From contig DASPWT010000207.1 in the NCBI GenBank assembly GCA_035637655.1, positions 1,347 through 65,346 on the forward strand: a stretch of DNA of 64,000 nt. Reading direction: 5' to 3'. The notes beneath the pieces are model-generated. The model saw only the letters and a list, made by a program, of their open reading frames with translations. It was not told where the DNA came from and did not search any database. This DNA is from Burkholderiales bacterium. GTDB taxonomy: Bacteria; Pseudomonadota; Gammaproteobacteria; Burkholderiales; SG8-39. Positions 1 to 64,000 of this stretch are shown here, piece after piece (positions within the stretch are counted from its first letter, which is position 1; each line of letters starts with the position of its first letter). Both the position numbers and the translations under genes were made by a program.

Positions 1-658
1 GCGCATCTCGCATCTGCGAGATAGTCGCCCGGTAGTCCTTCGAGCCGAAAATCGCGGAGCCCGCGACGAAGGTATCGGCCCCGGCGCGCGCGATGCCGGC
101 GATGTTCCCGGCGTTCACGCCGCCGTCCACTTCCAGCATGATTGCGCGCCCCGCGTCGTCGATTTTCCCGCGCGCGTCGCGCAACTTCTCCAAGGTGTGA
201 GGGATGAATTGCTGCCCGCCAAATCCGGGATTCACCGACATGATGAGAACCAGGTCGAGCTTGTGCAGGACGTGATCGAGGTAGGACAGCGGCGTCGCGG
301 GATTCAATGCAAGGCCCGCCTTGCAGCCCGAGTCGTGGATCAAGCCGACGGTGCGATCGACGTGCTCGCTCGCCTCCGGGTGGAAGCTGATGATGTTGGC
401 TCCAGCGCGAGCGAAATCCGGGATGATCCGATCGACCGGTCTGACCATCAAGTGCACGTCGATCAAGCTCTCGGTAAGCGGGCGGATCGCCTCGCACACG
501 ATCGGCCCCACCGTGAGGTTCGGGACGTAATGATTGTCCATCACGTCGAAGTGAATCATGTCGGCTCCGGCTGCGACAACCGCAGCCACTTCATCGCCGA
601 GCCGCGCGAAGTTTGCCGACAAGATGCTCGGTGCGATTCGGAACGTGCGTGCAGCCAT
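1..658 (-). CDS. rpe: ribulose-phosphate 3-epimerase (C-terminal end runs off the window)
   Basis: Absent from the ORF track because there is no stop in the window. My translation of the minus strand from ATG 658..656 gives [20 protein letters not shown]..., the canonical Rpe N-terminus. The plus-strand ORF 197..697 is its shadow. Confidence 0.85.
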
Positions 659-751
659 CGCTGGAAATTCTACTTGGATTCGCCCGGGACCGCATGAAAC
701 GGCAATCATCTCACCCTTGTCAGTCCGCGCGATTTCGTGTGGAATGACCGC

Positions 752-1135
752 ATGGTCGCGGAAAATAAATACGAGGTCGCGGTCTCCTCGCAGACGCAAT
801 ATGTCCCGGAGCAGTCCGACGAGCAGAACGCCCGCTTCGTCTTCGCCTACACCATCACGATCCGCAACAACGGCAGCCTTCCCGCTCAGCTGATCTCGCG
901 ACACTGGATCATCACCGACGGCCGCAACCAGGTGCAGGAAGTGCGGGGTCTGGGCGTGGTCGGCGCTCAGCCGCTGCTCAAACCTGGGGAAAGCTTCGAG
1001 TACACGAGCGGCACCGCGATCGCGACGCCGGTCGGGACGATGCGAGGCAGCTACCAGATGGTGGCCGAAGACGGTACCCAGTTCGACGCACCGATTCCCG
1101 AGTTCACCCTCTCGGTACCCCGTGTCCTGCACTAG
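752..1135 (+). CDS. apaG: ApaG (DUF525) protein
   Basis: [24 protein letters not shown] and [20 protein letters not shown] match the ApaG family. The track ORF starts at GTG 737; I prefer ATG 752, but the start is uncertain. Confidence 0.85.
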
Positions 1136-1151
1136 TCCCGTTCCGAAGCCG

Positions 1152-2366
1152 ATGATAAATGACTTGCGTTGGCTTTTTCTCGCGGCCGCGGGCTTGATTG
1201 CAGGCTGCACTCTGCAGCCACTGTCGGACGGGGGTTGTCCGGCTTCTTCGGCCTGCCCGTGTCAGGCGTGTCCCGGGCTGCCGGCCCCTCGCATCAATGC
1301 GCTCGAGCCCGTCGATTTCGGAACGCTGACGGGCTGGAAGGATGGCGAGCAAGCGGCGGCCTGGCCCGCTTTCCTCGCATCCTGTCAGGCGCTGCGCTGG
1401 CGTGAGGCGTGGCGCGGTGTGTGCGCGCGAGCGATGGAGCTTCGCTCGCCCGGCGACGAGGAGGCGCGGCGCTTCCTGGAAGAATATTTCACTCCGTGGC
1501 GTCTCGCCAACCCCGACGGCGCGATCGAGGGGCTGGTCACGGGTTACTACGAACCGCTCCTGCGCGGCAGCCGCGCCATGGCCGCGCCGTTTGTTTACCC
1601 TGTGTACGGTCCGCCGGATGATCTCCTCACTATCGACCTTTCAGCGACCAACCCGGAGCTGCGCGGCATGCGCTTGCGCGGGCGCGTCGAGGGAAAGCGT
1701 GTCGTGCCGTATTACTCGCGCGCGGAAATCGCTCGCGGTGCCGCACCGATCGCCGGAAAGGAAATCCTGTGGGTCGATGATCCGATCGAAGCCTTTTTCC
1801 TCCAGATCCAGGGTTCCGGAAGGGTCCAGCTCGAGGGCGGCGAGACGCTGCGCCTCGGCTACGCGGACCAGAACGGCCACCCTTTTCAATCGATCGGGCG
1901 CTACCTCGTCGAGCGCGGCGAGCTCCAACTCGGCGAAGCTTCGATGTCCGGGATCAAGGCCTGGGTGGCGGCGAATCCGAAGCGTGTCGAAGAGCTGCTC
2001 AACCAGAACCCGAGCTTCGTGTTCTTTCGCGAACTGCCGCTCGCCGACCCGGCGAGCGGTCCCGTCGGCGCGCTCGGCGTGCCGCTCGCGCCGGGCCGCT
2101 CGATCGCCGTCGATCCGCGTTACGTCCCGCTCGGGGCTCCGGTATTTCTCGCGACGACCTTTCCGGCGAGCGCGACGCCGCTCACCCGCCTGGTCCTCGC
2201 TCAGGATACGGGCGGGGCGATCCGCAATCCGGTGCGCGCGGATTTCTTCTGGGGGTTCGGTCCCGAGGCGGGCGCCCAAGCGGGCCGCATGCGGCAACCG
2301 GGGAGGATGTGGGCCCTTCTCCCGAAGGACCTGAAACCCGCTCCGACCGGCGCCGTGACGCCCTGA
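1152..2366 (+). CDS. mltA: membrane-bound lytic murein transglycosylase A (lipoprotein)
   Basis: LIAGC lipobox directly after ATG 1152. MltA motifs [18 protein letters not shown] and AQDTGGAI are present. The start was trimmed from 1122, which overlaps apaG. Confidence 0.9.
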
Positions 2367-2390
2367 AGCGGGGTACGCCTGCTCAAGAGT

Positions 2391-3092
2391 TTATTTCCTG
2401 GCCTCGTCGATCAATTTCACCAGCTCCTCGGGCCGGGCGCCGAGGATTCTCTCCCCATTTGTCGTAAAGCTGGTTGGCGTCGCTCTTACGCCGATTTTCT
2501 TACCGAGGGCAAGCCACTTATCGACCGGCGCGTTACAGGAGGGCGCGGCCGCCGGGTCTCGGCCGTTCAGCATGAAATCGTAGTAGGCCTTGGCCCGGTC
2601 GGGCGCGCACCAGATGGCTCGCGCCTTGTCCGGCGACTCGGGCCGGAGAATGGGGTAGAGAAACGTATAGATCGTAATGTCGTCCTGGCGCATCAGCGCG
2701 CGGTCGAGGCTCTTGCAATAGGGGCAGAACGGATCGGCGAAAATCGCCACCACGCGCCTGCCGTTGCCCCGCACCTGCTTGATCGCGAGATCGAGCGGCA
2801 AATCCTCGAACTTGATCGCGGTAAGTTTTTGCTGTCGCTCTTCGGTGAGATTCTTTTGAGAGCGCGCGTCGATGATCTCGCCCTTGAACACGAAGTTCAC
2901 CTTCTCATCGGTATAGAACAGCGTCTCCCCGACCACGATCTCGTACAGGTCGGCGTAGGACGTCTTGGTCACGCTGTCCACTTTGATTCCGTCGAAGCGG
3001 CCCTCGACGCCTCGCCTCACCGAAGCCTCGTCGGCGAGCCCCGTCGTCGTAAAGGCCGCAGCGAGAAATAGAGCCGGCAGTCGCAAACTCAT
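2391..3092 (-). CDS. dsbC: periplasmic thiol:disulfide interchange protein, DsbC/DsbG family
   Basis: Signal peptide, CPYC thioredoxin active site (FADPFCPYCKSL) and an N-terminal dimerisation-like region. ATGA overlap with the upstream hydroxylase stop at 3089..3092. Confidence 0.8.
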   Translation of the reverse strand: MSLRLPALFLAAAFTTTGLADEASVRRGVEGRFDGIKVDSVTKTSYADLYEIVVGETLFYTDEKVNFVFKGEIIDARSQKNLTEERQQKLTAIKFEDLPLDLAIKQVRGNGRRVVAIFADPFCPYCKSLDRALMRQDDITIYTFLYPILRPESPDKARAIWCAPDRAKAYYDFMLNGRDPAAAPSCNAPVDKWLALGKKIGVRATPTSFTTNGERILGARPEELVKLIDEARK

Positions 3093-4273
3093 AGTGACTC
3101 CTTGTGCTGAAGGCCCCCGCCCATTCCCATGGCGCGGCGCGCAAGCAGCGTCTTGATGACCGGATTGGAGTTCGTCAGGTTCAATCCGAAGTTTCGGATT
3201 CCCGCGGCCATTCGATGGTCGGCGCCAAACATCCGGATGAGTCCGTCGGTGACCCAGCGCAACGCCAGTATATCCTCCGCGCGAGCGCGCTCATAGCGCC
3301 GCAGCAGAAGGCGATCTCCCGGGTCAGGCGCCTCGCGGAGCAGCTCGGCGAGCGTGTGCGCGTCGCCCAGTCCCAGATTGACTCCCTGCCCGGCGAGCGG
3401 GTGCACGACGTGCGCCGCGTCGCCGATGAGCGCGATCCTCCCCTGTGCCATCCGATCGCCGGACATGCGACTCAAGGGAAAGGCGGCGGGCGGGGTGAGC
3501 GGTTCCAGGGCCCCCAGAGCTTCGTCGCCCGCTTCGCTCACGCGAGCGCAAAGCGCCGTGGGCGCGAGGGCGAGCAGTTCGCGTGCATGCGTTTCCGGCG
3601 TGGACCAGACGATCGAGATGCGCCGGTCGGGCAGGGGCAGATAGGCGAGCACCCCGTCACGGCGAAACCATTGATACGCGATATTGCGATGTGCCCGCGC
3701 GCAGACGAAGTTGGCGACGACGCCGAGCTGCGCGTAGCTTCCGCCGCTAGCTTCGATGCCCGCGGCGCGCCGGACCCACGATTCGGCCCCGTCGGCGCCG
3801 ACCGCCAGTTTCGCGACCATGACGCGGCCGTCCTCCAGCCCGATCTCAACACGGTCTGCGTAGCAGCGCAGGCGCAACGGCATCGCCGGACAGAGCAAGG
3901 AGAGATTGCGCTGGCTCTCCAGTCCCCGCCACAGAGCATGCTGCAGCCGGCCCGATTCGGCCGTCGCTGCAAGCTCACGAACCCCCGAGTCGTAGGCGGA
4001 GAATTCGAGCCGCGAGCGGCCGTCGTCGCCGAACACGCGCATTGCGTGGATCGGAGTCACCCGCACGGCATCCATGCGCAGCCACGCGCCGATGTCTTCG
4101 AGAAACGCGACGCTCGCAGGAGCCAGCGCGTACACGCGGGAATCCCATTCCGCGCCCGGTGCGGCCGGCACCCCGCGCTCGATCAGCGCCAGCCTGAGGC
4201 CGGTGTCCGCAAGCGCGGCGGCGAGGCTCGCGCCGACGAGCCCGGCGCCTACGATGATGACATCGAATTCCAT
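3089..4273 (-). CDS. FAD-dependent ubiquinone-biosynthesis hydroxylase (UbiH/UbiF/VisC/COQ6 family)
   Basis: MEFDVIIVGAGLVGASLA is a Rossmann GxGxxG; IGDAAHVVHPLAGQGVNLGLGD is the family signature. Start trimmed to ATG 4273. Confidence 0.85.
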   Translation of the reverse strand: MEFDVIIVGAGLVGASLAAALADTGLRLALIERGVPAAPGAEWDSRVYALAPASVAFLEDIGAWLRMDAVRVTPIHAMRVFGDDGRSRLEFSAYDSGVRELAATAESGRLQHALWRGLESQRNLSLLCPAMPLRLRCYADRVEIGLEDGRVMVAKLAVGADGAESWVRRAAGIEASGGSYAQLGVVANFVCARAHRNIAYQWFRRDGVLAYLPLPDRRISIVWSTPETHARELLALAPTALCARVSEAGDEALGALEPLTPPAAFPLSRMSGDRMAQGRIALIGDAAHVVHPLAGQGVNLGLGDAHTLAELLREAPDPGDRLLLRRYERARAEDILALRWVTDGLIRMFGADHRMAAGIRNFGLNLTNSNPVIKTLLARRAMGMGGGLQHKESL

Positions 4274-4345
4274 CCCGAATTCTATCCCGTTATCGAAGCC
4301 GTCCTTCCACGAACCCACCGCCGTTCGCGAGGCAAGCGCTTCCGC

Positions 4346-5059
4346 TCAACATATCATCCAGAAAGCAAGGGTCAACCGGGGAAAGTCAAAAAAAGAGTTC
4401 TTCGGATGATAGGCAGCGTGGAAATACTCGGAAGGAAAGATCAGCAGCCGTCCCGGAACCATGTCGATCACCCCGGCCATTTCCCAGAACTCGTCGGGAT
4501 TCTCCAACCAGTAGTCCCGTCCATCCTCTACGATCCGGGGATTCTGCCGCGTCGCCTGCGCGTACGATTCGTCCACGATGAGCGAGTTTGATTTCCTGAA
4601 CCGGAAGAATGCCGTACCGCCCGAGCACTCACCTGGACTGTTCAGATAGACGATACAGGTGAACGATCGCTTGACGTCACCTGATGTGTCGTAGTGCGGA
4701 AAAGCGAAGTCGCCGCGTTTCTCGTGGATCTGCATGAACCAGTTGACGTCGACGGCCGGATCCTGGGGCCGCGTTGCGGTCGAGTACACGGTCTGAATGG
4801 CCTGCTGCGCAACGGCAAGCATGCGGTTTGGAAACCAGACCGGGAAGCGAAGCCGGCAATCGTAGTAATCGACAAAATTTCTCCCCCCTTCCACATACTT
4901 CCAGTTCGCCGCGGGAGCGGTTCCCACGACCGACCGTGCTTCGGCAGGGGACTTGAGGAAACCGTCGATGACGACCGCGGGAATCGAGGCCGGAGCCGCG
5001 TTCTTTATGACAAGACTCGTATTGACGTCGAACAGCTCGTTGAAGAGGAATGGCTTCAT
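4346..5059 (-). CDS. hypothetical Fe(II)/2-oxoglutarate dioxygenase-like protein (DUF6445-like)
   Basis: 237 aa with a candidate HxD...H facial triad (FPHYDTSG ... EYFHAAY). Visibly AT-richer than the flanking sequence. The family assignment is from memory of the motifs only. Confidence 0.55.
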   Translation of the reverse strand: MKPFLFNELFDVNTSLVIKNAAPASIPAVVIDGFLKSPAEARSVVGTAPAANWKYVEGGRNFVDYYDCRLRFPVWFPNRMLAVAQQAIQTVYSTATRPQDPAVDVNWFMQIHEKRGDFAFPHYDTSGDVKRSFTCIVYLNSPGECSGGTAFFRFRKSNSLIVDESYAQATRQNPRIVEDGRDYWLENPDEFWEMAGVIDMVPGRLLIFPSEYFHAAYHPKNSFFDFPRLTLAFWMIC

Positions 5060-5082
5060 TGTTCCCCAACGGCTCGCCCGGG

Positions 5083-5709
5083 TCAGGCAGCTCGACGTAG
5101 ATTGAAAGCAAGTGAAATTCTGATTTTGTCGCTCTTGTTACACTGAACGCCGTGCGGTACCCACGATTCAAACATGATAAGCCTGCCCGCCTGCGGCGGG
5201 AATCCGACTTCTGGCATGGTAAAGAATGTTTTGCCTGTGGTACTGGTGAAGGCCCGATGAGATCGGCGTGCCCCTATCGGGTCCGGAAGCACCAGGTCTC
5301 CGCACTTCTCAGGCGCTTCGACGTAGTAGGTAGCGGATAGAAGGCTGCCGTCGTGTGAATGCTGCGCCTCTTGTGTTCCAGGCCGGAAAATGTTGATCCA
5401 CGAGCGCTCGATCTCGAGAGGAATCGGCGCGCAGCCGAGGCCTTTTACAAATGCGTCCCCGGCGCGCAGCACCGTTTCCTTGAGTTCGGCCAGCTTTGCG
5501 TCTTCCAGCACGGATGTCTTCGCGGCGAAATAGGACGTTTCCAGGGATTCAAACGGAACCGGGGAAACGTCACGCTTGGCGCCCTCTGTCTCCAGATAGG
5601 TCTTGACCTTCGCGTGCGTCACATCACGAACATGTGGATCCACATCCTGGTGGAAGACGGGTACGGGGAACCAGAGCTCGACGGGCATACCAGGTTTTTG
5701 CGAAATCAA
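5083..5709 (-). CDS. putative 2OG-Fe(II) oxygenase, TIGR02466/2OG-FeII_Oxy_5-like
   Basis: 208 aa. HSHDGSLLSATYYV (HxD) plus a distal VPHGV, then RISLAFNL at the C-terminus, typical of this uncharacterised family. Confidence 0.6.
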   Translation of the reverse strand: MISQKPGMPVELWFPVPVFHQDVDPHVRDVTHAKVKTYLETEGAKRDVSPVPFESLETSYFAAKTSVLEDAKLAELKETVLRAGDAFVKGLGCAPIPLEIERSWINIFRPGTQEAQHSHDGSLLSATYYVEAPEKCGDLVLPDPIGARRSHRAFTSTTGKTFFTMPEVGFPPQAGRLIMFESWVPHGVQCNKSDKIRISLAFNLRRAA

Positions 5710-5863
5710 AATTCAATGATACTGCCTTGCCGAGTTTCGGATAGTCTGCAGTCTCGCATGCGGCCGGGCTGGCGGAATTTCGGATCGGCGCCTCAACTGG
5801 AGAAATTCCGGTTGGGTGCCGCACAGCGGCGGGTTTCACGCGTGGCGAATAGTGGAGCTTCCC

Positions 5864-5893
5864 TTGACAAGCATTCAACGCAAAAAGGATAAT
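5864..5893 (+). promoter_or_regulatory. sigma70-type promoter for tRNA-Met
   Basis: TTGACA (5864..5869), 18-nt spacer, GATAAT (5888..5893), ending 14 nt before the tRNA 5' end. Confidence 0.6.
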
Positions 5894-5907
5894 TCCCGGT
5901 TTTCTGT

Positions 5908-5984
<77 letters not shown>

Positions 5985-6075
5985 TTTCTCTCCTCTAGCG
6001 AGCGATTATGGCCCCACGCCGCGCCGCATGCCTTGCGCTCCTGCCGGTCCTGCTTGGGGCCCGAGGGCAAATAAC

Positions 6076-7396
6076 ATGACGAAAAAGCTGTTCATTCGGA
6101 CCTTCGGCTGCCAGATGAACGAGTACGACTCGGACAAGATGGCGGACCTGCTGCGCGCGGCGAAGGGTTTCGAGATCACCGACCAGCCCGAAAATGCGGA
6201 TCTGATCCTGTTCAACACCTGCTCGGTGCGCGAAAGGGCGCAGGAAAAAGTATTTCACGATCTCGGGCGCGTGAAACACCTGAAGCAGGCGCGGCGTGAC
6301 CTTCTCATCGGCGTGGGCGGCTGTGTCGCGAGCCAGGAAGGCGCGGCCATCGTCGCGCGCGCGCCCTATGTCGATCTCGTGTTCGGCCCGCAGACGCTGC
6401 ACCGGCTTCCGGACTTGATCGACGCTCGGCAAAGCTCCGGCCGGCCGCAGGTGGACGTCTCCTTCCCGGAAATGGAAAAATTCGACAAGCTTCCACCGGC
6501 TCGCGTCGAGGGGCCGAGTGCCTTTGTTTCGATCATGGAAGGCTGCAGCAAGTATTGCAGCTTCTGCGTCGTCCCCTATACGCGCGGCGAGGAATTCTCC
6601 CGGCGCTTCGACGACGTCCTGACCGAGGTCGCGGACCTCGCAGACCAAGGCGTCAAGGAAGTGACTCTGCTCGGTCAGAACGTCAACGCCTATCGCGGCA
6701 GGATGGCCGACGGCGTGATCGCGGATTTTGCCCTTCTGCTCGAGTATGTCGCGGAGGTTCCCGGCATCGGGCGCATCCGCTATACCACTTCCCATCCCAA
6801 GGAATTTACCCAGCGTCTCATCGACGCCTACATCCGGATCGACAAGCTCGCACCGCACGTGCATCTGCCGGTGCAGTCCGGCTCGGACCGGGTGCTTGCG
6901 GCGATGAAGCGCGGGTACACCGCCCTTGAATACAAGTCGATCGTGCGCCGGCTCCGCGCCGCGCGGCCCGGCATCAGCATCTCTTCGGATTTCATCGTGG
7001 GCTTCCCCGGGGAAACCGAGCAGGATTTCGAAGCGACCCTGAAGCTCGCGGACGAGATCGGCTTCGACAATTCGTTTTCATTTGTCTACAGCCGGCGACC
7101 GGGAACCCCCGCCGCCGAGCTTCCCGACGCCACGCCACAGGAAGTGAAACTTGCGCGGCTTGTCCGGCTGCAGGAGAAAATCGATGCGCATGCGAGCAGG
7201 ATCGGCGAGCGCATGGTCGGCACGCGCCAGCGCATTCTCGTCGAAGGCGCCTCGCGCAGGCACGCCGGGGAACTCTCGGGCCGCGCCGCAGACAACCGCG
7301 TCGTCAACTTTCCTGGCCCCCGGCACCTCGTTGGGCAGTTCGTCGAGGTGACCGTCACTGCGGCGATGGCCCATTCGCTCCGCGGCGAGGTCCGCG

Positions 7397-7407
<11 letters not shown>
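6076..7407 (+). CDS. miaB: tRNA-i6A37 methylthiotransferase
   Basis: [20 protein letters not shown]-terminus and radical-SAM CSKYCSFC motif. Start trimmed to ATG 6076. Confidence 0.95.
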
Positions 7408-8347
<940 letters not shown>

Positions 8348-8352
8348 CTGCC

Positions 8353-8853
8353 GTGCCGGCCCGCGGCTGGCCCGACGCCCCACCGCGGGCACGACCGCGT
8401 CGCCGGCGAAAGCCGCGCCTCACGCTCCATCTTCAGGTCCTCTCGCGCGCCGTTCCTGTCCCTGCTTTGGTCCAGGTCCGCCGCTGGGTGCGCGCGGCGC
8501 TCAAGGGTTCGGCCGAGATCACCGTGAGGATCGTCGGCGCGGCCGAAGCCCGGATTCTCAACCGTCGCTATCGCGACCGTGACTATGCGGCCAACGTGCT
8601 GAGCTTTCCCTATTCCCTGCGACGCGGCACAGTGCAGGGCGACATCGTCCTTTGCGCCCCGGTGATCGCCCGCGAAGCGCTCGACCAGGGCAAGACGGTG
8701 GAAGCACATCTGGCGCATTTGACGGTCCACGCGCTGCTGCACCTGCAGGGCCACGATCACCTCCGTCGGCACGACACCGCACGCATGGAATCGCTGGAAA
8801 AGAAGCTTCTCGCCAAACTCGGTTATCCTGATCCCTACGATGATTCCGGGTGA
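8353..8853 (+). CDS. ybeY: rRNA maturation endoribonuclease YbeY
   Basis: Zinc motif HLTVHALLHLQGHDH. The N-terminal ~20 aa may be over-extended. Confidence 0.9.
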   Translation: MPARGWPDAPPRARPRRRRKPRLTLHLQVLSRAVPVPALVQVRRWVRAALKGSAEITVRIVGAAEARILNRRYRDRDYAANVLSFPYSLRRGTVQGDIVLCAPVIAREALDQGKTVEAHLAHLTVHALLHLQGHDHLRRHDTARMESLEKKLLAKLGYPDPYDDSG

Positions 8854-8905
8854 CGAATCCCCGGGTTGGATAAAACCGGCCCCGTGGCGCGAGCCCGCTG
8901 CGAGC

Positions 8906-9736
8906 ATGGACGATTCGAACAAACCTTCGTTACTTGAACGGCTTTCCGCGCTGCTGATGCGCGAGCCGGAGGACCGCGAGCAGCTGCTCAAGCTGCTGCA
9001 CTCCGCCTTCGAGAGAAATCTCCTCGACGGCGATGCGCTGTCGATGATCGAGGGCGCGCTGCAGGTCTCCGAGATGCAGGTGCGCGACATCATGGTGCCG
9101 CGCGCACAGGTGGACATGATCGACGTGAACGAGACTCCAGACAAGTTCATCCCGCACGTGATCGCCACGGCGCACTCGCGTTTCCCGGTCATCGACAAGA
9201 ATCGCGACGACGTCATCGGCGTCCTGCTCGCGAAGGACCTGCTGCGTTACTACGCCGGGGAGGAGGAGTTCAACGTGCGCGACATGCTCAGGCCCGCCGT
9301 CTTCGTGCCCGAGTCCAAGCGCCTGAACGTGCTGCTGCGCGAATTCCGCGCGAACCGCAACCACATGGCGATCGTGGTCGACGAGTACGGCGGCGTGGCG
9401 GGCCTGGTGACCATCGAGGACGTGCTCGAGCAGATCGTCGGCGAGATCGAGGACGAATACGACTTCGACGATTCCGAGGACAACATCGTGCGCGAGCAGG
9501 GGGGAAACTATCGCGTCAAGGCGCAGACCGAAATCGCCGATTTCAACCAGGCCTTCGGAACGAAGTTCTCCGACACCGATTTCGACACCGTCGGCGGGCT
9601 GCTGCTGCACCGCTTCGGTCGCCTGCCCAAGCGCGGTGAGGCGATCACCATCGACGGCCTGCGCGTCCAGGTGCTTCGCGCCGACAGCCGCAGGCTGCAC
9701 GTCCTTCAGGTGCACCGGCTGCCCGGCAAGGCTTGA
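8906..9736 (+). CDS. corC: CorC/HlyC-family Mg/Co transport protein (CBS pair plus CorC_HlyC domain)
   Basis: MDDSNKPSLLERL N-terminus, a CBS pair and a C-terminal transporter-associated domain. Start trimmed to ATG 8906. Confidence 0.9.
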   Translation: MDDSNKPSLLERLSALLMREPEDREQLLKLLHSAFERNLLDGDALSMIEGALQVSEMQVRDIMVPRAQVDMIDVNETPDKFIPHVIATAHSRFPVIDKNRDDVIGVLLAKDLLRYYAGEEEFNVRDMLRPAVFVPESKRLNVLLREFRANRNHMAIVVDEYGGVAGLVTIEDVLEQIVGEIEDEYDFDDSEDNIVREQGGNYRVKAQTEIADFNQAFGTKFSDTDFDTVGGLLLHRFGRLPKRGEAITIDGLRVQVLRADSRRLHVLQVHRLPGKA

Positions 9737-11241
9737 AGGCCTTCCTGCAATCGCCGCACGCCGCGATCGCCGCGGCTGTTGCCGCAGGCGCGTTGACCGT
9801 CGCCGGCTACGCTCCACTGGCGCTATTCCCGCTGCCGTTGCTGACTCTCGCCGGCCTGCTGCACCTGTGGCGGCGTGCGGCGACGCCGCAGGCTGCGTTC
9901 CGGACAGGCTTCGCTTTCGGCGCCGGCCTGTTCGGCGTCGGCGTGTCCTGGGTCTACGTCAGCCTGCACGACTTCGGAATGATGCCGGTCCCGCTTGCCG
10001 CAATGGGGACGCTGGCATTCTGCGCGATCCTCGCGCTGTATCCGGCCGCCGCGGGCTGGTGCCTCGCGCGCCTGCGGCTCGGTCGCCTCGCCTCCGCGCT
10101 GTTCGCGTTCCCAGCCTTGTGGACGCTCTCTGAATGGCTGCGCGGCTGGATCTTTACGGGCGTTCCCTGGCTTGCCCTCGGCTACAGCCAGGTCGACTCG
10201 CCGCTCGCCGGTTTTGCTCCCGTCGCGGGGGCATACGCCGTATCGTTCGTGACCGCGCTCTGTGCCGGGCTTCTAGTCATCGTGATTTCCGGCTCCCGCA
10301 AGGCGCGTCTCGCGGGCGGTCTCGCACTCGTATGCGCGTTCGCCCTGGGCCAGGTGCTCAAGCAGTTCCACTGGACCTCTCCCCAGGGTGCCCCTCTCCA
10401 GGTTGCGCTCCTCCAGGGAAACATCCCCCAGGATCTCAAGTTCCAGGCGGATCGATACACGGCGACGCTGACAACCTATAAGCGGCTGGTCGAAGCGAGC
10501 CAAGGTGAACTCATCGTGCTTCCCGAAACCGCCATTCCGCGGTTTCTCGACGCCGTCGATCCCGGCTATCTGAAAGACATCGCGCGAATCGCTGCCGAGC
10601 GGCGCGCCGACGTCCTCATCGGCGTTCCCATCCGGGACCCGGACGAGCGTTATTTCAACAGCGTGGTCAGCGTGGGCGTTTCGCCTTCGCAGCGCTACGA
10701 CAAGTCGCACCTCGTTCCCTTCGGGGAGTTCGTGCCCCCCGGCTTCGGCTGGATCGTGAAGACGCTCGCGATTCCGCTCTCGGATTTCTCCCTAGGCACG
10801 GAAAATCCGAAGCCGCTCGCGCTCGCCGGGCAGCGGGTTGCGCCGAACATCTGCTGGGAGGACGCCTTCGGCGAGGAGATCATCCGCCAGCTTCCTCAAG
10901 CGACGCTGCTGGTGAACGTCTCGAACGTCGCCTGGTTCGGCGATTCGCTCGCTCCGGCTCAGCACCTGCAGATCTCGCGCATGCGCGCGCTCGAGACTGG
11001 GCGGACCATGCTGCGCGCGACCAATACCGGTATGACCGCGATCATCGATCCTCGCGGCGCGGTCGTTGCGAGGCTGCCGCAATTCACCGAGGGCATCCTC
11101 GAGGGCGAGGTGCGCGGCTACGTAGGTGCATCGCCCTACGTCAAATTCGGCAACACCCCGATCGTCCTTCTGTCTGTCGTGCTCCTTGGAGCGCTCGTAT
11201 TCATCCGCCGCCGCGTTGGTCGGGTCGGAGAAAGCCGGTAG
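9733..11241 (+). CDS. lnt: apolipoprotein N-acyltransferase
   Basis: N-terminal multi-TM region plus a CN-hydrolase domain ([11 protein letters not shown]). TTG start overlaps the corC stop. Confidence 0.9.
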
Positions 11242-11266
11242 AATCCATCGCTGTCACCGCGCGCTC

Positions 11267-12169
11267 ATGCTGACCTTCCAGGAACTGATCCTCAAGCTGC
11301 AGAGTTACTGGGGCGGCAAGGGCTGCGCCCTGCTGCAGCCCTACGACATGGAAATGGGCGCGGGCACGTTTCATACCGCGACGTTCCTGCGCGCGATCGG
11401 CCCAGAGCCCTGGCGCGCCGCCTACGTGCAGCCTTCGCGTCGGCCCAAGGACGGACGCTACGGCGACAACCCCAACCGCCTGCAGCACTACTACCAGTAC
11501 CAGGTGGTGCTGAAACCTTCGCCCGATGATTTGCAGGATCTCTATCTGGGCTCGCTCAAAGCGCTCGGCATCGATCTCCGGAAGAACGACGTTCGTTTTG
11601 TCGAAGACGACTGGGAATCGCCGACGCTCGGCGCCTGGGGTCTGGGCTGGGAAGTGTGGTTGAACGGCATGGAGGTCACCCAGTTCACTTACTTCCAGCA
11701 GGTCGGCGGCCTCGACTGCAGGCCGGTTCTGGGCGAGCTCACCTACGGGCTTGAGCGCCTCGCGATGTACCTGCAAGGCAAGGAAAGCGTTTTCGATCTC
11801 ACGTGGGTGGACGGCGTCACTTACGGCGACGTCTACCACCACAACGAGGTCGAGCAGTCGAAGTATAACTTCGAAGCAAGCGACGCCAACTGGCTGCTGT
11901 CGCAGTTCAACGACTACGAATCGCAGGCGAAGCGACTGATCGCCGAGGGCCTCGCCCTTCCCGGCTACGAGATGGTGCTGAAATGCTCGCACACCTTCAA
12001 CCTGCTCGACGCGCGGGGAGCGATCTCGGTCACCGAGCGCGCGGCATACATCGCGCGTGTGCGCGCGCTTGCGAGGCTCGTGGCGCAAGCGTATTACGCC
12101 TCTCGCGAGAAGCTCGGGTTTCCGATGCTGAAACCGGCGCAAACAGCGAAAAAGAGGGCCAGGGCCTAA
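11267..12169 (+). CDS. glyQ: glycine--tRNA ligase alpha subunit
   Basis: [36 protein letters not shown] matches the GlyQ N-terminus. Start trimmed to ATG 11267. Confidence 0.95.
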
Positions 12170-12175
12170 GCAACC

Positions 12176-14251
12176 ATGGCGAAGAGTAAGGCTGCGAAAA
12201 CCCCGCAAGCGGCAAGCCTGCTCGTTGAGCTTCTCACCGAGGAACTGCCGCCGAAATCGCTTTCGCTGCTCAGTAGGTTCTTCGGCGACGAAGTCGGCAA
12301 CAGACTCAGCCGCTATCGGCTCAAGCTTCGGGTTCCGGATTGGCGGGTTTTTGCAACGCCACGCAGACTGGCAGTACTCGTACCTGGCGTCCTGGCATTT
12401 GCGGAAGACCGATCAACGGAGGTGCCTGGGCCATCCATCAAAGCGCCGCCCGAGGCAGTGGCTGGCTTCGCCAGAAAGAACGGTGTTGACGTCGCGGCGC
12501 TGGAGCAGCGTGATACCCCTAAAGGAATATTCTATTTCGCGCACACGACGGTGAAGGGGGCTTCCCTCGACTCCGTACTCCCCGACATGGTCAACGAAGT
12601 CCTCCAGAAGCTTCCCGTTCCAAAGGTCATGCGCTGGGGCAACGGCGATAAACAGTTCGTGCGCCCCGCGCACGGCCTGGTGATGATGCATGGCAGGCGC
12701 GTGGTCCCGGGCACCGTTCTGGGCGTGCGCGCAGGCAACACGACGAGTGGGCATCGATTCATGGGAGCGGATTCGATTCGTCTGAGCAATGCGGACGAGT
12801 ACGAGGCAAGACTGCTCAAGGACGGTCGTGTCATCGCCGACTTCGCGGCGCGCGAATCTGAAATCGATCAGCAGCTGCAGGCCGAGGCCAAGCGCCAGAA
12901 GGCGCGTCTCGGCGAATATCAGGACCTGCTGGACGAAGTCGCCGCACTGGTCGAGTTCCCGGCCGTTTACGCAGGTGAATTCGAAGCCTCGTTCCTCGAG
13001 GTGCCACAGGAATGCCTGATCCTCACCATGCGTCAGAATCAGAAGTATTTTCCGCTGTTCGCCCCCGACGGGAAGCTGCTGCCGAAATTCCTCATCGTCT
13101 CCAATATGCGCGTCGACGATCCGCGCCCAATCGTCAGCGGCAACGAGCGGGTCGTCCGGCCCAGGCTCGAGGACGCGCGGTTCTTCTTCAACAAAGATCG
13201 GAAGACCCGCCTCGAGGCGCGCGTTCCGCAGTTGGCGAAAGTCGTGTTCCACAACAAGCTCGGCAGCCAACTCGAGCGCATGCAGAGAATCAAGCTGTTG
13301 GCCGGCGAGATTGCGCGCTCGCTTCGCGCGGATGTAATGCAGGCCGAGCGCGCCGCCGAGCTTTCCAAAGCGGATTTGCTCACCGCCATGGTCGGTGAAT
13401 TTCCGGAACTGCAGGGCGTCATGGGACGCTACTACGCCCTGCACGACGGCGAGCAGCGCGAAGTTGCCGATGCGATCGAGCAGCATTACCGCCCGCGCTT
13501 CGCCGGCGACAAGCTTCCCGAAGGGCCGATCGCCAGTGCAGTAGCGCTCGCCGACAAGCTTGATTCGCTCGCCGGCTTGTTCAGCATCAAGGAGCTGCCG
13601 ACCGGAGACAAGGACCCATTCGGACTTCGCCGCACAGCTCTGGGGGTCATTAGAATCGTCGTCGAAAATCAGCTTCCTTTGTCCCTAAGGGATCTCTTGG
13701 ACGCGGCTTTCGGGCCTTTCAGGGATAGGCCGCAAACGGATCTCAAGGTGTTTTTCACAGAACGCATGCGCAGCTATTTCCTTGAGCGTGGCTATTCCGC
13801 GAACGAGGTCGAGGCGGTTCTCAGCCTCAACCCGGTCGCGATCGCCCTCATTCCCAAGCAACTCGAAGCTGTTCGCGCGTTTTCCGCGCTTCCAGAAGCA
13901 GCCAGTCTTGCGGCGGCCAACAAGCGAATTGCCAACATACTGCGACAGGCGGAAAGCAAGGGCGAGTCATTTGCCGATGCTGACGTTTCAGCGCTCAAGG
14001 AGCCCGCCGAGATCTCGCTTTTCGAGGCCTTGCAGACGGCGTCCCGTTCGGCGAAGCCTCTATTCGACTCTGGAGATTTTGCCGGATATCTGAAAGCGTT
14101 TGCGTCTCTGAAGAGTCCAGTGGATTCGTTCTTCGACGTAGTCATGGTCATGACAGACGACAAGAAGCTTCGCGAGAACCGGCTCGCGCTGCTCACCGAT
14201 ATGCGCAAGGCGATGAATCGGTTCTCCGATATCTCCAAGCTGGCCGCATGA
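12176..14251 (+). CDS. glyS: glycine--tRNA ligase beta subunit
   Basis: 691 aa directly after glyQ. LLVELLTEELPPK N-terminus is typical of GlyS. Confidence 0.95.
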   Translation: MAKSKAAKTPQAASLLVELLTEELPPKSLSLLSRFFGDEVGNRLSRYRLKLRVPDWRVFATPRRLAVLVPGVLAFAEDRSTEVPGPSIKAPPEAVAGFARKNGVDVAALEQRDTPKGIFYFAHTTVKGASLDSVLPDMVNEVLQKLPVPKVMRWGNGDKQFVRPAHGLVMMHGRRVVPGTVLGVRAGNTTSGHRFMGADSIRLSNADEYEARLLKDGRVIADFAARESEIDQQLQAEAKRQKARLGEYQDLLDEVAALVEFPAVYAGEFEASFLEVPQECLILTMRQNQKYFPLFAPDGKLLPKFLIVSNMRVDDPRPIVSGNERVVRPRLEDARFFFNKDRKTRLEARVPQLAKVVFHNKLGSQLERMQRIKLLAGEIARSLRADVMQAERAAELSKADLLTAMVGEFPELQGVMGRYYALHDGEQREVADAIEQHYRPRFAGDKLPEGPIASAVALADKLDSLAGLFSIKELPTGDKDPFGLRRTALGVIRIVVENQLPLSLRDLLDAAFGPFRDRPQTDLKVFFTERMRSYFLERGYSANEVEAVLSLNPVAIALIPKQLEAVRAFSALPEAASLAAANKRIANILRQAESKGESFADADVSALKEPAEISLFEALQTASRSAKPLFDSGDFAGYLKAFASLKSPVDSFFDVVMVMTDDKKLRENRLALLTDMRKAMNRFSDISKLAA

Positions 14252-14781
14252 AACTCATCATCCTCGACCGCGACGGCGTGATCAACCACGACAGCGACGA
14301 GTTCATCAAGCACCCCGACGAGTGGCGGCCGATCCCCGGGAGCCTCGAGGCGATCGCGCGCCTCACGCAGTCCGGGTGGCGCGTCGTGGTCGCCACGAAC
14401 CAATCGGGGGTCGGCCGCGGTCTCATGGACATGGCAAGCCTGAATGCCATCAACTCCAAGATGCACAAGGCGGTGAATCAGGCGGGTGGACGCATCGAGG
14501 CGCTGTTCTATTGCCCCGACACGGCCGAGTCTCAGTCGCCCTGCCGCAAGCCCAATCCGGGAATGTTCTTCGCCATCGCCGAGCGCCTCAACGTCGCCCT
14601 CGACCAGGCGCCCTGCGTGGGCGACAGCCTGCGCGACCTCCAGGCGGCGGCCGCGGTGGGAGCCCATCCGATCCTGGTGCTCTCCGGCAAAGGCGCGAAA
14701 ACACGCTCCGCCGGCAAGCTTCCGGAAGGGACCACCGTTTATCCGAATCTGGCCGCGGTGGCGGACGCGCTGTGTCAATGA
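14248..14781 (+). CDS. gmhB: D-glycero-D-manno-heptose 1,7-bisphosphate phosphatase
   Basis: HAD motif ILDRDGVIN and the CPDTAESQSPCRKP zinc-loop region. ATGA overlap with glyS. Confidence 0.9.
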   Translation: MKLIILDRDGVINHDSDEFIKHPDEWRPIPGSLEAIARLTQSGWRVVVATNQSGVGRGLMDMASLNAINSKMHKAVNQAGGRIEALFYCPDTAESQSPCRKPNPGMFFAIAERLNVALDQAPCVGDSLRDLQAAAAVGAHPILVLSGKGAKTRSAGKLPEGTTVYPNLAAVADALCQ

Positions 14782-15491
14782 TCTTTCTGCGCTCGCTCGT
14801 CTTTCTCATCGCCCAGATCCTCTTCACCCCGCCTTACGCGATCATCGCCCTCGCCACGTTTCCCTTGCCGCGGCTTGCGCGCTATCGCGTGATCTCCGGC
14901 TGGTCGCGCGCGATGATCTGGCTCGCGAGGAAGGTGCTCGGCATCCACTACCGCGTGATCGGCATGGAAAACCTGCCACGGACTCCCGGCGTGATCCTGG
15001 CAAAGCACCAATCGGCGTGGGAAACCTTGGCCTTCCAGGTCATTTTCCCGCCGCAGGTGCTGGTATTGAAGCGAGAGCTCCTGTGGATCCCGTTCTTCGG
15101 CTGGGGTCTTGCGCTGACGAGCCCGATCGCGATCGACCGCAGCCGTGGCGTGCGGGCGCTGAATCGGATGGCCGAGCTCGGCCGCGAGCGGCTCGCTCAA
15201 GGGTTCTGGATCGCGATCTTCCCGGAAGGCACGCGCGTAAAACCGGGCGAACGCGGCAAGTATCACGAAGGCGGCGCATGGCTTGCGGTGAAATGCGGCG
15301 CGTCGGTCGTGCCGGTCGCGCACAACGCGGGCCTGTTCTGGGGCCGCAACGCCTTTCTCAAGCGTCCGGGAACAGTGACAGTGGAGGTCGGACCGCCGAT
15401 CGATTCGCGTGCTCACACACCGGAGTCGCTGAACCTGTCGGTCGAGGAGTGGATCGAGGGCCGCATGGCCAGTCTATGTCCCCGGCGCTGA
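14778..15491 (+). CDS. plsC: 1-acyl-sn-glycerol-3-phosphate acyltransferase
   Basis: KHQSAWE acyltransferase box and the FPEGTR box. Real start is ATG 14778 (ATGA overlap with gmhB). The upstream part of track ORF 14322..15491 is a shadow extension. Confidence 0.9.
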   Translation: MIFLRSLVFLIAQILFTPPYAIIALATFPLPRLARYRVISGWSRAMIWLARKVLGIHYRVIGMENLPRTPGVILAKHQSAWETLAFQVIFPPQVLVLKRELLWIPFFGWGLALTSPIAIDRSRGVRALNRMAELGRERLAQGFWIAIFPEGTRVKPGERGKYHEGGAWLAVKCGASVVPVAHNAGLFWGRNAFLKRPGTVTVEVGPPIDSRAHTPESLNLSVEEWIEGRMASLCPRR

Positions 15492-16222
15492 GGCAGCTGC
15501 AGCTTCCATTTGACGTCCCGCCGCGAGCGGAGATCGTCGGGCGTCTTCGCCAACTTCAGTTCGCGGGCGGCATGCTGAGCTACCACCTTGTGCGCGCCAG
15601 GCGGCGAACCATCGCGCTATTCGTCGATGGGGACGGAATCGAGGCGCGCGCACCACGCCGTGCCACGATCGCGGATATCGAGGCGTTCATCCGGGAAAAG
15701 GAGCGCTGGATCCGCAGACGGCTCGCCGAGCCGCGCCGGCGACCGCTCGTGTGGGAGGCCGGGGCGCGACTGCCGTGGCTCGGGCGCACTGTGACCTTGG
15801 CGCTGCGGCATGGAGAGATCGGCGTGTGGTTCTCGCAGGATAGGCTCGAGTTCGGGCTCGCCGACGGGGCGAGCCTGCGCGAGAGGGCGCTCGATTGGAT
15901 GCGGGGGCAGGCGCTGGAGTTTTTCCGTGAACGGGTTGCGGAGCTGGCGCGCATGCATGGGCTTCGCGTCTTGGTCGTGGGTCTTTCCAACGCGCAGAGC
16001 CGTTGGGGCAGCTGCGGCTCCAACGGGCGAATACTCCTCAGCTGGCGCCTGATGATGCTGCCGCCGCATCTCATCGACTACGTGGCCGCGCATGAACTCG
16101 CCCACCTGCGAGAGCTCAACCATTCACCGCGCTTCTGGGATATCGTCGCGCTTGTGTATCCGGACCATCGGGCGGCGCGGCGCGAATTGAGTGCCCGGGC
16201 GTTGACCTTGCCGGATCTATAG
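15476..16222 (+). CDS. YgjP-like (DUF45/M48-type) zinc metallopeptidase
   Basis: [16 protein letters not shown] (HExxH). Real start is ATG 15476. The rest of track ORF 14486..16222 is an Arg/Pro-rich extension over plsC. Confidence 0.8.
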
Positions 16223-16233
16223 GAAGAGCATCG

Positions 16234-16617
16234 ATGCGAATTCTCCACACCATGTTGCGAGTAGGCGATCTGGAGCGGTCGCTGCGCTTCTACACCGAGG
16301 TTCTCGGCATGCGGCTGCTCCGCCGCAAGGACTATCCTGACGGAAAATTTACCCTGGCTTTCGTCGGTTACGGCGACGAAAGCGATACCGCGGTGCTCGA
16401 ACTGACCCACAATTGGGGCGTGGACAAGTATGAGCTCGGCAACGCTTACGGCCACATCGCCATCGCAGTGGATGACGCTTACAAGGCTTGCGAGGAAGTG
16501 AAGCGCCGCGGGGGAAAGGTCACGCGCGAGGCGGGGCCGATGAAGCACGGGACGACGGTGATCGCCTTTATCGAGGACCCCGACACCTACAAGATCGAAT
16601 TGATCGAGCGCAAGTAG
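16234..16617 (+). CDS. gloA: lactoylglutathione lyase (glyoxalase I)
   Basis: [26 protein letters not shown] and [20 protein letters not shown] upstream. Confidence 0.95.
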
Positions 16618-16659
16618 GCTCGACGATGCTCCAAGGGCTGGGTGCTCGCGCGCAGGCGC

Positions 16660-17331
16660 TCAGCGAAAAGTTCCGGGCGCCCCGGCAACGCGGTATTTGC
16701 GGATCTCGCTCTGCTGCCCGATCAGTGTCTTGGCGAAGTCTTCCAGCATGTCGTCGCTGATTTCCTGCGCCGGAACCGATAGGTACTCCACCCCCAGGCC
16801 AAAGAGATGCGTCGCCTGGAAGTGCAGCTTGCCTTGCTCGTGGTCCGCCTTGATGATGATGTCCGTGAGGACCGCGGCCGGAACGATGAACTTGGCGCCG
16901 ATGACGAAACCCTTGGCGCTCTTCTTTTCCTCCTCCACGAATTTGACCTTGCTGAGCCAAAGAGACTCACGGATGCGTTGCATCACGGGCGGCATGTCTT
17001 TCTCGATCACCACGGCGTCAGGGCCGGCCCACTTGACGAAGAAATGCGTCGTGTCGAAATATTCCTTGTCGTTAATGCGCTTTTTCCGGTAGTCGATGAA
17101 CGACTCGGTGAACACGAGATTCCTGAAATCGGCGACCCCAGGGATCGAGTACACGAGGGGGCTGGTGGGCTTGACCACCGCGAGCTGCTTGAGCAGTTCG
17201 TGCACGTACTGGAACGTCTGTTTCATCTTGTCTTCGACCAGCTTGAGCTTGTCCCCCTGCAGATTCTGCTGATGAATCTGCTGGGTCTTCACCAAGTCGG
17301 CCTGTTTTTTCAGGTCGTCAAGAAGGCCCAT
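16660..17331 (-). CDS. hypothetical protein (N-terminal coiled coil, no recognisable domain)
   Basis: 223-aa ORF with a GGGGGA RBS 5 nt before the ATG and coding-like composition. I recognise no family. Confidence 0.6.
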   Translation of the reverse strand: MGLLDDLKKQADLVKTQQIHQQNLQGDKLKLVEDKMKQTFQYVHELLKQLAVVKPTSPLVYSIPGVADFRNLVFTESFIDYRKKRINDKEYFDTTHFFVKWAGPDAVVIEKDMPPVMQRIRESLWLSKVKFVEEEKKSAKGFVIGAKFIVPAAVLTDIIIKADHEQGKLHFQATHLFGLGVEYLSVPAQEISDDMLEDFAKTLIGQQSEIRKYRVAGAPGTFR

Positions 17332-17402
17332 CGCCGTCCCCCTGCTTCAAACCTCATATCGATCTATCTATACACCATTTTGCCAGCGGGCGTTTGCGCG
17401 GT

Positions 17403-18188
17403 CTAGGTACGACGCTGCGCGAGCCGGTTGGCGATTGTGACAAAAGCCGCAACCGGGAGGTTTTGTGCACGCTTGCCCGGGTCGATGCCGAGTTCGGCGA
17501 GGTCGGTTGCGGAAATCAGACTCGAGAGCGTGTTTCTCAGAGTCTTTCGCCGCATCGAAAACGCCTGCGTAACGATCCCGGAGAAGCCGGCTTCATTCAG
17601 GGCATCGAGCTCCGTCGAAGGCCGCGGTACGAGCCGCACGACTGCAGAGTGAACTTTGGGCGGTGGCCGGAATGACTCGGGGGCGACCGTGAAAAGCCGC
17701 TCGAGGCGGAAGCGATACTGCAGCGAGACCGACAGCCGCCCGTATTGGGGTTCGGAAGGCTTCGCGACCATCCGTTCTACGACCTCGTGCTGCAGCATGA
17801 AATGGAGATCCGTGCACCTGGCCGCCGCGGCGGCAACGTGGAACAAGAGGGGGGTGGAAATATTGTAAGGGAGGTTGCCCACGACTCTAAGAGGCGCAGG
17901 CAGCGTCGCAAAGTCGAAGCACAGCGCATCGGCTTGGTGTACCGTCAGGCGATCGGCGGGGTAGCGCTCACGCAGGCGCTCGCTCAGGTCCCGGTCGAGT
18001 TCGACGACGTGAAGGTGCCCGACGCGCTCGAGCAACGGCGTCGTCAGCGCCCCGAGCCCGGGGCCGATTTCGACGATGTGCTCGCGCCGGTGCGGATCGA
18101 TTGCGGAAACGATCCGCTCGATGACCCCCGGGTCGACGAGAAAGTGCTGACCGAATCTTTTTCGCGGGACATGCCGAGACGTGGCCAC
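17403..18188 (-). CDS. rsmA: 16S rRNA (adenine1518/1519-N6)-dimethyltransferase
   Basis: KRFGQHFLVD and IVEIGPGLGALT SAM motifs. Position downstream of pdxA. Confidence 0.95.
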   Translation of the reverse strand: MATSRHVPRKRFGQHFLVDPGVIERIVSAIDPHRREHIVEIGPGLGALTTPLLERVGHLHVVELDRDLSERLRERYPADRLTVHQADALCFDFATLPAPLRVVGNLPYNISTPLLFHVAAAAARCTDLHFMLQHEVVERMVAKPSEPQYGRLSVSLQYRFRLERLFTVAPESFRPPPKVHSAVVRLVPRPSTELDALNEAGFSGIVTQAFSMRRKTLRNTLSSLISATDLAELGIDPGKRAQNLPVAAFVTIANRLAQRRT

Positions 18189-18191
18189 TGT

Positions 18192-19232
18192 CTAGCGGAC
18201 CGTCCGAGCCTCGGCTTGTGCCATCTCGATCGCCGCCTCGACCGCCTCGATGAGGCTGTCGGGTTCTGCCCGACCGGTGCCGGCAAGCTCGATCGCCGTG
18301 CCGTGGTCGACCGAGGTGCGGATCATGGGCAAGCCGAGCGTGACGTTGATGCCCCTCCCGAAGCTCGCGTACTTGAGCACGGGCAAGCCCTGATCGTGAT
18401 ACATCGCAAGTACGCAATCAGCCCCAGCGAGCCGATCCGGAACAAACAGCGTATCCGCCGGCAGAGGCCCTGTGAGCCGCAAACCTTCCGCGCGCAATTT
18501 CTCGAGAACCGGTCCGATCACTTCGATTTCCTCTCGCCCGAAATAACCGCCCTCGCCGCTATGCGGATTGAGACCGGCGACCAGAATCCGCGGCGCGGAG
18601 ATGCCGAGCCGGCGGATGAGCTCCGCGTGGAGAACCCGGATGGTCCGTTCGAGGCCTTTGCGGGTCAGCGCGCGCGGCACGTCTTTCAAGGCGAGGTGCG
18701 TGGTCGCAAGCGCGACGCGCAGGCCGCCGCCCGCGAGCATCATGACCACCTGAGCAGCGCCGGTACGCTCGGCGAGATACTCCGTGTGGCCGATGAAGGG
18801 GATGCCGCCGTCGTTGATGACGCCCTTGTGCACCGGTGCGGTCGTGAGCGCCGCGAACTCGCCTGCCTTGCAGCCTGCGATTGCGCGGTCGAGAAGCGAA
18901 ATCACGTAAGGCGCGTTGCGCCGATCAAGCGTGCCTGCCCGACAGGTGGTTGAGAGCGGGATATGCAGACACGCGATCGAATCCGATATCAAGCCCGCGC
19001 CGGGATCACACAGCCGCACCCGGAGCCCGAGTTGCCGGGCGCGGCTCTCGAGCATCTCCCGGTCTCCAAGAACCACGATGCGCGCGGCAAACCTCTGTCG
19101 CGCGAGGGCCAGACAGATATCCGGACCGATGCCCGCCGGCTCCCCGGAGGTCACCGCTATGACCGGGACGGAATTCGAGCCCGAGGCAACGGCTGCCCGG
19201 GACACCGCCGGCTTTTCAAGTCGGGCGTTCAC
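18192..19232 (-). CDS. pdxA: 4-hydroxythreonine-4-phosphate dehydrogenase
   Basis: VIAVTSGEPAGIGPD and GLNPHSGEGG motifs. The track start 19286 lies 58 nt inside surA. GTG 19232 gives a GTGA overlap with the surA stop and is the more likely start. Confidence 0.9.
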   Translation of the reverse strand: MNARLEKPAVSRAAVASGSNSVPVIAVTSGEPAGIGPDICLALARQRFAARIVVLGDREMLESRARQLGLRVRLCDPGAGLISDSIACLHIPLSTTCRAGTLDRRNAPYVISLLDRAIAGCKAGEFAALTTAPVHKGVINDGGIPFIGHTEYLAERTGAAQVVMMLAGGGLRVALATTHLALKDVPRALTRKGLERTIRVLHAELIRRLGISAPRILVAGLNPHSGEGGYFGREEIEVIGPVLEKLRAEGLRLTGPLPADTLFVPDRLAGADCVLAMYHDQGLPVLKYASFGRGINVTLGLPMIRTSVDHGTAIELAGTGRAEPDSLIEAVEAAIEMAQAEARTVR

Positions 19233-20542
19233 CGTTCTTCGAGCCGCATTTCCACGTACGCGCGATCGCGCAACTGGCGCAGCCATTCCTGATAGGCCTC
19301 GTCACCCTTTCTGTCGAGAAGAGCCTTGCGCGCCTCGACGCGCCTGCGCTCGGAAGACATGTCGGCCGTACGCCGCTCGAGCACCTGAATGAGATGCCAT
19401 CCGAACGGAGTCTTGACAGGCTGGCTTACATCCATCGGCTTCAACTCCGTAAAAGCGCGCTCGAATTCCGGCACGGTATCGCCCGGATAGATCCATCCCA
19501 GATCTCCACCCCGAGAGGCCGAGCCGTCGTCCGAATTCAGGCGGGCGAGCTCGGCGAAGTTCACTCCGTTTACAATCCGTTCCCGCAGGCTGCGCAGCTT
19601 CCTGTTGGCCTCGTCCTCGGAAACGAGATCGTTGGTGCGTACCAGAATATGACGCACGTGCGCCTGCTCCACGAGCAGAGGCGCGCCGGCGCCGCGCAGC
19701 TCGAGGAGCTTGACTACGTGGAATCCGGCGGGGCTTCGAAACACACTGCTGATGTCTCCGGGCTTCAGGCCCCTCAAGGCCTCGACATACAACTCCGGCA
19801 TCCGCTGCTGACTGCGCCAACCCATCACGCCTCCCTGAAGCGCATCCGGCGCATCGGAGTAGGCGGCGGCGAGCTGGGCGAACTCCGCGCCGTCCCTGAG
19901 CCGCTTGACCGCTTCCTCGGCGCGGGCACGCCGGGTTTCCAGCTGCTCGGGGGTCGCCTGCTCGGGTACCCGGATCAAAATGTGCGCGATGTTATATTCA
20001 GTCGCAGTGTCTTTTCTTTCGCTCTGCTCGAGTAGCAGATTCTCGATCTCACCTTCGCTGACGGTGATCTTGCCGGTGACCTCGCGGTCCCGCACGCGAT
20101 TCATCAGAATCTCATTGCGCAGCTCTTCCCGAAATCTGTCGAAAGGGATCGCATCGCGCTCGAGCGTCTGCCGGAATTCCGTCAATGAGAGCTTGTTCCC
20201 CTCGGCGACCCGGCTGAGGGTACGATCGAGCTCCAAATCATCCACGCGCACCCCAGTCTCCCGGGCGTATTGCAACTGAACTTTTTCGATGATGAGGCGC
20301 TCCAGCACCTGGCGCTCGATCTCACCGCGATCGGGAAGGGACGTTCCGCGCCGCTGCAACTCCTTCTGCACGCGATTCATCCGCTCCGCCAGGTCGTACT
20401 GCGTGATCACCTCTTTGTTGACTACCGCGACGATCCGGTCGATCAAGTCGATGCGCGCCGCGGCAGCCTGCTCCGGGCGAGCGCTTTGCGCGAACGCCGC
20501 GCCACACACCGCCAGCAACAGAATGGTAAGTTGAAATCTCAT
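19229..20542 (-). CDS. surA: periplasmic chaperone / peptidyl-prolyl isomerase SurA
   Basis: Signal peptide, SurA N-domain and two parvulin repeats (FGWHLIQV). Confidence 0.95.
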   Translation of the reverse strand: MRFQLTILLLAVCGAAFAQSARPEQAAAARIDLIDRIVAVVNKEVITQYDLAERMNRVQKELQRRGTSLPDRGEIERQVLERLIIEKVQLQYARETGVRVDDLELDRTLSRVAEGNKLSLTEFRQTLERDAIPFDRFREELRNEILMNRVRDREVTGKITVSEGEIENLLLEQSERKDTATEYNIAHILIRVPEQATPEQLETRRARAEEAVKRLRDGAEFAQLAAAYSDAPDALQGGVMGWRSQQRMPELYVEALRGLKPGDISSVFRSPAGFHVVKLLELRGAGAPLLVEQAHVRHILVRTNDLVSEDEANRKLRSLRERIVNGVNFAELARLNSDDGSASRGGDLGWIYPGDTVPEFERAFTELKPMDVSQPVKTPFGWHLIQVLERRTADMSSERRRVEARKALLDRKGDEAYQEWLRQLRDRAYVEMRLEER

Positions 20543-20560
20543 CGTTTCATTGTCAAGCCA

Positions 20561-22888
20561 TCAGTCGTAGAAATCAAATGATTCGCCGGGTTTCCTGTCG
20601 GGTGAAAGAGCGTTGATCCGCTGGTAACCCGGAATGTTGCGTTTCAAGGCCTCGAGGGGATTGGACCCGAGGCGCGAAAAGCCGTTCAGCTCCAGCTGCA
20701 AGAACACGCTCGACGACGAGGTGCCGGCCGTCAGTGCGAATCGCTGCATGATGATGCGGCTCGTCCAGCAGTCGGCCCCGTATTCCAGTCCGCCTATGCC
20801 CTCGACGATCCGGCTGTCGGCGAGCGAGTAGTTGAAGCGTCCGACGCCATACCAGCGACCGAAGATCGGCCACTGTGCCGACAGGTCTACCTGCTTGAGC
20901 GGAACCGTCGTCGTAATGTCACCGCTCAGGTACCGGTAGCTCAGGTTGAGCGCCTTGAGCCCCTCGGGCCGATAGCGCGCTGCCAGGGTCAAGCGCTCGG
21001 TGCGGCGATCGCGTTGATCGTATTCGGAAGCTCCCTCGATGGTCCAGTGCTGGCTCACGCGCCCCGACAGCGCGGCGAGCCAGTTCGACGCGCTGTAGGT
21101 GCGCGGCGCGTCCGTAGGACTGAGCGTGACCCGTTGATCGCTGAAATAGTAGCGCTGGCCGAAGGTGCCGCGCAGCACTTCCTGCCCGCTCGAGGGCAGA
21201 AGCATGCGTGACGTTACTGCTGCAGTGAGCTGACGCGCGTCGTTGATGCGGTCGCCCCCGGAAAACCTGTTTTCGGAAAAGATCTGAGCGTAGTTGAAGT
21301 CTGCGATCGCGGTGTCGAACAGCGGAATCTGGTTCTGGTCGCGAAACGGGACGTACACATAGTAGAAACGCGGTTCGAGCGTCTGCGTCACCGCCTGTCC
21401 GAACGCCTGGGTCTCCCTCTCGTAGATCAGTCCGGTGTCGAGACTGAAAACGGGAAGCGTGCGGCTGATCGAATCCGGGAACGCCGGGATGTTCGAAATC
21501 GGTCTCGGTGCTACCGAGCCCGGGATCACTGGGATCTCATCAAGCGAGTAGTACGTGTAGTGCACGCCGACCTTGGGTGTGAGGAAGGAACCCGGCGTGA
21601 TGAACGGCAGGCTGAGGCTCGGATAGAACGTCGAGCGCTTGCCATTCACAAGCGTGGGGTGGGTGAAGTCGACGAACTCGGCCGTGGACCCGAAATCGAG
21701 ACCGCCGATGTCCTGACGCAGAGTGGACAAGGTGATCTGAGGGGTGCGGCCATAAGGGACGACGATCGGATTGTCCGGATCCTGCAGGACCTGGAACCGT
21801 TGCACCCGCGCGGTCGCCGAGTAGGTGCCCGTGTCCCACCACTTGCCGTTGTAGGTCAAAAAGCCCTCCCGAGGAAGCGTGGCCTGCGAAGCGATGTTGA
21901 TGCGGGTCGCAAGGTCGCGGAAATAGTTGTCGTCGGAAACTTTGTTCAGGTTGAGTCCGCCAAGGAGGGAGTCATCGCGGTTGTAGCGGTGAACCAGGCT
22001 CATCGCCAAGCGGCCGCGATCCGCAGCACGGTCATGCGGGAGCACCTCCGCGTTGAAATCGCCGTTGTAGTCCTTCTGCAAATAACGGAACTGCTCCGCG
22101 AGCTGCAATCCGCGCTTTTCCATGTAACGCGGCGTGAGCGTGAGGTCGTAGTTGGGCGCGAGATTCAGGTAATACGGAACTCCGAACTCGGGTCCGCTCT
22201 TCCCGGTAGCGCCGATCGAAGGCGGAAGAAAGCCCGACTTGCGCTGGTTATTCAGAGAAAAGTCAAAGGAAGGCGCGGCGATGACCGGCAGTCCCTCGAA
22301 ATACACGCTGGCGCCGCGCGCGGTCCCCACGTCGCGCGTGAAATCCAGTTCCAACTCGTCGGCCTGGACCCGCCAGCCGTCGTCGCCCGGCTTGCAGGAG
22401 GTGAAGAAACCATCCTTGATCCTGTACTGGTTTTCACCCAGGATCTCGATCGTCTCGGCTTGCCCGCGCGCCGAGACGGGTTGCTGACCCGCCTTTGGGC
22501 GCGGCGTGAAAGTGAAGTCGGGTTTCTCGAATAGTCCGGTCCCATCCCTGATCGAATACCTCAGCGCCGGGCCCTTCAAAGTGTCGCCGTTGCGTTGAAG
22601 GCGGACGTCGCCGCGGGCTTCGACGTCTTCATCTCCTTCGTGATATGTCAGCGAGTCGGCGCGGATCGACAAGCCCCCTTGACGCAAGCTGGCGTTGCCC
22701 TGAGCCGTGGTGTCCTTTCCTGCAACGCCTTCGATGCGATCCGCGTCCAAGATGATCGGCAAGGCGCCTGTCTTGGATCGTTGCTCGGAAGAACTCCGCA
22801 GCTGAAGTCCCTGCCCCTGTGCGTACACCGCGGCGGAGCAAGACAGCGCAATTGCCAACGCCGCACGGCGGGCAGGTGAACAAGACAT
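20561..22888 (-). CDS. lptD: LPS-assembly outer-membrane protein LptD
   Basis: Signal peptide from ATG 22888 (MSCSPARRAALAIALSCSAAVYAQ), OstA-like N-domain and a large beta-barrel. Start trimmed from 23017. Confidence 0.95.
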   Translation of the reverse strand: MSCSPARRAALAIALSCSAAVYAQGQGLQLRSSSEQRSKTGALPIILDADRIEGVAGKDTTAQGNASLRQGGLSIRADSLTYHEGDEDVEARGDVRLQRNGDTLKGPALRYSIRDGTGLFEKPDFTFTPRPKAGQQPVSARGQAETIEILGENQYRIKDGFFTSCKPGDDGWRVQADELELDFTRDVGTARGASVYFEGLPVIAAPSFDFSLNNQRKSGFLPPSIGATGKSGPEFGVPYYLNLAPNYDLTLTPRYMEKRGLQLAEQFRYLQKDYNGDFNAEVLPHDRAADRGRLAMSLVHRYNRDDSLLGGLNLNKVSDDNYFRDLATRINIASQATLPREGFLTYNGKWWDTGTYSATARVQRFQVLQDPDNPIVVPYGRTPQITLSTLRQDIGGLDFGSTAEFVDFTHPTLVNGKRSTFYPSLSLPFITPGSFLTPKVGVHYTYYSLDEIPVIPGSVAPRPISNIPAFPDSISRTLPVFSLDTGLIYERETQAFGQAVTQTLEPRFYYVYVPFRDQNQIPLFDTAIADFNYAQIFSENRFSGGDRINDARQLTAAVTSRMLLPSSGQEVLRGTFGQRYYFSDQRVTLSPTDAPRTYSASNWLAALSGRVSQHWTIEGASEYDQRDRRTERLTLAARYRPEGLKALNLSYRYLSGDITTTVPLKQVDLSAQWPIFGRWYGVGRFNYSLADSRIVEGIGGLEYGADCWTSRIIMQRFALTAGTSSSSVFLQLELNGFSRLGSNPLEALKRNIPGYQRINALSPDRKPGESFDFYD

Positions 22889-22977
22889 GTCAGGGAAGCC
22901 TGGACCTGGGCTTTCGGGGCGGGTGCTAAAATCGCACAAATCAGCGGCGAAGGCAATTCTTTGTTTCAGGAGGATTT

Positions 22978-23976
22978 TTGGACCGCCTAGAGCAATTGCG
23001 GGGGTGGCTGGCGGCAACCCTCGGAAGCGACGATTTCAGCATCGCGCCCGCCTCGGACGACGCGAGCTTCCGGCGTTATCTCCGGATCCGACGCGGCGCG
23101 GGGCAAGCGTCACTCGTCGCGATGGACGCGCCGCCCGACAAGGAGAACTGTGCGCCGTTCGTGCATGTTGCGCGTCTCCTCGCCGAAGCCGGCGTACACG
23201 TGCCCAAGATCCATGCGCAGGACCTCGAACAGGGCTTTCTGCTGCTTTCGGATCTGGGCAGCACGACTTATCTGGATGCGCTCGACGAGCACAACGCCGG
23301 AAAGCTCTACGAAGACGCGCTAGCCGCACTGTTCAAGATTCAGCGGGCGAGCCGCCCCGGGTTGCTGCCCGATTACGACAGAGAATTGCTCGAGAAGGAA
23401 TTGCGCCTTTTCCCCGACTGGTACATAGCGCGCCAGCTGCAGCGCGAGCTCGACGCGGCACAGCTCCAGACCCTGGAGAGAGCGTTTTCGACGATCCTCG
23501 GGAACAACCTCGCGCAGGCGCGGGTGTTCGTACACCGCGACTACCATTCCCGCAACCTCATGGTCTGCGAGCCTTGCCCGGGAATTCTCGATTTTCAGGA
23601 CGCGGTGTACGGCCCGATCACCTACGACCTCGTTTCGCTCCTGCGCGACGCCTACATCGCCTGGGACGAGGAACGCGTCATCGATTGGGCGATCCGTTAT
23701 TGGGAGAGGGCCCGAGCCGGGGGGCTGCCGGTCGCCGGCGATTTCGCGGATTTCTACCGGGATTTCGAATGGATGGGAGCCCAGCGACAGCTCAAGGTGC
23801 TGGGGATCTTCGCGCGTCTTTCCTTTCGGGACGGCAAGAGCGGCTATCTGAAGGACCAGCCGCTCGTGATGAGCTACCTGCGGCGCACCTGCGCGCGTTA
23901 TCGCGAGCTTGCCGCGCTCGGGCGTCTGCTCGAGGAGCTCGAGCCCCAGGACAAGCGCGTTGGCTACACGTTCTGA
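22978..23976 (+). CDS. amgK: N-acetylmuramate/N-acetylglucosamine kinase (aminoglycoside-phosphotransferase fold)
   Basis: APH-type catalytic loop VHRDYHSRNLMV. TTG start preceded by a GGAGG RBS. Divergent from lptD and followed by murU, as in Pseudomonas. Confidence 0.7.
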   Translation: MDRLEQLRGWLAATLGSDDFSIAPASDDASFRRYLRIRRGAGQASLVAMDAPPDKENCAPFVHVARLLAEAGVHVPKIHAQDLEQGFLLLSDLGSTTYLDALDEHNAGKLYEDALAALFKIQRASRPGLLPDYDRELLEKELRLFPDWYIARQLQRELDAAQLQTLERAFSTILGNNLAQARVFVHRDYHSRNLMVCEPCPGILDFQDAVYGPITYDLVSLLRDAYIAWDEERVIDWAIRYWERARAGGLPVAGDFADFYRDFEWMGAQRQLKVLGIFARLSFRDGKSGYLKDQPLVMSYLRRTCARYRELAALGRLLEELEPQDKRVGYTF

Positions 23977-23982
23977 TTTCGA

Positions 23983-24651
23983 ATGATGAAAGCGATGATT
24001 CTTGCCGCAGGGCGCGGCGAACGCATGAGGCCCCTCAGCGACGCGGTCCCCAAGGTGCTTCTCGTCGTGCGCGGCAAGTCTCTGATCGCCTGGTCGATCG
24101 AGGCGCTCGCGCGCTCGGGCGTTCGCGAGATCGTGATCAATCACGCGCATCTCGGTCACATGATCGAAGCCGCGCTCGGCGATGGACGCCGCTTCGGCGT
24201 CGCGATCCGCTACTCGCGCGAAGCCGAGGCGCTCGAAACCGCGGGCGGAATTGCACAGGCGCTTCCCCTGCTCGGCGACGAGCCGTTCGTCGCCGTCAAC
24301 GGCGACCTCTTCTGCGACTTCGACTTCTCCGGCCTCATCGGGACTGCGCTGAAGCAAAATCTCGCGCACCTGGTGCTGGTCGCGAATCCGCCGCATCACC
24401 CGCAAGGCGACTTCGCGCTGAACGGCACGCAGGTCGCCGAAGCGGGACAATCCAAGCTCACCTTCAGCGGCATAGGTCTTTACCGCCCGGAGCTCTTCTC
24501 GAGCATCAGGCCGGGTTCCAAGGGGCAGATTGCCTCGCTCCTGCGTGCGGCGATGGCGCGCGGGCTGGTCTCCGGCGAGGTGCATCGCGGCATCTGGCAC
24601 GACGTCGGCACGCCCGCGCGGCTTTCCGCGTTGAACGAGCGCGTCGCTTGA
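23983..24651 (+). CDS. murU: N-acetylmuramate alpha-1-phosphate uridylyltransferase
   Basis: NTP-transferase signature MILAAGRGERMRPLSD. Paired with amgK. Confidence 0.7.
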   Translation: MMKAMILAAGRGERMRPLSDAVPKVLLVVRGKSLIAWSIEALARSGVREIVINHAHLGHMIEAALGDGRRFGVAIRYSREAEALETAGGIAQALPLLGDEPFVAVNGDLFCDFDFSGLIGTALKQNLAHLVLVANPPHHPQGDFALNGTQVAEAGQSKLTFSGIGLYRPELFSSIRPGSKGQIASLLRAAMARGLVSGEVHRGIWHDVGTPARLSALNERVA

Positions 24652-24683
24652 TCGTCGCCGCAAAGCGGACGACAATCGCGGCA

Positions 24684-25997
24684 ATGGACACCGCCAGCAA
24701 TCTTTCGCGCTGCGCCGAGCGCCGTCACGCGCTGCAGTTGCGCATGGGGAAGGGCGCCGCGATCATTCCGACCGCACCGGAACGCATCCGCAATCGCGAC
24801 AGCGATTACCTTTACCGATTCGACAGCTATTTCTACTACCTGAGCGGGTTCCCCGAGCCCGAGGCGGTGCTGGTCCTCCTCGCGGGAGAGGAGCCCAGAT
24901 CGATTCTCTTCTGCCGCGAGCGCAATCCGGAGCGCGAGCTCTGGGAAGGCGTCCGCAACGGCCCCGAGGGCGCAAGGGCCGCCTTTGGTTTCGATGAGGC
25001 CTATCCCGTGGAGTCGCTCGACGAGCACATGCCGAAGCTCCTCGCCGATCAGCCTGCGCTTTACTACGCCCCCGGGGCCGACGCGGGTTGGGACGCGCGC
25101 ATCATGGGATGGCTGAATCAAGTCCGGGCGCAGGCGCGCGCGGGCGTCACCGCGCCTGCCGAAATCCGCGATGTGCGCGCCGCGCTCGACGACATGCGCC
25201 TGATCAAGGACGACGGCGAGCTCGCCGTGATGCGCCGCGCGGCGGCGATCTCGGCTGCCGCCCACGAACGCGCGATGCGCGCGACCCGCCCTGGACGCAG
25301 CGAATACGAGATCGAGGCGGAGCTTCTCTACGAGTTTCGCCGCCGCGGCGCGCAGTATCCCGCGTACTGGCCTATCGTTGCCGGAGGAGCCAACGCCTGC
25401 ATCCTGCATTACCGCGACAACAACGCGCGGCTCGCCGACGGGGATCTTTTGCTGATCGACGCGGGTTGTGAACTGGACGGATACGCCTCGGATGTGACGC
25501 GGACTTTCCCCGTGAGTGGAAAATTCAGCGGCCCGCAGAAGGACGTCTACGAGCTGGTGCTCGCAGCGCAAACCGCGGCGATCGCGACGGTAAAGCCGGG
25601 GAGCCGCTGGGACGATCCGCACAGTGCCGCGGTGGGGACGCTCGCTCAAGGATTCCTGGATTTGGGACTGTGCCGCGGGACGCTCGAAAAGGTGCTCGAG
25701 ACCGAGGATTACAAGCGCTTCTACATGCACCGCACCGGACATTGGCTCGGCCTGGATGTCCATGATGCCGGAGAGTACAAATCGGGCGGGGAATGGCGCC
25801 GCCTCGAGCCGGGCATGACCTTGACAGTAGAACCGGGCTGCTACATCCGGCCAGCCGACGACGTACCTCGGCAATTCTGGAACACGGGCGTGCGCATCGA
25901 GGACGACGTTGTCGTAACGCCCTCGGGGTGCGAAGTATTGACCGCAGCTGCACCGAAATCGGTCCGGGATATGGAGGCCCTGGTTGGTCGTGGCTGA
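24684..25997 (+). CDS. pepP: Xaa-Pro aminopeptidase
   Basis: M24B motifs DAGCELDGYASDVTRT, HRTGHWLGLDVHD and VRIEDDVVVT. Only the last 438 codons of track ORF 22887..25997 are real. Confidence 0.95.
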   Translation: MDTASNLSRCAERRHALQLRMGKGAAIIPTAPERIRNRDSDYLYRFDSYFYYLSGFPEPEAVLVLLAGEEPRSILFCRERNPERELWEGVRNGPEGARAAFGFDEAYPVESLDEHMPKLLADQPALYYAPGADAGWDARIMGWLNQVRAQARAGVTAPAEIRDVRAALDDMRLIKDDGELAVMRRAAAISAAAHERAMRATRPGRSEYEIEAELLYEFRRRGAQYPAYWPIVAGGANACILHYRDNNARLADGDLLLIDAGCELDGYASDVTRTFPVSGKFSGPQKDVYELVLAAQTAAIATVKPGSRWDDPHSAAVGTLAQGFLDLGLCRGTLEKVLETEDYKRFYMHRTGHWLGLDVHDAGEYKSGGEWRRLEPGMTLTVEPGCYIRPADDVPRQFWNTGVRIEDDVVVTPSGCEVLTAAAPKSVRDMEALVGRG

Positions 25998-27114
25998 GCT
26001 GCCGAAGGTCGATGTCGCCATTGCCGGCGGCGGACCGGTCGGCTGTGCATTGGCGCTTGCCCTGTCCGGGAGCGCGGTCTCCGTCGCTCGGATCGCCGGC
26101 GAAGCCGATTTCGCAGATCGACCCATTGCCCTGTCCTACGGTTCTCGCCTGATCCTGGAGCGCCTGGGCGCATGGGCCTCCATCCGAAACAGCCCGATCG
26201 AAACCATCCATGTTTCCCAGCAGGGTTTCGGCAGAACCGTAATGCGGTGCGCTGACCACGGCTTGCCCGCGCTGGGATACGTAACTGCATACTCCGAGCT
26301 CGTTGCGCAGCTTGCGGGCCGCACCCCCGCAAGTGCGGAATCCTTGAGGAACTGGAAATCGGCTGACAATGAAGTTGTCCTGCACCTGTCCCGCGGCGAA
26401 AAGGAGCGAGGCATGCGCGCCCGGGTGCTCGTGCTCGCCGATGGCGGCCACAATCGCCACACCCGGCATGTGAGGGATTATCGGCAGCAGGCCATCGTGG
26501 CTGAAGTCACGGCCGAGCACCCGCGAGGCGGGGTCGCCTGGGAACGCTTCACCGCCGAAGGGCCGCTCGCTTTGCTCCCATTCGGGGACCGCTACGCGCT
26601 GGTCTGGAGCGTGCGCCCGGTGAGCGCCGCCGTGTTGCTCGGGCTGACTGATTCGGATTTCCTCGCGCGCCTGCGTGAAATCTTTGGCGGAAGGCTCGGA
26701 GATTTCGATTCGGTCGGCCCCCGCTCGACCTTCCCGCTTTCGCTGCGTCATGGCAGGACCGCTCCCGCACCCAGAGTTCTTGCGATCGGAAACGCCGCGC
26801 AAACGCTGCACCCGGTGGCCGGCCAGGGACTCAATCTCGGCCTGCGCGACGCGTGGGAACTGGCTCAGATGTTGCTTGACTTTTCGAAGGAAGAAATTGG
26901 CTCGCCCCGTTTTCTCGCTCGCTACGCCCGTAGTCGCAGTTTCGACCGCTACGCCGGAATCGGGTTCACCGATTTTCTCGTGAAGATATTCTCGAATTCC
27001 CTTGCGCCGCTCGCGCTGGCACGCGGCGCGGGCCTGGCCGTGCTCGACGCTGTGCCGCCCGCGCGGCGTTTTCTCGCCCGCCGCATGATCTTCGGGGCTC
27101 GCGCGCTACCCTGA
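25984..27114 (+). CDS. ubiH: 2-octaprenyl-6-methoxyphenol hydroxylase (UbiH family)
   Basis: VAIAGGGPVGCALA FAD fingerprint and GNAAQTLHPVAGQGLNLGLRD. pepP-ubiH adjacency is as in E. coli and Pseudomonas. Start is TTG 25984 or GTG 25990. Confidence 0.85.
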   Translation: MVVAELPKVDVAIAGGGPVGCALALALSGSAVSVARIAGEADFADRPIALSYGSRLILERLGAWASIRNSPIETIHVSQQGFGRTVMRCADHGLPALGYVTAYSELVAQLAGRTPASAESLRNWKSADNEVVLHLSRGEKERGMRARVLVLADGGHNRHTRHVRDYRQQAIVAEVTAEHPRGGVAWERFTAEGPLALLPFGDRYALVWSVRPVSAAVLLGLTDSDFLARLREIFGGRLGDFDSVGPRSTFPLSLRHGRTAPAPRVLAIGNAAQTLHPVAGQGLNLGLRDAWELAQMLLDFSKEEIGSPRFLARYARSRSFDRYAGIGFTDFLVKIFSNSLAPLALARGAGLAVLDAVPPARRFLARRMIFGARALP

Positions 27115-27263
27115 ACGGCGTGGCGCTGTTTCTGCGCTGCGGTAAAAACAAAAAATCCGCCGTCAACCTCTTTTTTTGTTGCGCGAAGCGCTGGAGCGCT
27201 TCCCTAAGCGCTCATGTTTAGGTATAGAATTGCGCTCCGCCCGAAAAATTTCCGTGATCGTCG

Positions 27264-28271
27264 ATGCGAATCGGTTCGCGCAGCTTGCGCAATAATCTTT
27301 TTGTCGCGCCGATGGCCGGGGTCACGGATCGCCCCTTCCGGCAGCTGTGCAAGAAATTCGGCGCGGGCCTGGCCGTATCCGAGATGGTGGCCTCGAACTC
27401 GTTGCTGTGGGGCAGCGAGAAAACGCGCCGCCGCGCCAATCACGAAGGCGAAGTCGAGCCGATCTCGGTACAGATCGCCGGGGCCGACCCGGCCATGATG
27501 GCCGAGGCCGCGCGCTTCAACGTGGAGCGGGGCGCGCAGATCGTCGACATCAATATGGGCTGCCCGGCGAAGAAAGTCTGCAACACCCTGGCCGGGTCCG
27601 CGCTCCTCAAGGATGAGCCCCTGGTCGCGCACATTCTCAAGGCCGTAGTGAGGGCGGTGAATGTTCCCGTCACGCTGAAGTTCCGCACCGGATGGGATCC
27701 GGTCAACAAGAACGCTCTGAAGGTCGCGAAGATCGCCGAAGACAGCGGCGTACAGCTGTTGTCCCTGCACGGCCGCACCCGCGCGTGCGGCTTCTCGGGC
27801 CGGGCCGAGTACGACACGATCCGCGAAGTCAAACGCTCTACGCGCTTGCCCGTGGTGGCAAACGGCGACATAACGACGCCCGAGGAAGCGAAGCATGTGC
27901 TCGAGTACACGGGCGCCGACGGGATCATGATCGGTCGCGCCGCTCAAGGGCGTCCCTGGATCTTCCGCGAGATCGGGCATTATCTTTCAACGGGCGAGAA
28001 ACTCCCTCACCCCCTCGTCTCCGAAATCCATGCCGTGTTGCTCGCGCATCTGCGTGAGCTCTACGCGTTCTATGGCGCAGAAACGGGGGTCAAGGTCGCG
28101 CGCAAGCATATCTCCTGGTACACCAAGGGGCTCGCCGGTTCGGCGAGCTTCCGGCACCACATGAATCAGCTTGAAACCTGCGAAGAGCAACTCGACGCGG
28201 TCAATCGTTTCTTCGAGCAGTTCGGGCGCGAGAATCTGCGCTTGCGCTATGAAGTGGAGCTGGCGGCATGA
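27264..28271 (+). CDS. dusB: tRNA-dihydrouridine synthase B
   Basis: LFVAPMAGVTDRPFRQLC and NMGCPAKKV motifs. Followed by fis. Confidence 0.95.
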   Translation: MRIGSRSLRNNLFVAPMAGVTDRPFRQLCKKFGAGLAVSEMVASNSLLWGSEKTRRRANHEGEVEPISVQIAGADPAMMAEAARFNVERGAQIVDINMGCPAKKVCNTLAGSALLKDEPLVAHILKAVVRAVNVPVTLKFRTGWDPVNKNALKVAKIAEDSGVQLLSLHGRTRACGFSGRAEYDTIREVKRSTRLPVVANGDITTPEEAKHVLEYTGADGIMIGRAAQGRPWIFREIGHYLSTGEKLPHPLVSEIHAVLLAHLRELYAFYGAETGVKVARKHISWYTKGLAGSASFRHHMNQLETCEEQLDAVNRFFEQFGRENLRLRYEVELAA

Positions 28272-28507
28272 GGCAGACAAACGAGATCGCGGACTGTGTC
28301 CGCCGGTCTCTGGAGCGGTACTTCAAGGACCTCGACGGCGCAAAGCCACGCGCCATCTACGACATGGTGCTCAAGAACGTCGAGCGTCCGATGCTCGAGC
28401 TCGTGCTCGACCGGGCTGAAGGGAATCAGTCCATCGCCGCGGAGATGCTCGGGATCAACCGCAATACCCTGCGAAAGAAAATCCAGTCGCTCAAAATAAA
28501 GATGTAA
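28268..28507 (+). CDS. fis: Fis family DNA-binding protein
   Basis: 79 aa with C-terminal HTH GNQSIAAEMLGINRNTLRKKI. ATGA overlap with dusB. Confidence 0.9.
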   Translation: MRQTNEIADCVRRSLERYFKDLDGAKPRAIYDMVLKNVERPMLELVLDRAEGNQSIAAEMLGINRNTLRKKIQSLKIKM

Positions 28508-28510
28508 ACG

Positions 28511-30073
28511 GTGATTCCCATCCGGACGGCGCTGGTCAGCGTATCCGATAAGAGCGGCCTTGCCGAGTTTGCGCGCGGCCTCGCCCGGTTCAAGGTCAAG
28601 ATCCTGTCGACGGGCGGCACGGCGAAACTTCTGGCCGAGCAGGGCCTCCTCGTAACCGAGGTGGCCGACTACACCGGCTTCCCGGAAATGCTCGACGGGC
28701 GGGTGAAAACCCTGCACCCGAAACTGCACGCCGGCATACTCGCCCGGCGCGATTCCCCCGCGCACCTGGCAGCGATCGAGGCGGCAGGTATCGAGCCGAT
28801 TGATCTCGTCGTCGTCAACCTTTATCCGTTCGCACGAACCGTCGCGAAACCGAATTGCACTCTCGCCGAGGCGCTCGAGAACATCGACGTCGGGGGCCCC
28901 AGCATGCTGCGCGCAGGGGCCAAGAACTATGCAGGCGTTGCGGTGGTGACCGATCCGTCCGACTATTCAAACCTGCTCGCGGAGATGGGGGAGCGCGGCG
29001 GCGCCTTGAGCGAGGGCACGCGCTTCGCTCTGGCCCAGAAGGCGTTCGCCCACAGCGCGGCGTACGAGGCCGCAATCGGCAACTACCTCACCGGACTCGC
29101 GCGTGACGGGAAACGTGCGCCGTTCCCGGGGCGCCTTACGCTTCAGTTCGAAAAGGTGCAGGACCTGCGCTACGGCGAAAACCCGCATCAGGCAGCGGCC
29201 TTCTATCGCGACGGCAATCTGACTCCGGGCGGCATCGCCGGCACCACCCAGATTCAGGGCAAGGAGCTGTCGTACAACAACATCGCCGACGCCGACGCGG
29301 CCTGGGAATGCGTGAAGACCTTGGATGAGCCGGCCTGCGTGATCGTCAAGCACGCCAATCCTTGCGGCGCCGCGATCGGAGCCTCACCCCGTGAGGCGTA
29401 CGAGCGCGCCTTTGCCACCGACCCCACGGCAGCATTCGGGGGCATCGTCGCCTTCAACCATGAGCTCGACGCCGCGACGGCAGGCGCGGTATCCAAACAG
29501 TTCGTCGAGGTCGTGATCGCGCCCGCATTCGACGCCGAAGCGCGACGGATCTTTGCCGCCAAAGCCAACGTACGGGTGATGTCGGTGAGCCTGGCGCGCG
29601 CCGCACAGGCATACGACTTCAAACGCATCGGAGGCGGGTTGCTGGTGCAATCCCCTGACGCGCGCAACGAGCAGACGTCGGACCTTCGCACCGTCACCAG
29701 GCTCGAGCCTACCCAGGCGCAAATCGCCGATTTGCTGTTCGCCTGGCGCGTGGCGAAGTACGTCAAGTCGAACGCCATCGTGTTCTGCGCGCGCGGCTGT
29801 ACGCTGGGCATCGGCGCTGGCCAGATGAGCCGCATAGACGCCGCCCGTGTTGCCGCGCTCAAGGCGCAAAATGCGGGGTTGTCGCTCGCGGGATCGGTGG
29901 TTGCCTCGGACGCATTCTTTCCGTTTCGCGACGGCGTGGACGTCGTCGCCCAGGCCGGCGCCAAGGCCGTCATCCAGCCCGGGGGCAGCATGCGCGACGA
30001 CGAAGTCATCGCGGCCGCCGACGAGCTTGGAATCGCCATGGTGTTCACAGGCGTGCGGCATTTCCGGCATTGA
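28511..30073 (+). CDS. purH: bifunctional AICAR transformylase / IMP cyclohydrolase
   Basis: [14 protein letters not shown]-like N-domain and the C-terminal AICARFT domain ending FTGVRHFRH. Confidence 0.95.
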
Positions 30074-30076
30074 TGC

Positions 30077-31354
30077 ATGAAGCTTCTGGTCATCGGTTCC
30101 GGCGGCAGGGAACACGCGATCGCGTGGCGCCTGGCGCAAAGCCCGCGAGTGCAAAAAATCTTCATCGCCCCGGGCAATGGCGGCACCGCGCGCGAGGCCG
30201 GCCTGGAGAACGTGGCGATCTCGGGGATCGACAAGCTGGCCGAATTTGCGCTGGCCGAAAATATTCACCTCACCGTGGTGGGACCCGAGGCACCGCTTGC
30301 CGACGGTATCGTCGATCTGTTCCGTTCCAGGGGGCTGCGGATCCTCGGTCCGACTCAGGCGTGCGCCCGGCTGGAGAGCTCCAAGCAGTTCGCCAAGGAA
30401 TTCATGACCCGGTACAGGATCCCCACGGCGGAATTTTCGAGCTTCGACGCAGCTCACGCCGCGCACGCCTACATCGAGGCGCACGGCACGCCCGTCGTCG
30501 TGAAGGCCGACGGCCTCGCCGCGGGAAAGGGCGTGATCGTCGCCATGAGCGCGGACGAAGCCCATCGTGCAATCGAGCAATTTCTCGTCGAGCGTACGAT
30601 GGGCGCCGCGGGCAACCGCGTCGTGATCGAAGAATTCCTGGAAGGCGAAGAGGCGAGCTTCATCGTGTTGGCGGACGGCGAGCACGTGCTCCCGCTTGCG
30701 ACCAGCCAGGACCACAAGCGTCTCAGGGACGGCGACCGGGGGCCCAACACCGGCGGCATGGGCGCGTATTCTCCGGCGCCGGTCGTGACCCCCGAGCTGC
30801 ACGCGCGAGTGGTGCGCGAAATCATCCAGCCCGTGCTCGCAGGAATGACCGAGGAAGGCCACCGCTACACCGGGTTCCTCTACGCCGGCCTCATGATCGA
30901 CAGCACCGGCAACCCCCGGGTGTTGGAATTCAACTGCCGCCTCGGCGATCCTGAAACGCAGCCGATTCTGCTGCGTTTGAAAAGCGACCTGTTCGAGTTA
31001 ATCGAGAGCGCCATGGAGGGCAGGCTCGACCACGTCAAGGCGGAATGGGACCGCCGCGCCGCGCTGGGGGTGGTTCTCGCGGCCTCGGGTTATCCGGACG
31101 CCCCGGAAAAGGGCCACGTCGTAACGGGACTACCGGCGGCGCGAGAAGACTTCCGGGTGTTTCACTCGGGCACCGCGCTCAAAGACGGCGCCATCGTCAC
31201 CAACGGCGGGCGCGTGCTGTGCGTGACTGCTCTTGGGGATTCTATCAAGATGGCGCAGCGGCGCGCCTACGAAGTGGCGGAGGGAATCCGTTTTGACGGC
31301 ATGCAGTACCGGCGCGACATCGGGCACCGCGCCGTTGCCACACGAAGGCTTTGA
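30077..31354 (+). CDS. purD: phosphoribosylamine--glycine ligase
   Basis: MKLLVIGSGGREHAIAWRL N-terminus and an ATP-grasp core. Confidence 0.95.
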   Translation: MKLLVIGSGGREHAIAWRLAQSPRVQKIFIAPGNGGTAREAGLENVAISGIDKLAEFALAENIHLTVVGPEAPLADGIVDLFRSRGLRILGPTQACARLESSKQFAKEFMTRYRIPTAEFSSFDAAHAAHAYIEAHGTPVVVKADGLAAGKGVIVAMSADEAHRAIEQFLVERTMGAAGNRVVIEEFLEGEEASFIVLADGEHVLPLATSQDHKRLRDGDRGPNTGGMGAYSPAPVVTPELHARVVREIIQPVLAGMTEEGHRYTGFLYAGLMIDSTGNPRVLEFNCRLGDPETQPILLRLKSDLFELIESAMEGRLDHVKAEWDRRAALGVVLAASGYPDAPEKGHVVTGLPAAREDFRVFHSGTALKDGAIVTNGGRVLCVTALGDSIKMAQRRAYEVAEGIRFDGMQYRRDIGHRAVATRRL

Positions 31355-31372
31355 CCTGCGAAATTCGGTTCG

Positions 31373-32272
31373 ATGAGCCCGGCTGCGGTCCACGCTTACT
31401 TTCTTGAGCTGCAGAACCGCCTCGTCGCGGAGCTGGAGCGCATCGAAGGACGCAGCTTCCGCCGCGACCGATGGCAGCGAAACGAAGGCGGCGGCGAGAG
31501 CTGCATCATCGAGGACGGGGGAGTATTCGAGCGCGGCGGAGTGAATTTCTCCCGGGTACACGGGGAGCGGCTGCCTGCCTCCGCGAGCGCCGCGCGGCCC
31601 GAGGTGCCCGGTCGCGCTTTCGAAGCCATGGGCGTATCGCTGGTACTGCACCCGCGCAATCCCTTTGTCCCCACCGTTCACATGAACATACGGTTCCTGC
31701 TCGCGACCAAGCCGCAAAGCGAGCCGATCTGGTGGTTCGGCGGCGGAATGGACATGACTCCGTATTATGGGTTCGAGGAGGACGCGCGCCACTTTCACTC
31801 CGTATGCCGGCAGGCGCTCGAAGCATTCGGGCCCGAGTACTATCCCCGCTTCAAACGCTGGTGTGACGAGTACTTCTATCTCAAACACCGCAGCGAGCCG
31901 CGCGGCATCGGCGGGATTTTCTTCGATGATTTGAACGAGAGCGGCTTCGATTCGTGCTTCGAGCTTGCCCGCAGCGTCGGCGACCATTTCCTTCCGGCCT
32001 ATCTTCCCGTAATCGAGCGCCGCAAAGGTTCTCCTTACGGCGAGCGCGAGCGCGACTTCCAGGCCTATCGGCGCGGCCGCTACGTCGAATTCAACCTCGT
32101 CTACGACCGGGGGACGCTGTTCGGACTGCAGTCCGGCGGCCGCGCCGAGTCGATATTGATGTCCCTGCCCCCGCTCGTGAAGTGGCGTTATGACTGGAAA
32201 CCGGATCCGTCGAGCGCGGAAGGAATACTCTACCGGGATTTCCTGCGGCCGAGAGATTGGCTTGGCGAATGA
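31373..32272 (+). CDS. hemF: oxygen-dependent coproporphyrinogen-III oxidase
   Basis: [25 protein letters not shown] signature. Confidence 0.95.
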
Positions 32273-32292
32273 TCATATAGGAGAGGAGCGCG

Positions 32293-33285
32293 ATGGACAC
32301 ACGCAAGCTTGGAAAGAACGGGCCCGCCGTCTCGTCGTTGGGCCTGGGTTGCATGGGAATGACCGGAATCTACGGCGAGCCGAACGACCCCGAGTCGATC
32401 GCGACCATTCACCGCGCCATCGATCTCGGCATCAACCTGATCGTCACCTCGGATGCCTACGGAGCGGGCGCCAACGAGGAGCTAGTCGGGCGCGCGATCA
32501 AAGGCAGACGCGAGCGGGTGCTCCTCGCCACTAAATTCGGGAACGTGGGCCTGAGCGGGTTCAAGCTTCCCGAAGGCCTTTCGGCGGGTCACCCGCGCTA
32601 CGTGCCGCAGGCTTGCGATGCCTCGCTCAAGCGCCTCGGCGTCGAATCGATCGACATCTACGGGCTGCATCGCGTCGACCCCAAGGTGCCGATCGAGGAT
32701 ACCGTGGGCGCAATGAAAAAGCTGGTCGACCAGGGCAAGGTGCGCCATCTCGCGCTTTCCGAGGCGGGCGCGGCGACCCTCCGGCGCGCGCACAAGGTGC
32801 ATGCGCTCGCTGCGCTCGAGACCGAGTACTCGCTGTGGTCGCGCGACGTGGAAAAAGACATCCTCCCCGCCTGCCGCGAGCTCGGCGTCGCCTTCATGGC
32901 GTATTCGCCTCTCGGGCGCGGGTTCCTCACCGCCACGATCAAGACGCTGGACGCGCTCCAGCCCAAGGATCGCCGTCGCGATCATCCACGCTTCACTCCC
33001 GACAACCTCAAACGCAACCTCGCGCTGCTGCAACCGCTCGAATCGATCGCCGCGGCCCACAAGGTCACACCGGCGCAGGTGGCGCTCGCCTGGATGCTCG
33101 CCCAAGGGCAGGATGTCGTACCCATCCCGGGAACGAAACGGCGCAATTACCTGGAGCAAAACGCGGCCGCAACCGGAATCAGGCTGAGCGCAGCGGAAAT
33201 CTCACAACTCGCGACGACGTTTGCTCACGGGGTTGCCTCGGGCACCCGCTATCCGGAGAAGCAGCTCGCCGGGCTCGGCATTTGA
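32293..33285 (+). CDS. aldo/keto reductase
   Basis: LGLGCMGM, SDAYGAGANEELVG and the PIPGTKR motifs of the AKR11/13-like family. Confidence 0.85.
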   Translation: MDTRKLGKNGPAVSSLGLGCMGMTGIYGEPNDPESIATIHRAIDLGINLIVTSDAYGAGANEELVGRAIKGRRERVLLATKFGNVGLSGFKLPEGLSAGHPRYVPQACDASLKRLGVESIDIYGLHRVDPKVPIEDTVGAMKKLVDQGKVRHLALSEAGAATLRRAHKVHALAALETEYSLWSRDVEKDILPACRELGVAFMAYSPLGRGFLTATIKTLDALQPKDRRRDHPRFTPDNLKRNLALLQPLESIAAAHKVTPAQVALAWMLAQGQDVVPIPGTKRRNYLEQNAAATGIRLSAAEISQLATTFAHGVASGTRYPEKQLAGLGI

Positions 33286-33304
33286 ACCTCACCCGGCCGG
33301 GCTT

Positions 33305-34495
33305 TCACTCCAATGCCCGTCCCGCAGACCCGAGGTCGGCGCTCGCGCGGAAATGCCGGTTGGCTTCCTCGGTCCGCCCGACGCGCTCGAAGAGGCGCGC
33401 GAGCGCGACGTGTGCCGCCCGCGTCGGCTGCGTGGCGAGGCTCGCCTCGAGGTAACTTTGAGCCTTTCCCCACAACTCGCGCTGCACGCATAGGCGGCCC
33501 AGCGTCAGCAACAATTCCGCTTCTCCCGGACGCTCGCTCAGCCACCGCTCGGCCCGCTCGAGCCGCTCGAACGCGTCATCGTCGATGCATTCTCCATAGA
33601 GCAGGGCGAGCGCGGCGTCCCAGTCGCGCTCGAGCGCCTCCTCGATGATCCGGTGGGCCTTGTGACAATCCCCCAGCTCGATGAAGGCGCGCGCGGCGGC
33701 CGCAGCGATCTTGGGACGCAAGCGCTCGGAGCGCGGCGTATCCTCCCAATGCCGGGCGAGGCCTTCCCGATCGGCGGCCTTGCGCGACAGTATCGCGACG
33801 CGAGCGTTGACGCGCACGCTGTCGAGGGCTTCCGGCGGCATCGCATCGCGTTTCTCCAGCAAATTAGTCACGCGGAGGACTTCATCCCAATTTCCCATGC
33901 CCTGCTCCGCGCGCAGCAACAGCAACAGCGCCGCGACATGCCGCGGCCGGCCGGCGTTCAGTTCGCGCAGCACGGCGCGTGCCTCGAGGAAGCGCCGTTC
34001 GTCCAGCAGGAGCTCCGCGGCGGTCATCAAACGGGCAAGACGCCACTCACCGTCGCCTTCTTTCGCCCGTTCGAGCCACTGATCGCGCCGGCCGAATTGC
34101 CGCAGCCTCTGGGCCGCACGCGCCGCAAGAAGACTTGCGAGACCCGGCGTCGCCCCAAGTCCGGCCGCCCCGGAGGCGAGCTTCTCGGCGCGCACAAATT
34201 GGCCCTCGAAGAGCGCCTGAATCGCCCCCAGCGCTGCTGCGCGTCCCTTTTCATCCCGCCGTCGTTCGCGAAAAGCGCGCACATGCGAGGGAAGCCTCAC
34301 CGCATGCCACACCACTCTCAGCAGAAAGTATCCCGCCCCGAGGACTAGGACCAGAAGAACAGCGAGCAGGTTGAGCGAAATCTCGGCGCGCCATGGAGGC
34401 AGCACGAACAGCGCGTAACCGCCGTGGCCTCGCATTGCCAGCGAAAGCGCCACGGCGAGCGCCGACAGGACAAGCAACCACAGCAAGCCTCTCAT
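33305..34495 (-). CDS. hemY: HemY-like membrane TPR protein
   Basis: Two N-terminal TM helices (HemY_N-like) plus C-terminal TPR repeats. Last gene of the hemCDXY block. Confidence 0.8.
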   Translation of the reverse strand: MRGLLWLLVLSALAVALSLAMRGHGGYALFVLPPWRAEISLNLLAVLLVLVLGAGYFLLRVVWHAVRLPSHVRAFRERRRDEKGRAAALGAIQALFEGQFVRAEKLASGAAGLGATPGLASLLAARAAQRLRQFGRRDQWLERAKEGDGEWRLARLMTAAELLLDERRFLEARAVLRELNAGRPRHVAALLLLLRAEQGMGNWDEVLRVTNLLEKRDAMPPEALDSVRVNARVAILSRKAADREGLARHWEDTPRSERLRPKIAAAAARAFIELGDCHKAHRIIEEALERDWDAALALLYGECIDDDAFERLERAERWLSERPGEAELLLTLGRLCVQRELWGKAQSYLEASLATQPTRAAHVALARLFERVGRTEEANRHFRASADLGSAGRALE

Positions 34496-35526
34496 TGCCC
34501 GGCCTGCTTCCGAATCGGCTTGTAGCCGTGCACCGCCGCGAGGCTTTCGCCGATCGTCGGAAACGAAACCCCCATGCCGCCTGAACCGAGCTGCTTCAAT
34601 GTCACCGCCATCGCCGCGGCGGCGCGAGAACGCGTGTCGAAGTATCGCTCGAGCCAGCTTGCCGCGATTTTCACGTCGCTGCGGTAGCCGATTTCATCGC
34701 GCGCAAGGAGCGCAAGCCGCGCGTTCAGCAGGCGCAGTTTCAGGTTCTCGCGCAAGAAAAACGCCTGCGGCGGGCTGAGCAATGCCAAGTCGGCGCCTTC
34801 CATGTTCTGGATCCTCACGAGCTGCTTGAGCTCGCCGAGCAACTCCGCGACCAGCCTTTCCCATAACCCATCGGCCTCACGCTTGGCGGCGGCCGTCGCC
34901 TGCGGGCGCGCTTCCTGCACGAGCGGCAGAGAATCCACGCCCGCGATCAACTGATCCAGCTTCGCGGCAAGTCCCGGAACATCCAGGCTGGGCGCGGTCC
35001 TGAGGCGTTCGATATCGCGGGCGAAAACCTTGCGCAGCGGCAGGAACTGGGGGCGGCCGGAGCGCGCCAGGCGCGCCTCGGCCGTCTGCAACGCGGCCAA
35101 GGCCACCTGGACGTTACCGGTGAGCTGCAGCTGCTGCGAGGCAAGGGTGAGGATCTGCTCGATTTCGGCGAGCACCCATTCGTCGCGACTGCGCCATAGC
35201 TCCTGGTAGAGCGCTTCGAGGCCGGCCTGCTGATTCTGAAATTCCGCGAGCTTCAACTCGATCTGCGCGAGCTTGGCCTGCGCCTCGCGCGCCACCTCCT
35301 GTGCCTGTCTCGCGGAGAGGCGCGCGTCGCGGCTGTCGGACTCGCTTTCGCGCACGCGTTGAGCGAGCTCCTCGCGCAACGCGTTGATCCGGTTGTGACC
35401 GTCGTACCACTGCCAAGCGAAAAGCAGTGCGACCAGCGCGAATGCGACAGCCGTCGCCGAAATGCGCCAGGCTTTGCGCTTCGAAGCTCGCTCGGTCCCG
35501 GATGCGGGTGAAGTGTCGTTTTCCAT
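34492..35526 (-). CDS. hemX: HemX-like membrane coiled-coil protein
   Basis: Single TM then a long coiled coil. Sits between hemD and hemY. Start trimmed to ATG 35526. Confidence 0.75.
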   Translation of the reverse strand: MENDTSPASGTERASKRKAWRISATAVAFALVALLFAWQWYDGHNRINALREELAQRVRESESDSRDARLSARQAQEVAREAQAKLAQIELKLAEFQNQQAGLEALYQELWRSRDEWVLAEIEQILTLASQQLQLTGNVQVALAALQTAEARLARSGRPQFLPLRKVFARDIERLRTAPSLDVPGLAAKLDQLIAGVDSLPLVQEARPQATAAAKREADGLWERLVAELLGELKQLVRIQNMEGADLALLSPPQAFFLRENLKLRLLNARLALLARDEIGYRSDVKIAASWLERYFDTRSRAAAAMAVTLKQLGSGGMGVSFPTIGESLAAVHGYKPIRKQAGQ

Positions 35527-35554
35527 GCGCGAGGCGACTACGGATGAGAGGCGA

Positions 35555-36328
35555 TCATACTTTAGCAAAAAAAGCCGCCATCTCAGCGACGGTGCGAACG
35601 TCGCCGCGTCCGGTCACGACGATCTCCCGCACATCGAGCTTCCGCGCGGCAAGCGCGATCCGCGGATGCGGCACGAACACCGGGGTCGCGCGCAAGTAAC
35701 CCCTGCCGGTAGGGCCCAGCATTTCGCAGAAATTCGCCAGGCCTTCGGCGCTGGTAATCGACACCGCTTCGATTCCGCCGCTCTGCCAGCGGGCGAGGAG
35801 CCCTCCTGCGTCGGCGTCGGGCCGCGCACGGCGGTAGCATTCGGCATACTCGACTTTCGCGCCCCGCGCTTCAAGTCTCGCTCGCAGCCATTCGCGACCG
35901 CCCTGCCCGCGAAAGATCACGACCGAGCGACCCTGCAGATCCTGCAGCTCGGGAAGTTCTGCGAGCGCCTCGCTGTCGGCCTCACCCGAGGGCGCCATCA
36001 CTGCACGGAACCCTCGTTCCTCGAGTGCTTTTGCTGTTCCGATCCCCACGGCGGCTACACGCAGGCCCTTCGGCCAGTTCCGGTTCGCCATGACCATCGC
36101 GTGCCCCCGCATCGCCGCCGTCGGACTGACGAAAATCGCAAGCTGAAATCCGTCCAGGCGCGCAACCAGATTTGAGACCGCTCCTGCGTTTTCCGGAGGC
36201 AGGATCTCGATGGTGGGAAAGAGAATCGGGTCTGCGCCTGCCGCGCGGATCCGCTCGGCCAGCGCTAGAGCGTGCTCGCGCGGGCGAGTGACTACGATAC
36301 CGCGGCCCGAGAGCGGTCCCGCGCTCAT
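35555..36328 (-). CDS. hemD: uroporphyrinogen-III synthase
   Basis: [17 protein letters not shown]-terminus. ATGA overlap with the hemC stop at 36325..36328. The 5' 290 codons of track ORF 35555..37198 are a shadow over hemC. Confidence 0.85.
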
Positions 36329-37254
36329 GACAAAGACGCGAGAATCGCGTCTGCGCCGAGGCCCCGCAGTTTCGCCGCGAGCATCTCGCCCAGTTCTTCC
36401 GGCGCCGCTATCGGGCCGCTCAATTCCGCGCGCACTACCTTGCTGCCGTCGGGCATTGCCACGAGACCCCGCAAACGAATCTCCGCCCCGTTTGCCACGG
36501 CGTATGCCGCGAGCGGCAGCTGGCAATCGCCCGACAATGCACGGCTCAGCGCACGCTCGGCGAACACGCAAGCCGATGTGTCGAAATCCCCGAGCGCAGC
36601 CAGTCGCTGCCGCAGTTCGCCTTGGTCCTCTCGACACTCGATCACGAGCGCGCCCTGACCGGGGGCGGGCAAGCTCTGCTCGGGCTCGATCATCGCCCGG
36701 ATTCGCGCCGCAAGACCGAGCCGCTTGAGCCCCGCTGCGGCGAGCACGACTGCCTGGAATTCGCCCCGATCGAGCTTCGCCAGGCGCGTGTCGAGATTGC
36801 CGCGCAGCGGATTCACCGTCAGCGCCGGATGACGCTCGCGCAATTGCGCCTCGCGCCGCAGGCTGGAAGTTCCAACGATGCTTCCCGGCGGCAACCCTTC
36901 GAGGCTCGCGCTCAGGTTCGATACGAGGCAGTCGCGCGGGTCCTCTCTCGCGGTGATTGCCGCCAGGCAAAATCTTTCGGGCAGGCGCATCGGAACGTCT
37001 TTCGCGGAGTGCACGGCAAAATCGGCCCGCCCGTCCTCGAGCGCGGCCTCGAGTTCCTTGACGAAAAGGCCCTTGCCGCCGAGCTGGGCGAGCGGCCGAT
37101 CGACGATCTGGTCGCCTCGCGTCGTGATGCCGAGGATGCTCACCTCGCAATGCGGATACAGGCGCTTGAGCTCGCCCGCGACGTGCTCGGACTGCCACAT
37201 CGCGAGCCGGCTCCTGCGCGACGCAATGACGATTCGTTCAGAACCCTGAGTCAA
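36325..37254 (-). CDS. hemC: hydroxymethylbilane synthase (porphobilinogen deaminase)
   Basis: [22 protein letters not shown] and [11 protein letters not shown] motifs. Confidence 0.95.
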
Positions 37255-37264
37255 CGTTTGTTCC

Positions 37265-38017
37265 CTAGCTTACCAGCGACTTGACCTGCGCCCATTGCCT
37301 GCGGCTCACGGGCAGCCTTTCCTCGAGCCCCTCCAGGACCACCGACCATCCGACTTCGCCCTCGGTCTCGGCGCCGCGCTCAACACCGCGGATCAAACGC
37401 CGCGCCACCAGACAATTGCGATGAATCCGCACGAACACGCCGCTGAATTCCTGTTCGAGCTGCTGGAGCGACTCCTCGGCGAGATGCTCGCGCTCGCGGG
37501 TGCGCAGCGTGACGTACTTCAGCTCCGCTCTCAGGTAAATCACCTCCGACACAGGAACGAGCGTCACCCGACCGCGCTCAGCGACGCTGAAGTAGCGCCG
37601 CGGAGCCGGATCGATGCTCTCGAGCACCCCGCGCGCGAGCCGCGTGCCGATTGCGGCCTTTTTCAGAGCCGCGAGCAGCCGCGCCGCGCGCACCGGCTTG
37701 GTCAGGTAGTCCACGGCGTTGACCTCGAACGCCTCGACCGCGTACCGGTCGTGTGCGGTCACGAAAATCACGGCGGGCGGGCGCTCGAGCACTTGCAGAT
37801 GCCGCGCGAATTCGATGCCGCTCATCTCAGGCATCTGTATGTCGACCAGGACGACGTCGGCTCCCGCCGCCGTGACCGCCTTCAGGCCCTCCACGCCGTT
37901 CGCCGCCTCGCCCGCGACCCGATGCGGCAGCTCCCTGCGGCAGTCCTCGAGCAGCTCGCGCAGCCGATCGCGCGCCGGACGCTCGTCGTCGACGACGACT
38001 ATCTTGAGCTGGGTCAT
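37265..38017 (-). CDS. LytTR-family response regulator (AlgR-like)
   Basis: Receiver domain ([21 protein letters not shown]) plus a C-terminal LytTR DNA-binding domain. Sits immediately upstream of hemC, like Pseudomonas algR. Confidence 0.85.
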
Positions 38018-39027
38018 GGGTTGGTGCGGTAGGGCATCACGATGCCGATCTCGTAGCGGCCGTCCGCGATGCGCGTGTCCAGACTCGCCTCGACGTCGAA
38101 GTGCAGCTGCAGGCGCTCGCGGATGTTGGCAAGCGCCATGCGATTTCCCTGGCGGTGCTGGTAGTCCTCGTGGTAGGGATTGGACAATTGCAGCCGGAGG
38201 CGGTCGTCCCGACGCTCGATGCGCACCTCGATCACGCCGGCGGCGATTCCCGGCTCGATGCCGTGGTAGACGGCGTTTTCCACCAGGGGTTGCAGGAGCA
38301 TCGGCGGGACCAGGGCCTGCTCAACGGCCGGCCCCAGCTGCCATTGCACCGTGAGCCGCTCGCCCAGGCGCAGCTGCTCCAGGTTGAGGTACTGCCGGCA
38401 CAGCGACAGCTCGTCCCTGAGCGCGATCAGCTCGCGGTTGTCCACCATGACGGTGCGGAACAGCTCCGCCAGATCCTCCAGAGCGCCCTCGGCGCGCTTC
38501 GGATCTTTGCGTATCAGCGAAAGCACGGCATTCAGAGTGTTGAAAAGGAAATGCGGACGGATGCGGGCCTGAAGCGCCTGCAGCCGCGCCTCGGATATCG
38601 CCGGAGAAAATGCCCGGTTGCGAAGGTGAAAATACCACGCGATCGCTCCTGTCCCCAGCGCCGCGTGGCCTAGGCTCCAGGGGAGTTCGCGCCACTCACC
38701 GCTTCCGCCGAGCAGGGTCTGGAGCGGGAAGAGCGCGGCGGTGACCGCGAGCACGATCGCAAGCACCGCCACCAGACCGTGAACGTACGCGAGCCGCTGG
38801 AGCAGCGCGGAGCCCGCGTAAAGCACGATCACTACGACGAGCAATATCGGTTCGAGCGACCCTGCGATCTCGGTGACTTTTGCGGCGAACTCGCCGATCT
38901 CCCGCGAGCGCGCCAGAGCGAAAAGCAGGGCGAGCGCGTTGACGGAAAGCAGGATGCGCGACATCACGCCCAGATTGCGGAAGTCCGGCAGGGCGTCGGG
39001 CAGATCGTTTTGCCGTATACTTTGCAC
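38014..39027 (-). CDS. LytS/YehU-type sensor histidine kinase (AlgZ/FimS-like)
   Basis: Multi-TM N-terminus and the RPHFLFNTLN His_kinase box. GTG start. 4-nt overlap with the regulator gene. Confidence 0.8.
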   Translation of the reverse strand: MQSIRQNDLPDALPDFRNLGVMSRILLSVNALALLFALARSREIGEFAAKVTEIAGSLEPILLVVVIVLYAGSALLQRLAYVHGLVAVLAIVLAVTAALFPLQTLLGGSGEWRELPWSLGHAALGTGAIAWYFHLRNRAFSPAISEARLQALQARIRPHFLFNTLNAVLSLIRKDPKRAEGALEDLAELFRTVMVDNRELIALRDELSLCRQYLNLEQLRLGERLTVQWQLGPAVEQALVPPMLLQPLVENAVYHGIEPGIAAGVIEVRIERRDDRLRLQLSNPYHEDYQHRQGNRMALANIRERLQLHFDVEASLDTRIADGRYEIGIVMPYRTNP

Positions 39028-39104
39028 TTTTGTGCGGACGCAAAAGTCGACGCTTGCGGCGATGAACCGCGCGCTTCACGACTTCGGTCATTTTACAGTC
39101 AACC

Positions 39105-40514
39105 ATGGCAGCGAAACCCAAACCCGGCAAGAAACTCTGGTCCGGGCGGTTCGCCGAGCCAGTATCCGAGCTCGTCAAGCGCTACACCGCCTCAATCGGC
39201 TTTGACCGGCGCCTCGCGCCCCACGACATCCGGGCGTCTCTCGCACACGCGCGCATGCTCCGCGCCGTCGGGATCTTGAAGCCGGCGGATCTGAAGGCGA
39301 TCGAACGCGGCCTCTCCAGGATCTCCCGCGAAATCGAAACGGGACGGTTTCGCTGGTCGCTCGCGGCCGAGGACGTCCACGTCAACATCGAGCGGCGGCT
39401 GATCGCTCTCATAGGGGAGGCCGGCAAGCGCCTGCACACCGCCCGCTCGCGCAACGACCAGGTCGCAACCGACCTGCGTCTGTGGCTGCGCGAGGCGATC
39501 GACGAGATCAGGGGCCTCGTGCGAAAGCTGCAGCAGGGGCTCCTCGATCAGGCGGAAAAACACGCCGCTACGGTGATGCCGGGTTTCACCCACCTGCAGG
39601 TCGCTCAACCGGTGACTTTCGGGCATCACCTGCTCGCGTATTTCGAGATGCTCGAGCGCGACCGCTCGCGCCTTGCCGAGTGCCGGCGACGCGTCAACTG
39701 TCTCCCGCTCGGCGCCGCGGCGCTCGCCGGAACCTCCTTTCCGATCGACCGCGCGAAGGTCGCGCGCGAGCTGGGGTTCGAGACGGTGAGCGGAAACTCC
39801 CTGGACGCGGTTTCCGATCGCGACTTCGCGATCGAATTCTGCGCCTGTGCGGCGCTCGCGATGGTCCATCTCTCGCGCTTTTCCGAGGAACTGATCCTCT
39901 GGAGCAATCCGCGCTTCGGCTTCGTCGCTCTGCCGGATCGCTTTTGCACCGGCTCGTCCATCATGCCCCAGAAGAAGAACCCCGACGTCCCGGAGCTCGC
40001 GCGCGGCAAGACCGGGAGGGTCGCCGGCGATCTCGTCGCGCTGCTCACCTTGATGAAAGGACAGGCTCTTGCCTACAACAAGGACAATCAGGAGGACAAG
40101 GAGCCGCTGTTCGACGCGGTGGATACCCTGCGCGATACGCTCGCCGTTTTCGCCGAGCTGATCGCCGGCATCCGAGTCAACGCGGCTGCGATGCGAACCG
40201 CGGCGAAAGAAGGCTTCGCCACGGCGACCGACTTTGCCGACTACCTGGTAAGAAAGGGGCTCGCGTTTCGCGACGCTCACGAAGCGGTGGCGCGGGCGGT
40301 GCGCTTCGCCGAAGAATCGGGGCTGGGTCTGGAGCAGTTGCCGCTCGAGGAGATGCGGCGCTTCTCCTCCAAAGTGGAAAAAGACGTCTACCGCGTGCTC
40401 ACTCTCGAGGGCTCCATAGCGAGCCGCTCGCACATCGGCGGCACCGCGCCCGCGCAGGTGCGTGCCGCGATCGGCCGCGCGCGCAGATTGCTGAAGGCCG
40501 ACCCGGCACCGTGA
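39105..40514 (+). CDS. argH: argininosuccinate lyase
   Basis: Fumarate-lyase signature [12 protein letters not shown] and KLWSGRF near the N-terminus. Confidence 0.95.
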
Positions 40515-40521
40515 TCCCGCA

Positions 40522-41412
40522 GTGATGGGAGGCCCATCGGGAGAGCTTCTCGCCGCACTGCAGACATCCGTTTCAGATGTCGCGGGCTCGTTCCGAATCG
40601 AGCGCGCGACGCCTGTCGCGGGAGGTTGCATCCACCGATGCCTGCTGCTCGAGGGCGGCGGTCGCACATATTTCGCCAAAACAAACGCCCGCTCGGAGCT
40701 CGATAATTTCGCTGCCGAAGCTGACGGCCTCGCTGCGCTTTCCGCGGCCGGCGCCCGAGTTCCCGTCCCGCTGTGCCAAGGTCAAGCGGGCGAGCAAGCA
40801 TTCCTCGTGCTCGAGCACCTTGAGCTGCGCGGAAACGGCGACTACGCGGCTCTCGGGCGCGCGCTCGCCGCCATCCATTCGGTCCACGGAGAATTCTTCG
40901 GCTGGCGGCGAGACAACTATATCGGGAGAACTCCGCAGCTCAACCGGCGATCGCCTTCCTGGAGCGAGTTCTGGCGCGAAGCGCGGCTCGGACCTCAGCT
41001 CGAGCTGGCGAGGAAAAACGGCTTCGGGAAAAGTCTCTTGAGAAAGGGGGAGCAGCTTGCCGGAGCGGTACCAGGTCTGCTTTCCGGACATGCGCCCGCC
41101 GCATCGCTCCTGCACGGCGATCTATGGAGCGGAAATGCCGGGTTTCTGGCCGACGGCACGCCGGTGCTTTTCGATCCGGCCGTTTATTGGGGAGACCGTG
41201 AAGCGGACCTGGCCATGACCGAGCTGTTCGGCGGATTTCCACAGGCTTTCTATTCCGCCTACCGGGAAGCCGCGCCCCTGGCTCAAGGTTACGCAGTCAG
41301 AAAGACGCTCTACAACCTGTACCACGTTCTCAACCACGCGAATCTGTTCGGCGGCGGCTACGCGGCGCAGGCCGAGCGGATGATCGAGCGCCTGCTTGTG
41401 GAGCTACGGTAA
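40522..41412 (+). CDS. fructosamine/ketosamine-3-kinase family protein
   Basis: LLHGDLWSGN catalytic motif and DPAVYWGDREADLAM. Confidence 0.85.
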   Translation: MMGGPSGELLAALQTSVSDVAGSFRIERATPVAGGCIHRCLLLEGGGRTYFAKTNARSELDNFAAEADGLAALSAAGARVPVPLCQGQAGEQAFLVLEHLELRGNGDYAALGRALAAIHSVHGEFFGWRRDNYIGRTPQLNRRSPSWSEFWREARLGPQLELARKNGFGKSLLRKGEQLAGAVPGLLSGHAPAASLLHGDLWSGNAGFLADGTPVLFDPAVYWGDREADLAMTELFGGFPQAFYSAYREAAPLAQGYAVRKTLYNLYHVLNHANLFGGGYAAQAERMIERLLVELR

Positions 41413-41429
41413 GGCGATCCGTCTTCCGA

Positions 41430-41753
41430 CTAGGAGGTGGTTTTTTCTCCGGTGAGAAGCTTCTGCAACTCCCCGGACTGATACATCTCGCGCATGATGT
41501 CGGACCCGCCCACAAACTCTCCGTTGACGTAGAGCTGGGGGATGGTGGGCCAATTGGCGTATTCCTTGATGCCCTGGCGGATATCCGGCTCTTCGAGCAC
41601 GTTGACGGTAAAGACTTCCTCGACCCCGCAGGCTTTCAGGATCTGTACCGCGTTGGCGGAGAAGCCGCACTGCGGAAATTGCGGGGTCCCTTTCATATAG
41701 AGAACGACCGGGTTCCCGGTGACTTGCTGTTTGATGCGTTCGTGCGCGTCCAT
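41430..41753 (-). CDS. grxD: Grx4-type monothiol glutaredoxin
   Basis: VVLYMKGTPQFPQCGFS active site. Start trimmed to ATG 41753. Confidence 0.9.
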   Translation of the reverse strand: MDAHERIKQQVTGNPVVLYMKGTPQFPQCGFSANAVQILKACGVEEVFTVNVLEEPDIRQGIKEYANWPTIPQLYVNGEFVGGSDIMREMYQSGELQKLLTGEKTTS

Positions 41754-41810
41754 GTCTATTTTCTGAATACCTGAGAACAAGTATCAGGCATTTTAGCGCC
41801 CTCGATACAG

Positions 41811-42644
41811 TCAATCAAGCCAGCGGCCGGCGCACACGCGCGGCCATCCCGCGAGGTCATGAAAATCGCCGACTTCGGCGTAACCCAGCGCTCTGAAGAG
41901 CGCGACGCAGCGATCTCCCTGATCGTACCCGTGCTCCACCAGCAAGCCCCCGTCCGGCCGGAGCCAGTCTTGCGCGCGTGCGGCAATCTTGCGGATGCAG
42001 GCGAGCCCGTCCTCGCCGCCGACCAGGGCAAGTCGCGGCTCGAAGCGCACGTCGCCCCGCTCCAGATGAGCGTCTCCCGCTGCGACGTAAGGCGGATTTG
42101 AAACGATCAGGTCGAACGGCTCCGGTCCGAGCGCATCGAACCAGTCGCTGAGAACAAAGTCGATTTCTGCCCCGTGGTCGCGCGCGTTCCGCCGCGCGAG
42201 GGCGAGGGCCGCTTCGGAAACATCCGTGGCGACAATTCTAAGCCCCGGCCGCTCGATCGCGAGAGCGATGGCAATCGCTCCGCTGCCCGTTCCGAGCTCC
42301 AGCACGCGCGCCGGCGCACCGAGGGGAAGGCGCTCGAGCGCAAGCTCGACCAGGCGCTCGGTTTCCGGGCGAGGGATCAGCACGTCCGGGGTCACCCGCA
42401 GGGCCCGGCCGTAAAACTCCCGCCAGCCCGTGATGTAGGAAACGGGTTCACCCGCGCGTCGCCGCGCGAACCGAGCGTGCGCAGAGCGCGCTCTGCAAGG
42501 ATCGATTGCTTCTTCGGCGTGGGCGATGAGCCAGACGCGCTCGCAGCCCAGAATGGAGCAAAGCAACAATTCGGCTTCCGATCGCGGCAATCCGCACTCG
42601 CGCAGCAAGTCGCCTATCGTTGCGCCGGTTTCGACCGTGTTCAC
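41811..42644 (-). CDS. prmC: release-factor glutamine N5-methyltransferase
   Basis: [15 protein letters not shown] motif and the NPPY catalytic motif. Downstream of prfA. Confidence 0.9.
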
Positions 42645-42659
42645 TCCGGGACCCTGCCG

Positions 42660-43742
<1,083 letters not shown>

Positions 43743-43765
43743 CGACTCACGAGCAGACGCCCGAG

Positions 43766-45016
43766 CTAATCGCCCGTGCGCAGGCGATACAGCCGTGCTA
43801 CGAGCGACTTGAGCGACTCGGCCGCCTCGCCGCCTTGGTTGAGGGCCTCGGTAGGAGCGTGCATCAGTTTGTTGGTAAGGCCGTGCGAAAGCGCCTCGAG
43901 CACTGTCTTGGGATCGTCGCCCCGGGCGAGCATCCGCACCGCACGCTCGACTTCGCGGCAGCGCGCTTCCTCGGCGGATTCGCGCAGCTGGCGGATGAGA
44001 GGCACCATTTCGCGCGTCTTCATCCAGTGCAGGAAGGACCCGACCTGCGACTCGATGATCGCCTCGGCCTGCGCGACGGACGATTGGCGCGCGTCGATGC
44101 CCTCGCGCACCGTCGCGGCGAGGTCGTCGATGGTATAGAGAAATACGTCGTCCATCCCCGCCACCTCGGCTTCGATGTCCCGGGGGACCGCGAGATCCAC
44201 CATGAATACCGGACGGTGGCGGCGAGCGCGGACCGTGCGCTCCATGGTGCCCTTGCCGATGATCGGCAGCGAGCTCGCGGTACAGGAAATGATGATGTCG
44301 AATTCCGGCAAGCGCTCGGGCAGGTCGCGCAGCTCGATCGACTCGGCGTTGAAGCGGCGCGCAAGCGATTCAGCCCGATCGAGCGTGCGGTTCGCCACCG
44401 CCATGCCGCGCGGCTGCTGCGCGGCGAAGTGGGTCGCTGCGAGCTCGATCATCTCGCCTGCGCCGACCAGCAGCACTTTCTGCTCGGCGAGGCTCGGAAA
44501 TATCCGGCCGGCGAGCTTCACTGCGGCAGCCGCCATCGAAACGACGTTGGCGCCGATGCCGGTATTGCTGCGCACTTCTTTCGCCACCGCAAAAGAGCGC
44601 TGGAAAAGCTTGTTGAGAAGCGTCCCGAGCGTACCGGCGGACTCGGCGACGCGAACCGCCTCTTTCATCTGGCCGAGAATCTGGGGCTCGCCGACCACCA
44701 TGGAGTCGAGGCCGGAGGCGACGCGGAACGCGTGCCGAACCGCTTCGCCCTGCGGAAAGGTATAGAGGTAGGGCTTCAGCTCCTGGGGCTGGACGCGGTG
44801 ATAGCCGGCGAGCCACTCGAGTGCAGCCTGCGGTTCGCCCAGAGCGCAGTAAAGCTCGGTGCGATTGCAGGTCGAAAGAATTGCAGCCTCCCTGACTGGC
44901 TCGCGCAGGGTCAGCTCGGCAAGCGCCGATCGAAGGCGCTCGGCGTGAAACGCCACGCGCTCGCGAATCGCGAGCGGAGCGGTCTGGTGGTTCAATCCGA
45001 GCGTGAAAAGTTGCAT
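43766..45016 (-). CDS. hemA: glutamyl-tRNA reductase
   Basis: [19 protein letters not shown] and [10 protein letters not shown] motifs. Confidence 0.95.
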
Positions 45017-45270
45017 GGCGAGAGCGGTCTACGTAATCTGCCATTATAAACTAGCAAATTCCGAGGCCCGCAGGAGCGAGTGCGGCCTTAACAATCCTTT
45101 CCTGGATCTGGACTTCGTTCAGATTATCGAACGTGGCCAACTGATCGAACTGCGTGCGGCGCGCTGTTTCCAGATCGTGCAACGACGTCAGATCAAGTTC
45201 GTCAACCGTCTTGTACTGCAGCAGCATCTGGAAAACGGAGCCGCGCGCCTGACATCGCCTCCGGGGGAAT

Positions 45271-45346
45271 TGGTGGCCAAGGCCGGAATCGAACCAGCGA
45301 CACACGGATTTTCAGTCCGCTGCTCTACCAACTGAGCTACTTGGCC
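45271..45346 (-). tRNA. tRNA-Phe (anticodon GAA)
   Basis: The reverse complement reads GGCCAAGTAGCTCAGTTGGTAGAGCAGCGGACTGAAAATCCGTGTGTCGCTGGTTCGATTCCGGCCTTGGCCACCA. It is a 76-nt cloverleaf close to E. coli tRNA-Phe. Confidence 0.95.
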
Positions 45347-45425
45347 GGGCCGGTGCGTCCGGAAACCGGAGCGCGCGGAAAGGAGCGCGGATTATAAGGG
45401 CAATTTCGCCTGCTCGCCAAGAAGT

Positions 45426-45737
45426 CTACAGCACTACGCGCGTCGCCGGCAGGCTCAAGATTGCCGCACCGGCAATCCAGATCCACATCGAGGCCACGCT
45501 CTCTGGCTTGGCCTCGACCAGGCGCTCGTAGAGCGCGGCGGGCACACCGCTGAAAAGAAGCGTCGCGCTCGAGAGCAGCACTGAACTCCAGAACAGCACC
45601 CACTCGACGGTCCGCGGGAAAAGCTCGGGCATCAGGGCGGCCGCGATCGGGAACGCGATTTTGAGATAGGGTGAGAAAATGCCGTTGACGATGCATACAC
45701 CCAGCACGACCGGGAACAGGGTATGGCGGTCTAACAT
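45426..45737 (-). CDS. hypothetical small inner-membrane protein (about 3 TM)
   Basis: 103 aa, hydrophobic throughout. 7-nt gap after the upstream YggT-like gene. Confidence 0.55.
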   Translation of the reverse strand: MLDRHTLFPVVLGVCIVNGIFSPYLKIAFPIAAALMPELFPRTVEWVLFWSSVLLSSATLLFSGVPAALYERLVEAKPESVASMWIWIAGAAILSLPATRVVL

Positions 45738-45744
45738 GCGCCGT

Positions 45745-46047
45745 TCACTGCGCCATGCGCGGCGTGAGGCCTGCGGCGTGCATCGCGATGAAAAAAACGA
45801 CCCGAGCTATCGCGACCCAGAAGGCAGCGATCGGCGCGAGTGCCAGAGGCGGCATGATCGAGGGCGTAATGAACGCGACCGGCTTCATCAGCCAGTCGGT
45901 CAGACGCCGGAACCAGCGGTAGATGTAGTTGGGTGAGTCGGGCGGCAAGAAGATCGCGAACATGAACCGCCCTATCAGCGTCCAGAACAGCACCGAGAAT
46001 GCGTAGTTCGGGAGATGGAAGTACCACCAGATGTCCTGACCCTGCAT
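45745..46047 (-). CDS. YggT-like small membrane protein
   Basis: 100 aa with two hydrophobic segments around YRWFRRLTDWLMKPVAFITP, which resembles the YggT loop motif. The assignment is weak. Confidence 0.5.
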   Translation of the reverse strand: MQGQDIWWYFHLPNYAFSVLFWTLIGRFMFAIFLPPDSPNYIYRWFRRLTDWLMKPVAFITPSIMPPLALAPIAAFWVAIARVVFFIAMHAAGLTPRMAQ

Positions 46048-46111
46048 GGCGGTATCTTATGCTATAAGAACTCACTATCCCAATGGCTAGAACTCACCAA
46101 CTCGGATCCTC

Positions 46112-46777
46112 GTGACGAGTCCGCCGGCGACCATCACGATTCCCTTGGCTACCGGCTGGATCGGGCGGCTCTGGCGACGCCTGCAAGCACACCTGCGACC
46201 AGCGCCGATCGCCACGCCAGATGCGCTCAAGACCTTTCTCGGGGAGCGCGCCGCCCTGATCGCCCAGAAGTGCGCGATCGACTATTGCCGCGGCAAGACC
46301 GGGCTGGCGAGCTATGCCCTGTTCACCGAAAAGCCTTTTCTCGACGCCCTAGACGTCTGCCGCTGGGAAACCTTCGTCCTCGTATTGGGAGACCTGCTCA
46401 TCGTGGCCGAGGGGCACCTGCGGCCGCATGTTTCTGCCGAGCAGCATCCCCGGCTCTGCGAGACTCTCGTCGGCCTTCACTCGGCGGCTCTCACTGCGCT
46501 GCCCGCGCCGACGCACCGGACGCATGGATGGGGCGACGCGACCGAATCGTTCGCCGCGCGCTTCAAGGCGGCAAGCGCCGGAAATCCCCAGCAGGCGCTG
46601 GATGTCGCCGACCACTCGGCCAAACGCCTGTTCGACACGCTGCCGATCCACATCAGCATGCGCGAGCTGGACGAGGAGGTGGTCTACGGCGCGGTGCGCT
46701 TCCGCATGATCGCGGTGAGCCAGGAAATGCAGCGGCGCTTCGCTGCCGCGGACCTGGTAAAGGGGCTTCTCGCCTAG
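46112..46777 (+). CDS. hypothetical cytoplasmic protein
   Basis: 221-aa ORF with GTG start and genome-typical composition. No recognisable motif. Confidence 0.55.
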   Translation: MTSPPATITIPLATGWIGRLWRRLQAHLRPAPIATPDALKTFLGERAALIAQKCAIDYCRGKTGLASYALFTEKPFLDALDVCRWETFVLVLGDLLIVAEGHLRPHVSAEQHPRLCETLVGLHSAALTALPAPTHRTHGWGDATESFAARFKAASAGNPQQALDVADHSAKRLFDTLPIHISMRELDEEVVYGAVRFRMIAVSQEMQRRFAAADLVKGLLA

Positions 46778-47070
46778 AACGTCACCTTGTAGCTGCCGTC
46801 CGTCTGCTTATCGGCGATGCACTGGTAGAGTCCCTTCTTGCCGCCGAGTTCGTAGGGAATGTTGACGCGGATACCTGAGTCGCCGGTCGAGGCCTGGATG
46901 TTCGATTTCTCCTTGCTGGCGAACTCAGCCTTGCCGTAAACCGGGTCCTTCTTGGCGCCCGCCAGGCAGACGTCGTAGGCCGCCTGTTCGTCCTTGCCCC
47001 CGGCGCAGGCGGCGAGCGCTAGAACTAACGCGGCCGTCACGGCGATACGCAGAGCAGTTGTCATGTGCAT
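46774..47070 (-). CDS. small lipoprotein, unknown function
   Basis: Lipobox LALAAC after a signal peptide. About 75-aa mature Lys/Gly-rich domain with a second Cys pair. Confidence 0.65.
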   Translation of the reverse strand: MHMTTALRIAVTAALVLALAACAGGKDEQAAYDVCLAGAKKDPVYGKAEFASKEKSNIQASTGDSGIRVNIPYELGGKKGLYQCIADKQTDGSYKVTF

Positions 47071-47090
47071 GGGGACGCCATTATAGACGG

Positions 47091-47123
47091 CTGGAAAAAG
47101 AAAAGGCCCGCCCCGGGCGGGCC
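47091..47123 (-). terminator. rho-independent terminator of the symporter operon
   Basis: On the minus strand, GGCCCGCC-GGG-GGCGGGCC stem-loop followed by TTTTCTTTTT, 30 nt after the symporter stop. Confidence 0.8.
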
Positions 47124-47152
47124 TTTCGCTAGCGGGGCGTGGATCGCGGCGT

Positions 47153-48943
47153 CTAGTCGTGCGCCTGGCCGGCGACCCAGTGCAGCTCGCCCTTGGGCAC
47201 GCGGATCGTGTCCACGAACTCCTGCATTTCCTTCGACGGCGCCGCGGTCATCAGGCTCACGATCCAGGTGACCAGGAAGGCGAGCGGCAGGCCGAACAGG
47301 GCGCTCGAGATGTTGCGGATGCCGAACCACTCGGCCATGCCGAAGTAGCGCGTGCCGACGAGGTAATACGCGCACACCCCGAAGCCGATGACCATGCCGG
47401 CGATGGCGCCCGCCGCCGTGGTGCGTTTCCACCAGATCCCGAGCACCAGCGGCGCGAACAGTCCCGCCGCGGCGAGCGAGAACGCCCAGGCCACCATCTG
47501 GATGATGCCCGCGGGACGGGTTCCGGCGACCGCCGCGGCGACGATGGCGACGACGACGAGCAGCACCCGCGCGACGACCAGGCGGCGCATCGTGGACGCG
47601 TGCGGATCGATCATCTTGTAGTAGATGTCGTGGCTGAGCGCGTTGGCGATCGCGAGTAGCAGCCCATCCGCGGTGGACAGCGCCGCCGCCAGGCCGCCTG
47701 CGGCGACCAGCCCCGAAATCACGTACGGCAGGCCCGCGATCTCCGGCATCGACAGGACGATGATGTCCTGGTTGATGATGAATTCGCTCAGCTGTAGGAT
47801 GCCGTCGCCGTTCGCGTCCTTGATCGTCAGCAGGCCGCCGACCTGGGACCAGTTCTGCACCCACGCCGGAAGCGCGTTGATGTTCTGGCCGATGACGTTG
47901 GTATAGACCTCTAGCTTGGCGAACGCCGCGTAAGCCGGCGCGGTGAAATAGAGCAGGAAGATGAAAAAGATGCTCCAGCCTACCGAAGTGCGTGCGTCCT
48001 TGACGTTCGGCGTCGTGAAGTAGCGCATCAGGATGTGCGGCAGCGACGCGGTGCCGATCATGAGCGTCAGGGTGAGCGCCCAGAAATTGTTGAACTCGAC
48101 CCAGCTGAACTGGCCCTTGGCGTCGACATAGGCTGCGGCGTGCGGCTTGAGGATGCCGAGCTTCTGCTCGAGCTGGCTGATCTGGTCGAGCACCTGCCCG
48201 TAGGCAAGCTCCGGGATCGGATTCCCGAAAAGCTTCGTGGAGAGCCAGACTACCGGAATCAGGTAAGCGATGATCAGAATGATGTATTGCGCGACCTGGG
48301 TCCAGGTCACCGCGCGCATGCCGCCGAGCATCGAGCACACCAGGATGCCGAGGAGGCCGACGAAGATCGCCACCTCGAACGGGATGTCGAGGAAGCGCGA
48401 GGTGATGATGCCGATGCCGAAGCACTGGGCGACGATGTAGGTGAAGGAGGCGCAGAACAGCACGATCACGCCGCAGACGCGCGCGGTGTTGCCCTCGTAG
48501 CGCACGCCGAGGAAGTCGGGCACCGTGAACTGGCCGAACTTGCGCAGATACGGCGCGAGGAGTACGCCGACGAGCACGTAGCCGCCGGTCCAGCCGAGCA
48601 CATAGCCGAGGCCGCCGTAGCCGGCGAGGTACAGGCCGCCGGCCATCGAGATGAACGAGGCGGCGCTCATCCAGTCGGCGCCGGTCGCCATGCCGTTGAA
48701 GAACGGCGGCACCACGCGCCCGGCCACGTAGTACTCGGAAATCTCCGAAGTGCGGGAGATGACCCCGATGTAGGCGTACACGCCGATGGTCAGGAACACG
48801 AAGCAGTAACCGATGACCTTGTTCGGCACCCCCATCTGCTCCAGGATCGCGAGGATGATGACGAAGCCGATGAACCCGCCGGCGTAAACGCCGTAGATCC
48901 TGCCGAGGTTGTCGACGAATCTCTTGCTGGTTTGGTTGGCCAT
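47153..48943 (-). CDS. sodium:solute symporter, large subunit (VC_2705/ActP-like SSS subfamily)
   Basis: 596 aa, about 13-14 TM. EYYVAGR and GMATGADWMSAASFISMAG are typical of the SSS family. Immediately preceded by a DUF4212 gene, the diagnostic pairing of this subfamily. Confidence 0.85.
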   Translation of the reverse strand: MANQTSKRFVDNLGRIYGVYAGGFIGFVIILAILEQMGVPNKVIGYCFVFLTIGVYAYIGVISRTSEISEYYVAGRVVPPFFNGMATGADWMSAASFISMAGGLYLAGYGGLGYVLGWTGGYVLVGVLLAPYLRKFGQFTVPDFLGVRYEGNTARVCGVIVLFCASFTYIVAQCFGIGIITSRFLDIPFEVAIFVGLLGILVCSMLGGMRAVTWTQVAQYIILIIAYLIPVVWLSTKLFGNPIPELAYGQVLDQISQLEQKLGILKPHAAAYVDAKGQFSWVEFNNFWALTLTLMIGTASLPHILMRYFTTPNVKDARTSVGWSIFFIFLLYFTAPAYAAFAKLEVYTNVIGQNINALPAWVQNWSQVGGLLTIKDANGDGILQLSEFIINQDIIVLSMPEIAGLPYVISGLVAAGGLAAALSTADGLLLAIANALSHDIYYKMIDPHASTMRRLVVARVLLVVVAIVAAAVAGTRPAGIIQMVAWAFSLAAAGLFAPLVLGIWWKRTTAAGAIAGMVIGFGVCAYYLVGTRYFGMAEWFGIRNISSALFGLPLAFLVTWIVSLMTAAPSKEMQEFVDTIRVPKGELHWVAGQAHD

Positions 48944-48958
48944 GTTGGTCGCTCCCGG

Positions 48959-49222
48959 TCAGTCTTCGGCGACGCCGAATTCTTCGTCGATCTTGTTCTG
49001 CGCGCTCGCGTTCCAGAAGCACACCACCACGTAGAAGATGAGCGAGCCCTGCGCCGACATGTAGAAGCCGAGCGGGAAGCCGAAGATCTTGATCTGGTTC
49101 AACTGCACGGCGAACGCGGGGATGATGAAGCTGAAGAGCACCCACAGAGCCATGATGATCCACATCAGCCGTGATGTTTTTTTCCAGTACGCATCGCGTT
49201 GCGCGGGCGTCAGTGCGGCCAT
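48959..49222 (-). CDS. DUF4212 putative solute:sodium symporter small subunit
   Basis: 87 aa from ATG 49222, with RBS GGAGGAGGGG upstream. AYWKKTSRLMWIIMALWVLFSF and a second TM helix. Track ORF start 49273 trimmed. Confidence 0.8.
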   Translation of the reverse strand: MAALTPAQRDAYWKKTSRLMWIIMALWVLFSFIIPAFAVQLNQIKIFGFPLGFYMSAQGSLIFYVVVCFWNASAQNKIDEEFGVAED

Positions 49223-49336
49223 GTTCCCCTCCTCCATGTTTTGTCGAGAGCGTTCGGACGAGCTCCCGTACAATCGCTGAGATGCTAGCCGCGCAACCCA
49301 GCCGCATCCATTAGGGAAAACCCTAGGTTTCGACGT

Positions 49337-49966
49337 CTACTCCGATTGCTGCATTGCAAACTGAACCAGTTCAGCGACCGAGGTCACACCCATCTTCTCC
49401 ATCACCTTGGCGCGATGAAATTCGACGGTCTTCATGCTGATGTGAAGTTCGGCTGCGATGATCTTGTTCGGCTTGCCTTCGATGACGCGCTGCAACACCT
49501 CGTGCTCGCGTTCGGTCAGGGTCGCAAGGCGGCCGGCGATGCGCGATTGCCGCGCGCGCTTGTCGCGGAGTTCGGCGTCGCGCTGGAAAGCATTCGCGAT
49601 GATCGCGAGGACTTCGCGATGGCTGAATGGCTTTTGGATGAAATCGACTGCGCCGCCCTTGAGTGCGCTCACCGCGGCCGGCACGTCGCCGTGCCCTGTG
49701 ACGAAGACGATCGGGATCTCGATGTCCCGGCGATTCAGGTACTCCTGCAGCTCTAGGCCGCTCATCCCGGGCAGCTTGAGATCCAGCACGAGACAACCGG
49801 CGCTTCCGTTCCGATAGGACTCGATGAACTCCGCCGCCGTGGCGAAGGTCCTCACGGCGATGCCGTTCGATTCCATGAGCCAGCGCCAAAGCGTGCGAAT
49901 TGACTCGTCGTCGTCGACCACATACGCGATGGGAGGCTGATCGGGATGCATGTCGTTCATCGGCAT
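49337..49966 (-). CDS. FixJ/NarL(LuxR)-family response regulator (CrbR/ErdR-like)
   Basis: Receiver domain (IAYVVDDDESIR, LVLDLKLPGMSG, FIQKPF) plus a GerE HTH (LTEREHEVLQRVIEGKPNKIIAAELHISMKTVEFHR). ATG 49966 preceded by GAGGAGGA. Confidence 0.85.
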   Translation of the reverse strand: MPMNDMHPDQPPIAYVVDDDESIRTLWRWLMESNGIAVRTFATAAEFIESYRNGSAGCLVLDLKLPGMSGLELQEYLNRRDIEIPIVFVTGHGDVPAAVSALKGGAVDFIQKPFSHREVLAIIANAFQRDAELRDKRARQSRIAGRLATLTEREHEVLQRVIEGKPNKIIAAELHISMKTVEFHRAKVMEKMGVTSVAELVQFAMQQSE

Positions 49967-50002
49967 CGGATCCTCCTCGCGACCCAGACGCACGAGCCGC
50001 AC

Positions 50003-50025
50003 CGAGCGGTCAGTGTAGCAAAGCC
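50003..50025 (-). repeat. copy 1 of a 23-nt perfect repeat (promoter/leader core) upstream of the FixJ-like regulator gene
   Basis: CGAGCGGTCAGTGTAGCAAAGCC on the plus strand, identical to 57123..57145. On the minus strand it reads GGCTTTGCTACACTGACCGCTCG and contains an extended -10 (TGC-TACACT). Confidence 0.9.
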
Positions 50026-50147
50026 GCGATGTCGATGCAGTTCGTCTGCGACGAGGCACGAGCGCAGGCTGTCCGGATGGGTCACGGTGCAAACCCTCTA
50101 CGGACGCGGCTACGTTTCGAGCACGCCGAAGCGTAGGCCGGGCGCCC

Positions 50148-51569
50148 CTAAGGCGAGAGCTGGTAGTCGGCCGCGATACGAGCCTGGATAGCGCGCGCCT
50201 GCTTGAGCGCGACCACCAGCACGCGCTGGTCGAATTCGTGCAGCGCGTAAGGATCGATGCGGTTGTCCGGCGCGAGACCCTGCTGCAGGCACTCGGCCTG
50301 GCGGCGCAGGCGCAGTCCCTGGATGTGGTAGTACGCCGTGATCCACGCCTCCGCCTCCCGCTGCGGCACCTTGAGCGCCGGGGCGGCCGCGCGCAGCCGC
50401 CGTTCGGTATTCACTTCGTCGATGCCGTGCGCCAGCGAGAGAATCCGGGCCGCGTCTACAAAGAGACTGGCGCCGTTCAGCTTGACATCTATCCTGCCGT
50501 CATCGCCGGTGATGAGCCGTCCCAGCAACCCGAGTGGCGGGCGGTTCTTTAAGGCGTTCTGCGCCATCTGATGGAGGAACCGCCGATTACGGGGCGCATG
50601 CCGCATCAGCCAGCGACGCAGCTCCCTGGCGAGCGTCAGATCACCCTGCAGCGGCCGCAGATCGAAGAAGATGGCTCCGTGAAGCAGTGCTTCCGGGCTG
50701 CCGGTGTCGATCCAGCGCTCGAATTCGCGTCGCCATTCGTCAAGGCTCAAGACCCATTGCGGATTCCCCGCCATGACATCGCCGGGGCACAGGCGGTAGC
50801 CCGCCCGGTCGAGCGCCCAATTGATGCGCCGCGCGACTGGCAAGAGCGCCGAGCGCACCGAGTCCAAGCTTTCCCCGGGTTCCACGGCGAACATGATGCC
50901 GTTGTCCTGGTCGGTGAACAGCGTCTGCTCGGATCGGCCTTCGCTGCCCATGAGGATCCAGCAGTAGCGCACCGCCACGTCGCGGAACTCCAGCTCGACG
51001 ATGCGCTGGGTGAGGAGGTCATTGAGAGAGGCGATGAAGGCGGTGAGCGCGCCCACGGCCACCCCTTGGGCGAGCATCCTGCGCCCAAGGTCGCTGATGT
51101 CCCGGCCGAACTGCTCGATGGCCGGCAGGTCCTCGGCGCCGTGGATGGCCTCCGACAGGTGCCGGATGCCGGTGCTGTGCAGGCCAAAAAGGTCACGTTC
51201 CGAGATGATGCCGGCGAGCCGGGCGCCGTCGACCAGCACGATGTGACGCACGCCGTGGCGGATCATGGCGAGCGCCGCGCCATAGGCGGTCGCGTCCAGC
51301 GGGAGCGTGACCAGGCGCGACGTCATGACACGCGCAATTGGAGCATCGAGCGCGCCTGGCTCCAGCACCACGCGGTCCACCACGTCGCGCAGGGTGAGGA
51401 TGCCGAGCGGCACGCGGTCCGCGTCGACCACGATCATCGAGCCGATGCCGAGCTCCCGCATCCGGGCGAGCGCCTGCGCCACCTTCTCGTCCGGAGCGCA
51501 GGCGACCGGCGCCCGCCGCAGCAGCTTCGCTAGCGGCGGGTCGATCGCTTCAGTAACGCAGTCGCGCAT
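50148..51569 (-). CDS. CBS-pair / DUF294 putative nucleotidyltransferase (GlnD/GlnE-like NTase fold plus DUF294_C)
   Basis: 473 aa with two CBS repeats at the N-terminus. NTase motif GSEGRSEQTLFTDQDN (GS...DxD) at about aa 208-222. 20-nt overlap with the upstream exonuclease gene. Confidence 0.8.
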   Translation of the reverse strand: MRDCVTEAIDPPLAKLLRRAPVACAPDEKVAQALARMRELGIGSMIVVDADRVPLGILTLRDVVDRVVLEPGALDAPIARVMTSRLVTLPLDATAYGAALAMIRHGVRHIVLVDGARLAGIISERDLFGLHSTGIRHLSEAIHGAEDLPAIEQFGRDISDLGRRMLAQGVAVGALTAFIASLNDLLTQRIVELEFRDVAVRYCWILMGSEGRSEQTLFTDQDNGIMFAVEPGESLDSVRSALLPVARRINWALDRAGYRLCPGDVMAGNPQWVLSLDEWRREFERWIDTGSPEALLHGAIFFDLRPLQGDLTLARELRRWLMRHAPRNRRFLHQMAQNALKNRPPLGLLGRLITGDDGRIDVKLNGASLFVDAARILSLAHGIDEVNTERRLRAAAPALKVPQREAEAWITAYYHIQGLRLRRQAECLQQGLAPDNRIDPYALHEFDQRVLVVALKQARAIQARIAADYQLSP

Positions 51570-53700
51570 AGTAAGTGCGCTCGCACGCGTCGCGCGCCCG
51601 CCCGAGCGTCTCGATTCCCCGCTCGGACAGCAAGGGAATCATCCTCAGGAACACTTCGCCCGTCATGACAGCGTCGCCCACGGCAGTATGCCGGCCCGCC
51701 GTGTTCACCCCGAAGCGGCCGGCAATCGTCTCGAGCTGGTGCGACGCCAGATTCTCATGCAGCAGCGCAGACAGGAGCAGCGTGTCGAGGACCGGATGGG
51801 CAAAGCGCACGCCGAGGGCTTCCTCCTTGAGCCGGAGGAAGCGCATGTCGAACGCCGCGTTGTGGCCGACCAATACGGTGTCCTCGCAGAACTTGTGGAA
51901 CGCCGGCAGCACCCTCTCGATGGTGGGTCGCCCCTGCAGCATCTCGGGTCGGATGCCGTGGATTTTCATCGAAGCCGGTTGCAGGGAGCGGCGCGGGTCG
52001 ACCAGCTGATCGAACACCTCGCCCGAGAGAAGCCGCCCGTTGACGATGCGCACTGCGCCGATGGCGATGATCTCATCGCCCGCGGACGGCTCGAGCCCTG
52101 TCGTCTCGGTGTCGAACACTGTGTAGGTGAGATCCTTGAGCAGCCGGTCGTCGAGCTCGCGCGTCTGGCCCGGCTGGTGAAAGAGGTCGAAGTCATAGTA
52201 CTCGGGCCGGCTCGGGCGCGCGGGCACGCTCGCCGCCGTTTTTTCCGGCTCGGCAAGCGGCAGGAGCAGCCGGAACGAGGACCGGCTCGAGGCCGGGTCG
52301 AACTCGTACCAGGCTTCGCCGTGGTGGCGGTTCAGCACTTCGCGGAAGGTGAGGGCGCTTGATTCGCCGCCGGTCACCAGCGCCGAGCCGTCCCAGGACT
52401 GAACGGTGGACGACGACAGGCGCGCGCCGGTCCAGGTGAGGCTGAATTGCGCATGGCGTCCGGCCGCCCCCACGGCGAAGGCAACTTCTCGGACCTGGCA
52501 CTCGTACTTCAGCCGATGGGCGAGGAAACAGACCGCCTGCACCATGATGAAGCTGTCCGCGTTCACCCACAGGGAAGCATCGATCTCCCCGGTGCTGGTG
52601 GGCAGCCCGACACGCCCGGATATTCGACGCCGCATCACGTCGATCAGGTCGATCGCCCGGATCTGCTCCGGCAACCACTCGCCCATCACATGCTCCGAAT
52701 ACTCGCGCGCGGTGCGCTGAAGCTCTCCCGTCAGGCGATCGGCCTCCTCGCTGATGATGCCCGTGAACTGGCGGCGGCGCGCGACGTCCATTTCCGGATA
52801 GTTCACCAGGTTTTCGACCGCGGCACGCACGCTTGCGAGCGCGGCGCGCGCGTCTTCGGTGTATCGCTGCAGGAGCCGGTCGCGCCGTTCGGCGCGCGTC
52901 ACGGCTTCGCCGATGTCCTCCAAGAGCAGCACGAAACCGGCAAGCTCGCCGCCCGGCGCCGTCCCGTGCCCCGCCACAGGCGCCAGCTGCGCGCGCACCA
53001 GCTGCCCGGTCCGGATCGCCGCCATGAACACCACCACCGGCCAGGTCTCGCCCTGCGCAAAACGTTGGCGAAGCTGCTCGAGCGCATGGGACATCAGGTC
53101 CTGGTCAAGCAGTGTGTAGAGCGAGCGACCCAACCCGATGTAGCTCGAGGCCGGGCCGCCCGCCTCGTCCTCCAATCCGGAAAACACCTGCCGCGCGCGC
53201 TCGTTGTACAGCAGGATTCGGCCTTCCAAGTTACACACGACCACACTTTGCGACAGTTCCGACATGAGCGCGGCAAGCCGGATTCTCTCCTGGTCGAAAT
53301 CGAGCCGCGCTTGGCTGATGCGCGCCTCCACGTCCCTCAGTACTCCTTCGTGCTGCGCGGCGAGCACGTTGATCGCGCCAGACAGCTCGCGCCATTCCGC
53401 CGGACCCTCGGCCTCGATGCGGTAGCTGGGGTTGCCGCCCGCGATCAGGCGGGTGGATTCGGTGAGCCGGCGCGCGGAGGCGACGTAGGTCCGGATGAGC
53501 CAGTTGGCGAGGAAGCCGCTGGCGCCGCAGGCGATGGCGACCAGGAGGAGGAGCGTTGCCTGACTTCCCGACAGCAGGCGCCGGAACGTCTCGCGGTCTT
53601 GCAGGCCGAACGACGCATCCAGCATGAACAGCAGCGCCGCTCCTGCCCCCAGGAGCAGTCCGAAACATACGGCCCAGGCGGCGGCTAGGCGGAGCTTCAT
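51550..53700 (-). CDS. membrane-anchored HAMP/PAS/degenerate histidine-kinase-like protein fused to a DEDDh 3'-5' exonuclease (DnaQ/RNase T family)
   Basis: 716 aa with 2 TM (aa 5-27 and 48-70), a HAMP-like linker and a PAS-like region (VVVCNLEGRILLYNERARQVF). A DHp-like helix carries YTEDARAAL where kinases have SHELRTPL. Exonuclease motifs are FDTETTG, GHNAAFDMRFL and HTAVGD. The ATG abuts the receiver stop (TAGATG). Confidence 0.8.
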   Translation of the reverse strand: MKLRLAAAWAVCFGLLLGAGAALLFMLDASFGLQDRETFRRLLSGSQATLLLLVAIACGASGFLANWLIRTYVASARRLTESTRLIAGGNPSYRIEAEGPAEWRELSGAINVLAAQHEGVLRDVEARISQARLDFDQERIRLAALMSELSQSVVVCNLEGRILLYNERARQVFSGLEDEAGGPASSYIGLGRSLYTLLDQDLMSHALEQLRQRFAQGETWPVVVFMAAIRTGQLVRAQLAPVAGHGTAPGGELAGFVLLLEDIGEAVTRAERRDRLLQRYTEDARAALASVRAAVENLVNYPEMDVARRRQFTGIISEEADRLTGELQRTAREYSEHVMGEWLPEQIRAIDLIDVMRRRISGRVGLPTSTGEIDASLWVNADSFIMVQAVCFLAHRLKYECQVREVAFAVGAAGRHAQFSLTWTGARLSSSTVQSWDGSALVTGGESSALTFREVLNRHHGEAWYEFDPASSRSSFRLLLPLAEPEKTAASVPARPSRPEYYDFDLFHQPGQTRELDDRLLKDLTYTVFDTETTGLEPSAGDEIIAIGAVRIVNGRLLSGEVFDQLVDPRRSLQPASMKIHGIRPEMLQGRPTIERVLPAFHKFCEDTVLVGHNAAFDMRFLRLKEEALGVRFAHPVLDTLLLSALLHENLASHQLETIAGRFGVNTAGRHTAVGDAVMTGEVFLRMIPLLSERGIETLGRARDACERTYYARLRY

Positions 53701-54069
53701 CTACGGACCCAGCAGCCGCTTGACTGCCTCAAGCAGCTCCCGGGTGGCGAACGGCTTGGTGATATAGGCGTCTGCGCCCAGCGCGAGGCCCTTGGCGACC
53801 TCGGTTTCGCGGCCCTTCGCGGTCAGCATGATGATCTTCACCGGCTTGAGCTCAGGCGATTCGCGGATCACCTGGCAGACTTCGAAGCCGTTCTTGAGCG
53901 GAAGCATGATGTCCAGCAGCAGCAGGTGTGGCCGGAATTCCCGCGCCACGCTCAGCGCGTCGTCGCCGTTGGCCACTGTCCGGATCTCGTATCCGCTCTG
54001 CTCCATGAGAAACTCCAGCGAGACAGCGATGTTGGGCTCGTCGTCCGCAATCAGCACCCGCTGTTTCAC
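53701..54069 (-). CDS. stand-alone CheY-like receiver protein
   Basis: [19 protein letters not shown] and ITKPF motifs. GTG 54069 with a GAGGG RBS, 1 nt after the kinase stop. Track start 54111 trimmed. Confidence 0.85.
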
Positions 54070-54070
54070 G

Positions 54071-56842
54071 TCACGCCCTCGCGGCAGCCGCGGCCGCTCT
54101 CGAATCCCCAACGGCGCTGATGGGCAAGGTGAAGGAGAACGATGCGCCTTCCCCGGGCCCGCTCTCCACCCAAAGGCGCCCTCCGAAATGGCCGATGATT
54201 TCGCGGCAGATAGGCAAGCCCAAGCCGGTGCCCTGCGGTTTCTCGGTCAGCGTATCGCCCACCTGCCGGAACTTCTCGAAGATGATCTGCTGGTCCTCGG
54301 GGCCGATGCCGATGCCGTTATCTATTACATCGACCCGCAACGCTTCCGCTTCACGGCTCAGCCGGATTTCCACCCGTCCATGCTCCTTGTCGCAGAACTT
54401 CGCCGCGTTTGACAGCAAGTTAAGCATGACTTGCACGAGCCGATCGCGATCCGCGAACAGCGTGGGAACCTCGGGCTCGAGTTCGGCCATGACCCGGATG
54501 CCGCGCTCCTTGAACAGCTGGCTGGTGGCCGTGATCGACTCCTCAATGATCTCCTTGAGTTCCACTTCCGTGTTGTGCCATTCGGCGCTACCCGATTCGA
54601 TCTTGGCGAGGTCGAGCACCTGGTTGATGAGGCGCGTGAGCCGCTCGGACTCCTTCACGATGATGCTGAGGAATTTGGTGCGCTCGGCCTCGTCGAGGCG
54701 GGGATTGTCATTGAGGATCTCCGAGAACGCGCGGATCGAAGTGAGCGGCGTGCGCAGCTCGTGCGTCACGGTGGAGATGAAGTCGTCTTTGAGGCGGTCG
54801 AGCTCCTGCAGCCGCTGGTTGGCACCGCGCAGCTCGTTGGTTGCCGCCTCGAGTTCCTGTGATTTCTGCTCCAGCTGCCGGCTATAAGCGAGAACCTGCG
54901 AGGCCTCGTCGATGATGCTCATTACCTCGTCGATGTCCAGGGGCTCCTCCTCGACGACCGAGGCGACCATGACGCGGGCCGAAGCGCTGCCGATGGCGCC
55001 GGCGAGGAGCGATTCTGCGTGGTGCACCAGATTGGCGTCGGCCGAGAGCGCCTCGGCCGATCGCACACCGCGGCTGTGGGCGTAGGCGGCAAACGCCTCG
55101 TGCGCGCGCTCCGGACCGAGAAAACGGCCCACCAGCAGCAGCAAGTCGTTGACCGAGGCGCTGCCGCGCCAGAAGCGCGAACCGGGAGACGCCAGCGGGT
55201 GCTTGAGAGCATCGACGAATACGGTGGCTTGTCCGTGCTCGGCCGCATTGGGCCCCTTGATCAGCGATACGCCGACGTAGCAGCCGATGTTGACGAGCAT
55301 GCTCCAGAAGAGGCAATGTGTGATGTCGTCCAACCCCTGGAGTCCGAGCAGGTGCTGCGGCTTGAGGAGATCAGTGCCGAACAGCCCGTGAGAAAGAAAG
55401 GTGATCGGCAGCCAGCCCGACTTGGCGAAAGAGGGCAGCAGCAGCGTATAAGTCCAGACCAAGAAGCCCGCTGCCAGGCCGCAGAACGCGGCAGTGCGCG
55501 TACCCCCCTTCCAGAAGATTCCGCCGATGATGGCTGGGGCAAACTGTGCCACCGCCGAGAACGAGATCAGCCCAATGGAAACCAGCGCATAGGCTTCCCC
55601 GGCCAGATAGAAGTAGAGATAGCCCAGCACCAGGATCAGCACGATCGCCCCGCGGCGGATGCCGAGCAGCAGCCCGGAGAGATCGCGCCGCTCAGTCAGG
55701 CGAAGCGCCTTCGAGCGCAGCAGCACCGGCATCACCAGGTCGTTGCACACCATGGTGGAGAGCGCGATGGTTTCGACGATCACCATGCCGGTCGCAGCCG
55801 AAAGTCCGCCGATGAAGGCGAACAGCGCGAGCCACGGCTGCCGTTCCGCGATCGGCAGCGTCAGCACGAAGGTGTCGGCATCCACTGTGCCGTCCGGAAA
55901 GTGCAGTAGCCCGCCGAAAGTGATCGGCAGCACGAATACATTGATCGCAAGCAAGTAGAGCGGGAACAGCCAGATCGCCTTGGTCAGGTGACGCTCGTCG
56001 ACGTTCTCCACGACCGTCACCTGGAACTGGCGCGGCAGGAACATGATGGCGGCCATCGAGAGAAAGGTGAGCGAGGCCCAGGTCGCGTAGCCGCCGCTCT
56101 CGCTTCCCAGGGTCAGCAGGGCGCTCGACCGGGGCGTCTGGCGGGCGCGGTCGAAGATGTCGCCGAAACCGTCGTAGAGCCAGAACGTGACGAACAGCCC
56201 CACCGCGATGAAGGCGAGAAGCTTCACCAGCGACTCGAACGCAATGGCCGCGACCAGGCCTTCGTGGCGCTCGGTGGCGTCGAGGTGGCGGGTGCCGAAC
56301 AGGATAGTGAAAGCCGCGAGCAACATCGCGATGTAGAACGTGTTGTCGCCCAGGAACAGGGGCGCGCCCTGGTTTTCGGGCGTTGCCAACGCGGGATACT
56401 GGAGGACGATCAGGAAGGTGCCGGATATCGCCTTCAGTTGCAGCGCGATGTAGGGGATGATCCCGACCACGGCAATGATCGTCACCAGGCCGCCGAGCAT
56501 TTGGCTCTTGCCGTAGCGCGAGGCGATAAAGTCGGCGATGGAGGTAATGCGGTTGTGCTTGCTGATGCGGATGATCTTCAGCATCACGTACCACCACAGC
56601 GCCGCCATCAGCGTTGGCCCGAGGTAGATCGGCAGGAAGCCGATGCCGCTCGTCGCCGCGCGCCCTACGCTGCCGTAAAAAGTCCAGGACGTGCAGTAGA
56701 CCGCGAGCGACAGTGCATAGATGTAGGGGTTGGCGATGATGCTGCGGCCCGCGTCGGCGCGCTTGTCGCCGTAATAGGCGATCGCGAACAGCAGCCCCAC
56801 GTAGGCGAAGGAGGCGATGACGATGACGGGGGCGGTGAGCAT
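54071..56842 (-). CDS. sensor histidine kinase with N-terminal sodium:solute-symporter (SLC5/SSF) domain (CbrA/CrbS/MxtR-like), no receiver domain
   Basis: 923 aa. About 500 aa of SSF-type TM helices, a STAC-like linker, a coiled coil, the H-box [14 protein letters not shown] and HATPase boxes ([21 protein letters not shown]). The protein ends right after the ATPase domain. Confidence 0.9.
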
Positions 56843-56881
56843 GGGCCAAGGCGTCAGGCCGCCGGCACGTCCTATCGACCC

Positions 56882-57082
56882 TCAGTCATTGCGCTTTTCG
56901 ACTACCAGCGCCATGAGCCCGATCAGCAGCGCCCATACCGCGAACACATAGACGTAGAGCACCGGGATGCCCAGCACCTGGCCGGGGCCGGCGAACAGAT
57001 TGAGAAGCGGGTAGTTGAACAGCAGGAAACCCAGCAGAAACAGCGCGGCCAGCCGCTGCCCCTTGATGCTTGGCCGGATCAT
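56882..57082 (-). CDS. small two-TM membrane peptide upstream of the SSF kinase (CbrX/DUF3311-like position)
   Basis: 66 aa from ATG 57082, with RBS GAGGAGGAGGG upstream. MIRPSIKGQRLAALFLLGFLLFNYPLL and a second TM helix. Confidence 0.6.
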   Translation of the reverse strand: MIRPSIKGQRLAALFLLGFLLFNYPLLNLFAGPGQVLGIPVLYVYVFAVWALLIGLMALVVEKRND

Positions 57083-57122
57083 GGACCCTCCTCCTCTCAA
57101 TGCCCGGGCGAACGGGCTGCAA

Positions 57123-57145
57123 CGAGCGGTCAGTGTAGCAAAGCC
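57123..57145 (-). repeat. copy 2 of the 23-nt perfect repeat (promoter/leader core) upstream of the small-peptide/kinase operon
   Basis: CGAGCGGTCAGTGTAGCAAAGCC, identical to 50003..50025. The flanks also align down to the RBS. Confidence 0.9.
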
Positions 57146-57166
57146 CCTGCTGCTGCCGTAGCGCTC

Positions 57167-57191
57167 AAAGAAAGCCCCGCCGAAGCGGGGC
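57167..57191 (-). terminator. rho-independent terminator downstream of groEL
   Basis: On the minus strand, GCCCCGC-TTCG-GCGGGGC followed by TTTCTTT. Confidence 0.75.
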
Positions 57192-57280
57192 CTTCGTAGC
57201 AGACCGAGGAGGGGGTAACGGGGGGGAACCTCGTTCCCCCTGTTCCGAAACCTGCCCGGATATGTAACGCGCTACGCGCC

Positions 57281-58960
<1,680 letters not shown>

Positions 58961-59257
58961 TTACTTCGCGACGACGCCCATGATGTCGTCTTCGCGCATC
59001 ACCAGATACTCGGTGCCTTCGACTTTCACGGCTTGCCCGGAGTACTTTCCGAACAGGATGCGGTCACCGACCTTGACGTCCAGCGGACGCACCTTGCCGT
59101 CCTCGAGGATCTTGCCCTTGCCGATCGCAACGACCTCGCCTTGATCGGGTTTTTCTCCGGCGGTGTCGGGAATCACGATCCCGCCTGCAGACTTGCTTTC
59201 GGCATCGAGGCGCTTCACTACGACGCGGTCGTGCAAGGGACGAATCTTGGTCATCAT
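58961..59257 (-). CDS. groES: co-chaperonin GroES
   Basis: [12 protein letters not shown] and [12 protein letters not shown] motifs. Confidence 0.98.
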
Positions 59258-59328
59258 TGGATGTCCTCCTTTTGAACAAGTTAGCGACCACTGACTGATG
59301 TGGCCATGAATAAATAGGGGAAACTACG

Positions 59329-59355
59329 TTAGCACTCATCTCCAGCGAGTGCTAA
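59329..59355 (-). promoter_or_regulatory. CIRCE operator (HrcA binding site)
   Basis: TTAGCACTC-N9-GAGTGCTAA, a perfect match to the CIRCE consensus, 72 nt upstream of the groES ATG. Confidence 0.9.
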
Positions 59356-59384
59356 TCATACGGGCGAGGTCGGCAAATTTCAAG
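59355..59384 (-). promoter_or_regulatory. groESL promoter
   Basis: On the minus strand, CTTGAAA-TTTGCCGACCTCGCCCG-TATGAT. TTGAAA-17 nt-TATGAT fits sigma70. CTTGAAA...CCCGTATGA also resembles the sigma32 consensus. The -10 abuts CIRCE. Confidence 0.65.
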
Positions 59385-59544
59385 CCCCGCCGGGGACCTG
59401 CGCGGGCGCCGCTCCGAAATGCGGTTGGGGCCACCGAATATTTTCCGATGCCTTGCTGCGCCCGTTGGCGATAAGTATCCAAATTCCGAGAATAAACCTG
59501 TAATGTGCAGAAGTTGGATTACATAGGTTTGCCAAAGTCTTGGC

Positions 59545-59574
59545 TTGACACAAGTTTCCCCCTTGGATTACAGT
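59545..59574 (+). promoter_or_regulatory. sigma70-type promoter for the outer-membrane protein gene
   Basis: TTGACA (59545..59550), 18-nt spacer, TACAGT (59569..59574), about 70 nt before the ATG. Confidence 0.55.
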
Positions 59575-59645
59575 GCCGCGGTGCCGCCAAGACTCGATTT
59601 TCAGACTGATTCCGGGTATTCAAGAGGGAAAAAGGGGCCTGCTAG

Positions 59646-60296
59646 ATGAAACACCCCGCTCTGCGTTGCACGGCCGCAGCACTGCTGCTGTCGGGCGTGT
59701 GCTCCACTTATGCCGCGGACCCTTATTGGTACACGGGCCTGGGAGTCGGCTACTCCCGGGTTCAGTTCTATCCGGCGGATTTCAAAGCCGGAGTAGCCGG
59801 TGTCGACGAAAGCAAGAAGGAGTTTGATGCGGGTTTCAAGGGATTTCTCGGTTACCAGATCAACAGGAACTGGGCTGCCGAGGTGAGCTATGTTTCCGTC
59901 GGCAAATTTCAGTATAAATACACGGACACGACTACAAATGTCACTCAGCTAGACGACTACAAAGTAACGGGATGGGGGTTCTCGGCTTTGCCAACGGTTC
60001 CCTTGACCAACAACTTCTCCTTTTATGGCCGATTGGGAGCCTTCTTTTCCCAGGCAAGAATAACGTTCTACAACGCGGGTTTTGTTGTTGGGAATAACGG
60101 CGTCGGCGTTCTCGGTGACCAAACCAGCCTGCTGTCCGGCTTCGGGGTCCAATATTTTTTCGGCGGCGAGGACGGCTTCCGCATCGAGTACGAAAATTTC
60201 GGCAGGGTCGGCAGCGCATGCACCCCCAGCGTTGTAAGCTGTTCCGGCCGGGCCAATGCGAAGATGATCTCGGCCAGCGGTATTTTCAAATTCTGA
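59646..60296 (+). CDS. small outer-membrane beta-barrel protein (OmpA-beta-barrel/OmpW-like porin family)
   Basis: Signal peptide ending YAADP, alternating aromatic beta-strand pattern and a terminal F (GIFKF). AT-richer than the flanks. Confidence 0.75.
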   Translation: MKHPALRCTAAALLLSGVCSTYAADPYWYTGLGVGYSRVQFYPADFKAGVAGVDESKKEFDAGFKGFLGYQINRNWAAEVSYVSVGKFQYKYTDTTTNVTQLDDYKVTGWGFSALPTVPLTNNFSFYGRLGAFFSQARITFYNAGFVVGNNGVGVLGDQTSLLSGFGVQYFFGGEDGFRIEYENFGRVGSACTPSVVSCSGRANAKMISASGIFKF

Positions 60297-60310
60297 GCGC
60301 GATTCAGTCC

Positions 60311-60338
60311 CAAAACCGGGAAACTCTCCCGGTTTTTT
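60311..60338. terminator. rho-independent terminator between convergent OMP and ubiD genes
   Basis: AAAACCGGGA-AACTC-TCCCGGTTTT followed by TTG; A/T runs on both sides allow bidirectional action. Confidence 0.8.
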
Positions 60339-60366
60339 GTTTCGGGTGTTTCTTGTTTGGGCGCCG

Positions 60367-61845
60367 CTACAGACCGAGCTCCTTCCAGAGTCGGTCGACG
60401 CGGTTTTTCACTTCGGCCTGCATCGCGATCGGCCGACCCCAGACGCGCAGAGTTTCCGCGGGCCATTTGTTGGTGGCGTCGATTCCCATCTTCGATCCGA
60501 GCCCCGCGACCGGGCTCGCAAAATCGAGATAGTCGATCGGGGTGTTTTCCACGATGAGCACGTCGCGGTTCGCGTCCACGCGCGTGGTCAGCGCCCACAC
60601 GACCTCCTTCCACTCGCGAATATCGACGTCATCGTCGGTCACGATGATGAACTTGGTATACATGAACTGCCGCAAAGTGCTCCAGATTCCGAACATCACA
60701 CGCTTGGCATGTCCGGGGTATTGCTTTTTCATGCTCACCACGGCAAGCCGGTAGGAGCAGCCCTCTGGCGGCAGGTAAAAATCCTCGATCTCGGGAAACT
60801 GCTTCTGAAGGATCGGCACGAACACTTCATTCAACGCTGCGCCGAGCACCGCCGGCTCGTCCGGGGGCTTGCCGCTGTAGGTCGAGTGGTAGATCGGCTC
60901 GCGGCGCATGCTGACGCGCTCCACCGTAAACACGGGAAAGGTTTCCTTCTCGTTGTAATAGCCAGTGTGATCTCCAAACGGACCTTCAACCGCGGTTTCG
61001 CCCGGCCGAATCGCGCCTTCGAGCACGATCTCGCTTGACGCCGGCACCTGCAGATCCGAGCCGAGACAGGTTGCAAGCTCGGTGCGCGAGCCGCGCAGCA
61101 GCCCGGCAAACTGATATTCGGAGAGGGTGTCGGGCACCGGCGTAACCGCGCCGAGAATCGTCGCGGGATCGGCGCCGAGCGCCACTGCCACCGGAAAGGG
61201 CTCACCCGGCCGCGTCTCGGAATGTTCGCGAAAGTCGATCGCGCCACCGCGATGGGGAAGCCACCTCATGGTGAGCTTGTCCGGAGCGATCAGTTGCTGG
61301 CGGTAGATGCCGAGATTCTGACGCGCCTTGCGCGGCCCGCGCGTTACCGTCAATCCCCACGTGATGAGCGGTCCTGCGTCTTCGGGCCAGCACGTCTGAA
61401 TCGGCAGGCGCGATAGGTCGACTTCCTTCCCTTCCCACACGACCTGCTGGCACGGAGCGCGCGAAATTTCCCTCGGGGCCATGTGCATCACTTGTCTTCC
61501 GATCGGAATCCAGCGCTCGAGCACGTCGCGAAATCCCGTGGGCGGTTCCGGTTCCCTGAGGAACGCCAGGAGCTTTCCGATGTCGCGCAGCGCCTCGCGT
61601 GGATCCGCGCCTATTTCCGCGCCCATGGCAAGCGCGACGCGGCGCGCCGTGCCAAACAGATTGCCGAGCACTGGGATCGTGTGGCCCTTGGGCTTTTCGA
61701 AGAGCAGCGCCGGGCCACCCGCCTTGAGCACGCGGTCGCAGACCTCGGTTATTTCGAGCTTCGGATCGACCTCGGCGCGCACCCGCTTCAGCTCGCCTGC
61801 GCGCTCGAGCTGCGACAGAAAATCGCGCAGGTCGCCGTATCTCAT
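60367..61845 (-). CDS. ubiD: 4-hydroxy-3-polyprenylbenzoate decarboxylase
   Basis: 492 aa. [23 protein letters not shown]-terminus is typical of UbiD. Confidence 0.9.
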
Positions 61846-61888
61846 CTCTCTAGACGATCGTTGCTGTGGCGGCGCCGTCGATCGAGAT

Positions 61889-62779
61889 TCAGGTCCATGG
61901 GAATCCCCGCCTCATCGCGAGGTCGACACAAATTCCGACAAAAATGATGGCGCCGACCCAGTTGTTGTGATTGAACGCCTTGAAGCAGGCTTCCCGGTCG
62001 CGGTCGCGGATGAGCCGATAGTGATACGTCATGAATGCGGCGGCCCCGGCGAGACCCAGATAGTAGACCAGACCCAGCCCACGGTGCAGGCCGATGCCCG
62101 CAAGCAGCGCGAGCATCACGCCGTAGCAAGCCATTACCGCAGGTACATCGTATCGGCCGAGGGTGATTGCAGCTGTCTTGATGCCGATGCGCAGATCATC
62201 CTCGCGATCCACCATCGCGTATTCGGTATCGTAGGCGATCGCCCAGAAGATGTTGGCAAGGAGCAGCCACCAGCCCTCGGCCGGGATGGTTCCGAGTATT
62301 GCGGCGTACCCCATCGGAATGCCGAAGCCGAACGCGATTCCGAGATAGGCCTGCGGAATCGCAAGAAATCGCTTGGTCAGGGGATAGGTCGCCGCAAGGC
62401 CGAGCGCGGCAAATGAGAGAAGTACCGTAAGCCGGTTGAGCGACAGCACCAGCCCGAAGGAGGCGAGCGTCAGTGCCGAGGCGAGAATCCAGGCTTCGCG
62501 TCGGCTCACCAACCCCGTGGCGAGCGGTCGGTTCCGCGTGCGCTCTACGCGAGCGTCATAGCGCCAGTCAGCGAGGTCGTTCATCACGCACCCGGCCGAG
62601 CGCATGAGCAGCGTCCCCAGCGCGAAGATCCATACGATCCATCCCTGCGGGCGGCCGTTCCCCGCCAGCCACAGCGCCCACAGCGTGGGCCACAGCAGAA
62701 GCAGCGTGCCGATCGGCTTGTCGAGCCGCATCAGGCGCTCGTACAGCGTCAGCCTGGCGGCGAGAGCGGCGAGATTCAT
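61889..62779 (-). CDS. ubiA: 4-hydroxybenzoate polyprenyltransferase
   Basis: NDLADWRYD (NDxxDxxxD) and [13 protein letters not shown] motifs. Real start is ATG 62779. The upstream 214 codons of track ORF 61889..63421 are a shadow over recG. Confidence 0.9.
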
Positions 62780-62805
62780 GGCGAGCGCATTGTAGCGTGC
62801 AGGCC

Positions 62806-64000
62806 TCAGGCACTTAAAAAATCGCCGCGCCCACCGAGCCAGCGCTCGAGGTGCCGTTCTGCCGACTCGGGATGGTCGGCGAGGAGCGTCTCGGCCACCG
62901 AGCGCGCCGGTTCGATCAGGCCTGCGTCCTCGGTAAGATCGGCAAAGCGCAACAACGGCGCTCCGCTCTGGCGGGCGCCGAGATATTCGCCGGGACCGCG
63001 CAGCTTGAGATCTTCTCGTGCGATGACGAATCCGTCGGCATTCTCGAAAATCACCCGCAGCCGCTTGCGGGCGGTTTCCCCGAGAGGATTCTGATAGAGC
63101 AGGACACACGCGGATTGCGTCGCGCCGCGTCCGACACGCCCGCGCAGCTGGTGCAATTGCGCAAGGCCGAAGCGCTCCGCATGCTCGATCACCATGAGCG
63201 AAGCGTTGGGGACATCCATGCCCACCTCGATCACGGTCGTTCCCACCAGCAGGTCGATCCGGCCTGTCAGGAAAGCAGCCATGGTCTGCGCTTTCTCGGC
63301 GGGTTTCAGGCGCCCGTGGATCAACCCGACCCTCAGTTCCGGAAATTCGCGGCTGAGCGTCGCGTGCGTATCGAGCGCCGTCTGCAGCTGCAGCTGTTCG
63401 GACTCCTCGATCAACGGGCACACCCAGTATGCCTGGCCTCCGGCGCCGCAGGCCTCGCGGATGCGTCGCACGACTTCTGCGCGGCGCGAATCGGCGACGA
63501 GCTTCGTGACCACGGGCCTTCTTCCCGGCGGCAGCTCGTCGATGACCGACACGTCGAGATCGGCGTAGTAGCTCATCGAAAGTGTCCTCGGAATCGGCGT
63601 CGCGCTCATCATCAACTGGTGCGGCTCGTCTCCTTTGGTGCGCAGCGCCAGCCGCTGCGCGACGCCGAAGCGGTGCTGTTCGTCGACAACGGCGAGGCCC
63701 AGAGAACGGAATTCAACTCCATCCTGGAAGAGCGCGTGCGTGCCGATGACGACCGCGGCTCTTCCAGAGGCTATCGCGGCGCGCTCCGATTCGCGCTCTT
63801 TCTTGGTCTGGCTTCCCGTGAGCCACGCGATTTCCAGGCCGAGCGGCCCGAGCCACTCGCCGAACTTGCGGAAGTGCTGCTCGGCGAGAATCTCAGTGGG
63901 TGCCATCACCGCGGCCTGCAGACCGTTTTCGATTGCGCGCAGGACGGCGAGCGCGGCGACTACCGTCTTGCCGCTGCCGACATCGCCCTGCAGCAGTCGA
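62806..64000 (-). CDS. recG: ATP-dependent DNA helicase RecG (N-terminal part lies beyond the window)
   Basis: DEQHRFGV and MSATPIPRTL motifs. My translation of 63910..64000 continues in frame as RLLQGDVGSGKTVVAALAVL (Walker A). Confidence 0.9.
   Translation of the reverse strand, partial: RLLQGDVGSGKTVVAALAVLRAIENGLQAAVMAPTEILAEQHFRKFGEWLGPLGLEIAWLTGSQTKKERESERAAIASGRAAVVIGTHALFQDGVEFRSLGLAVVDEQHRFGVAQRLALRTKGDEPHQLMMSATPIPRTLSMSYYADLDVSVIDELPPGRRPVVTKLVADSRRAEVVRRIREACGAGGQAYWVCPLIEESEQLQLQTALDTHATLSREFPELRVGLIHGRLKPAEKAQTMAAFLTGRIDLLVGTTVIEVGMDVPNASLMVIEHAERFGLAQLHQLRGRVGRGATQSACVLLYQNPLGETARKRLRVIFENADGFVIAREDLKLRGPGEYLGARQSGAPLLRFADLTEDAGLIEPARSVAETLLADHPESAERHLERWLGGRGDFLSA

Follow-up and report, generated by a model that had tools for sequence, protein, structure and literature searches.

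Why does an operon for a transporter-like sensor kinase also encode an exonuclease and a nucleotidyltransferase? The question is raised by a cluster of eight genes (47091-57148) in the 64,000-nt stretch of Burkholderiales bacterium DNA that we analysed, here called the window. A preliminary description of this DNA proposed that the nuclease/nucleotidyltransferase pair belongs to the signalling logic of the kinase rather than being a passenger, and placed a DUF294 protein and a DnaQ-like nuclease next to actP/acs in several gamma-proteobacteria. Such an association is published: PA3232-PA3235 and PP_0353/PP_0354 are direct targets of MxtR/ErdR, and the link of the Pseudomonas DUF294/exonuclease genes to SLC5/STAC kinases and monocarboxylate symporters has been reported, with no function assigned. 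The Pseudomonas operon is the strongest direct MxtR/ErdR target, and its deletion resembles deletion of actP-I on pyruvate.

Organization and conservation of the cluster

All eight minus-strand genes and the junctions first described were reproduced by an ORF scan, gene calls and direct reading. A small peptide gene (56882-57082) is followed after 39 nt by the kinase gene (54071-56842), after a single nucleotide (TGA-C-GTG) by a receiver gene (53701-54069), and with no gap (TAGATG) by a gene for a 716-aa fusion protein (51550-53700), which overlaps the CBS-DUF294 gene (50148-51569) by 20 nt. Beyond a 181-nt spacer lie the gene for a FixJ-type regulator (49337-49966), 114 nt further on the DUF4212 gene (48959-49222; alternative start at 49237), and after another 15 nt the symporter large-subunit gene (47153-48943). 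An intrinsic terminator (47127-47101, minus strand; 12-bp stem with 8 G-C pairs, then a T tract) indeed closes the cluster, and no acs gene was found within the window, as had been stated. Pfam and NCBIfam searches matched HisKA, HATPase_c, Response_reg, RNase_T, CBS, DUF294, DUF294_C, GerE, DUF4212/TIGR03647 and TIGR03648, while the HAMP and PAS assignments, weak as sequence matches, were confirmed by a structure model and a fold search.

We then compared the cluster with 80 related species loci. Their conserved core is peptide-kinase-receiver-exonuclease fusion, and this locus is a real, widely conserved betaproteobacterial operon. The kinase was found in 61 of the loci, the peptide in 58, the symporter in 50 and DUF294 nearby in 47, the remaining 33 having no adjacent DUF294 at the thresholds used; in about 40, and in close relatives, the cluster directly follows acs. 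The proposed linkage to the FixJ-type regulator failed: no FixJ/GerE regulator was found in any of the 80 other loci, so that embedding of the pair between the kinase and its regulator is lineage-specific.

Sister lineages carry, at the same chromosomal locus, the order peptide-kinase-receiver-FixJ-DUF4212-symporter, with the FixJ-type gene directly after the receiver gene. No nuclease or nucleotidyltransferase gene stands between the two in contigs L090 and L092 (a third, L091, is cut within the receiver gene). Since these lineages run from receiver to FixJ-type regulator without either gene, the pair is an optional branch and not, as first suggested, an obligatory link between kinase and regulator.

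An SLC5/STAC kinase with a small membrane peptide

The kinase is a 923-aa, non-hybrid SLC5-STAC-DHp-CA sensor histidine kinase, 60-74% identical across 56 species. The SSF domain first assigned to its N-terminus did not appear as such, as Pfam SSF gave no match even at E<=10; STAC was likewise absent from the Pfam matches, and comparison with the window's own symporter gave a local BLASTP match only. The assignment nevertheless stood by another route: a profile of 15 orthologous N-terminal regions matched the CbrA SLC5-STAC structure (PDB 10ED, E=1.3e-92), with query residues 7-629 aligned to chain residues 10-590, covering both the SLC5 domain and the four-helix STAC domain. Past the STAC region, only HisKA (residues 685-751, E=1e-19) and HATPase_c (residues 798-908, E=2e-29) were detected, with no PAS domain; the H-box reads THELRTPL, and the DHp/CA module is predicted to be catalytically competent.

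The kinase resembles CrbS (MxtR) of Vibrio and Pseudomonas in its SLC5/STAC architecture. CrbS, however, is a hybrid kinase with a PAS domain and a fused receiver, and a CrbS-type hybrid was ruled out here, since only HisKA and HATPase_c follow STAC and the 122-aa receiver has a gene of its own. In being non-hybrid, and in having a gene for a small two-helix membrane peptide immediately upstream, the kinase resembles that of Pseudomonas CbrX-CbrA. In that system the peptide, CbrX, is a helical hairpin attached to the CbrA SLC5 domain. The peptide encoded here (66 aa), for which the source assembly has a gene call, has two apparent hydrophobic segments, predicted to be transmembrane helices, and no Pfam match; its motifs are common across the loci that carry it. 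In position, size and hydrophobic segments it would be a positional analogue of CbrX, whereas a 17-peptide profile matched no PDB chain at E<=10 and the peptide has no detectable sequence similarity to any of them. CbrA also differs in sensing histidine, in its PAS domain, and in signalling to the NtrC-type CbrB and small RNAs. CbrAB is not known to come with a stand-alone receiver, an exonuclease or a DUF294 protein.

A pseudokinase fused to a DEDDh exonuclease

The 716-aa protein is membrane-anchored, and consists of two transmembrane segments, HAMP, PAS, pseudo-DHp and pseudo-CA domains, a linker in which RPE[YF]YDFDLF is invariant, and a DEDDh exonuclease. Profile searches matched VicK-like 4i5s (E=4e-12), the HK853 DHp domain and PolC/epsilon exonucleases. 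Furthermore, a Foldseek search with the AF2 model (pLDDT 78.5) returned WalK, VicK, LOV-HK, ThkA and NifL, with PolC/epsilon at the C-terminus, where the exonuclease superposes on epsilon with an rmsd of about 2 A. Profile, model and fold search agree that the overall histidine kinase fold is kept despite the loss of catalytic residues.

The description of the kinase-like part as a pseudokinase was borne out. When its H-box was aligned with that of the neighbouring kinase, the fusion showed Glu at the His position, which is E, Q or R in a 16-sequence alignment of the family; the same alignment contains no invariant His within residues 264-341. The N-box Asn and the G1 Asp are also lost, CFLAHRLKY of the fusion pairing with NLLSNAAKF of the kinase, and WTGARL with DNGIGI, in the alignment of these two window sequences. 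The exonuclease, by comparison, was supported by RNase_T (E=4.5e-37), and its catalytic residues D530, E532, D618, H671 and D676 do not vary among 70 sequences. The family has at least 1273 homologues, a figure in which a full-length fusion is not established for every member, with relatives in at least 587 species genomes.

Most annotations make the protein an epsilon-like subunit, source annotations labelling the homologues "DNA polymerase-3 subunit epsilon", and the best sequence matches are proofreading domains. That the protein is an epsilon-like proofreading or repair exonuclease whose position is incidental is nevertheless very hard to credit. It scores 107-151 bits against NCBIfam equivalogs with cut-offs of 196-1043, it is anchored in the membrane behind a complete sensor module, dozens of species keep it linked to kinase, receiver, acs and symporters, and the gene is absent from sister lineages at the same locus.

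Coupling of the receiver to the fusion

The receiver (122 aa; Response_reg, E=6e-28) starts at a GTG, and its stop abuts the ATG of the fusion gene. The two genes are directly adjacent, receiver first, in 67 of the 80 related loci, and in 49 of these 67 the fusion gene has a possible start between -40 and +30 nt relative to the receiver stop, most commonly as a 4-nt overlap. In the FixJ-containing sister contigs L090, L091 and L092, the receiver identity is 54-59%. The two that were seen to lack the fusion (L090 and L092), with the receiver at 54-58%, still have a kinase 87-88% identical, whereas cassette-bearing relatives with similar kinase identity keep a receiver 85-88% identical, a comparison that rests on essentially one loss event. 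Adjacency with mostly coupled stop and start codons, together with this divergence, upholds the earlier proposal that the pair is tied to the kinase module and is not a passenger.

Caulobacter offers a precedent for "reverse" signalling, in which receiver~P acts on a histidine kinase-like scaffold: in its DivL-DivK system the phosphorylated single-domain receiver is read by a pseudokinase. A histidine-less DHp/CA module beside a stand-alone receiver may, by mechanistic analogy only, be read in the same way here. DivL carries a Tyr at the His position and has another kinase, CckA, under its control, whereas the present scaffold has E, Q or R and is covalently fused to its exonuclease.

The same proteins could instead be co-expressed effectors that act after transcription, with the nuclease and nucleotidyltransferase cutting back or tailing RNA 3' ends, be it on a small RNA or on transcripts from transporter, acs or central-metabolism genes. 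The HAMP-PAS part would then sense a separate cue, and the receiver would never touch the fusion. We consider this explanation possible but doubtful. The Pseudomonas pair is a transcriptional target in a separate operon of the regulon, outside the kinase operon, speculation in the literature leans towards mRNA degradation or symporter expression as the pair's role, and the exonuclease domain is closest to the nucleic-acid 3'-5' exonucleases PolC, epsilon and DinG. The receiver, moreover, is present also in lineages without the fusion and has for that reason a fusion-independent role, which may be that of a phosphate sink or of a receiver split off from a CrbS-like hybrid kinase. The Accumulibacter fusion gene stands by itself, with no kinase or receiver nearby. 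Effectors of this kind, on the other hand, leave it hard to explain why the dead DHp/CA core is conserved (66% and 64% mean column identity in the alignments examined) unless a partner still docks on it, and they do not fit well with the widespread stop/start coupling, the sharp shift of the receiver sequence upon fusion loss, or the fold of the DUF294 protein, which matches protein AMPylators and not RNA-tailing enzymes.

The CBS-DUF294 nucleotidyltransferase

The DUF294 protein (473 aa) has a CBS pair, DUF294 and DUF294_C, all above the Pfam gathering cut-offs, and an invariant G208-S209...D220-x-D222 motif. It lacks the cNMP-binding domain that is present in the related locus L086. With its AF2 model (pLDDT 88.5, pTM 0.85), the best non-CBS Foldseek matches were the GlnE AT-N (1v4a, E=1.4e-7) and AT-C (3k7d) domains and DrrA (6yx5, TM 0.67). 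In the model, DUF294 plus DUF294_C can be superposed on DrrA and on each of the two GlnE domains, sharing the G-[SG]...D-x-D motif, at a sequence identity of 11-14%. The known substrates of GlnE, GlnD and DrrA/SidM are protein tyrosines. By its predicted fold, the enzyme resembles the tyrosine AMPylators GlnE and DrrA and may be a protein-AMPylase-like enzyme; it differs in being gated by a CBS pair and in having no built-in removal domain, unlike GlnE (second nucleotidyltransferase domain) or GlnD (HD domain).

The preliminary description had left two roles side by side, nucleotidylylation of a target and turnover of a nucleotide signal, and the GlnE/DrrA-like fold suits the former better. 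For the latter, DUF294 would make a cyclic or linear oligonucleotide second messenger and the DEDDh enzyme would degrade it, in a kinase-gated loop. Precedents are at hand, as some Pol-beta-fold nucleotidyltransferases synthesize cyclic oligonucleotides and short oligonucleotides are broken down by DEDDh enzymes such as Orn; both enzymes here also co-occur tightly, with intact catalytic motifs. Such a loop is nonetheless improbable: among the 50 Foldseek matches listed, no cGAS/CD-NTase-type or GGDEF-type fold appeared and the non-CBS matches were the protein-modifying GlnE and DrrA, with the same helical substrate-binding domain; the cluster encodes no messenger receptor or effector domain; and PADLOC found nothing for the DUF294 protein.

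The symporter and its exchangeable regulator

The small symporter subunit is an 87-aa DUF4212 protein (PF13937, E=3e-27; TIGR03647, 90.5 bits against a cut-off of 26), and the 596-aa large subunit is a VC_2705-family sodium/solute symporter (TIGR03648, 741.8 bits against 321; SSF, E=2e-53), so that the adjacent genes with their 15-nt gap encode a two-subunit symporter. Members of this family carry D-alanine or lactate, and the DUF4212 symporters of Shewanella and P. stutzeri cofit with a neighbouring gene labelled COG2905 (RNase T domain protein).

The regulator gene next to the symporter has been exchanged. In this lineage it encodes a 209-aa FixJ-type protein with REC and GerE domains (NCBIfam FixJ, E=1.7e-63, under that model's cut-off), whose best 120 homologues are 86-94% identical; close relatives have an opposite-strand OmpR-type regulator instead, and most loci lack a nearby DNA-binding regulator. 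A trace of the 3' end of the OmpR-type gene was found in the 181-nt spacer (50000-50116, plus strand), where tblastn with the regulator of relative L089 matched its residues 188-218. The E-value is weak alone (0.03), and the reading ...VTVQTLYGRGYV... corresponds to ...VVRTLYGRGYV... in L089, at the position of the intact gene in relatives.

The same spacer holds the second promoter/leader copy that had been described, which proved real. The first copy (57103-57145, minus strand), upstream of the peptide gene, has the core GGCTTTGCTACACTGACCGCTCG with the extended -10-like TGCTACACT, and the second (49983-50025, minus strand) is joined to the start of the FixJ-type gene at a CCGATG microhomology. 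These 43-nt copies are 86% identical, share an exact 23-nt core and are the sole two matches in the window, with 0 expected by chance; from their sequence, both are putative promoters. L088, L090 and L092 keep the core ahead of their peptide genes, while the sequence further upstream differs, and the second copy is closer to the peptide leader of these relatives than to the window's own. It looks like a recombination scar beside the relic of a displaced OmpR-type gene.

A candidate FixJ-type binding site is the palindrome CTAGGGTTTTCCCTAA (49311-49326, minus strand) before DUF4212, 23 nt upstream of a TAGCAT -10-like hexamer (49282-49287). It occurs once in the window and is conserved with the hexamer in L090, while a different conserved box replaces it in relatives with the OmpR-type regulator. 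A loose form of the CrbR ACTU motif had no match within 47091-57148; its matches elsewhere in the window (31292-31308 and 46022-46038) are at chance level.

A proposed two-output model

Among the closest known systems is CrbS/CrbR (MxtR/ErdR), with its target PP_0354/PP_0353 (PA3233/PA3232, Pflu5625). The likeness, beyond the kinase, extends to a LuxR/FixJ-class regulator in this window, to control of a monocarboxylate symporter with acs linkage in the window's relatives, and to a CBS-DUF294 nucleotidyltransferase and an RNase_T-type exonuclease in one functional unit. The differences lie in the Pseudomonas nucleotidyltransferase (PP_0354), which is reported to have an extra cNMP-binding domain, and the Pseudomonas exonuclease, which is described only by an RNase_T match; here a 2 TM-HAMP-PAS-pseudokinase is fused to the exonuclease, the kinase operon itself contains the pair, and the ACTU motif is absent. 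The pseudokinase::exonuclease fusion and its coupling to the receiver appear to be the new, undescribed elements.

We propose that the kinase, together with its CbrX-like peptide, senses the occupancy or flux of substrate by means of its transporter-like domain, autophosphorylates and feeds two outputs. In the first, an evolutionarily interchangeable DNA-binding regulator would activate the promoter of the DUF4212/VC_2705 symporter; in this lineage that regulator is of FixJ type, not OmpR type, and probably acts at CTAGGGTTTTCCCTAA. In the second, the conserved receiver~P would dock on the histidine-less DHp of the fusion and set its exonuclease activity, as DivK~P does on DivL. The fusion and the CBS-gated, GlnE/DrrA-like DUF294 enzyme would then make up a branch, optional and non-transcriptional, for tuning the function of the symporter or of Acs. 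Several observations weigh against this mechanism: besides Accumulibacter, Competibacter-type loci have the fusion with only a divergently oriented ActP-like symporter gene beside it and no kinase or receiver nearby, many loci have no adjacent DUF294, the receiver persists without the fusion, its divergence marks essentially one loss event, and the window has no acs. Gene order and its conservation, the coupled junctions, the domain architectures, the fate of the catalytic residues in kinase core, nuclease and nucleotidyltransferase, the presence or absence of the cassette and the swapping of regulators are observed; phosphotransfer, docking, the substrate class and the target of the pair are parts of the proposal that we infer.

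We hold the two-output mechanism as a whole to be the best explanation with moderate confidence, and the same joint judgement extends to the identity of the locus. Among the SLC5/STAC "transceptor" two-component systems (CbrA, CrbS/MxtR, RpuS), which govern the uptake and activation of short monocarboxylates, it would be the betaproteobacterial form.

Gene organization and domain content

We examined the cluster of eight minus-strand genes (47091-57148) by an ORF scan, the gene calls of the source assembly, the metagenome-assembled genome GCA_009772125.1, and direct reading of the junctions, and the gene order and junctions of the preliminary description were all matched exactly. A 66-aa peptide gene (56882-57082) is separated by a 39-nt gap from the gene for a 923-aa kinase (54071-56842), which is followed after 1 nt (TGA-C-GTG) by that for a 122-aa stand-alone receiver (53701-54069) and then, with 0 nt between (TAG-ATG), by that for a 716-aa pseudokinase–exonuclease fusion (51550-53700). 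The fusion gene overlaps by 20 nt the gene for a 473-aa CBS-DUF294 protein (50148-51569). Beyond a 181-nt spacer lie the genes for a 209-aa FixJ-type regulator (49337-49966), after 114 nt a DUF4212 protein (48959-49222) and after 15 nt a 596-aa symporter (47153-48943), closed by a minus-strand terminator with a 12-bp stem (47127-47101). The groES-groEL genes, with their own terminator, are located upstream of the cluster, and yggT-like genes and hemA-prfA-prmC downstream.

Pfam and NCBIfam searches supported HisKA, HATPase_c, Response_reg (twice), RNase_T, two CBS domains, DUF294, DUF294_C and GerE, as well as DUF4212/TIGR03647 and TIGR03648 (742 bits). The window has a G+C content of about 64%, and a 748-aa minus-strand ORF (47061-49307), which runs out of frame over the symporter and DUF4212 genes with an Arg/Gly/Pro-rich translation, was dismissed as a high-GC artefact. 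Scanning the cluster with its leaders against Rfam gave nothing close to a gathering score, and a search for the CrbR ACTU motif returned chance-level matches, none of them within the cluster.

An SSF domain had been proposed for the N-terminus of the kinase, where Pfam SSF gave no match at E<=10, but the relationship was recovered at the profile level: with a profile of 15 orthologues, kinase residues 7-629 matched PDB 10ED (E=1.3e-92), a cryo-EM structure of the SLC5-STAC domains of CbrX-CbrA from P. putida. On the basis of this match, the protein is an SLC5/STAC 'transceptor' kinase. Its N-terminus showed only a short local match to the symporter of the same window. Unlike CbrA, it has no detected PAS domain, and unlike CrbS/MxtR it lacks both the PAS domain and a fused receiver. 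The 66-aa peptide, found in 58 of 80 related loci with recurrent sequence motifs, corresponds in position to cbrX, which encodes a helical hairpin that binds the SLC5 domain. A profile search of the PDB for CbrX homology matched no chain to the peptide, and the analogy is thus positional.

A dead kinase scaffold fused to a DEDDh exonuclease

We then analyzed the fusion protein with an AlphaFold2 model based on a 70-sequence alignment (mean pLDDT 78.5). The model comprises a first transmembrane helix (residues 2-30), a second transmembrane helix with HAMP (47-88), a long coiled helix (101-147), a PAS domain (152-262), a DHp-like helical hairpin (264-341), a CA-like alpha/beta domain (345-482), a disordered linker (486-520) and the DEDDh exonuclease (526-708). 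In a Foldseek search, the first two-thirds of the protein fitted full sensor kinases, including WalK (E=4e-20), VicK, LOV-HK chimeras and ThkA, and also NifL, while the C-terminus fitted PolC/epsilon proofreading domains. A profile-sequence search was concordant, matching residues 253-492 to the VicK-like 4i5s (E=4e-12) and also detecting the HK853 DHp.

The kinase core of the fusion is dead. Opposite the H-box of the neighbouring kinase, the fusion reads TEDARAALASVRA in the alignment; the H-box histidine position is occupied by E, Q or R in a 16-sequence alignment of the family, and the DHp has no invariant histidine. Furthermore, the N-box asparagines and the G1 aspartate are replaced (CFLAHRLKY; WTGARL) in the alignment of the two window sequences. 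The exonuclease residues D530, E532, D618, H671 and D676 are invariant in the 70-sequence alignment.

The linker between the pseudokinase and the exonuclease is disordered, with pLDDT <50 for residues 486-503, and contains the invariant motif RPE[YF]YDFDLF (residues 498-507; window 52192-52221), in which Tyr502 never varies. This motif could serve for docking, autoinhibition or modification. Its breadth cannot be judged from our set of 80 loci, since these were picked with the patterns RPE[YF]YDFD and YT[VA]FDTET. A reading of the genes as a defence system was rejected: PADLOC gave a generic DEDDh domain match only, and nothing for DUF294.

The DUF294 protein resembles nucleotidylyltransferases

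A sequence search of the PDB with the DUF294 protein recovered CBS domains only. Its structural model (57 sequences; pLDDT 88.5, pTM 0.85) gave, as non-CBS Foldseek matches, the N-terminal nucleotidyltransferase of GlnE (1v4a, E=1.4e-7, 404 columns) and the C-terminal one (3k7d), and it also matched the Legionella Rab AMPylase DrrA (6yx5, target TM 0.67). The motif G208-S209...D220-x-D222 is invariant. The predicted fold thus resembles that of protein tyrosine-nucleotidylylating enzymes, and from this likeness we infer that the protein may have such an activity.

Distribution and the conserved unit

The fusion has at least 1273 homologous clusters, of which the best 120 are nearly all full-length, and relatives occur in at least 587 species-level genomes. 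The carriers are mostly Rhodocyclales and Burkholderiales, such as Accumulibacter, Dechloromonas, Zoogloea, Thauera, Azoarcus and Aromatoleum, together with Competibacter, and the proteins are labelled 'DNA polymerase III subunit epsilon' or 'exonuclease domain-containing protein' in the databases. Full-text literature searches, with subscription journals outside their coverage, yielded no description of the pseudokinase–exonuclease fusion or of its receiver pairing.

We mapped the eight window proteins onto the best 80 loci retrieved by the two peptide patterns. The receiver lies directly upstream of the fusion in 67 loci, and in 49 of these 67 a candidate fusion start falls within -40 to +30 nt of the receiver stop, a 4-nt overlap being commonest. 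The kinase is present in 61 of the 80, the symporter in 50, DUF294 in 47 (36 after the fusion and 12 before the peptide gene, one locus being in both groups) and DUF4212 in 23. The acs gene stands immediately upstream of the peptide gene in about 40/80 loci, an OmpR-type DNA-binding domain occurs in three of the 80, and the GerE domain in none of them.

Pfam-annotated contigs showed the orders acs-peptide-kinase-receiver-fusion-DUF294-(OmpR, opposite strand)-DUF4212-symporter, yjcH-actP-cNMP/CBS/DUF294-peptide-kinase-receiver-fusion, and a pyruvate-dehydrogenase-like E1/E2 set followed by peptide-kinase-receiver-fusion-DUF294, the last with no linked transporter or DNA-binding regulator of its own. 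These contigs and the locus counts identify peptide-kinase-receiver-fusion(-DUF294) as the conserved unit, rather than the kinase-to-FixJ stretch.

Several loci depart from this order. Accumulibacter carries the fusion alone, beside a phosphofructokinase gene; in Candidatus Accumulibacter phosphatis (NC_013194.1; L033:9755-11962) the fusion gene adjoins the phosphofructokinase gene near an AbiEii-like gene, and the flanks of L033 and four further loci (L034, L043, L045 and L068) contain no kinase, receiver or DUF294. Dechloromonas-, Azonexus- and Sulfuritalea-type loci (L046, L047, L057-L059, L065, L066, L069, L071, L072, L074, L076, L079 and L080) have two consecutive DUF294 matches after the fusion, one partial and one near full length, and in several of them tblastn placed the DUF4212 match after the symporter match, not before it. 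In two uncultured betaproteobacterial genomes (L014 and L075), the kinase/receiver/fusion/DUF294 module occurs in two tandem copies within 12 kb.

Probable regulator replacement and loss of the cassette

The second promoter/leader copy noticed earlier proved genuine: 49983-50025 and 57103-57145 are 86% identical and share an exact 23-nt core, GGCTTTGCTACACTGACCGCTCG, with no such match expected by chance. The element is a putative promoter, judged from its extended -10-like TGCTACACT and its conservation; a sigma-70 consensus scan did not flag it. In relatives, this element stands before the peptide gene, and between the promoter core and that gene lies a short ORF (MRILVVGDDGLSHFPEAS, MRVRVAEDDGLPYFPEGS or MRVLITEDDGLPCFWEGP; L088:6565-6620, L090:~4550-4610, L092:~4455-4513) that resembles the N-terminus of an OmpR-family response regulator (MRVLITEDDGL...) and ends at or overlaps the peptide start codon. 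It could represent either a relic or a leader peptide with translational coupling. The window has lost this ORF from its own peptide leader; its leader copy before fixJ is the better preserved and meets fixJ at a CCGATG microhomology.

In relatives with 67-79% identity in the fusion, a gene for an OmpR-type regulator lies between DUF294 and DUF4212 and is read from the opposite strand. The 181-nt spacer that separates DUF294 from fixJ in the window retains a relic of the C-terminus of such a regulator, VTVQTLYGRGYV (50000-50116, plus strand), placed exactly where the intact gene of the relatives ends. This relic is evidence of regulator replacement at the locus. Two loci with the OmpR-type regulator, L085 (10830-10865) and L089 (7285-7320), share a conserved box, GATTCAGGATTTTGTAAG(G/C)TTTTTT, upstream of DUF4212. 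This GATTCAGGATTTTGTAAG...TTTTT box is a candidate binding site, in whose place the FixJ lineages have a palindrome: the window and the sister locus L090 have in common the palindrome CTAGGGTTTTCCCTAA, which occurs once in the window, with a TAGCAT -10-like hexamer upstream of DUF4212.

The FixJ-type protein is unusually conserved, its best 120 homologous clusters being 86-94% identical; by contrast, the best 120 matches to the fusion reach down to about 50% identity, and those to DUF294 to about 60%. The organisms of these FixJ homologues have, at the same chromosomal locus (ubiD-ompA-groESL ... yggT-hemA-prfA), a peptide-kinase-receiver-FixJ-DUF4212-symporter operon, and these sister loci contain neither the fusion gene nor DUF294. 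Compared with the window, L090 and L091 (the latter cut within its receiver gene) are 88% identical in the kinase, 90-92% in FixJ and 89-94% in the symporter, but only 55-59% in the receiver; L089 is 87% identical in the kinase and 86% in the receiver. A tree of the receivers places the two from no-fusion loci on long branches, as sister to the window group.

In L088, an 87%-identical relative, fixJ begins about 14 nt after DUF294 with no second leader copy. The simplest reading, in which the order of events is our inference, starts from a cassette (the fusion–DUF294 pair) with an OmpR-type regulator; the OmpR-type gene was then replaced by fixJ with a copied promoter, the state of the window with its scar kept; and later the spacer (L088) or the whole fusion–DUF294 pair (L090, L092) was lost, the receiver then diverging.

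Discussion

SLC5/STAC two-component regulons with a DUF294/exonuclease pair are known, and the widespread architecture found here is an apparently undescribed variant. The CrbS/CrbR (MxtR/ErdR) system controls acs and actP, and its regulon includes a cNMP-CBS-DUF294 gene (Pflu5625, PP_0354, PA3233) with a downstream RNase_T exonuclease (PP_0353, PA3232). Deletion of the DUF294/exonuclease genes leaves growth on acetate unaffected. Growth on pyruvate is impaired, that on propionate moderately so, and on pyruvate the PP_0353 deletion resembles that of actP-I. According to fitness data, DUF4212 symporters transport D-alanine or lactate and are cofit with a neighbouring gene labelled COG2905 (RNase T domain protein) by the authors of that work, who speculated that it is needed for symporter expression.

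We propose that the kinase would feed two outputs. In the first, an interchangeable DNA-binding regulator would switch on the symporter operon. In the second, the conserved stand-alone receiver, once phosphorylated, would dock onto the dead DHp of the membrane-anchored fusion, which, with the CBS-gated GlnE/DrrA-like nucleotidyltransferase, would adjust how the symporter or Acs functions without acting through transcription. Docking of a phosphorylated receiver on a dead DHp has a precedent in the logic of DivK~P and DivL. The putative receiver–fusion link is supported by the conserved adjacency and coupled stop/start codons of the two genes, by the conservation of a catalytically useless DHp/CA core, by the 38% identity over 52 residues between the DHp of the fusion and that of the neighbouring kinase, and by the sharp divergence of the receiver where the fusion is absent. 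Against the link, the receiver persists without the fusion, and some genomes have the fusion without kinase and receiver.

The preliminary description had noted that the pair is embedded between kinase and regulator and had taken it to belong to the signalling logic. Since the kinase-FixJ-symporter axis of sister lineages works with no such pair, it is an accessory branch rather than a connection from kinase to regulator. The observation itself was confirmed, and its interpretation supported in part.

From homology, the default candidate target of the exonuclease is an RNA or DNA 3' end. A bolder idea, made possible by the invariant tyrosine of the linker and the partner that resembles tyrosine AMPylases, is that the DEDDh domain would strip an NMP from a protein. 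The phosphorylated receiver on the dead DHp would switch the membrane-anchored DEDDh domain, DUF294 would reversibly nucleotidylylate a protein tyrosine, and the DEDDh domain would be the de-nucleotidylylase, cleaving the Tyr-O-P-5'-NMP phosphodiester much as it would release a terminal 5'-NMP; the receiver-pseudokinase::exonuclease-DUF294 set would then give transporter-like kinases an output cassette that is both self-contained and non-transcriptional. We regard this whole scheme as improbable. Candidate NMP targets are the invariant Tyr502 in the fusion's own RPE[YF]YDFDLF linker, the symporter and Acs.

In Pseudomonas and Vibrio, SLC5/STAC kinases set the use of acetate, pyruvate and propionate, and few of their targets are controlled as strongly as the DUF294/exonuclease pair, whose function three genetic studies have failed to reveal. 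A sharper handle is offered by the form in betaproteobacteria, with a complete but catalytically dead kinase scaffold on the nuclease, translational coupling of the nuclease to a dedicated receiver, and a cassette that is present or absent at a single chromosomal locus while the backgrounds are nearly identical. This natural polymorphism makes the long-unexplained function testable by binding, modification and natural-knockout comparisons. The carriers include wastewater organisms in which acetate uptake has practical weight, among them Accumulibacter, Competibacter, Dechloromonas, Zoogloea and Thauera. Should the proposed relay from receiver to pseudokinase prove true, it would represent a rare case of a two-component system whose output is a nuclease and not transcription; should the de-nucleotidylylase reading also be true, this would constitute a new class of two-component output, and the DnaQ fold would have an activity new to it.

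Follow-up and report, generated by a model that had tools for sequence, protein, structure and literature searches.

The window analyzed here (64,000 nt of contig DASPWT010000207.1 from a Burkholderiales bacterium) contains an ORF that appears to join a histidine-kinase-like membrane sensor to a DEDDh 3′-5′ exonuclease, which raises the question of whether the sensor still works as a kinase and, if not, what it does for the nuclease.

A Widespread Family of Exonuclease Fusions

The ORF lies on the reverse strand (51550..53700), as do all features described below, begins with ATG and encodes a 716-aa product. It is a real gene: it has more than 1,270 homologs, and of the best 120 almost every one is full length (710-730 aa). 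Together with an AlphaFold model (mean pLDDT 77), the ORF and its full-length homologs gave a domain order of TM-HAMP-PAS-pseudoDHp-pseudoCA-linker-DEDDh exonuclease. The family is widespread, with at least 590 species representatives as carriers, chiefly Betaproteobacteria, and uncharacterized; its database name is "DNA polymerase III subunit epsilon". The first-pass annotation of this DNA had stated that no characterized example of the architecture was known. Our literature searches agreed, finding no characterized protein with this architecture; a relative that has been studied is the DUF294/RNase_T gene pair of Pseudomonas (PMC9927547). Conservation is reported below for 115 close and 100 distant homologs, ~215 together, extending to about 30% identity.

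At the N terminus, two TM helices were recognized by hydropathy, aa 5-27 (53620..53688; hydropathy >2.0) and aa 47-69 (53494..53562), both of which are helical in the AlphaFold model; the loop between them measures 19 aa (aa 28-46), the TM limits being approximate. A HAMP-like linker and signaling helix follow (aa 67-120; 53341..53502). For the protein itself the Pfam HAMP match is weak (E 0.015), but it is significant in homologs, for instance in homolog P0023 with 32.7 bits vs. a cutoff of 25, and PF00672 (HAMP) has many precomputed matches in the family. The PAS domain (aa 149-262; 52915..53256) was assigned from a PAS_4 match at aa 149-266 (23.8 bits vs. a cutoff of 23.1), from the PAS topology of the AlphaFold model and from conservation, its near-invariant residues being C156 (98%), N166 (100%), G189 (100%), R192 (98%) and H205 (89%), with Y165 as well. 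The two TM helices with about 20 periplasmic residues, the HAMP-like linker and the PAS-like segment that had been read from the sequence alone were thus all recovered.

A Kinase Core Without Catalytic Sites

Pfam gave no match within aa 270-510. Profile-profile comparison, a PDB profile search, and AlphaFold with Foldseek each matched aa 262-486 to the cores of HisKA kinases. In the AlphaFold model, a hairpin of two helices (aa 264-299 and 306-338) precedes an alpha/beta domain (aa 345-482) with beta-alpha-beta layers. The hairpin is a DHp-like unit without the phospho-acceptor His (aa 264-338; 52687..52911), as identified by hhalign, the PDB profile search (HK853, VicK) and Foldseek; the domain after it is CA-like (Bergerat fold; aa 345-482; 52255..52668), as identified by hhalign, the model and Foldseek. 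With hhalign, aa 260-490 (100 sequences) matched the DHp-CA region of orthologs of the neighboring kinase at 99.7% probability (E 3e-25, 227 columns), with about 22% identity. The family profile matched VicK (4i5s; E 3.4e-13, aa 254-494) and, over the DHp, HK853 (E about 1e-4), and a profile of the core alone matched nothing other than kinases. Foldseek returned WalK, YF1/FixL chimeras, VicK and ThkA for the full model (E 1e-19 to 1e-11), and the top 50 matches of a core-only model (pLDDT 84.8) were all DHp-CA cores, DivL and RetS among them. Sequence profiles and predicted fold thus identify the center as a histidine-kinase core with the DHp hairpin and Bergerat-fold CA domain of HisKA kinases, and the suspicion of a kinase-like fold was well founded.

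The catalytic sites of this core are absent. In the hhalign alignment, TEDARAAL of the fusion protein falls on THELRTPL of the neighboring kinase, and Glu282 (codon 52855..52857) therefore occupies the position of the phospho-acceptor His. The residue is E or Q in 112 of the 115 close homologs; of the 100 distant ones, 61 have E and just two have His. There is no His in helix aa 264-299 of the protein, and no conserved His anywhere in the DHp (aa 264-338) in the alignments of close and distant homologs. The equivalent of the N-box Asn is His395, at a position that varies across the family (Asn in 5/100 distant homologs). The G1 box of the kinase (DNGIGI) aligns with WTGARL, placing Trp423, which is Trp in 95/100 distant homologs, at the G1 Asp, and the G2 box (GTGLGL) aligns with GGESSA, degenerate across the family as GGE(S/A)SP. 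The ATP lid is shorter by about 11 residues. What the family does keep in the CA-like domain is W378, D382, S383, W423 and H459. The first-pass annotation had claimed that Glu replaced the acceptor His in a helix without His and that the N box, DxGxG and GxGLG were missing; both claims held, and the losses of the His and the boxes, together with the shortened lid, extend over the ~215 homologs. The protein thus lacks both the phospho-acceptor His and the N/G1/G2 boxes of a functional HisKA kinase, and combines a kinase fold with conserved catalytic loss in the manner of a DivL-like pseudo-histidine kinase. We infer from these sequences that the core has probably lost both ATP binding and the capacity for phosphorylation.

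The Exonuclease Domain

The C-terminal DEDDh 3′-5′ exonuclease domain (aa 525-690; 51631..52128) was identified by its RNase_T match (Pfam; E 4.5e-37, 128.5 bits vs. a cutoff of 24), by PDB 2p1j, by Foldseek and by its motifs. The motifs DTE, NAAFD and H-x4-D, noticed already in the first reading, are all present as D530-T-E532, N614-A-A-F-D618 and H671-x4-D676, the Exo I, II and III motifs of the DEDDh (DnaQ-like) superfamily. Their residues D530, E532, D618, H671 and D676 are invariant in the close homologs and at least 96% conserved in the distant ones, and the nuclease active site is, to judge from its residues, intact. Because the kinase fold, the family-wide loss of kinase motifs and the near-invariance of the exonuclease residues coincide, the description of the protein as a pseudo-kinase that carries a live DEDDh nuclease is right.

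The companion suggestion that the substrate could be a small signaling nucleotide or nanoRNA found no support, and neither did a cyclic dinucleotide as substrate. Among solved structures the nearest relatives are proofreading DNA exonucleases, namely PolC (2p1j, E 1.7e-34, about 40% identity) and epsilon (E. coli, TM 0.85 by Foldseek); RNase T matched only marginally, and the matches listed did not include oligoribonuclease. This kinship with proofreading domains says little about what the nuclease does. The linker ahead of the domain carries the motif SRPEYYDFDLF (aa 497-507; 52180..52212), which has low pLDDT, is 86-96% conserved in distant homologs and was found in 79 locus ORFs.

Genomic Context

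Immediately upstream lies a stand-alone receiver (REC) gene (53701..54111; Response_reg E 8.8e-28), whose stop codon abuts the start of the fusion gene in the junction TAGATG. Ahead of it is the gene for a CrbS-like kinase (54071..56842) with an SSF-like membrane domain, intact HisKA and HATPase_c domains (Pfam) and no fused REC; its N-terminal domain matched the SSS by hhalign at 95% and PDB 10ed_A at E 1e-67. Downstream, the start of a gene for a CBS-CBS-DUF294 nucleotidyltransferase with DUF294_C (50148..51569; Pfam, with a GS...DQD motif in the sequence) overlaps the stop of the fusion gene by 20 nt. It is followed by genes for a CrbR-like response regulator of the FixJ/LuxR type (49337..50092; Response_reg and GerE; NCBIfam FixJ 213 bits, below its cutoff), a DUF4212 small symporter subunit (48959..49273; PF13937, TIGR03647) and a VC_2705-family sodium/solute symporter (47153..48943; TIGR03648, 741.8 bits vs. 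a cutoff of 320.75). A terminator-like hairpin with a 12-bp stem and a T run (47101..47127) closes the gene block.

This arrangement recurs across the family. Of the 73 informative loci, 61-62 have the SSF-like kinase, REC and fusion genes in that order on the same strand, with the kinase upstream in 61 and the REC directly upstream in 62, and the estimated gap between REC and the fusion gene is 0-157 nt, mostly <25 nt. The DUF294 gene was present in 56 of 80 loci, and no natural fusion of REC to the protein occurred in the 80. Where an adjacent kinase was missing, in Accumulibacter and Competibacter, at least 8 of 12 loci also lacked an adjacent REC, and adjacency to the two is therefore not obligatory. 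The genes for the fusion protein, the SSF-like kinase and the single-domain receiver are thus inherited as one unit, usually in the company of those for the DUF294 nucleotidyltransferase and the VC_2705/DUF4212 symporter. Such a block, with the exonuclease gene beside DUF294 and an SSF-type kinase or SSS transporter, has the composition of a CrbS/R-linked module, and we infer that the operons housing the family serve organic-acid uptake.

Proposed Function and Alternatives

We tentatively propose, with somewhat less than even confidence, that the gene encodes a signal-gated DEDDh 3′-5′ exonuclease, anchored in the membrane and probably dimeric, whose dead kinase core reads the state of a receiver. 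The regulatory part would be the whole sensor-kinase chassis (TM-HAMP-PAS-DHp-CA). The SSF-like kinase would sense or transport a monocarboxylate and then phosphorylate the small receiver, which would dock on the dead DHp helix much as DivK~P docks on DivL, a pseudokinase that reads DivK~P via its DHp (PMC4211667). Docking, combined with whatever the PAS and HAMP regions sense, would switch the C-terminal nuclease. The nuclease and the DUF294 nucleotidyltransferase would form an add/remove pair acting on some substrate, and the outcome would be control of the expression or activity of the neighboring organic-acid symporter. Docking of REC, or pairing with the SSF kinase, would be consistent with synteny, the sole basis for proposing it. 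In a mutual-information test of REC against the pseudokinase, helix alpha1 of REC and the DHp of the kinase were invariant, which left no variation to score. Of the three classic DHp alpha1 specificity positions (His+7, +11 and +12), only one agrees between the fusion protein and the real kinase.

It is doubtful, although conceivable, that the operon encodes a two-component-controlled "writer/eraser" pair, in which the DUF294 enzyme would attach a nucleotide, to a protein hydroxyl in the manner of GlnD and GlnE or else to an RNA 3′ end, and the DEDDh enzyme would remove it, the eraser being gated by the phosphorylated receiver on the dead core. If true, this would be the first nuclease-type two-component output via reverse (receiver-to-pseudokinase) signaling and could provide the first de-nucleotidylase among DEDDh enzymes, with organic-acid uptake controlled post-transcriptionally or post-translationally.

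The receiver may also have no part in gating. It is possible, though not probable, that the protein is an autonomous sensor-nuclease whose own TM, HAMP and PAS regions sense a ligand or the state of the membrane, the dead DHp-CA being only a dimeric transmission rod and the linkage to kinase and REC a matter of co-transcription. The conserved PAS residues (C156, N166, G189, R192 and H205) suggest a ligand pocket, the HAMP and signaling helix are present, and the Accumulibacter and Competibacter members do without an adjacent kinase and REC. However, the tight, fixed-orientation adjacency of REC to the fusion gene in about 85% of informative loci exceeds what co-regulation usually needs, and a full CA-like domain with conserved residues is retained where a coiled coil would suffice. 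We consider it unlikely that the protein is a RetS-like modulator, its dead DHp forming heteromers with that of the SSF-like kinase to tune the output of the latter, and its nuclease being either a passenger or a recruit to the kinase-transporter complex at the membrane. A profile of the pseudo-core scored 46-77 bits on full-length SSF-kinase orthologs, nothing on four other same-locus kinases and 16 bits on a fifth (only five controls); the similarity is visible by BLASTP alone, both proteins sit in the membrane and their genes are two positions apart, and RetS kinase cores are among the Foldseek matches. The similarity is nevertheless confined to the DHp-CA, at only about 22% identity, with unrelated PAS and linker regions, and matches of the family profile extend to VicK (E 3e-13) and, within the DHp, to HK853 (E about 1e-4), so that the likeness to the SSF kinase may reflect a shared kinase subfamily rather than partnership.

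Two further readings give the protein a more conventional task. One, in line with the database name of the family, makes it an ordinary exonuclease directed at DNA, a DnaQ paralog for repair or proofreading that happens to have a membrane anchor; this seems very unlikely to us. The PolC and epsilon proofreading domains are indeed its closest solved relatives, and YDFDLF in the linker resembles a beta-clamp-binding pentapeptide. On the other side, we know of no replisome protein with a TM-HAMP-PAS-kinase chassis. The NCBIfam equivalog cutoffs are missed by wide intervals (TIGR01406, 107.6 vs. 222.7; PRK05711, 107.2 vs. 196; PolC, 150.6 vs. 873). Moreover, the conserved neighbors are signaling and transport genes, not genes for replication or repair. 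Least credible of all is a protein that transfers phosphoryl groups, as a working kinase or as a Spo0B/ChpT-like phosphotransferase between REC and the FixJ-type regulator. The DHp-CA fold is shared with Spo0B and ChpT, the fusion gene lies between the REC and response-regulator genes, and His does occupy the acceptor position in two of the 100 distant members; yet His is absent at or beside that position in 94 of the 100 and in all 115 close members, so that the conserved phosphorylatable His on DHp helix 1 that marks Spo0B and ChpT is missing, and the N-box Asn, the G1 Asp and G2 are gone with the lid shortened.

Comparison with Known Systems

The closest model for the receiver-reading function that we favor is DivL of Caulobacter crescentus (PMC4211667; PDB 4q20), the model for receiver-to-pseudokinase "reverse" signaling. 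Both proteins have a PAS-DHp-CA chassis in which the acceptor His is replaced (Tyr in DivL, Glu/Gln here) and a single-domain receiver as partner, although REC binding is only proposed for the fusion protein. DivL has a more normal CA domain, whereas the fusion protein lacks N, G1 and G2, and DivL acts on the kinase CckA without an enzymatic output of its own, whereas here a nuclease is fused C-terminally. RetS of Pseudomonas aeruginosa (PDB 6dk7/6dk8) is non-phosphorylating and blocks GacS via DHp contacts, so that in RetS, and by our proposal in the fusion protein, a kinase fold serves protein-protein regulation rather than catalysis; RetS, however, still has its His and its receiver domains and lacks a nuclease. 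With the PolC and epsilon (DnaQ) domains (PDB 2p1j, 1j53, 9qpc) the protein shares the DEDDh fold and all catalytic residues, at about 40% identity to the exonuclease domain of T. maritima PolC, but it belongs to no polymerase, falls below the equivalog cutoffs, is membrane-anchored on a signaling chassis and occurs in a different genomic context.

In Pseudomonas, the short DUF294 and RNase_T gene pair (P. putida PP_0354/PP_0353, P. aeruginosa PA3233/PA3232; PMC9927547, PMC9765439, PMC5715377) is a known CrbS/R (MxtR/ErdR) target (PMC9927547), and in P. putida it shows the strongest MxtR/ErdR dependence of the targets (PMC9927547; bioRxiv 10.64898/2026.09.07.749794). Mutants of this short-form pair have only mild phenotypes (PMC9927547), and in fitness data a COG2905/"RNase T domain" gene was cofit with a DUF4212/SSS lactate and D-alanine transporter (bioRxiv 10.1101/072470). 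As in our locus, a DEDDh exonuclease gene sits beside a CBS-DUF294 gene, and the pair is linked to monocarboxylate transporters and to an SSF-type kinase that has a LuxR/FixJ regulator. In the published descriptions, the cNMP and CBS sensory domains of the Pseudomonas pair belong to its nucleotidyltransferase, and its exonuclease is reported to have an RNase_T match only, whereas the exonuclease described here has a 500-aa membrane pseudo-kinase sensor attached. Locus L044 has both exonuclease types, and the short one is about 26% identical, with degenerate motifs.

A conserved gene for a membrane-anchored exonuclease

The minus-strand ORF at 51550..53700 has an ATG start and a product of 716 aa. 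When 5.8 billion proteins were searched, >1,270 matched this protein; of the best 120, nearly all are 710-730 aa long and cover the query end to end, so the ORF is a real, conserved gene. Hydropathy analysis placed transmembrane helices at aa 5-27 and 47-69, separated by a 19-residue loop, and Pfam detected RNase_T at aa 528-684 (E 4.5e-37), PAS_4 at aa 149-266 (barely over threshold), and HAMP at aa 67-115, which is weak in the target and significant in its homologs. The gene, the two helices with their short loop, and the HAMP and PAS segments described in the first-pass annotation were thus borne out. The intervening region, aa 270-510, had no match in Pfam or NCBIfam.

The PAS domain (aa 149-262; 52915-53256, minus strand) carries C156, Y165, N166, G189, R192, and H205, all near-invariant across the family, and may therefore hold a conserved pocket for a ligand or cofactor. 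H205 lies on the helix that bears the heme ligand in heme-PAS sensors. A homolog 65% identical to the target (P0023) has a precomputed match to Pfam PF26769. The stretch from the CA-like domain to the nuclease contains a linker motif, SRPEYYDFDLF (aa 497-507; 52180-52212, minus strand), that is 86-96% conserved even in members ~30% identical, and is predicted to be disordered despite this conservation. By appearance it looks like a docking peptide, and it resembles the beta-clamp-binding pentapeptide QL[SD]LF.

A predicted histidine-kinase core without catalytic residues

Four independent lines, drawn from sequences and models, indicate that the unannotated center is a histidine-kinase core made up of DHp and CA domains. 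When aa 260-490 of 100 diverse members were aligned, profile to profile, with the DHp-CA of 65 orthologs of the neighboring kinase, the probability was 99.7% (E 3e-25) over 227 columns, and in many loci the likeness to the neighboring kinase is visible by plain BLASTP alone. The full-length family profile matched VicK (4i5s; E 3.4e-13, profile positions 254-494) and also HK853 among PDB sequences, and a core-only profile retrieved kinases alone, noise aside. Searched against the PDB as a single sequence, aa 260-510 gave only noise (avidin, L3), so profiles were needed. A full-length AlphaFold model built from a 112-sequence alignment (mean pLDDT 77) predicted a helical hairpin (aa 264-299 and 306-338) followed by an alpha/beta sandwich (aa 345-482). 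The best PDB matches of this model in Foldseek were whole sensor kinases (WalK, YF1/FixL chimeras, VicK, and ThkA; E 1e-19 to 1e-11), with its C-terminus matched by PolC and epsilon exonucleases. When the core was modeled separately (aa 262-486, pLDDT 84.8), 50 of the 50 best matches were DHp-CA cores over the whole query, including the atypical kinases DivL and RetS. The kinase-like fold that had been proposed for the center is therefore upheld by profile-profile alignment, PDB profiles, and AlphaFold with Foldseek.

Comparison with the working neighbor kinase shows a core that is dead, with a loss conserved across the family. T-E282-D-A-R-A-A-L aligns with T-H-E-L-R-T-P-L of the neighbor, placing Glu282 on the phospho-acceptor His, just as first reported. 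This replacement is conserved, with E or Q in 112 of 115 close homologs (E 70, Q 42). Among 100 distant homologs (28-46% identity over the core) the position is E in 61 and His in only 2, both of which still carry Trp at G1. R285, three residues past the acceptor position, is kept; such an Arg is a HisKA hallmark. The N box, G1 (DxGxG), and G2 (GxGLG) motifs, noted earlier as missing, are indeed absent: the N-box Asn of the neighbor is His395 in the target and variable in the family (Asn 5/100), the G1 Asp (in DNGIGI) is Trp423 (in WTGARL; Trp in 95/100), and G2 reads GTGLGL in the neighbor, GGESSA in the target, and GGE(S/A)SP in the family. The ATP lid, full length in the neighbor, is ~11 residues shorter in the target. 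No conserved His was found anywhere in the DHp hairpin of the close (n = 115) or distant (n = 100) homologs, and on this ground kinase activity and a Spo0B/ChpT-type phosphotransferase role were both rejected.

The exonuclease domain and its substrate

The three exonuclease motifs recognized in the first reading proved to be well preserved, with D530, E532, D618, H671, and D676 showing no variation among the close homologs and 96-98% conservation among the distant ones. The closest solved relatives of the nuclease are the PolC and epsilon proofreading domains (2p1j, E 1.7e-34, ~40% identity), E. coli epsilon aligned to the target model with a TM of 0.85, and RNase T was a marginal match only. 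A nanoRNA or signaling-nucleotide substrate, as first suggested, was not supported by these relationships. In NCBIfam the target also falls far under the cutoffs for both DnaQ and PolC, and the substrate of the nuclease cannot be read off from sequence similarity inside the DEDDh superfamily. A role in anti-phage defense was considered and set aside, PADLOC having returned generic DEDDh-domain matches only and none for the partner genes.

Family size and distribution

The non-nuclease part of the protein (aa 121-510) was searched by a full HMMER scan against 1.84 billion cluster representatives; at least 1,285 clusters (50% identity) had E values of 0.001 or lower, 313 of them 1e-30 or lower. 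Roughly two-thirds of the best 150 clusters are 680-780 aa long with the match in the same position; the shorter members may be fragments. A relative was present in at least 590 species when one genome per species was scanned. Rhodocyclales are in the majority (Thauera, Azoarcus, Denitromonas, Zoogloea, Dechloromonas, Azonexus, Accumulibacter), and other carriers are Burkholderiales (Hydrogenophaga, Noviherbaspirillum, Rhodoferax) and Competibacteraceae. Databases name these proteins "exonuclease domain-containing protein" or "DNA polymerase III subunit epsilon," the latter being a wrong name for a family that is widespread, mis-annotated, and uncharacterized. The short list of bacterial pseudo-histidine kinases is hereby extended to a large family, with hundreds of 50%-identity clusters and at least 590 species representatives. 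It is common in wastewater and denitrifying Betaproteobacteria (Accumulibacter, Dechloromonas, Thauera, Zoogloea), where organic-acid uptake is central.

Gene order in the window and in related loci

The gene order on the minus strand begins with an SSF-like membrane domain joined to an intact HisKA/HATPase_c kinase (54071-56842) and continues with a single-domain receiver (REC; 53701-54111), the target gene (51550-53700), a CBS-CBS-DUF294 nucleotidyltransferase (50148-51569), a FixJ/LuxR-type regulator (49337-50092), a DUF4212 small subunit (48959-49273), and a VC_2705-family symporter (47153-48943), ending at a strong terminator-like hairpin (47127-47101). The target ATG directly follows the receiver TAG, and the target stop lies 20 nt within the DUF294 ORF. 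By sequence, the acidic pocket, acceptor Asp, Thr, and Lys of the receiver are all present. The membrane domain of the kinase (N-terminal 560 aa; 55163-56842, minus strand) had no Pfam SSF match; it aligns with the VC_2705 symporter family at 95% probability in hhalign and matches a 606-aa PDB chain named "histidine kinase," 10ed_A (E 1e-67).

As listed, the receiver has a TTG start that gives a 41-nt overlap with the kinase gene (54067-54111, minus strand). With the GTG at 54069 as start, 1 nt past the kinase stop (54071-54073), the receiver would be 122 aa long and the junction tighter; the real start is uncertain. The regulator ORF (49337-50092, minus strand) has, as listed, a 57-residue extension ahead of its receiver domain, and translation more probably begins at an internal ATG near 49966 (MPMNDMH...). 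Judged from translations only, the flanking genes are housekeeping, with a glutamyl-tRNA reductase-like (HemA) gene at 43766-45016 (minus strand), GroEL/GroES at 57281-59257 (minus strand), and an OmpA-like beta-barrel ORF at 59646-60296 (plus strand). G+C is even across the window (~0.58-0.67), so nothing suggests a mobile island around the operon.

Among 80 related loci, 73 had enough upstream sequence for kinase and REC to be counted, and 61-62 of these have kinase, REC, and nuclease gene in that order on one strand, with REC-to-nuclease-gene gaps estimated at 0-157 nt (mostly <25 nt). Loci in which kinase or REC is not adjacent come mainly from Accumulibacter and Competibacter. DUF294 occurs in 56/80 loci and a VC_2705-type symporter in 37/80. 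No REC-pseudokinase fusion ("Rosetta stone") was found in the 80 loci, the long stop-to-stop ORFs in that search being upstream extensions in another frame or separated by a stop. The working kinase, lone receiver, nucleotidyltransferase, and symporter are thus co-inherited with the target, and the earlier view, in which a live nuclease is fused to a pseudo-kinase scaffold with ties to two-component genes, is supported.

Possible control of the nuclease

In Pseudomonas and Vibrio, the use of acetate, propionate, and pyruvate is governed by CrbS/R (MxtR/ErdR)-type systems, and among their most strongly regulated targets are a DUF294 nucleotidyltransferase and an RNase_T-like exonuclease, two targets that have so far resisted explanation. 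In Pseudomonas, a cNMP-CBS-DUF294 gene with an RNase_T-type exonuclease gene downstream (PP_0354/PP_0353, PA3233/PA3232) is among the strongest MxtR/ErdR (CrbS/CrbR)-dependent genes, and mutants of the pair have growth defects that are at most mild on pyruvate and propionate (PMC9927547, PMC9765439, PMC5715377, bioRxiv 10.64898/2026.09.07.749794). Fitness profiling identified DUF4212 and its symporter as a lactate and D-alanine transporter, with which a nearby COG2905/"RNase T domain" gene was cofit; the authors guessed that this gene is needed for symporter expression (bioRxiv 10.1101/072470). DUF294_C falls into one class with the C-terminal domains found in GlnD and GlnE, which are protein nucleotidyltransferases (PMC3710099). 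Our literature searches found no characterization of DUF294 function (most "DUF294" matches were really DUF2946) and no paper describing the pseudo-kinase-nuclease architecture, in agreement with the first-pass annotation, which knew of no characterized example. Two kinds already known, pseudo-histidine kinases and the CrbS/R-linked DUF294/exonuclease module, meet here.

We propose that the dead DHp has been retained as a surface on which the receiver docks, by analogy with DivL/DivK, in which a receiver docks on a pseudokinase (PMC4211667). The SSF-like kinase would set the phosphorylation state of the receiver, this state and the target's own PAS/HAMP input would switch the nuclease, and nuclease and DUF294 would form a remove/add pair for a substrate controlling the symporter. 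Docking is plausible; the whole reading is tentative, falling a little short of probable. Of its two main rivals, the first, unlikely, is that the protein is an autonomous sensor in which DHp-CA serves as a transmission rod only. The second, a RetS-like heteromer with the neighboring kinase, which we consider distinctly improbable, would agree with the pseudo-core profile scoring 46-77 bits on full-length orthologs of that kinase; of five other kinases in these loci, one reached only 16 bits and four had no score. However, the likeness stops at the DHp, and VicK and HK853 match too, so no specific duplication or pairing is claimed. That the pseudo-core is a specific duplicate of the neighboring kinase was likewise not established, the DHp-CA being clearly homologous but the upstream PAS and linker regions without similarity.

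With regard to receiver docking, covariation (mutual information with APC) was computed between REC and pseudo-DHp in 64 kinase/REC/nuclease triplets, and, for a positive control, between REC and the DHp of the real kinase. Since REC alpha1 and the kinase H-box helix do not vary, signal located at the interface was seen for neither pair, and the test had no power. A nuclease joined to a signaling chassis directly behind a kinase and receiver offers a concrete, testable hypothesis of module control, for which the soluble pseudo-kinase-nuclease fragment and REC are a tractable in vitro starting point.

Additional gene copies in related loci

In Dechloromonas/Azonexus-type loci, a second nucleotidyltransferase/nuclease pair follows the long nuclease gene (L044, 10153-13873; also L045, L046, L052, L053, L057, L062, L063, and L070). 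Its order is a CBS-less DUF294 (355 aa), a cNMP-CBS-DUF294 (651 aa), and last a DEDDh-like ORF of 222 aa that has degenerate motifs (DLN in place of DxE) and no Pfam match. Two loci carry two pseudo-kinase-nuclease copies, at 632-2581 and 8172-10142 in L058 and at 105-2102 and 8025-10046 in L013, where each copy has its own DUF294 and DUF4212/SSS genes.
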